From positions 682,001 to 746,000 of the forward strand of contig OX597815.1 of assembly GCA_951406725.2 (NCBI GenBank): a stretch of 64,000 bases of DNA, given 5' to 3'. Numbering within the stretch: the stretch's first letter is position 1; every line of letters begins with the position of its first letter. Below are positions 1-64,000 of this stretch, piece after piece. The position numbers and the translations under genes are program-made. Under the pieces are notes generated by a model. It was not told the DNA's origin, did no database searches, and was given only the letters and a program-made list of their open reading frames with translations. The stretch comes from Octopus vulgaris. Taxonomy: Eukaryota.

Positions 1-1284
1 TGATTTGATAAACAACATTACAGTCTTAAGAAGAGCTTTAGGAATAAATTTGAGTCTAATTGAAAACAATACATTTTAGACGAGCATTTAATCAGACATC
101 TGATTAAACATCTTAAACAATTCATCAAAGATTTTATCTGTCATCTAATTAAACATCTAATCAGACATTTAATTAAACAATTTGACATTTTTAATCAACA
201 TATTATATCAATTCGAAATTATTTTAGTTGGATTCAAGATTATTTCAGTTTCCTTCGATGCTATTTTAATTGACTTCAACATTATTTTAATCGTTTTAAT
301 TTGCTTCGCGATTATTAATTTACTTCGAGATTTTTTTAATTTGCTTCTTGATTATTTTAATTCACTAGAAGATTGTTTTAATTTTGTACTCGATGAAAGT
401 GTATTAGTTCGTTTGTGGAGTATAATTTAAATGTTTCTCTAAGTAGTGACCTCCCCACTGACAGTTTGTATTTGTATGGAGAGTCGATGTCACCGTGGAA
501 CTACATCCTTTTATGTCAATCTTTGGTGTAACCGGACTTGAGAAATCTATCGTTTTCTGTCTATAGTATTCTGGATGAAATATTTGCACTTTACCCGACT
601 TCATCTAGAAACGCGTTGTTTTATTGCTGGGGGTTTCATTTGTGAAGTGATGGATGTCGAATTTCGTGTACCAAACTATTTTCTGAGTCTTCCTCCAATT
701 TTTCGATCTTTTCTGGTGTGTAGATTGTCCACACACCTGGCATATATTCCAATGTGTTCATTAAAACGAGCAAACGATCGAGTGTATCTCTTATACTTAT
801 GTGTTGCAACGATTTTACTTTCTATCGAGGCTGCACGTGGGATCTAACGGAGGCCTCGGGCTGCGCCAAGATCACTTTAGCCTGAAGATGAGGCTGTGAA
901 GGTCTAGAAATATTGATAACGCGTTTAAGAACTTTATAATTTCAAACTCAAGAAAATATATTAAAAAAAGAAAAGAAACTTGATGACGAAAATATTACTG
1001 GACATTGTCCGTTTTAAGATATTTTCTTTATTATAGAAAACCGTAACAGAATAGTTGTTATGCATTTTGGTGTTGCCAGTGTATATAATATGTATACGCC
1101 AGTGCAATTTATATACAATCACGTGTCAACTGTAAGTATAGTACGTAGACACTTGTTTCTTTTTAGTTGACGGCAGTTTTACTTGTGCAACCAAAAACAG
1201 TTGGATTCCTGTAAAATATATCGTCGTACGGAATAAAGACTAATACCAACTCCATCTTCTGCTTCCTAAATCAATTATATATAT

Positions 1285-2383
1285 TGTTACGGGGGGGACC
1301 TCCGTCGAACGAAAGCTGTTACGGAATCCCTCACACAGGCCCGTTCGATCAGCGAATAAGTTCGCCACGGAAACTCGGAGAGGAGAGAGACAGACAACAA
1401 CAACAACAACAGCAGCAGCAGCAAGATACAGCGGAGGCAATCGAGAGAGACACAAAGAAGGCAAGGCAATTGGCTACGTTAACAACTAGTTTATATGACT
1501 ATTACAATTGTTACAACATCAATTACATTTAAAGATACATCAGGTAAATACAAGCAAATAACAGAATCAACACATCAACTCAATACATCATACAGGTATA
1601 CCACAGATCAAAGCATTTAAACTGTCCGGTAACAACACATCAAATTCAATAACAACAGCATTTCAAGAGTACACGTCCGGAGACAACAGTTCTGTTTCAA
1701 ATCACATTAAAGTTACAGTTCAAAGGACATTAAAGGCCTAACAGTTCAATGTTCATTACACAGTTCTCTTTTGCCTTAACACAACTCTGTACACAATGTC
1801 TTTACACAGTTCACATTGCTCTTTTCACTGTCTCATTTCTTTTCAACGGTCTCTTTACATCGATTCTTTTTCCTTCTTTTTCTTCAATTCACGTACCTTA
1901 GTTCCTACTAGAATAGCCAGTGTCTCATATTGCACCTCATCTCTCTCAGTACTGCTAACTCCAACTTGCTAAACGCTTGCCTTGAATTCCAAAATCCTGG
2001 CCGCTAAATCCAACTTGCCAACCGCTTGCCCTGAATTCCAAATACCGACTGCCCAAAACCTCTTGCTCTGTCACTACTCCCAATCTCTCCTAGCTCTATC
2101 GCAATCACTCTCTGCTTGTCTTCCTCTGCCTCTCATCCTCTCTTAATCTATGTCATCTCTCATGACAGCTCTCAGATTCCTTAATCTGTCTTCCTCACTA
2201 CTTTCTTCTTCCTCTTCTTCACTGTCACTAGATTCTTCCTTCTTTAAGGGGTGTTTAGAACGAACTTTAGTTCACCTGAAAGGGGTCGCAGGTCTACCCA
2301 GAACCAACCAATCCACCTGAATCTGACAGGACAATGGATATATTCCAAAGTAGGTCGCAGCCAACTGTCCTCAAGCTGAACCC

Positions 2384-2389
<6 letters not shown>
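1285..2389. mobile_element. Probable solo LTR (Gypsy-like) inserted in a (TA)n tract
   Basis: TGTT...AACA termini, ATAT on both sides (4-bp TSD-like), ~1.1 kb non-coding, internal ~48-bp imperfect tandem duplication near 1960-2045. Confidence 0.6.
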
Positions 2390-2457
<68 letters not shown>

Positions 2458-2488
2458 CAAAATAAGTAACAGGATTTTAAGTGGTAAC

Positions 2489-2572
2489 GCAGTATGAACG
2501 TTTCAAGCGGCTCCATTTAATTGAACAAGGTGATCATTACATCAATTTAAATACAGCGCTATCTTAAGCTGC
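2489..2572 (-). ncRNA. Degenerate type I hammerhead ribozyme motif
   Basis: Minus strand: GCAG CTTAAGA (t)AGCG...CGCT(t) GAAACGTTCATA CTGC. Stems I and II pair; core G5 and stem III are mutated; element flanked by (TA)n. Confidence 0.5.
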
Positions 2573-3541
2573 ACAAAATATGTATATATATAGATGTACA
2601 TGTAATATGTACACATATATATATATACATATATACATGCACTAGCACTATGACCCGGCAACGACGAGTTTTTAATGCTATATTAATATAATTTTTCTTA
2701 AATATTTTAATAGAGCAAGATGATGGAAGAATTTCATGTTACCAACTTCGGACGTCGAATCCTTTATAACTTACCCTCGAATACAGAATATTATATTATA
2801 CAGTATAATGTGTTGCATTACATATATTATATGCTATGTATTATGTTATGTGATGTACTATATGTAATATTACCCTATGCTAACCCCTGCCTAGTTAGTC
2901 TGACTTCATCCTATTTGGTGATTTCACTATTCTTTCTTTCTATGAATTTCTACTCTATCAGTCATATTAAGTATATTTGTAATGATTTTGTGATGGTAAG
3001 TCTCCCTTGACTAAATCTTATACCCCCTAAGAACTATACAATCACACATACAATTGCACCTGTAATATTGTAATTTATAAAACCATTTCGGTATGAATAC
3101 ATTAATCTGTCCACATTATTTCCATACCAATTACCCTTTTAAAGTTACCTTTATCTTTTCCTGCTTTTGATTTTAACCCTCTCTCTTTGTATATATTTCT
3201 TGTTATTTTCTATAAATTCTTATTATTTTGATTTCTTATTTTGGTATGTTTGCCTTATTAATCTCTTATCCTCTATGTTTTACCTTATATTGTTAAATTT
3301 TGTATGCTATTGAATTTTATATTTTGCATTCCTAAGCGTATATATATGTGTGTGTGTGTATCCTATGTATGTACGTATGATGTTGATGTTGATGATGATG
3401 ATGTTGAATTCTCTTATCGTGAACGACAAATGAGAGTTCGGTGTTTGGAGTCAGTTTTGTTCAAATTTTTGAACCGAGGAGAAGCAGGACTGGCGCCAGG
3501 TCCTGTGTTCTGATGTTTTGTTCTCCCAGGAAGAAAAGGGA

Positions 3542-3583
<42 letters not shown>

Positions 3584-3584
<1 letters not shown>

Positions 3585-3981
3585 TAGCAGTATCGCCCGG
3601 CGTTGCTTGGGTTTGTAAGGGAAATAACTATATAAGCATTTTTAGAGAGTTATAGCCAAAAAATAGCAAAAAAAATGCATTAAAAATGGAAAAAAAATGA
3701 TGGTAAATTTTTTAAAAAATCGTTGACTCATCGTAGACATTTTTAGAGAGTTACTTCCCTTATATAATAGCGAAAAAATGCATTGAAATGGAAAAAAATG
3801 ATGGTAATTTTTTTTTTAATCGTAGACTCATCGTAGACGCGCGCTAATACCCAGAAGGGCTCGATATGAATCCCGACTATAAGATACCCGGTTTTGGTTA
3901 AACTGCACCGCAAAATGTGGGAGTAGTTAGGAATCTAAATCGTAGGAGACAGACACACAACTTCACTTTTATATATAAAGA
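3584..3981 (-). mobile_element. Non-autonomous Helitron
   Basis: Minus strand starts A|TCTTTATATATAAAA and ends ...GCAACGCCGGGCGATACTGCTAG|T; homologous copies at 14783 and 26661. Confidence 0.8.
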
Positions 3982-4487
3982 TATACAATACTATAATTTA
4001 TATAAGGCAGTGGACATCACCAAAAAGCTTCGTTAGTGGACCCGGTTACCTGCTACATAGAAAACAAATACGTAGGGTTGTAATGTAGAGTCCTGTGCAG
4101 TTGAAATCCAGTAAATCCAATGAATGAAAATTATTTCACGAGGAGAAAAAAGAATATAAAGAAGAGAAAAGATCGGGTGGGGTTGAATATATTTATTTCC
4201 CCCTCGGTTGATAGCCACAGGTTCTGCAGCCGACATCATGCAGACATAAATGGTTTTACATGTTCGCACTGGCATGTATGCTATAGATAGCAAAGTACAA
4301 ACCAGTGTCGGGAGAGGAGGCTTGCTCTTCAGATCGACAGAACATCATGGTTCCATCAATCTTTCATCTCCGGTAGACATATGCAAAAAAAAAAAATCAT
4401 CTTCAAACTTCAAACTGTGTGGAAGACCAAGAAAGGGGGATTTTGTAAGATATGAAAAGGAAATTATGAGTGGTGATGATGTATGAT

Positions 4488-4556
<69 letters not shown>

Positions 4557-4663
4557 GAAGATAATAACCTAGAAGTAGTAATAATAGAGAGAAAAAAGAA
4601 AGTGTAAGTTTTAAGGAATGAGAGAAAGTGTGCAGATATTGTTTATGAAATATAGAGAATAAT

Positions 4664-4897
4664 TATTTCTTTTACTACCCACAAGGGGCTAAACGCAGAG
4701 GGGACAAACAAGGACAGGAACGGATTAAGTCGATTATATCGACCCCAGTGCGTAACTAGTACTTAATTTATCGACCCGGAAAGGATGAAAGGCAGGGTCA
4801 ACCTCGGCGGAATTTGAACTCAGAACGTAACGACAGACGAAATACTGCTGAGCATTTCGCCCGGCGTGCTAACCACTCTGCCAGTTCCCCTCCGCCT
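4664..4897 (-). mobile_element. tRNA-derived SINE, family A, with ~21-bp TSD
   Basis: A/B-box-like head (GAGTTCAAATTCC); conserved GCCTTTCATCCTTTC..GGTCGATAAA body; TTATGAAATATAGAGAATAAT repeated on both flanks; seven copies in window. Confidence 0.9.
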
Positions 4898-5190
4898 TAT
4901 GAAATATAGAGAATAATATCAGCAAAAGGAGAAATGAAGTGAAAGTTAAAAGAGAACGAGGAAGAGGGGCCAAGACGAGGGGCCAAGACGAGGGGCCAAG
5001 ACACATGAATGAATATGGTGGCTTGGAGTATAAACCATTCTGGATATATAAAGCAAAAAGGATGTCAGTTCATAGCAATTGGTAGTCTCGAAAATAGGGG
5101 TCAACAGATACGAAGTGTACAATGTCCTTTATATTCTACTATTTCGATCGATATAATTCATTTCCTTACTTTATTAACTCTTTTTATCAG

Positions 5191-5224
<34 letters not shown>

Positions 5225-5225
<1 letters not shown>

Positions 5226-5445
5226 CGTTTTATGTCTGTGTTTTGTCCTCCACTACCGTTTCACAACCGGTGTTGGTGCGTTTGCGTCCCATAACTTAAT
5301 GATTCGACAAAATAAACCAATAGAATAAATACCAGGTTTTTGAAGAGAAAAGAATAAACATTGGGGTCGATTCATTTGACTGAAATTCTTCAAGGCAATG
5401 CCCCAGTATGGCCGCAGTCAAATGGCTGAAACACGTAAAAGACAA
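5225..5445 (+). mobile_element. SINE family B, diverged 3' half
   Basis: Matches the tail of the complete copy at 52890-53302 (…ATGGCCGCAGTCAAATG.CTGAAAC…). Confidence 0.75.
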
Positions 5446-5622
5446 AAAAAAAACACACACACACACACATACCGTGGCTGTGTGGTAAGTAGATTGCTTA
5501 CCAGTCACATAGTTTCGGGCTCGGTCCTACTGCGAGGCACCTTGGGCAAGTGTCTTCTACTATAGCTTCGAGCGACCAAAGCCTTGTGAGTGGTAGACGG
5601 AAACTAAAAGAAGCTCGTCGTG

Positions 5623-5700
<78 letters not shown>

Positions 5701-5986
5701 CGAACTTCCACCATGGGTCATCACAATTGCTTAAGGTAAAAATGAATTCCTCGCTCTTTCGGAAACATCAATCTTCTGTATTGACCGCTTTCCACCACTT
5801 TGATCTGTTTTTTGTATTGAATACGTATCGCCACCGTGGGCCACTGCATCGAACACTTTGAAATATACTTCAAACTATATATCAACTATACATGAACTAT
5901 ATATCAACTATACATGAACTCTAAGATGTCTGACTCCGTTGTGTATTATAAATGAATTTCTTGTGTTTGACGGCATGAGCTGTCTC

Positions 5987-6057
5987 TTTTTATATATAAC
6001 TTTTTTTGATAAGGTTCATTTCAGGAACTGAAACATATTATAATGTATATATAAAAA
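5987..6057 (+). ncRNA. Hammerhead-like motif with U3:A8 core, stem I displaced
   Basis: TTGATAA GGTTC atttcag GAACT GAAACAT attata ATGTA. Stems II and III pair; the stem I partner TTTTTATATA/TATATAAAAA is offset by ~9 nt. Confidence 0.5.
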
Positions 6058-6159
6058 TTAAAAATTGTATAATACAGCAGCAGTTTCGAACTTCATTTTT
6101 TACAAATATATACCTACTCGTATACGAGCTAATCCTATTATAAATATATATATATATAT

Positions 6160-6706
6160 ATAAGAAATATCGAATTTCTAAATCTCTCGTAGAGACATGT
6201 ACGGTGGTGGGGCGATAGAATGGTTGTATACTGTCAATCTAACAAGAACGTGACAGTAGGGGGTACACCACCGCTGTATAGCCCTAGGAAGCATCGAACG
6301 CCTCCTGATAGCTTTGACACATTTTTCCCTGTGTCCTTATATACATATACGAATATGTACATATCTCTACGAGAGATTTAGAAATTCGATATTTCTTATT
6401 TTGATAATCAGTGAATAAACTTCACTGAGTTTACATATATACAATTACGAAGTCGAGGCAAATATCACCAGCCGACCGGTGTCTGCTACTCTAGGCCGAT
6501 GAAGGACAACGATCCTGAAACACGGTGTCCCTAGATGCAGTTCCGGCAGCCGGGGGTGTTTGTCTCCCCTTCGTATATGTATATAAGGACACAGGGAAAA
6601 AATGTGTCAAAGCTATCAGGAGGCGTTCGATGCTTCCTAGGGCTATACAGCGGTGATGTGCCCCCTACTGTCACGTTCTTGTTAGATTGACAGTATACGA
6701 CCATTC

Positions 6707-6709
<3 letters not shown>
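6160..6709. mobile_element. Non-coding Penelope-like/retrozyme-like element with two interleaved inverted repeats
   Basis: 6160-6202 is inverted to 6357-6399; 6215-6353 is inverted to 6570-6709; (TA)n on both sides; contains an HHR; partial second copy at 47351-47540. Confidence 0.8.
6490..6535 (+). ncRNA. Type I hammerhead ribozyme, U4C core variant
   Basis: TCTAGG CCGATGA AGGA caacga TCCT GAAACA cgg TGTC CCTAGA: 6-bp stem I, 4-bp stem II, 3-bp stem III, GUC cleavage triplet. Confidence 0.85.
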
Positions 6710-6759
<50 letters not shown>

Positions 6760-6988
6760 TTTTGTGTCTGTGTTTGTCCCCCCAACATCGCTTGACAACC
6801 GATGCTGGTATGTTTACGTCCCCGTAACTTAGCGATTCGGCAAAACAGACCAATAGAATAAGTACTAGGCTTACAAAGAATAAGTCCTAGGGTCGGTTTG
6901 CTCGACTAAAAGCGGTGCTCCAACATGGCCGCAGTCAAATGACTGAAACAAGTAAAAGAGTAAAAGAGATATATAAACATGCGCTTGA

Positions 6989-7068
<80 letters not shown>

Positions 7069-7421
7069 GTGTGTGTGTGTTTGTATAAATGGCAAATGGA
7101 GGATGAAAGGGGAACAAAGGATACGGCTGAAGGTCATCTCAATATTCAATGATGCTCATAAGGAAATGGTAATTCAAAGAACTGTTTCTGCCTTCATCGC
7201 AAAAAAGGAAAGCCCGTAGCTTCTTCCACCCCAGTATTTTGATGAAGGTGGGGGAGGAGTGGGTTGAGTGGTGGTAAGAGAGAGTGTCAGTATGAGAGAG
7301 ATAGGGAGGGGGAATGCAATGGAAATTAGGCGCTCGGCTGCTGATTGAAGGCTTCTTTTTAAATACAAGTTGCGATCACCGTGCTGGCTTCCTCTCTCTT
7401 TCTTCCTCTTCTTTCTTCCCT

Positions 7422-7492
7422 CTTCTTCTTCTTCTTCTTCTTCTTCTTCTTCTTCTTCTTCTTCTTCTTCTTCTTCTTCTTCTTCTTCTTCT
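7422..7492. repeat. (CTT)n microsatellite
   Basis: Direct reading. Confidence 0.95.
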
Positions 7493-8219
7493 CCCCCCCC
7501 CACCCTTTCTGTCTCTTTCTCTCTCTCTCTGTCCCTTATAACTTACATTATGACTTCCCGAAACAACCGGCCCCTTTTTGCCGTCTCCATCGCCCCTAAC
7601 TACATCGACATGTGCTAGAATGCTTGTCCGTTCTCACACTACTAGCCTTACCACAATCATTTTTACTGGGGTTCATTCCCTGTACGCTCTTTTCTTATTC
7701 CCTTGGAAGCCCACCTTAACAATTGAACAACCCCCTGTCTCCACTTACCCCCACTTTTCTTTGAAACAACGCCGAAAGACACCGCCCTTCTCGAATAGTT
7801 TTCCCAGTTATTTAATTCTGTACTTACAGTTATTGTGGTTGTTGTTGTTGTTGTAGGGTCAAAGGAAGAGGAAGAAAGGCAACAAAACTCACTCCCACCC
7901 CGTTTACGTGGTTCTTTTAGTTCAATGTGTAAATATATAAACGTACGAACGTTTCATACACACACGCACCGACGCAGACTCATTTAATCGCGCGCGCACA
8001 CACACGCAGACATACACACACAAACGTACACACACACACACACACACACACACATTTACGCACAAACACCTGCACACTTGTGCGTTTGTTTAAACGTTTC
8101 ATGGCTTTGTGTCTGTGTTGGCCGACAGACTTACAAGAACAGACCCACACACACACACTCACACACACGCACACACACACACACACGCATGTAGATATGA
8201 CATACACACGTGTATGTAT

Positions 8220-8745
<526 letters not shown>

Positions 8746-9022
8746 CTATTAAAACAATTGCCAGACAATTTCAAACGAAATGGGACTTGGCAGAGTGTTA
8801 CCAGAGATTTGATCCTAAAGGGCAGCAATAAATGTGTGTCCCCGTTTATTATGGGGTCGAAGAAACCCAGCCGTGATTTTGGCAATCATTCTCATAATAA
8901 CAAATGAGAGGAGTCATGAATAAGAAAGGGAATATGATAAAGGGTTCGGTACTGGCTTATGGGGGTCACTTAGGGATGGGGACACACACATTGATGTTTT
9001 GTCTATTACGAGAAAGGAGCAT

Positions 9023-9088
<66 letters not shown>

Positions 9089-9153
9089 GTACATAAATAT
9101 ACAAATATATTCATATGTATTTCCATACACTGCACACATACATTATGTATATT

Positions 9154-9184
<31 letters not shown>

Positions 9185-9186
<2 letters not shown>

Positions 9187-9386
9187 TTGTGTGTCTGTGT
9201 TTGTCCCCCCAGAATCGCTTGACAACCGATGCTGGTGTGTTTGCGTCCCCCGTAACTAAGTGGTTCGGCAAAAGAGACCGATAGAATAAGTACTAGGCTT
9301 ACAAAGAACAAGTCCGGGGGTCGAGTTGCTCGACTAAAGGCGGTGCTCCATCATGGCCGCAGTCAAATGACTTGAAACAAGTAAAA

Positions 9387-9389
<3 letters not shown>
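9185..9389 (+). mobile_element. SINE family B, 3' half
   Basis: Highly similar to 6755-6968. Confidence 0.85.
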
Positions 9390-9427
<38 letters not shown>

Positions 9428-9484
9428 CAATATGACATAAAAATCCAAGGCTGTGAAAGATTTCAGAACATTTATAAAGAGAAG

Positions 9485-9532
9485 GTCTTACAGCTGTTTC
9501 CGGGATATTTTATATATCCCTTCATCAGAGAC
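9485..9532 (-). ncRNA. Minimal type I hammerhead ribozyme, canonical core
   Basis: Minus strand: GTCT CTGATGA a GGGATAT ataaa ATATCCC g GAA ACAGCTGT A AGAC. Palindromic stem III, GUA site, ~60 nt from (TA)n. Confidence 0.85.
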
Positions 9533-10017
9533 GGTGCGAGAAACTGGTTAAGCAATAGTTATTCTAGATATGAAATAGAGAGTGAAGTGGAGGAATGAAA
9601 ATAGACGTGAGATATGCAGGTATATTGTATCTTCAGTTCCATTATTTAGGCAGAATGGTTTACATATAAGATTCCAATACCTTGTGTGTAAGTTCCAATA
9701 GTATTTAAAATTGGTCATTCCAAGCATAGAGTATGTAAACGGCGTTTCTAACAATCAGAAAAGGGAGAAAACCTCAGATTAACGATCACATCGATTGGAC
9801 CACATTTATTGATGTGTTTGTTAATCTGAGGTTTTCTTCATATTCTGATTACTTGTATTTTTTACCTGATAAACGCTTGTTTATCCTGTTGTTACCTGCA
9901 CTCTACCTGCATAGAGTGCCTGCACACCAACGGGCGGGAATAACAGGGGTAACGGATACCGTTAGTACACTCGGATATTTTACCTTTTAGTCGGTTATTA
10001 TAACCGCTATGTTCACA

Positions 10018-10098
<81 letters not shown>

Positions 10099-10239
10099 AA
10101 TGTGTACATTTAAACACAAGAGGAGCTACCTTTAACAGGCAGCTTTACACGCTAGAAGAAGCAGTCAAAACGACCAAAACCACATTTAAGAACAATTTCG
10201 AAGGGAATAAAAAATAAAAACTTTTACCTTATTTTTACG

Positions 10240-10308
10240 GTCATACCCAGGTTTCGAATTTTATTTAGCAAAGAAAATAATTTGCCAGGCGAAACTCTCA
10301 TCAGTGAC
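10240..10308 (-). ncRNA. Minimal type I hammerhead ribozyme, canonical core
   Basis: Minus strand: GTCA CTGATGA GAGTTT...AAATTC GAA ACCTGGGT A TGAC; all three stems pair. Confidence 0.8.
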
Positions 10309-10758
10309 TGCGCCATAACATTAACATATAATTTAGGGACAGATAACACGTGTCTCATCATTATATATTATAATTTTTCAAATTCACCGCGCAAGCGCAG
10401 TTTCAGTCGACAGCGAATGAAAAAATGCCGAACTAATCTTCTGAAAATGCTAAATCATTTACGTAAAATATATAGGGTAGCGAGTTTTTTTTTTTTAGAA
10501 ATTTCACTACCAGCATGTATAAAAAAGTCAATAGACAACATATTCTCAATACAAAATAGTGTACATTTAAACACAAGAGAAGTAGCCTTTAACAGGCAGC
10601 TTTACACAAATTATTTTGCCTAATATAATGATTTTATTAATTACTATTTAACCTATCAAGCTTAATTGAAACAACTGTGAGGGACCATGTTTGATTTTTG
10701 CAGATTATAAATTTTTATTAAATGTTATGTCCCCATTTTCTTACTTCCTTTCAAATGA

Positions 10759-10790
<32 letters not shown>

Positions 10791-10855
10791 AGAATAAGGA
10801 GAAAATGGAGAGGTAATTAATAGAATTATTTATTAATTGTAAAATATGACAACAT

Positions 10856-10930
10856 CTCTGACAGCTGTTCCGATTCAGAAATATTAATTTATAAAATTAA
10901 AATCCTTATAAGATAAATCTCTTCAGCGGT
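10856..10930 (-). ncRNA. Degenerate hammerhead motif
   Basis: Minus strand: CTGAAGA GATT...AATC GGAACAGCTGTC. GAAA is mutated to GGAA and stem I is lost; lies in a ~185-bp insert between (TA)n tracts. Confidence 0.55.
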
Positions 10931-10971
10931 AGTAAAAATTTACCGATTAGAAATACATGCTGAGATAACGG

Positions 10972-11016
<45 letters not shown>

Positions 11017-11065
11017 GTGTGTGTGTGTGTGTATGTATCTATCTCTCTATCTCTCTCTCTCTCTA

Positions 11066-11108
<43 letters not shown>

Positions 11109-11204
11109 TGTATATGTATTATATGTATGTGTATATATTTGTATGTATATATGTATACATGTATGTATGTATGTATGCGCATACATACTGCAGAACTGAT
11201 ATTT

Positions 11205-11300
<96 letters not shown>

Positions 11301-11917
11301 ATTCTATATTATTCCAGGGGTAAACTTTTTTTTTCACTGTCCGTGATGTTTAGATTTTAGTGAGAAGCTATGAGACATTGAGAAACTGTGCTGTAATGAC
11401 GTTCCTGTTTTTGAATACGCGTCTTCAATGGGACAGCAATCGAAACCGGAAGTCGAGACCCAGTTGTGAGTTTCCCACTATGACAAACCAACGACCACAA
11501 CACGTGCCGCCAATACAAGTAGACATTCGTTAACGTTTCAAGTCGTCACCAGGAAATCACTCCTCTCCAGGCTTCTTTCTTGTCTTTCAAATATCCTTCT
11601 TCTTCCTTTTCTTTTATATCAAAAGTATGAACGAGACGCGGGTATCATTGTGTTTCGTCCGTTTGTTTTAAGCGAAAGAGACTTGATCAGTTAACGGCAG
11701 AGTTTTAGGTTAAGATGCAGGTAACATCAGGCGGTTCCACGTCGATTTACAGCAACTGGAACTTTCGGTAACACTAGAAGAAGAAATTAGGGAAATTCTG
11801 CCTTTTACCTTTTGTTTTTAAAGATATTTTTGTTTATTTGAGACAGACTTTTCTTTTTATAGAAAAAGAAAACAAAAAAAAAAAACGGAGTTTTTAAAAT
11901 TAATTTTTCGTCTTAAT

Positions 11918-12115
11918 CTTTTACTTGTTTCAGTCATTTGACTGCGGCCATGCTGGAGCACCGCCTTTAGTCGAGCAAATCGACCCCTGGACTTATTCTT
12001 TGTAAGCCTATTACTTATTCTATCGGTCTCTTTTGCCGAACCACTTAGTTACGGGGGACGCAAACACACCAGCATCGGTTGTCAAGCGATTCTGGGGGGG
12101 ACAAACACAGACACA

Positions 12116-12188
<73 letters not shown>

Positions 12189-12345
12189 GACGGGCTTCTT
12201 TCAGTTTCCGTCTACCAAATCCACTCACAAGGATTTGTTCGGCTCGAGGCTATACTAGAAGACACTTTCCCAAGGTGCCACGCAGTGGAACTGAACCTGG
12301 AACCATGTGGTTGGTAAGCAAGCTACTTACCACACCGCCAACCCT
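11918..12345 (-). mobile_element. SINE family B, near full length
   Basis: Head, internal (TA)/(TG) tract and tail are colinear with 52890-53302. Confidence 0.9.
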
Positions 12346-12693
12346 GTTTATATTTCTTTAAGAAGACCAACTTTATTGCTTGACCCTGCAGGAACACCAG
12401 AACCCTCGTTGCTTCAATGTCTTTGGGCTTATTTGGTTTTGGGATTAATTTCTATCAATAATCTACGTATTTATTCTTCATTAATTTTGGCCAACTAGAA
12501 CATAACCGGTTCAACATAGTCATTTCTCAGCCTGCTAGAAATAATAGCTAAATCTATTTAATGTCTTACAAAAAAAAAGCGAAAGAAAGAAAGAAAGAGG
12601 ATAGAATGAAAAATCTAGATAGACTACACCTGAAAGAGAAAAAGATGTCCTTGGCTGAAACATTGGAATAGGCATAGGTGTGTGGTGTGTGTA

Positions 12694-12737
<44 letters not shown>

Positions 12738-12753
12738 AATACATGTACGTATG

Positions 12754-12822
<69 letters not shown>

Positions 12823-12865
12823 TATATATATATATGTATATATGTGTGTGTGTGTGTGTGTGCGT

Positions 12866-13176
12866 GAAGGTGCATGGCTCAGTGGTTAGAGTGTCGAGTT
12901 TACGGACCGGGCCGCGTGTTGTGTTCTTGAGCAAGATACTTTATTTCACGTTGCTCCAGTTCACTCAGCTGTAGAAATGAGTTGCGACATCACTGGTACC
13001 TAGCTGTATCGGCCCATTTGCCTTTCCCTTGGACAACATCGGTGGCGAGGAGACGGGAGACTGGTGTGCATGGGCGACTGCTGGTCTTCCATAAACAACC
13101 TTGCCTGGACTTGTACCTGGGAGGATAACTTTCTAGGTGCAATCCCATGGTCAGTCATGACCGAAGGGGATCTCAG
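12866..13176 (+). mobile_element. tRNA-derived SINE, family C
   Basis: TGGCTCAGTGGTTAGAG A-box head, GTGTTCTTGAGCAAGA body motif, RTE-like CCATGGTC...GACCGAAGGGG end; sits in a microsatellite. Confidence 0.7.
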
Positions 13177-13181
13177 CATAT

Positions 13182-13227
<46 letters not shown>

Positions 13228-13385
13228 GCTAGCTACTATATTACTCCTTGTCTGGATATTTACTACTTCTGAGGTTCTGCTAGCTATGAAACATATGTAG
13301 CCTGGATTTGATCTACTCCATTCCTTTCCTATGTTTGGACACACACACACACACGCACGCACGCACACACGCACACACACACACA

Positions 13386-13430
<45 letters not shown>

Positions 13431-41518: not shown

Positions 41519-42178
41519 TTTGATACACACTACTTTCCATCCTTAATAATGAAACTTGGTAGATCCAAAAGTTAAACACATAGACACAGACACACGCACA
41601 GACACACAAGTTGAGTTTTATATATATAGATTTCTCAACGGGGATTTCAGGGGAGAGTTTCAGGGAGTCGCTGGCGATGTATCGCGATGATCAAAAATCC
41701 GGCCTGCTAAAATTTGGTTAAAGTGATTCAAACTGCAGACTCAACGCAAAATAGTCACATTTAATTCAAAGCGTTAAAAATGTTATGAAAACAATTGGTA
41801 TGTATTCACAAAGTCCAAACGATTAATACAAAAAAACCCTTCAGGCTACATCCCGAAAATTCATTTCTTTGCCGAATTTCTACAATGTTTACGGCGATTC
41901 GTTTTTATATCTTGATTTTTTTTATTTTTCATGCAATTTACGCATGCTTGCACGCGTGGTGAACACAGTCCACGTCAAACAGCTGACTGAGTAAAGTTCA
42001 CTATTCAATGCATGGGATAAGGCCTAAACAAACACATTATCGATTTTTGCACTTGCGAGATTCAATTTTCATTCGCCTAAACTTTAAGTGACCCATTTTT
42101 GGTGGTTCTACGATTTGTTGGCTAGGAGGAGATGTGCCGGGAAGTTAAACACACAGACACACAAGTTGAGTTTTATAT

Positions 42179-42240
<62 letters not shown>

Positions 42241-42431
42241 TTATAGTAGGGAGGGAGCTAAGAGTAATAAATAAGATATTGTGGAAATGCAAAAGCTACG
42301 ATTTTAGTTTGTTTATAAAGCTTTAGTGGTGAATTGCAAGTTGAAAGTGCAAGGAACAACTCATTTTGTATTATGATAGCCAAGAAAAAACTCAAGCTAT
42401 TGATTTTAAACGTCCTTTAATTTTAATTATA

Positions 42432-42549
42432 TTCCACTGATGATGTTCAAAAAGAAATTACAAGAAAATAATAATATACATATTTTTATTTTAGTTTTTT
42501 ATTATTTGTTTGTTATTGTCTTCTTTTTGACAGAAACAGCTGTCTGCAA
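42432..42549 (+). ncRNA. Type I hammerhead ribozyme, canonical core, long stem II
   Basis: TTCCA CTGATGA TGTtCAAAAAGAA...TTCTTTTTGACA GAA ACAGCTGT C TGCAA; GUC site; one mismatch in stem I. Confidence 0.85.
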
Positions 42550-43198
42550 GTTTTGAACAATGAATTAATAAATCCATATTTAACAACAGAATCTGATTCA
42601 GTTCACTTTATTTGATGTAATGCATTACTCATCGTTTAATGAATGATTTCTTATAATGATATTTTTGCTATAATCCATTTGTACGGATATACGAAATTTG
42701 TAAAAAAAGAAGAAAAAAACGTATGATAAAAGAAACTGGAAACCCAGGGAAAAATTCCCTCAGGAGATGAAGTAATTTTTTCATCTGAATAAATATTATA
42801 TATAGAGAGACATGCAGGAAGTAAATAGACACCTTTAATGTTCAAAATCTTTTATTTGATATTAATTGGTTGAAGGAGAGGTTTTCTTCTAGCTGCTCGT
42901 CCATAATAGCCAAGCTTATGCAGATAAGTACAAACACGCACATCTATGTATTCAGGTGGGTGAAGCGAATTCATTGGCATAGGTAAAACCTTGAACAAAA
43001 GCTGCATAGGAATATCTATCGTGGAAGAATACGCATCGCAAATGAATCATCTGAATGCACATGAACGTTGCATCAAAGTGTATTGGGACGCTTATCCAGC
43101 AGAAACACGTGTCGGGTTTGAATTTAAGAAGAATGATACTGTAATAGACAAACTTTGAAGATGTATAAATCTTCATTCTTTTTTTATGATATCTTGGT

Positions 43199-43229
<31 letters not shown>

Positions 43230-43346
43230 ATATATATGTATATATAATAAATATATATATATATATTATCAATAGTACACACACACACGCATACATACAT
43301 ATATGTTTTACATACGTGCATAAGCACACATAATATATATATATAT

Positions 43347-43467
<121 letters not shown>

Positions 43468-43844
43468 CACTTGCGTCAGAAATTAATTAGCACTTCTCAA
43501 ATTTCTACATTAAATAGGTTAAATCAATTAACCTATGAGCTGTTCAAAACGTCTTACGCGATGAGAAGACTTAGTATGGTGTGATTTCGGTCCTTGCGAG
43601 GCGCTACCTATATCTATTAAACAAAGGAAGATTTCTCTGCATCCGCACTCCAAGTTGTTGCACTGCTATGTCAACATCATAAGGGTGTAGACTCTCAAAC
43701 TGCTCTGCAAACAAAATTACGTCATCGTTCTGCGCAACAGTGAACTCGCAACAAAGCAATAGTTCGAGATATGGCCACTAGGTGACAGCACATACCTTGA
43801 GTGAAGAGCAAATCAAGGGTGCTAATTAATTTCTGACGGTATTG
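43468..43844. mobile_element. Tc1/mariner-type MITE
   Basis: TIRs CGTCAGAAATTAATTAGCAC / GTGCTAATTAATTTCTGACG; TA flanks. Confidence 0.8.
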
Positions 43845-43849
43845 TATGC

Positions 43850-44021
43850 TGTATACATACATATATACATACAAGCATACATACATGCATACATACATGC
43901 ATACATACATACATACATACATACATACATACATACATACATACATACATACATACATACATACATACATACATGCATACATACATGCATGCATACATAC
44001 ATACATACATACATACATACA

Positions 44022-44052
<31 letters not shown>
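43850..44052. repeat. (CATA)n microsatellite
   Basis: Direct reading. Confidence 0.95.
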
Positions 44053-44053
<1 letters not shown>

Positions 44054-44054
44054 A

Positions 44055-45570
44055 AGTGGAGTCTTGAGAATATTTAGTAACGATATTGGGATGACTTTTG
44101 AAATTAAGGAATCGGTAATGATAGAAATGAAGGCGTAGCAGATGGCGGGGACAACAATCAATTTTTGCTGGAATAGATTTATCTAATGATGAAAATATAG
44201 AATCAGTTAAACGTAGAACAAATATCTGGGAATATTGGAAAATGATAAAAGCAGACGTTATAGAATTGAAAGGAAAGCCCAGAAGGAGCAATGTTTTCGT
44301 AGACTGAATACAATTGCGAAATCCGAATTGAATGCATAAAACCATCATAGGAGCAATTAACTTGAGTTGGTATCACTAATAATGTATGGAGCAGGAATTA
44401 TTCAATGGAGAAGAATAATTTGAACGATGCTTCCAGGGCACAGAAACATGTGTACAATGAGTCAGATGTTAACTGGTTACATTGGAAAATTACAGGAGGA
44501 AGAAGGTTAATGGCTAGGAAAAGTAGAGAAGACAAGTCTGGGCCCTTGTGTAGAGAGAAAAGGAAAAGCACGTTCAGCAGGTAAGTGAGCGTCTGTTTAC
44601 GGATGGTGCAGAATCTAAGAAGAGAGAAAAACTTGGAAAAGAGGCAAACTTTGAACGAAAGAAGATTCGCACACGTGTTTTTCAAGATGGCGAAAGAGAT
44701 AAGCGATGACAAGGACAGCAAGTTGTCATCAAAGAAGGGAGTTTCTAAAAAAGGAAACTGAAAGGCTGATCTTGGTTGTGTGTGACGAGGCCGTAAGAAT
44801 AAATTGTATCAAAAGGGCAATACACCAAAAAGACTGCTCAGCCAAATGTTGAATAGAGAGAAGATTCGGACGAAACTTGAGCTCGCATTGTGTCATAATG
44901 TCTGCAGGCTGCAATGATTCTGGAAAAATGTTTTCAAGAAATTTGATTTTGTTAGCACAAAAAAGATTTATGTCTATTTTGTAAGCTATTAAAGACGATG
45001 AGGTTGGATTGTTGTGGGACTTTCTTGTAGAAACCGGAAGAAGAATAAAATCTTTTCTACTCTAGGCACAAGGCCCGAAATTTTGGGGGAGGGGCCAGTC
45101 TATTAGATCGATTCCAGTACGCAACTGGTACTTATTTAATCGACCCCGAAAGGATGAAAGGCAAAGTCGACCTCAGCGGAATTCGAACTCAGGACGTAAC
45201 GGCAGACGAAATACGGCTACGCATTTCGCCCGGCGTGCTAACGTTTCTGCCAGCTCACCGCTTTCGGAAGAAGAATAGAATGCAAGAAATCGGATGTTGT
45301 AGTCGTTGATAAGAAGGAACTGTATAGAGCAATCGGCATGACATGATTCTTTGAAGCAGAGGAAAAAGAAAGAAAAAAAATGTAAGACTAGAGTATGTTG
45401 CAGACTTGAAGTATGAATTGTTCAAGTGTCGGAACAGAAGAGTTCCCAAGGCGTTGGGAACAGCGACAAACATTTTGGGAACAAACCTTGAAATATTTGG
45501 TCATAATCGGGAATAGGTGCACCGTAGAGAATATGTCTTCTAGGCTTAAGAATTATTAGGAAAGAATTCA
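44055..45570 (+). pseudogene. Old R4/Dong-clade LINE 3' half (RT end to RLE endonuclease), interrupted by a SINE
   Basis: Manual translation remnants: IFSNDIGMTF, KYLGILE, KSELNA, ESDVNWL..GGRRL, KKETERLI, KSDVVVVDKK, ALGT; many lesions. Confidence 0.65.
45052..45263 (-). mobile_element. SINE family A with variant tail
   Basis: Same head and body as other copies, different 3' tail (CGGGCCTTGTGCCTAGAGTAGAAAAG). Confidence 0.85.
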
Positions 45571-45702
45571 TCGGAAAGAATTATTCAGAAAGCCTCAATA
45601 CAATATTAAAAGCAGACATCAAGGGCAGAAAAAAAAACTTATATCGAAGGTATCAAAATATTCCTCATCTTACATATATATATATATATATATATATATA
45701 CG

Positions 45703-45761
<59 letters not shown>

Positions 45762-46076
45762 GTATACATGTATATATATACACATATGTATATATACATG
45801 TATACATATATATATATGAGTATATAAATGAATATATATGCATGTATTCATGTATGTATCTACACACACACACACGCACACATCTTGGGCAAGTGTCTTC
45901 TACTATAGACTCGGGCCGACTAAAGCCTTGTGAGTGGATTTGGTAGATGGAAACTGAAAGAAACCCGTCGTATTCCCGAGCGTTATACTAATACATCTGT
46001 TTGTTTTCTACACCACCTCTCTTCGTCTTTTGTCTTTTTCGTAAATTCTCCCTATATATATATATATGTGTGTGTG

Positions 46077-46213
<137 letters not shown>

Positions 46214-46235
46214 TATACATACACATATATATATA

Positions 46236-47281
46236 CTAGCAGAGATACCCGGCGTTGCCCGGTTACATTCAATTGAAGAATTAGACTTTTCTGTTATATT
46301 TTCTGAATGAACTGGAATATCAATGTTTCAAATTTCATCAAAATTGCAGATGAGGGTTATTTCTCTCTTTACACACCCTAAAAAATTGTAATCGTGCCAC
46401 ATGGAAACCAAAAGACGAATGATCACAATAAGCAGTCAGTTAACCTACCCTAGTCATTACCACTCCCAATGTAGGATTCCTCACCATCCAGGTGACAGGC
46501 ACAGCTGTAAGATGCATTACGGATCTATAGCAATTGGAAGGGCGTGACCCAACTTAAATCAACATTAACAACTGTGTGACGTGAGGGCTAAGGAGAAATT
46601 AAAGTCTCACCTCTGGAGTTTGCAAATGACCACTATACTGATATCTAACTGGACAGAATGAATTTAAAATCTATAAATGTCTTTGAATAACCAATCACTC
46701 ATCTGGGAAGGCCTTGTAATCAATGTTACGATCTGGGGACTATGTGTGACCGAGTGATAATAAAAAGACTTAAAGGAGGTCTGCAATCATATAACTTTAA
46801 TCAACACTTTGCATCTGAATCAGTGGAGACAAAGATGCCTCTCATTTACTTAACAATTTATGCACCACATTGCAGAAATCACAATGTAAGTGTATGTCAA
46901 AGCAAGCTGTTACACTGTTGTACCATTGAATTAGAAATAATGCCCAACTTTTATGCTCGGGTAACCCTACAGCTTCCAAGAGCACAACTGTATTCGTTTT
47001 TGCTTAGATAAAATGACAAAATTGTGGGTGTTAAGTCCCCATGGAGGGGTCTTTCTAACTTTGTAAGAAGATGAAATTTTATAAATATCACTTCATTTGT
47101 GTCTAATATCTATGGTTAAAATTTCATCAACAGCAAAAATATATGAATTGTCATGGGGGTTATGGCCCTTATGCTTAGAATATAATTTCCAAATTTCATA
47201 AAGATCCATTCAGTACTTTTGACCTAGTTTTGGATCATAAAAGAAATGACTAAAATTTGGGAGTTAAGGCTCCCATTAGGG

Positions 47282-47290
<9 letters not shown>
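46236..47290 (-). mobile_element. Probable Helitron-derived element
   Basis: Minus-strand 3' end GGGCAACGCCGGGTATCTCTGCTAG|T; other boundary uncertain. Confidence 0.45.
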
Positions 47291-47350
<60 letters not shown>

Positions 47351-47352
<2 letters not shown>

Positions 47353-47540
47353 AAATATTGAGTTTCTAAATCTCTCGTAGAGAGGTGTACGGTGGTGGAG
47401 CGATATAATGGTTGTATACTGTCAATCTAACAAGAACGTGACAGTAGGGGGTACACCACCGTTATATAGCCCTAGGAGGCATCGAACGCCTCCTGACAGC
47501 TTCGAAACATTTTATCCTGTGTCCTTATATACACATATAT
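47351..47540. mobile_element. Partial second copy of the 6160-6709 element
   Basis: Aligns to 6163-6350 with the same junction to (TA)n. Confidence 0.85.
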
Positions 47541-47765
47541 TATATTAAATTAGAGATAAAACCACTATTAGGCAAATCAAACACTGAAAATCATAAGCCA
47601 ATACATAGAAATAAAATTAATTAAAAAATATAAAAAATATAAAATATAAAATATAAAAATCCAATTAAAATATTTAAATTAAATTAAAAATTTTTAAAAA
47701 TTATTTAAATTAATAAATTAAACTTATAAATTTTAAATATATATATATTTATTTATTATTATTTT

Positions 47766-47796
<31 letters not shown>

Positions 47797-47850
47797 ATTT
47801 TAAACTATCAAAAAATATTAAAAGTTTAATATAAGATAAAGAGTAAAAAC

Positions 47851-47948
47851 ACTACGATCGTTTCATGCCCGTAACCAATTCGAATAACAATAATAATAAT
47901 TTAAATTCAATTAATAATTCGAATTATAGTTACAGTCAATCTTCAGGT
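47851..47948 (-). ncRNA. Hammerhead motif, canonical core, in an extremely AT-rich PLE-like segment (47540-48880)
   Basis: Minus strand: AC CTGAAGA tTGACTGTAAC...GTTACGGGCAt GAA ACGATCGT A GT; palindromic stem III; stem I only 2 bp. Confidence 0.75.
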
Positions 47949-49215
47949 TAATTGTAATATTTTAATAAATAATCAGAAATATTTAAACAATATTTTTAAA
48001 GAAATAAATAATATAATAAATTTTCTTATAAAAAACTCAATTATCAAACTAGAAACTTAACGATTATGATTATGTCAAAACAAGGATTATAATGTTAAAT
48101 ATTAATTTTAATTTTTAAGTATTAATTTTTAAGGTAAGAAACCCACCAATAATCTAATATCAGTAATAGTCAATATCTAATTACATAAATATTTTACAAA
48201 AAAATGACTATTCATATTATTAAAATATAAAATTTAAATAATATATAAATTATCAATGAAAATATATAAATGTATATAAATATTATAATTAATATCTAAA
48301 ATAATCTCTATAAATAAATATATATGCACATATAATAAAGACCTAATAAATTAATCTTTCATATTTAAAGATGAAATAGCTAATTTCAAGAATACAAATA
48401 AACAATCTTAAACGAACGCTATAGCAAATTAACTATCTTTATATCTCGTTGGCTAAATAATAACTTTCAAAAATCTTATATTTAAAATACTTAAAGAAAT
48501 AATCAATTCGTAGTTATATAGTATCAAATAAATACTATAAATATATTTATCAATGGGAATAATATAACTAGCAAATAACAATTTAAAATGACAATATATA
48601 AGTTAAAATAATAATTATAAGAAATTAAAAACTACAATTAATGCTATTAATACATGTATATACATGAATCTAACTTAAAACAACTCGTATACTTGCTATC
48701 AAACAACATATCTATCGCTAAGTAAATTCTTACGAATAAAGTTATTATCTAATAATTATATAGAAAATTACGATAATTAGATAAACAACGATATTTACAT
48801 AAAAAAAACAATAATATTATACCATACGACTTATAAAATATTAAAATTTAAAATTTAAAGATCTTAAATATAAATAAATATATAGATAGATATAGATATA
48901 GATATAGATATAGATATAGATACACACACACACAAAGATAAATTGATAGATACAACTGAGTGGGCAAACAAAAATATGAGACACAGCCTAGATATGAGAC
49001 ACAGCCTAGTGCTTTTTTATGTTGATAAGCCTAGTACTTTTTCTATTAGTTTGTTCTTGTGAAACCAGTAAGTTTTGTGGATGTAAATAAATGAACAGCA
49101 GTTGTGAAGCAGTGATGAGGTAGAAACACAAAGACACACACATAGACTTACATATATACATGCATATATATACGATTGATTTGTTTCAGTTCCTGTCTAC
49201 GAAATCCATATATAT

Positions 49216-51797
49216 TGTTGTTGGCATCCTTTTTGTCTCGGGAGATATTGGAGTTGCGCATAAAATAATCTAGTCCGGCTTTTACATTTCATGTCCTAAT
49301 ACATTTCCTGCTGTGGCTGTGTTGTCCTATCCTGGACAAACACTCCCTCTGGCAGCGAAGATTTTGCCTGGCTGGTTGTAATGTCATACTTTCTTGTTGA
49401 CGTCTTTTCTTGTCTTTCCATTTCTCCTCTCCCTCTACGTCACTCCTTTGTGTTCCCTCTTTTACGGTACGTCGCCAATCTCCACGGTTGCTGGCAACTG
49501 CTTCCCAGTTGGTAATATTGATGTTGCAGGCATTCATGTCCCTTTTGCAAACATCCTTGTATCGTAAGAACGGTCTTCCCACAGACCTAGTGCTCCTAGC
49601 AAGCTCTCCGTTGAGTATGTCCTTGGGGATTCTGCCATCTTCCATACGGCTAACATGTCGAAGCCATCTCATACGTCTTTGTGTGAGGAGTGTAAACATG
49701 CTTGGTATTCCTGCTTGCTTGAGGACATCTTTGTTGGGGACATGATTCTGCCATTTGATACGAAGGATTTTCCGGAGGCAGCGAAGGTGAAAGATATTTA
49801 GGCGACGTATGGCGTGTGTATGGTGTCCAAGTCTCACTTCCATACAGTAGAGTGCTAAGTACACATGCCTGGTAAATCTTCATTTTTGTGGTCTTGGTCA
49901 GCTTATTGTTGTCCTATGCCCGTTTGTAGAGTTGGGCCATCACAGCAGCTGCCTTGCCAATGCGTATATTGAGCTCAGTATCAAGGGATATGTTGTAGGT
50001 GACGGTAGAGCCAAGATAGGTAAACTTCTCCACCTCCTGTAGTCTGTGGTCTCCAGTATGTATGTTTGGGATGGTCGATGTAGCCTGACCCATGATGTTG
50101 GTCTTCTTGAGGGTGATAAATAAGCCAAAGTTGCCACATGCTTGCTCAAAACAGTTGATGAGCCTTTGTAGGGCTTCTTCTGTGTGTGATACCAGAGCGG
50201 CATCATCAGCAAATAGCATCTCCTTGATCAGGACGCTTCTGATTTTGGTCTTGGCACGCAGACGCGAGAGATTGGAGAGATTGAACAGTTTCCCATCACT
50301 TCTACTGTCCAGAAACACTCCATCATCTGATGTCTCAAAGGCATGTGACAGCAGCAGCGAGAAGAAGATGCCAAATAATGTAGGAGCAAGGACACAACCT
50401 TGCTCTACCCCATTTTTTATTTGAAGGCGGCTGATGTTGAACCATTGTGCTGTATGGTGCCTTGCATATCATCATGGAAAGATCTGATGATCCTCAGCAG
50501 CTTTGGTGGACATCCGATTTTTTGGAGCAGGATGAAGAGGCCTTTTCTACTTACCGAGTCAAAGGCCTTTGTCAGATCAATGAAGGTCATATATAATGGC
50601 ATTTTCTGCCTTCTGGACTTCTCCTGAAGTTGGTGTATGGAGAATATCATGTCAATTGTTGATCTGCTTCTTCTAAAGCCACACTGCGATTCTGGATAAA
50701 TTCGAGAAGCAAGCAGTTGCAGCCTGGACAGGATAATGCGAGCAGAGGCCTTTCCAACAGGGCTTAGAAGAGATATTCCACGGTAATTGTTACAATCATC
50801 ACGGTCACCTTTGTTTTTGTAAAGCGTAATGATGTTAGCATCTTTCATATCCTGAGGGACTGTACCCTCTTCCCAGCACTGACACAGAAGCTCATGAATG
50901 TGCAGGATGGTGTTTTTGCCGGTTTTGATGATCTCTAAGGGGAAGCCGTCTTTTCCCGGAGCCTTGTTACTTGCTAGGGAGTCAATAGCCTTGGTGGGCT
51001 CTGCTATAGATGGCAGACTGTCAAGTTCACACATGACTGGCAAGATCTTGACACCCTCGATTGCAGCCTCAGCTACCGTGGTCTCTCGTGAGTAGAGATC
51101 CTAGTAGTACTCCATCCATCTATCCATTTGCTTGCTTTGGTCCTTGATGAGATCCCCAGTAGTTGATTTCAGAGGGGCTGACTTGGTTGCGGATGGACCG
51201 AGGGCCTTCTTCAAACCAGCATACATCCCACGGGTGTCGCCCCTGTCAGCAGCTGACTGGATACTCTGACAGATTTCCTGCCAATACCTATTTACACAGC
51301 GTCTGGCAGTCAGTTGGGCTTTATTTCTTGCCTTTCTGAGTTCTTCGAGTGACTTTATAGAAGAACAAAGCTTCCCTGATATAATTCCACCTACTTTCAG
51401 CAGTGGTGGTTGGGCAGCTACTGAGGGCAACTTTGATAGAAACAGCAAAACATTGTCGCAGTGTAGGGTCGGAGGTTCTGGCAGTGTTAATGCGTGGTCG
51501 GCCCATTTTCTTGGAGTGATGGACTTTTTAGGCAGAATCCTCACCCTGCTTCTTATTAGTGAATGATCTGTGTCACAATCCGCGCTGTGGTAACTACGAG
51601 TCAGTTGAACAGAATTCAGAAAGGGTCTTCGTGTAATGATGAGATTCAGCTGATGCCAATGGTGAGATCTTGGATGTCTCCAAGATGCCTTGTGGGATGT
51701 CTTGCTGCCAAAGAATGTGTTAATGATGCACAGGTTTATGGTATGTGCAAAATTCAAGTAGTCTCTGGACATTGTCATTCATGTTGCCAATACCAAA
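49216..51797 (-). pseudogene. 5'-truncated RTE (BovB-like) LINE
   Basis: APE end (SWRHPRSHHWHQLNLII..SADCDTDHSL), RT (NYRGISLLS, ESQCGFR, FIDLTKAFDSV, LFADDAAL, FTYLGS), C-terminal GRIPKDIL, tail GGATGCCAACAACA; frameshifts. Confidence 0.92.
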
Positions 51798-51865
51798 ACA
51801 CATACACTTACATATATACATACATATATATACGATCGATTTGTTTCAGTTCCTGTCTACGAAAT

Positions 51866-51909
<44 letters not shown>

Positions 51910-51954
51910 AAACAAGTAAAAAATAGAAAATGCTAAAATAATTTTATAGTGAAC

Positions 51955-52000
51955 ATTTCAGTACCGGTTTCGGTCATTTTGAGACCTTTTCAACTGTAAC
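51955..52000 (-). ncRNA. Minimal hammerhead ribozyme, U3:A8 core (left arm)
   Basis: Mirror copy of 52233-52278. Confidence 0.8.
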
Positions 52001-52232
52001 GATTAAATAATTAAATTTAGAAAAATTAGAAGAAAAGTTTTTTTAAAAGAATATTTCTATAGTAGTGTTCAGATTTAAGTGGCATTCTGCCTTTCTCTGA
52101 CTCCCTTGTTTGCACTGGTGCAAACAAGGGAGTCAGAGAAAGGCAGAATGCCACTTAAATCTGAACACTACTATAGAAATATTCTTTTAAAAAAACTTTT
52201 CTTCTAATTTTTCTAAATTTAATTATTTAATC

Positions 52233-52278
52233 GTTACAGTTGAAAAGGTCTCAAAATGACCGAAACCGGTACTGAAAT
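52233..52278 (+). ncRNA. Minimal hammerhead ribozyme, U3:A8 core (right arm)
   Basis: gttaCAG TTGAAAA GGTC tcaaaat GACC GAA ACCGGT A CTGaaat. Confidence 0.8.
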
Positions 52279-52361
52279 GTTCACTATAAAATTATTTTAG
52301 CATTTTCTATTTTTTACTTGTTTTTTCATATATATCAACTCGTGTGTTCCTTTTCACCCTT

Positions 52362-52396
<35 letters not shown>

Positions 52397-52889
52397 TACA
52401 CACACATACATACATATATATTTGGAATTTACAAAAGAAACGAAAAAAGACGAAGACGGGTGTGTAAACAGCAAACAGGTTTATTAGTTTAACGCTCCGG
52501 ACTTAGGAAAATTTATATAGGGAGTACAACTAATTTTAAAATTAGATATTGGAGACACAAGATTTCGTTTATTCACCCCTATATAAAAAAAATTACAGAC
52601 ATATTAGTATGTTGTAAGCATAAATATTTAGCGTCTTATAATTTTCTTAAACTTTAAAATACAATTTTTTAGAATATAAAAGCTTTTTGAAAACACGGTC
52701 CAATTAGATCATTAGATCCAATGAACACTTATGCACAAACCTGTAATCTTAAATTATTTTTTTATAGTAGAGAGTGGAATATTTCCATTGGCTATTATTT
52801 GCATGATTAACTAAAGTTAACCTTTCAATGAATTTCATTTCTTATTTAACCGTGGTAATCCTCTTGAAAATCTGTCACTTATTCATCTC

Positions 52890-53302
52890 TTTTACTCTCT
52901 CTTTTACTCTTTTACTTGTTTCAGTCTATTGACTGCGGCCATGCTGGAGCACCACCTTTAGTCGAGCAACTCGACCCCGGGACTTATTCTTTGTAAGCCC
53001 AGTACTTATTCTATCGGTCTCTTTTGCCGAACCGCTAAGTGACGGCGACGTAAACACACAAGCATCGGTTGTCAAGCAATGCTGGGGGGACAAACACAGA
53101 CACACAAACATACACACACATATATATATACATATATACGACGGGCTTCTTTCAGTTTCCGTCTACCAAATCCACTCACAAGGCTTTGGTCGGCCCAAGG
53201 CTATAGTAGAAGACACTTGCCCAAGATGCCACGCAGTGGGACTGAACCCGGAACCATGTGGTTGGTAAGCTAGCTACTTACCACACAGCCACTCCTGCGC
53301 CT
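52890..53302 (-). mobile_element. SINE family B, complete compact copy
   Basis: AGGCGCAGGAGTGGCTGTGTGGTAAG head, GGTTCAGTCCC B-box-like motif, short internal TA/TG tract, (GTAAAAGA)n tail. Confidence 0.9.
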
Positions 53303-53421
53303 ACACTACTCTGGAAGTGTTTGTGTCGGTTGTTTTGTGTTGCGGTTGTGAGTTGGATTTTGTTGATTTTGTTGTTGGAAACTTTTTGCGGCGTGTTGGA
53401 TTGTTGGAGTTTTTGTTGGGT

Positions 53422-54703
53422 ATGCAAACCCAAACTTACGCGGGAGCGGCAGGCGGGGGCCTGGCTGCGAGGGAGCTGCAGTTGGAGGAAGTGGTTGTCG
53501 AGAGGGAGAGAGTTTGAGGAGGTGCTGCGACGGCTTCGGGAAGGAGGGTGATTGTCTGAGGGTTGCACCACCTGAGGACGAGGTGAGGGAGGCTGAGAGG
53601 AGAGTTATAACATGCAGAGCGTAGAGTGTGGTTTCGAGGAGAGTGGAGGTGGTGGAGGTTGAGAGGTGTCTACGGGAGGTTGAGGGAGGAACTACCTTCT
53701 GCAATGGAGGTAGAAGGTGCGCGACGGTGGACGTTCGTTTTGAGAGCGAGGACGAGGCGGGGAAGAGCGCCACGACGGTGTTGAAGTCCGAAAGGTGGGT
53801 TCTGCTTCCTAGTTATTGTGGAGGGGGAGCAGTGAGAATGCGGATTGGTGGAGTCCCACCTGAACTTGACACGGAAGGAGTGGTTGCGGCGGTGATATAC
53901 AACTGCAAAGAGAGCGTCGACATACTGAAGGTAGAAAAGTCGAAAGAAATAAATTGGTGGGGTTATGCGGTGCAGGCTTTGGTTCACATAATCATGCCAG
54001 ATCTGTATAAAATCCCAGATGAGTTGGTGTTCCCCGACGAGACACGACTGAGAGTCGTGGTGGAGGGGAGACCTCCGGTGTGTTACAAATGTAAGAGTAG
54101 AGGGCACATGAAGGATGTGTGTCCCCTAAGAGAAGTGCAAGAGAAGACGATAACACTGGAGGAAGGAATGGAGGCTTTGACAGAGGAGTTAGAAAAGGAG
54201 AACGTGGAATTGCAAGCGGAAGAGGAAATCGTGACAACAGATAATGTGGAAAGTGGTAACGAGTTGGTGAAGGAGAAAGAAAAGGAAAGAACAGAAGAAA
54301 AAGAGGATAGAAAGCGAACGCGGGTGGAATCACCACCCAAAGACCAAAAAGAGAAAAAAGCTAAAAAGAAGTCTGCCGACGAGATAGAGGATCGAACTGC
54401 CGACGAGATAGAGGATCGATACAGCAACGAAAGTGAGTGAAGATTCAACGTGGGATGAAGAGAAAGAATGGTCAAGAAAAATGGAAGAACGTCTGAAAAG
54501 AAGGACGAAGACCAAAAGGAAAAAATCTCAAAGCTATAATGTTGTACAAAAAGGATAAAGAAATTGAAAAAAAATTAGCGATAATGAAAATTCTAACGAG
54601 AGTAAAACTGAACCCGAAGATATACGATAACCAAATAAAGGCTGCACTTGTAGATAGAGAGACGGTAAAAACATTGCATACATATTACATGGTCTTAAAC
54701 TAA
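53422..54703 (+). pseudogene. LINE ORF1/gag-like gene (L1/Tx1 type), disrupted
   Basis: MQTQTYAGAAG start, RMRIGGVPPEL RRM-like segment, RVVVEGRPPVCYKCKSRGHMKDVCP CCHC knuckle, E/K-rich tail; open frame 53628..54440, lesions upstream. Confidence 0.75.
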
Positions 54704-54731
54704 TTTTGCCGGTAAATTTGAAACGTTTATA

Positions 54732-54898
54732 TTACGTTCTGAGTTCAAATTCCGCCGAGGTCGACTTTGCCTTTCATCCTTTCGGGGTCGATAAATTAAG
54801 TACCAGTTACGCACTGGGGTCGATTTAATCGACTTAATCCGTTTGTCTGTCCTTGTTTGTCCCCTCTATGTTTAGCCCCTTGTGGGCAGTAAAGACAT
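54732..54898 (+). mobile_element. SINE family A, 5'-truncated
   Basis: B box, body and tail present. Confidence 0.85.
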
Positions 54899-55085
54899 AT
54901 ATATTAATTTAGCATTAGAATTCTTCAAGTTGTATAAAAATTGTTTGCATCTTTCGAAAGAGAAATAAATTTTGCATAAGGTGTAAAAGATATAAATAAT
55001 TTGTATGGTGTTAGTAACAAAATATTTTGTAAGAAATAGAACTTTTATCGTCGGTCTTAAATATATTTTCGCCGGTGTATATATC

Positions 55086-57669
55086 TCAGGTCATCCCATA
55101 AGTTCTGTCCGAATTTTGGATAAAGAATCCAAGTGATCAAATGTTATATTTAATTGAAAGTTAATCATCAATGTACTTTCCCTGATTATCTATGACTTAC
55201 TTCCATCTATTTACAAGCTTTTTAATCCCATCAATGTAAAACTCTTTTGGATTCAAAGCGAAGAACTCTGAAATGTCAAGTTCAACCTTCTCCTGGCTTG
55301 CGAAAGTTGTGTCCCCCTAATAATTCTGTAAACTATGAAACAAATGGCATCCTGAAGGAGTAAGGTCGGGAGAATAAGTTGGATGAAGAAATGTTTCCAA
55401 ACCGACCTCTTCGATCTTCTGTAATGTGATCTTTGCAGTGTGGGGTTGCGCATTATCCTGACGAAACATCACACGTTTTCGATTCACTAAAGCGGCTCTT
55501 TTTTCCTTCAAAGCTTGGTTCAAACGCTCTAATTGCTGACAGTAGACTTGAGCATTGATTGTTGCATTAGGTGGTAACGATATAAAGTGAATTATGCCTT
55601 TGCAATCGCACCAGATAGAGTAGAACCTTTTTCCCATGAAGTTCCCTTCTCGGTTGTGGTTGAGCATTTTTCCTTTTACCAAGCCACTGTTTACGACGTT
55701 TAACATTTCGATAGAAAATCCATTTTTCGTCACAAGTCTATCGAAAAAGGGTGAAATGAGTTTGCGAGAATGGAGAGAAGAGCAGGTGTCAACTCAGGAT
55801 TTGCGGTTGTTTTCGGACAATACATGAGGCACCTATTTTCCAAGTTTAGGAAACTTTCCACGTTGTTGAAGATGATGATGAACTGTTGTATGGTTTGAAG
55901 TAAGCTTTATTGCCAATTCTTCAACTGATAATGCAGGATTTTCTTCAAGTAATGCCTCAAGGAGCTTATCATCAAACTCAACTGGACATCCTATTCGATC
56001 TTCATCTTCAATTTTGCAAACGATCTCCTGCAAGTTCTTTCATTCAAGCACTTTCCCATAAACTGAGTGTATGTTTCGAGTCACTTCGGCTGCAGAGTTA
56101 CCTTTATTGTACTCATAAAGAATTATATGTGCCTTAAATGCTCCTTGGATACTTCCATGTTGAAAGGGTTTTAATCAATGCAATTTTAGGGTGTCCACGA
56201 AGTCTGGGTACATGGAATAAAATCATAACATAAACAAATATAAGAAATAATAATTTTCCTTTTTTAATTTTGTTTAAATTAAATTTAAAAAATACTTTAC
56301 TTTTCTAAATTTATTTGTTATTTTTTCTACAGATGATCGAATGATGGCTCTGTCTAAAGAAGAAAGAATCCCAGATCGAATGATGGATCTATCTAAAGAA
56401 GAAAGAATCAAGTTAGTATTATTAAGTGAACGAGAGGGATGGTCTTATCGCAGAATTGCTGAAGAATTTAATCTTCGACACCCTTATAGGTAACCTATTT
56501 TTTTTTACTGCCGTCGGAAAATTGATCAAGAAATTTAAAGAAACAGGCAGTGTTTTGGATAAATCCCGTTCCGGGCGACCAAAGACTTCAGATGAAACGA
56601 AAGAGGCTGTCATGGATAAAATTTCTGCTAGCCCAAAGAAATCACTTCGTCGGACATCCACGGTGTTAGGTGTTCCAAAACCAACCATCCACAAAATGCT
56701 GGTTGAGGAAAAGTTTCATCGATACAACCTACAGATATTGCATCACTTAAATAAAGACGACCCTAATAGACGAATGTAGACGTGCGAATGGTTTTCAGAT
56801 AAATTGGATGAAAATATCAATTTTACGAAAAACTTTGTTGTTCAGTGACAAAGCTACGTTTTATGTAAATGGTGAGGTCAACAGACAGAATTTTCTATAC
56901 TGGTCTCGAGGTAATCCACATTGGATGGATCCATCCAAACAGCAAGACAGCAAAAAGGTGATGGTGTGGTGTGGTTTGTGGAAAGCTCATGTTCTAGGAC
57001 CCTTCTTCATTGAACATGTAACGGATGAGACTTATGTAAACATATTGAGAGACAAATTAATATCTCAAATTGAGCGCCTAGGCGAGGGCCTTCCGAATTG
57101 GTTTCAGCAGGATGGGGCCCCTACCCATTTTGCCACAACTGTTAGAGATTGGCTTAATGACACTTTTCCTCACTGGATTGGAAGAAGGGCTCATATGGAA
57201 AGGTCCCCCTCGTTCACCAGACCTTTCTCCCCTTGATTTCTTTTTCTGGAGTATGTTGAAAGAGAAAGATTACAATAAAGATTATAGATTTAAAACACGT
57301 GAGAGAACGCATTACCAGTCAGTGTGCTGAAATTGATGGCAATGTAGACTTATTTAATCAAGTTCACCTGAATTTTGCCAGGCGCATCAAGTTATGCATT
57401 GAAAAATGATGGAAATCACTTTGAAAATATTATTTATTAACATTATAATTAAATAAAATTGGTTTGTTTTAAAAGTATGCGTTAATCCCCATGTACGCAG
57501 ACTTTGTGGACACCCTCTCTTATTTTGTAAAACAATATTGAATTAGTTTAAACGTACACAAATGCATAAAAATAATTTTTAATTGAATTAGACATTTGAA
57601 AATACTATTAAATTTCATTCAAATCTAAAAAAAAGGGTAAAATTGGACAGAACTGATTGGATGACTTGA
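55086..57669 (-). mobile_element. Mariner (DD34D-type) element, decayed, with nested insertion
   Basis: TIRs TCAGGTCATCCCATAAGTTCTGTCC / GGACAGAACTGATTGGATGACTTGA; transposase remnants ~55140-56159 (QDNAQPH, HPTYSPDLTPS). Confidence 0.88.
56188..57516 (+). mobile_element. rosa/Visitor-like (DD40/41D) Tc1/mariner element nested in the mariner
   Basis: TIRs AGGGTGTCCACGAAGTCTGGGTACATGG / CCATGTACGCAGACTTTGTGGACACCCT; FSDKATFYVNGEVNRQN, FQQDGAPTH, PPRSPDLSPLDFFFW; frameshifted. Confidence 0.88.
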
Positions 57670-58049
57670 TATATATAATCTGATATTCTAGTAGGTTTCA
57701 AGTTTATAACACCTTCATATCTCATGTTATCTCATTTTATATGCCTAAGACGTTTATTTTCTATTCGGGTTTTTATATATTTCTATACATTATATTTGTA
57801 TCTATAATTTATTTTAAGCCGAAACATAATACGATCTTTGTACAAACGAAAGAACAAGAATGTCCTCTGGAACTTTTATCTTCTACCGGTGTTTGTAATC
57901 GATGGTGACATGTGCGATGATTTTGCGACGATCTTATATTTTACAGAGAAATTGGAAGCCCCGAATGTAAGCCACCACTTTATGCATAATGCAATATTTA
58001 TAGTTCACTATTTCTAACTCAAATTCTGTCCTCAATAATTATAGATCTA

Positions 58050-58380
58050 TATTTCTAAATGTAATTCTTTTTCTTCTCGTTCAGTTTATAACTATAACAC
58101 GCATTCTTGTCTGTCTCTTGACAAAGCTTTATTTCTCCAGCGTTCACCACTTCACCTCGTTAGGGTTAAACAGCCCTTACCGAATGTTTTCACTGTCCTG
58201 CTTTTGTTAGCAGCTTTGACGTTCCACGTATCTCAAATTTTATTTAATTTGCTTTGGGGGAGCAATTGCTTTGACGAAGACGCATCTTGCTGCACTGCTC
58301 GCAATGCGGAGTAGGTAAACCTGCCAACAATTGAGGAAGGGTTGTATTTTTTATGCTGCCTTTGCGCTATAGTTCTCAAT
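58050..58380 (+). repeat. Interspersed repeat homologous to 40630-41095
   Basis: Colinear similarity as described for 40630. Confidence 0.65.
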
Positions 58381-58984
58381 ATATAATGGAAATTCCTTCA
58401 ACCCAACCCAACCCAACCCGTGTGTAATAGTGACACTAATGCCATAGTGTCGACTGTGGGCCGGTAGCTGTGTACAGTCGCCCCAATGTCGCCCAGAGCG
58501 AGCTCCGGTCGCCATAGCGTCTTTGCCTCCACTAAATTTATTCTGTCCAGCTAGGTATCTGTATAGTGGTCATTTGCAAACTCCAGAGGTGACAACTGTG
58601 GGCTGGTAGCCGTGGACGGTCGACCAAACGTCGCCCAGAGCGGGCTCTGGCTTGTATGATGCTGTAACAGAAGACACATGCCAAGTTACCACACAGTGGG
58701 ACTGAACTGAAGACCAAGTGTTTTGGAACCAAGTTTGTTACCACACAGCTGTACCTGTGTGTGTGTGTGTGTGTGGGGGGGTTATCGGTATGTGTGTATA
58801 TATGCATGCATGTATATATGTGTATATATCACACACACATAATAAGGGTGAAAAATTGAATATTAATTTGATTAATATGAATTGAAAACCAGTGGTGGAG
58901 CATATAAGTCCATAGCGGATCTTCTTCTTGCAAAATGGATGACCACTGTTAATGGTTCATCCCTGTTATATAATACTTTCACTT

Positions 58985-59250
58985 TAATAGTTTCAGTATT
59001 AAAGTGAATGTCTGCATTACAATAGAGAGATGTTTTTGTTTCACTTTTAACACGTAATACTGAAATAGTGGAGAAAATATGATATTGCTGTGTCGCCCTA
59101 GGGAAAAAGTTAAACATTTTTTGCCGATGACACTCCCCGGATCTTAAGTAAAGCATGTGTAAAATTTGAATGAAATTGGTTGTGTAGTTCTCAAGTTTTA
59201 GGGAAACACACAGACAGACAGACACACATTCTCAGTTTTATATATAAAGA
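58985..59250 (-). mobile_element. Helitron-like 5' fragment
   Basis: Minus strand starts TCTTTATATATAAAACTGAGAATGTGTGTCTGTCTG, like the other Helitron 5' ends. Confidence 0.55.
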
Positions 59251-59293
59251 GATATATACATATATATACATATATATATACATATATATACAT

Positions 59294-59338
<45 letters not shown>

Positions 59339-59346
59339 CGTATGTA

Positions 59347-59545
59347 CGATGGGGTGCTGAATAGTTCCTGGCTTTTGGTAAAAGAAAATAGAGTAAGATC
59401 AGTTAATAGTGATTTTATTCCCACACTTATTGCGGCTCTCCTTCAGTTTTTCTAAGCCCAGTCACAGAAGTTGGAAGGTTGGGCCTCCAGCCAAACCCTT
59501 CGTGATTCCCTTAATGCCAGGAACTTTTCAGCCCCCCCCCCCTCG
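59347..59545. mobile_element. Mariner-type MITE
   Basis: TA|CGATGGGGTGCTGAATAGTTCCTGGC ... GCCAGGAACTTTTCAGC(C)nTCG|TA. Confidence 0.75.
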
Positions 59546-59674
59546 TATGCATAAATGTATGTATGTCAATGTTCAGTTTTATGACAATTTCTTACTAATA
59601 AAGAAAGAACCGGTTTCTAACCCAGATCCAAAGCTTCTTCATTGCAATTTCAACAGCAACAACAAGATATTTTT

Positions 59675-60008
59675 GTGTGTATGTATGTATGTATGTGTGT
59701 GTGTGTGTATGTATGTGTGTTTGTGTGTATGTATGTATGTGTGTATGTATGTATGTATGTATGTATGTATGTATGTATGTATGTATGTATGTATGTATGT
59801 ATGTATGTATGTATGTATGTATGTATGTATGTATGTATGTATGTGTGTATGTATGTATGTATGTATGTATGTGTGTATATGTGTGTATGTATGTATGTAT
59901 GTATGTATGTATGTATGTATGTGTGTATATGTGTGTATGTATTTATGTATGTATGTATGTATGTAGTGTATGAATGTATGCATTTGTATGTATGTATGTA
60001 TGTATGTA

Positions 60009-60039
<31 letters not shown>

Positions 60040-60115
60040 GTGTGTATGTATGCATGCATGCATGCATGCATGCATGTATGTATGTATGTATGTATGTATG
60101 TGTGTATGTATGTGT
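59675..60115. repeat. (TATG)n microsatellite
   Basis: Direct reading. Confidence 0.95.
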
Positions 60116-60194
60116 GCCTGTGTATAAATATTTCATGTAAAAGCTGTGTCCATGCTGGGGCATATATATATATATATACGTACACAATACAATA

Positions 60195-61506
60195 CAGGGT
60201 GGGGCAGAGAGAACGGATATTTTTTAAATGGCTATCACTCAGCCCCAGTAAGAGGGACAGATGTCCAACAGTTAGCCTTCGGTCCGTAGTGTCCGAACAT
60301 GTTCCTTTTCTTCTCAGGTGCAGCCATGGCGATGTGGATGGCGGGGCATCGCGTGTTTGCCCACGACAGCTGCGTAAAGAATAACGAAACTGTCACAGCA
60401 GTTCAGCGTGAGTTTCAGCGCCACCCCAGCATTCACCGAAATCAGGCTGTTCCCACCCGTAACACAATTTTACGCTGGGTGAATGCACTTCGTACAAGAG
60501 CTACACTAATGAATAGGAGACTGGTGGAGGCGCCGCGAACGGTACGGACCCCGGAAAATGTGGAACGTGTCAGACAAGCTTTGATACAGAGTCCGAATCG
60601 CTCTGCTCGGAGACATTGCAATGGACTTGGCATTGGTAATCGGTCAGTAAGTTGTATTTTGCATGAAGACCTGCATTTCCACCCATACAAACTGGTCATT
60701 GGGTAACAGCTAAAACTATGGGACTATGCAGAGCGGCTTAACTTCGCTTGTCGGGTGGAAGCAATTTTTGAGACAAATGACAACTTCTATTAGTTAACGA
60801 ATGATGAAGCTCGTTTCCATCTCAACGGTGTATTAACAGAACTGTCGTTATTGGGCCCCTGAAAATCCGAGAGAACTGCACGAAAGACCCCTGCACAGTC
60901 CGAAAGTGACGGTCTGGTGTGCTGTTGGGAAAGCTGCCGTCATTGGTCCTTACATGGAAATGTTGTTACTGTGAACTCCAAGCGTTCCATCGAAATGATA
61001 AACAACTTCTTTGTGCCTGGATAAGGACGAAAATGTCTGCCTCTTCGACGTGTGTGGTTTCAGCCGGATGAGGCGACGACCCACGCAGCCAGAGCATCAA
61101 AGGACGTCTTCGCCCTCTCTTTAGTGACCGTCTCATTTCCAGGTTTGCTGACCCTCTTGGTCCCCTGATTTGTCTATGTGTGGTTATTTCTTGTGGGGAA
61201 GCCTCAAGGCACATACGTATGTACACAAGCCCCATACATTGGACGATGATTCGAAGGAAGCTATTCGCGTGGAAGCTGCCTAAATCAACAGAGCAGTGTT
61301 GGAGAGAGTGGAGGCCAACTTCCAAGAATGCCTTCAAAAAGGCATCAATGAAAATGGACACCACATGATGGATGTTGTTTTCTACACTTGATTTTAACAA
61401 ATGCTAATTCAATACAAACACATTGATGTCAATATAATTTGTTTGCAGCTAAAATTTATGATTTTGTGAATTTTTCAAAAACGTCCGACCTCTCTGTCCA
61501 ACCCTG
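60195..61506 (+). mobile_element. rosa/Visitor-like Tc1/mariner element, decayed
   Basis: TIRs CAGGGTGGGGCAGAGAG..CGGA / TCCG..CTCTCTGTCCAACCCTG; VQREFQRH, PTRNTILRWV, PRTVRTPENVERVR, HFHPYKL, KVTVWCAV. Confidence 0.85.
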
Positions 61507-61630
61507 TTTAATATAATATAATATAATATAATATAATATTTTATATATACAATTGCAGCGGGGAAGGTGTTTATAAGTCATTTAAGAAAAACACAAAAAC
61601 CGTTAGATTCACTTCAACATTTAAATTTAA

Positions 61631-61681
61631 TTTGCCAAAATATTTTCGTCACTTTGAGACCGCGACCTGTTCACTGACAAA
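61631..61681 (-). ncRNA. Hammerhead ribozyme with G3:C8 core (left arm)
   Basis: Minus strand: TTTGTCA GTGAACA g GTCGC ggtctcaaa GTGAC GAA AATATT T TGGCAAA. Confidence 0.75.
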
Positions 61682-61698
61682 GAAATGCAGCACGAAGC

Positions 61699-61749
61699 TT
61701 TGTCAGTGAAGAGGTCGCGGTCGGAAAGCGACGAAAATATTTTGGCAAA
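61699..61749 (+). ncRNA. Hammerhead motif (right arm, C8 changed to G)
   Basis: TTTGTCA GTGAAGA g GTCGC ggtcggaaa GCGAC GAA AATATT T TGGCAAA. Confidence 0.65.
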
Positions 61750-61887
61750 TTAAATTTAAATGTTGAAGTGAATCTAACGGTTTTTGTGTGTTTCTTAAAT
61801 GGCTTATAAACACCTTCCACGCTGCAATTGTTTTCGTTCCAGCACACGATCTCAGATCAAGTCACTCGCTATGCAAGTACATCTCCG

Positions 61888-61963
<76 letters not shown>

Positions 61964-62000
61964 ATGTAGCAAATGGAAGATGGAATATAGGAGAATTTAT

Positions 62001-62116
62001 TATTAATCACGACAATTGTTTCGAGATATCCAGCATCGATTCCTCTTTGGCGGGAAACTCAACAACTGGTTCAGGAGCATCCGGTGGTACAGATGTATCT
62101 CGTCAGATGATAAATA
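62001..62116 (-). ncRNA. Type I hammerhead ribozyme, canonical core, large stem II domain
   Basis: Minus strand: TATTTATCAT CTGACGA GA...TC GAA ACAATTGT C GTGATTAATA; 9 of 10 pairs in stem I; GUC site. Confidence 0.8.
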
Positions 62117-62316
62117 AATGCAACTCGTTAGAATGACTGTTCCGCAATGTAACTTTCCGGTTTGTAGAAAGGAAAGCCGGGAAACGGAGGAAATATCTTC
62201 ATTTATATGGAAGATCGAAAATGAAATCACAAATGGCAAAAAGAGAAGCAAACGCGCAATACAGCAAGAAAAAATATATTTAAACACACACACACACACG
62301 TACACACATGTATGCG

Positions 62317-62349
<33 letters not shown>

Positions 62350-62424
62350 GTGTATACACCTTTTTAAAGGTGTAGCATTTATACTAGTCTGGATAGAATT
62401 GACATATCGGTTCTATTCTAGCAA

Positions 62425-62468
62425 AAACTGTCCGATGAAAGGCAACGTGAAACTCAGAGTAACAGTTT
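62425..62468 (+). ncRNA. Minimal hammerhead ribozyme, U4C core
   Basis: AAACTGT CCGATGA AaG gcaa CGT GAA ACTCaGAGT A ACAGTTT. Confidence 0.8.
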
Positions 62469-62620
62469 GTAGAATTTTCTGCTGCTTTAAATAAAGCATA
62501 CATATACATACATATATATAGTCAATCCAAACATGAACAAGCAAGAAAAAACAACAACAGGAGGACGTGGAATAAGAACTGTGTTATTGGACGCTCAGGA
62601 AAGGAAAGAAAAAAAAGAGG

Positions 62621-62655
62621 ATTTCACGTTTCGAGCGGAGCTCTTCATCAGAGAT
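62621..62655 (-). ncRNA. 35-nt minimal hammerhead motif (GAGC-stem family), N17=G
   Basis: Minus strand: ATCT CTGATGA a GAGC tcc GCTC GAA ACGT G AAAT; host element 62520-62720 is homologous to 36345-36555. Confidence 0.7.
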
Positions 62656-62715
62656 ATAGAAAAAGTCCAAAGAAGGGAAGAGGGAGAAAGAAAATCGCCA
62701 ACGATACACACGCGG

Positions 62716-62760
<45 letters not shown>

Positions 62761-62814
62761 TACATACATACATACATACATGCATACATACATACATACA
62801 TACATATATATATA

Positions 62815-63032
62815 CTCTGAGTAAGGACATAAATGCGAAACAAGGTGAGAAAATAGTACTCGAATACCAGAGGTAGAGTAATATGCTTTATTAAAAAGCA
62901 ACAAAAATATCACAAAAACTGTTACTCAGAGTTTCACGTTCCCGTTCGTCGGACAGTTTTGTTTCGACGAACGGAAACATAAAAATCTCTGAGTTAACAG
63001 TTTTTGTGATATTTTTTCTGCTTTTTAATAAA

Positions 63033-63033
<1 letters not shown>
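62815..63033. mobile_element. Fold-back Penelope-like element with tail
   Basis: Imperfect inverted repeat 62886-63033, tail 62815-62885, microsatellite flanks; same family as 62400-62500. Confidence 0.75.
62915..62960 (-). ncRNA. Minimal hammerhead ribozyme, U4C core, all stems intact
   Basis: Minus strand: AAAACTGT CCGACGA ACG ggaa CGT GAA ACTCtGAGT A ACAGTTTT; 8-bp stem I, GNRA loop II. Confidence 0.85.
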
Positions 63034-63110
<77 letters not shown>

Positions 63111-63302
63111 AGTTCCACAAAAATCAGAACTTAACTGCAGCACTTGGTCTAAATCCTATGCAATCTATGTGGGTGTCTTTTCAATGCAATGTCTGGTTTA
63201 AAAACTCACATCAGATGCCATGATGTAAGTACAATAAGGTGTAAGTAAGTACAATAAGAGGTGGTCAAAGTCTGCATAAGGAATAGACAACCACCATATA
63301 TA

Positions 63303-63570
63303 ATATTATATAAAATCCGTTCTGTCTGTCTGTGTGTGTGTCTTTTAGGATCTCGGGTATCCTCCATCCGATTGCGCTCAAATTTGATATGTAGACACCG
63401 ACGGTATCCGGGCGTGTATAAGTCTTGAAAAAATTACAAAAATCGATTCCAGGTGAGAATGTGATCGATGAAGCCGTGGGAACGTGCATTTGTACGCGCA
63501 AGTACATCAACTGTTGCGATCGATACTACGCGTACACGACAAAAATGCACGTGCAGTTTGCGCAAAAAAA
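63303..63570 (+). mobile_element. Helitron-like 5' fragment
   Basis: TTATATAAAATCCGTTCTGTCTGTCTG...CCGATTGCGCTCAAATTTG pattern similar to the other Helitron starts. Confidence 0.45.
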
Positions 63571-63571
63571 G

Positions 63572-64000
63572 CTGAAATTGTTACCAACAATTACTGCTAG
63601 ATCTCTGATATCATTAGATGTTGTGAGTGGTTCCCCTGAAGGAAGAGAGTATGGTTGTTTTAGCATAGACTTTCTTCCAAAATGCATCAGCTCAAATTTT
63701 CCCTCGTTCAGTTGCATTTTGTTTCTGTCTGCCCATTGACTCACAGCATATTGATCAGGCTGGAGTTGAGTTCGGTCTGCTTCTTCATTGATAATTTTCT
63801 GGAGCTTAGAGTCATCAGCAAATATTTTCACTTTGCAGTGATGTACGACACTGGAAAGGTCATTTATGTAAATTATAAAGAGCAGTGGGCCCAAGACAGT
63901 CCCCTAAGGGACACCACTGGTGACTTTTGCTGGGCTTGAGTGGATTCCATCGATCACAACATGTGTTCTGTTCTCCAAGAAATACTATATCCAGTGTAGT
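63572..64000 (-). pseudogene. CR1/L2-type LINE RT fragment, runs off the window
   Basis: SGVP*GTVLGPLLFIIYINDL, IFADDSKL, WADRNKMQLNEGKF. Confidence 0.85.

Follow-up and report, generated by a model that had tools for sequence, protein, structure and literature searches.

The non-LTR retrozymes of animals are small repeats that carry a type I hammerhead ribozyme (HHR). The units described from mussels measure 350-390 bp, and circular RNAs of related units are described from coral, mussel and axolotl (Cervera and de la Pena 2020, PMC7229834). The same paper puts PLEs forward as candidate movers of retrozymes. For animal type I HHRs, cleavage as a dimer via a palindromic helix III is established behaviour (PMC4209133). 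In a recent preprint on 31 vertebrates and four invertebrates (insects and a coral), retrozymes are treated as non-autonomous PLE derivatives, an argument built on co-occurrence and pLTR homology (Li, Clavereau, Pollet, bioRxiv 10.64898/2026.07.22.740005). The same preprint also allows local tandem growth without transposition, and it reports that eight of nine Xenopus retrozyme dimers showed no cleavage in vitro.

An ordinary PLE insertion is ordered pLTR-tail-body-pLTR and is accompanied by an inverted 5'-truncated copy, with a short tail at one end that corresponds to whatever comes after the pLTR in the tandem (PMC8557442, PMC3846280). Inverted PLE junctions carry palindromes (PMC3846280). 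In PAc, the only PLE to have been reconstituted, two internal RT start sites delimit the tail, the targets are AT-rich and both strands are nicked (PMC11167929). HHR cleavage is dispensable in PAc, uncut RNA is the main substrate, and the published account gives no RNA-seq ends at the cut site (PMC11167929). Opposite-strand HHR pairs derived from truncated PLEs are also already known.

Here, a 550-nt element of Octopus vulgaris is described and compared with these systems. It lies in a window of 64 kb, which is the whole stretch of DNA that was analysed, and its parts and relatives in the window are as follows.

6144-6162, no strand: (TA)n target, left side; the element end merges with the (TA)n through TAT.
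6160-6353, minus strand: inverted 5'-truncated arm in the order B'-x-A', with a 55-nt tail (x plus A'), from sequence comparison.
6160-6202, minus strand: A', 43 nt, the outer 3' end of the element; 42/43 to 6357-6399, and the same end in the copy at 47351.
6203-6214, minus strand: x, 12 nt, between B' and A', from unit closure; the B' end plus x is found in loose ends before 6357 in public contigs.
6342-6364, no strand: head-to-head junction, with a 7-bp hairpin (6342-6359) and a perfect 12-nt palindrome (6353-6364).
6357-6399, plus strand: A', start of the direct arm (blastn).
6408-6428, plus strand: perfect hairpin of 8 bp, directly 3' to the outer end (fold, pair probability 0.96).
6434-6486, plus strand: spacer, the predicted 5' strand of an extended helix I, pairing with 6537-6587 (fold).
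6490-6535, plus strand: type I hammerhead motif with a U4C core, cut site 6529/6530 and a near-palindromic helix III (descriptor scan).
6536-6569, plus strand: connector, the predicted 3' strand of the extended helix I (fold); joined to B' in public contigs.
6570-6709, plus strand: B', 140 nt, with a TATA-like run at 6574-6586 and the inner 3' end at 6706-6709 (blastn).
6707-6755, no strand: (TA)n(TG)n target, right side, which is the tail of another dispersed repeat.
13969-14785, plus strand: 5'-truncated PLE remnant with a GIY-YIG domain, an upstream CxxC motif and a 350-nt 3' region.
47351-47537, minus strand: second copy, 5'-truncated B'-x-A', with the same terminal base at its (TA)n (blastn).

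The two B' arms are inverted with respect to each other, with 136/140 identical positions (97%) between 6570-6709 and the reverse complement of 6215-6353 (blastn and repeat search). A' is also present twice, and 6357-6399 matches the reverse complement of 6160-6202 at 42/43 positions (98%, blastn). The arm order given in the preliminary description, B'-x-A' on the minus strand and A'-spacer-HHR-B' on the plus strand, agrees with these identities, but the end of x that it placed at the start of the plus-strand arm is not there. No base of x, as defined here, precedes 6357 on the plus strand, and 6354-6356 form a fold-back linker inside the 12-nt palindrome. The repeat unit was computed as 353 nt plus the 12 nt of x, i.e., 365 nt, as had been estimated, and has a GC content of 45%. 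Its order A'-hairpin-spacer-HHR-connector-B'-x closes on itself through links that are common to other copies, and the direct arm stops short of one full turn of the unit. The earlier remark that the unit lacks coding capacity agrees with the longest ATG ORFs of the circularised unit, which are 51 aa (sense) and 57 aa (antisense). An ORF between pLTRs with RT and GIY-YIG, as expected of an autonomous PLE, is absent from the unit. An endless ORF running around the circular unit was also considered and is ruled out by stops in all frames.

The preliminary description took this geometry to imply a tandem or circular RNA unit, which was an overstatement as regards the circle. The ordinary PLE arrangement has the same permutation, so a circle does not follow from the geometry by itself (PMC8557442, PMC3846280). 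The key question is whether the A'-spacer join is native, as in a gene-less unit, or exists only at this locus, since one locus cannot separate a native unit from a pLTR plus tail joined by a template switch.

Both sides of the element are flanked by (TA)n, in which a target-site duplication is unreadable. The sequence at 6707-6800 matches 12077-12171 (93%) and 9141-9227 (blastn within the window). The second copy, 47351-47537, is 92% identical (195/211 including the microsatellite) and stands in the same (TA)n register, with 47351 corresponding to 6163, as had been pointed out before. The inner and outer 3' ends lie 55 nt apart; the outer end is seen in two copies of the window, and the inner end recurs in eight public contigs of run X1 that end on a TA run (loose end at 6215). 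Copies thus terminate on TA runs at either of two sites and carry head-to-head inversions at variable breakpoints.

The host sequence of the insertion is a dispersed repeat at 6707-6960, presumably SINE-like, with copies at 5191-5442, 9141-9227, 12077-12171 and 53067-53120, and the element sits in its (TA)n(TG)n tail. A very AT-rich stretch of about 1.3 kb (47538-48880) adjoins the 5' end of the second copy without a gap; it is bounded by a microsatellite and has an organelle-like look. When it was checked for mitochondrial origin, no tRNA, no Rfam hit and no long table-5 ORF were found in it, and it could be captured DNA or plain flank.

The hammerhead at 6490-6535 (+) is of type I, with a helix I of 6 bp, a helix II of 4 bp, a short helix III and a GUC cut site at 6529/6530. 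The strict descriptor was matched in none of 5000 shuffles of the 550-nt element and in none of 100 shuffles of the window, compared with two places in the real window. In Rfam searches, the window had no match at gathering scores and the segment 6100-6800 no hammerhead at E up to 10, and the identification is that of a custom descriptor, not of Rfam. The single HHR with its cut site had been recognised correctly, but it had been overlooked that core position 4 is C where the canonical base is U (U4C). C4 is the state of the family, because no substitution is listed at 6497 in any of the four runs of public contigs analysed (X1, X5, X9 and X12). Such a change in the core could weaken cleavage; in vitro, U4C considerably lowered activity, yet it allowed viroid infectivity (PMC3088659). 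In the public contigs, no substitution of at least 5% is listed at the core positions 6496, 6497, 6499, 6501, 6502 and 6517-6520, and depth is highest at the ribozyme core, with a flank of low depth on either side. Where one G at 6524 is naturally missing, in 13% of the depth of X5, helix III becomes a perfect palindrome.

Other hammerheads were observed in the window. A second HHR repeat family, at 62424-62496 and 62881-63038, also has C at core position 4 (62432 on the plus strand and 62952 on the minus strand), and its copy at 62881-63038 is a head-to-head inversion ending on TA runs, i.e., the same PLE-type geometry. Further matches to the hammerhead core belong to other repeat families and lie at 62651 (-), 15579 (-), 10308-10240 (-), 9528 (-) and 882 (+); the one at 62651 (-) resembles a minimal PLE-type HHR. 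No significant match was found between the 365-nt unit and the other HHR repeats of the window, including 62424-62496 and 62881-63038.

The unit is predicted to be strongly folded. As a circle it reaches -120.4 kcal/mol against -86.5 +/- 5.4 for shuffled sequences (0/150 as low; z -6.2). The folding signal is independent of circle closure, as z is -6.0 for the linear plus strand; for 16 control folds taken from the window, z values lie in the range -2.45 to +0.94. The region 6430-6580 has z -5.2 and contains the predicted extended helix I, in which 6434-6486 pairs with 6537-6587 in helices of 8, 7, 12, 4 and 4 bp (p 0.98-1.0), the spacer lengthening helix I by about 40 bp. The common variants (about 5% and above in X1 or X5) are unphased and were set against the predicted fold with no null: of 23, 11 are unpaired, seven keep the pair and five break it, two of the latter falling in the extended helix at p 1.0. 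Both sides of the predicted pair 6622-6634 vary with pairing kept, again unphased and with no null. For the monomer, the prediction pairs core positions 6496-6498 with loop III (p 0.99). The blocked monomer has an energy of -24.0 kcal/mol versus -18.6 for the active fold, and an intermolecular helix III contributes -9.3, all energies that ignore tertiary contacts. By this model, two copies can form helix III between them.

In size (150-450 bp), GC content (below 50%), lack of protein, type I HHR and self-paired predicted circle, the unit has the properties of retrozymes. It resembles the non-LTR retrozymes of animals in its HHR, with the same helix I of 6 bp, helix II of 4 bp and short helix III, and in its size, GC content of 45%, lack of an ORF, strongly self-paired predicted circle and high copy number (PMC7229834). 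Unlike those retrozymes, it forms no tandem array in the window, is dispersed as head-to-head PLE-type insertions in (TA)n and has a U4C core. The prediction for its monomer HHR is a blocked one, unlike that for most metazoan retrozyme circles, which come out as open, with some mussel circles as exceptions (PMC7229834). With the units of Li et al. it shares the proposed pLTR origin, the dispersed monomers and overlapping unit sizes; the argument presented in that preprint is made without insertion footprints, whereas the footprints here are PLE-type (bioRxiv 10.64898/2026.07.22.740005).

The locus also compares with EN+ PLEs (Penelope/Poseidon, Neptune), with which it has in common an HHR in a terminal repeat, a tail at one end only, an inverted 5'-truncated copy, a palindrome at the inverted junction, microsatellite targets and a stem-loop near the RT start (PMC8557442, PMC3846280, PMC11167929). 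It differs from them in having no RT/GIY-YIG ORF, a tail of 55 nt instead of 30-40 and a canonical instead of a minimal HHR. In being gene-less, pLTR-forming and, as proposed here, mobilised in trans, it is like Chlamys PLEs such as MRC1; unlike here, the Chlamys host is a green alga, and the N-terminal EN+ clades are reported as lacking canonical HHRs (PMC8557442). A literature search found no description of this family, of octopus hammerheads or of head-to-head retrozyme insertions; repeat libraries and supplements were outside that search, so the family may already carry a name.

Parts of the element are present in 20/24 listed runs from 10 studies and four organisms. Four runs from two organisms (A and B) were aligned to 6203-6569, in which each unit base is present once, at an identity cut-off of 85%; X1 and X5 are DNA runs, and X9 and X12 were used as sequence sources only. 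The numbers of aligned contigs were 2394 (X1), 1866 (X5), 33 (X9) and 54 (X12). Divergent copies in all four runs, and thus in both organisms, have the order hairpin-spacer-ribozyme-B' without an ORF. The HHR side is joined to B' in 12, 8, 1 and 1 contigs (X1, X5, X9 and X12, respectively), with a summed depth at this joint of 211x (X1) and 102x (X5) the median of single-contig joints. Among the listed loose ends, the B' end plus x precedes 6357 in five contigs of X1, two of X9 and three of X12. A link was counted as bridged when at least 31 letters lay on both sides, and 32 of the 4466 pieces are listed. By this rule, 6428/6429, where an ORF would be situated, is bridged by three of the 32 listed pieces (records 8, 14 and 29), and the spacer-ribozyme link 6462/6463 by five of the 32. 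The three records are other copies or alleles, because they differ by 8, 14 and 5 letters, respectively. They also cross the A'-spacer junction 6399/6400, which nevertheless fails the 31-letter rule because at most 11 letters lie on the A' side. None of the 32 listed pieces of 4466 covers the whole stretch 6203-6569 as a single contig.

The preliminary description had held that its reading would be undermined if the A'-spacer junction were unique to this locus or if other copies continued from A' into an RT/GIY-YIG ORF. The junction is crossed by contigs of two organisms, and no continuation of A' into such an ORF, or into anything ORF-like, is present among the listed loose ends, nor is there an alternative upstream neighbour at 6400. 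Both DNA runs reach a depth of about 1e5 at 6398-6423, compared with 11-182 for single-contig joints. Depth drops about tenfold from 6409 to 6429 (0.91 and 0.87 lost) and recovers at the ribozyme; the lowest listed spacer depth is about 300x that of a single joint, where summed depth does not stand for copy number. Depth is lowest at 6424-6462 and 6541-6569, the two predicted strands of the extended helix, and since these are helix partners, concerted divergence past the 85% cut-off is a simple reading of the loss. The loss at 6409-6429 could reflect divergence or copies that end there, and an unseen continuation could likewise account for it. In X5, the loose end listed at 6428 is TA-rich, which hints at a third 3' end. 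The share of contigs that run on into unlike sequence is 0 in X1 and X5, and in X9 two contigs run on unlike upstream of 6474 (median 156 nt).

Among the 15 listed joints, nine are head-to-head inversions, two are deletions in B', one is an inversion in B', and three are the HHR-B' link or variants of it. The nine inversions enter the plus strand at 6360, 6364, 6403, 6467, 6482, 6492, 6495, 6497 and 6513, each in one contig per run, and are independent PLE-type events with their own breakpoints. Further direct-arm starts are listed at 6450 and, ambiguously, at 6552. With these inversions and the ORF-less divergent copies, the non-autonomous unit of about 365 nt with PLE-style inversion that was first proposed is supported. 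The cut site is spanned by 9/9 listed inversions, and none of the nine starts at 6530. Breakpoints all lying upstream of the cut site do not amount to a deficit, because 81% of the plus-strand reference lies upstream; their positions show only that copying through the cut site is common. No accumulation of contig ends at the cut site is listed, although ends are not something that contigs can reveal.

The inversion joint 6300 to 6497 is common to runs of organisms A and B, which suggests either an insertion that predates the split between A and B or a propagating inverted subfamily. In a pattern scan of metagenomes (26 loci) and viral contigs (3 loci), all 29 loci were short matches of 17-38 nt around the pattern and are attributed to chance; a second pattern scan gave no viral loci and five prokaryote loci.

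The element is thus very probably a non-autonomous unit mobilised by PLEs. It works like a non-LTR retrozyme, as a high-copy non-autonomous PLE derivative. A non-LTR retrozyme would have at least two head-to-tail units, each with an HHR; no such array was found at the locus, which has a single HHR, or elsewhere in the 64-kb window, and the locus is therefore classed as a non-autonomous PLE derivative of the retrozyme type and not as an active retrozyme. One alternative is that the A'-spacer junction arose once, by a template switch that joined a truncated pLTR to a tail fragment, and that there is no 365-nt unit. The plus-strand A' does stop at the outer 3' terminus, the position expected after a jump to the start site, and none of the 32 listed pieces of 4466 bridges 6399/6400 by the 31-letter rule. 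Against this stand the divergent contigs of two organisms (records 8, 14 and 29) that cross the junction, the depth around it compared with single joints, the lack, in the loose ends listed, of a different sequence upstream of 6400, and direct arms of other inversions that start at 6360 and 6364; a one-off switch is therefore highly improbable. It is also improbable, though not to the same degree, that most of the family DNA belongs to an autonomous PLE with an ORF that follows the hairpin (6428) and precedes the extended helix (6434). The ORF-less form would then be a minor deletion subfamily, and most matches would be 5'-truncated pLTRs. This reading would fit the tenfold fall in depth at 6424-6462 and the two X9 contigs that run on unlike upstream of 6474, and the loose ends listed, with 224 more outside the list, leave room for a low-copy autonomous partner. 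However, the connector 6541-6569, the pairing partner of that stretch, drops likewise, neither X1 nor X5 shows an unlike run-on, the listed loose end at 6428 is rich in TA, and the spacer depth still exceeds a single joint about 300-fold.

A stronger competitor, which we consider possible but clearly less likely than a circular template, accepts the same ORF-less PLE derivative and takes as its template an uncut linear transcript of partial-tandem copies, with a promoter in the upstream B', a weak or vestigial ribozyme and no need for a circle. The U4C core, the predicted blocked fold, a direct arm shorter than one turn and the lack of an array in the window are consistent with it. So are non-autonomous PLEs with pLTRs such as MRC1 (PMC8557442), the insertion of PAc without need for its HHR, the lack of RNA-seq ends at the PAc cut site (PMC11167929) and the eight of nine Xenopus dimers without cleavage (bioRxiv 10.64898/2026.07.22.740005). 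On the other side, the high depth of the core between low flanks, with no listed core substitution of at least 5%, fits selection in gene-less copies, and the palindromic helix III variants fit cleavage by a double ribozyme. A cut linear monomer cannot give the direct arm without an end-to-end jump, because the arm crosses the cut site and continues in A'; with a circle or an uncut multimer no such jump is needed. The circle is favoured on two grounds, the conservation of the core between flanks that diverge and the circular RNAs of related units in coral, mussel and axolotl (PMC7229834).

The whole chain, in which an ORF-less 365-nt PLE derivative is copied into (TA)n by a PLE RT from a circular RNA, is on balance probable. 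Tandem or terminally redundant source copies would be transcribed, two ribozymes would pair via the near-palindromic helix III and excise monomers, and a host ligase would circularise these; the predicted block of the monomer core would then keep the circle closed. A helper GIY-YIG/RT protein would, by analogy with PLE biochemistry, bind near the 6408-6428 hairpin, a candidate binding signal for the PLE protein, and nick both (TA)n strands, with cDNA starting internally at two sites. The first cDNA would start at the inner site and extend for 353 nt, across the cut site and into A', the second would extend for 194 nt from the outer site, and both would be joined at a fold-back palindrome. More tentatively, and with rather more doubt than confidence, the unit may have a built-in switch, in which the fixed U4C core blocks the monomer so that cleavage occurs only as a dimer, yielding a 365-nt circle on which the PLE RT starts at two internal sites, with hundreds or more insertions as the outcome.

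The helper class is present in the window in the form of the PLE GIY-YIG remnant at 13969-14785, which is a candidate partner only. Its part 13969-14433 codes for the GIY-YIG domain, relatives of about 740 aa carry RT plus GIY-YIG, and the CxxC motif upstream of the domain is one that we take to be Neptune-like. The remnant ends on (TA)n at 14785, after a motif resembling the end of A'. Compared with the 365-nt unit, this remnant, the only one compared, gave a borderline match, with one of 24 comparisons beating all 100 shuffles.

The window contains several other features. A 2.4-kb (CTT)n array of about 800 copies lies at 22928-25336, and an inverted repeat pair of 228 nt (31383-31610 and 32327-32554; 90% identical and about 720 nt apart) is MITE-like or another inverted insertion. 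The ORF of 271 aa at 53625-54440 (+) has a CCHC zinc knuckle and resembles a LINE ORF1. By eye, 35662-36537 and 49289-51778 are presumably LINE RT fragments, and fragments at 19788, 55317, 56751 and 60290 were likewise taken to be Tc1/mariner.

These results touch on two questions about animal retrozymes, namely the enzyme that moves them and the possible role of the circle as template. The origin of retrozymes from PLEs has already been proposed in print, and the class itself has been described, so the gain is incremental; what is new is the presence of PLE-type insertion footprints on a retrozyme-sized unit. An ORF-less unit of this size with a PLE tail, inversion and a preference for (TA)n in many independent copies makes the question of the mover testable. 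In addition, a U4C core that is fixed in a high-copy family and shared by an unrelated HHR family of the same window would be missed by canonical descriptors and by Rfam. If the reading with a circle and a switch is true, the family would provide footprint evidence for the mobilisation of retrozymes by PLEs, as well as a minimal map of the cis-elements (start sites, hairpin and extended helix I) for PLE transposition.
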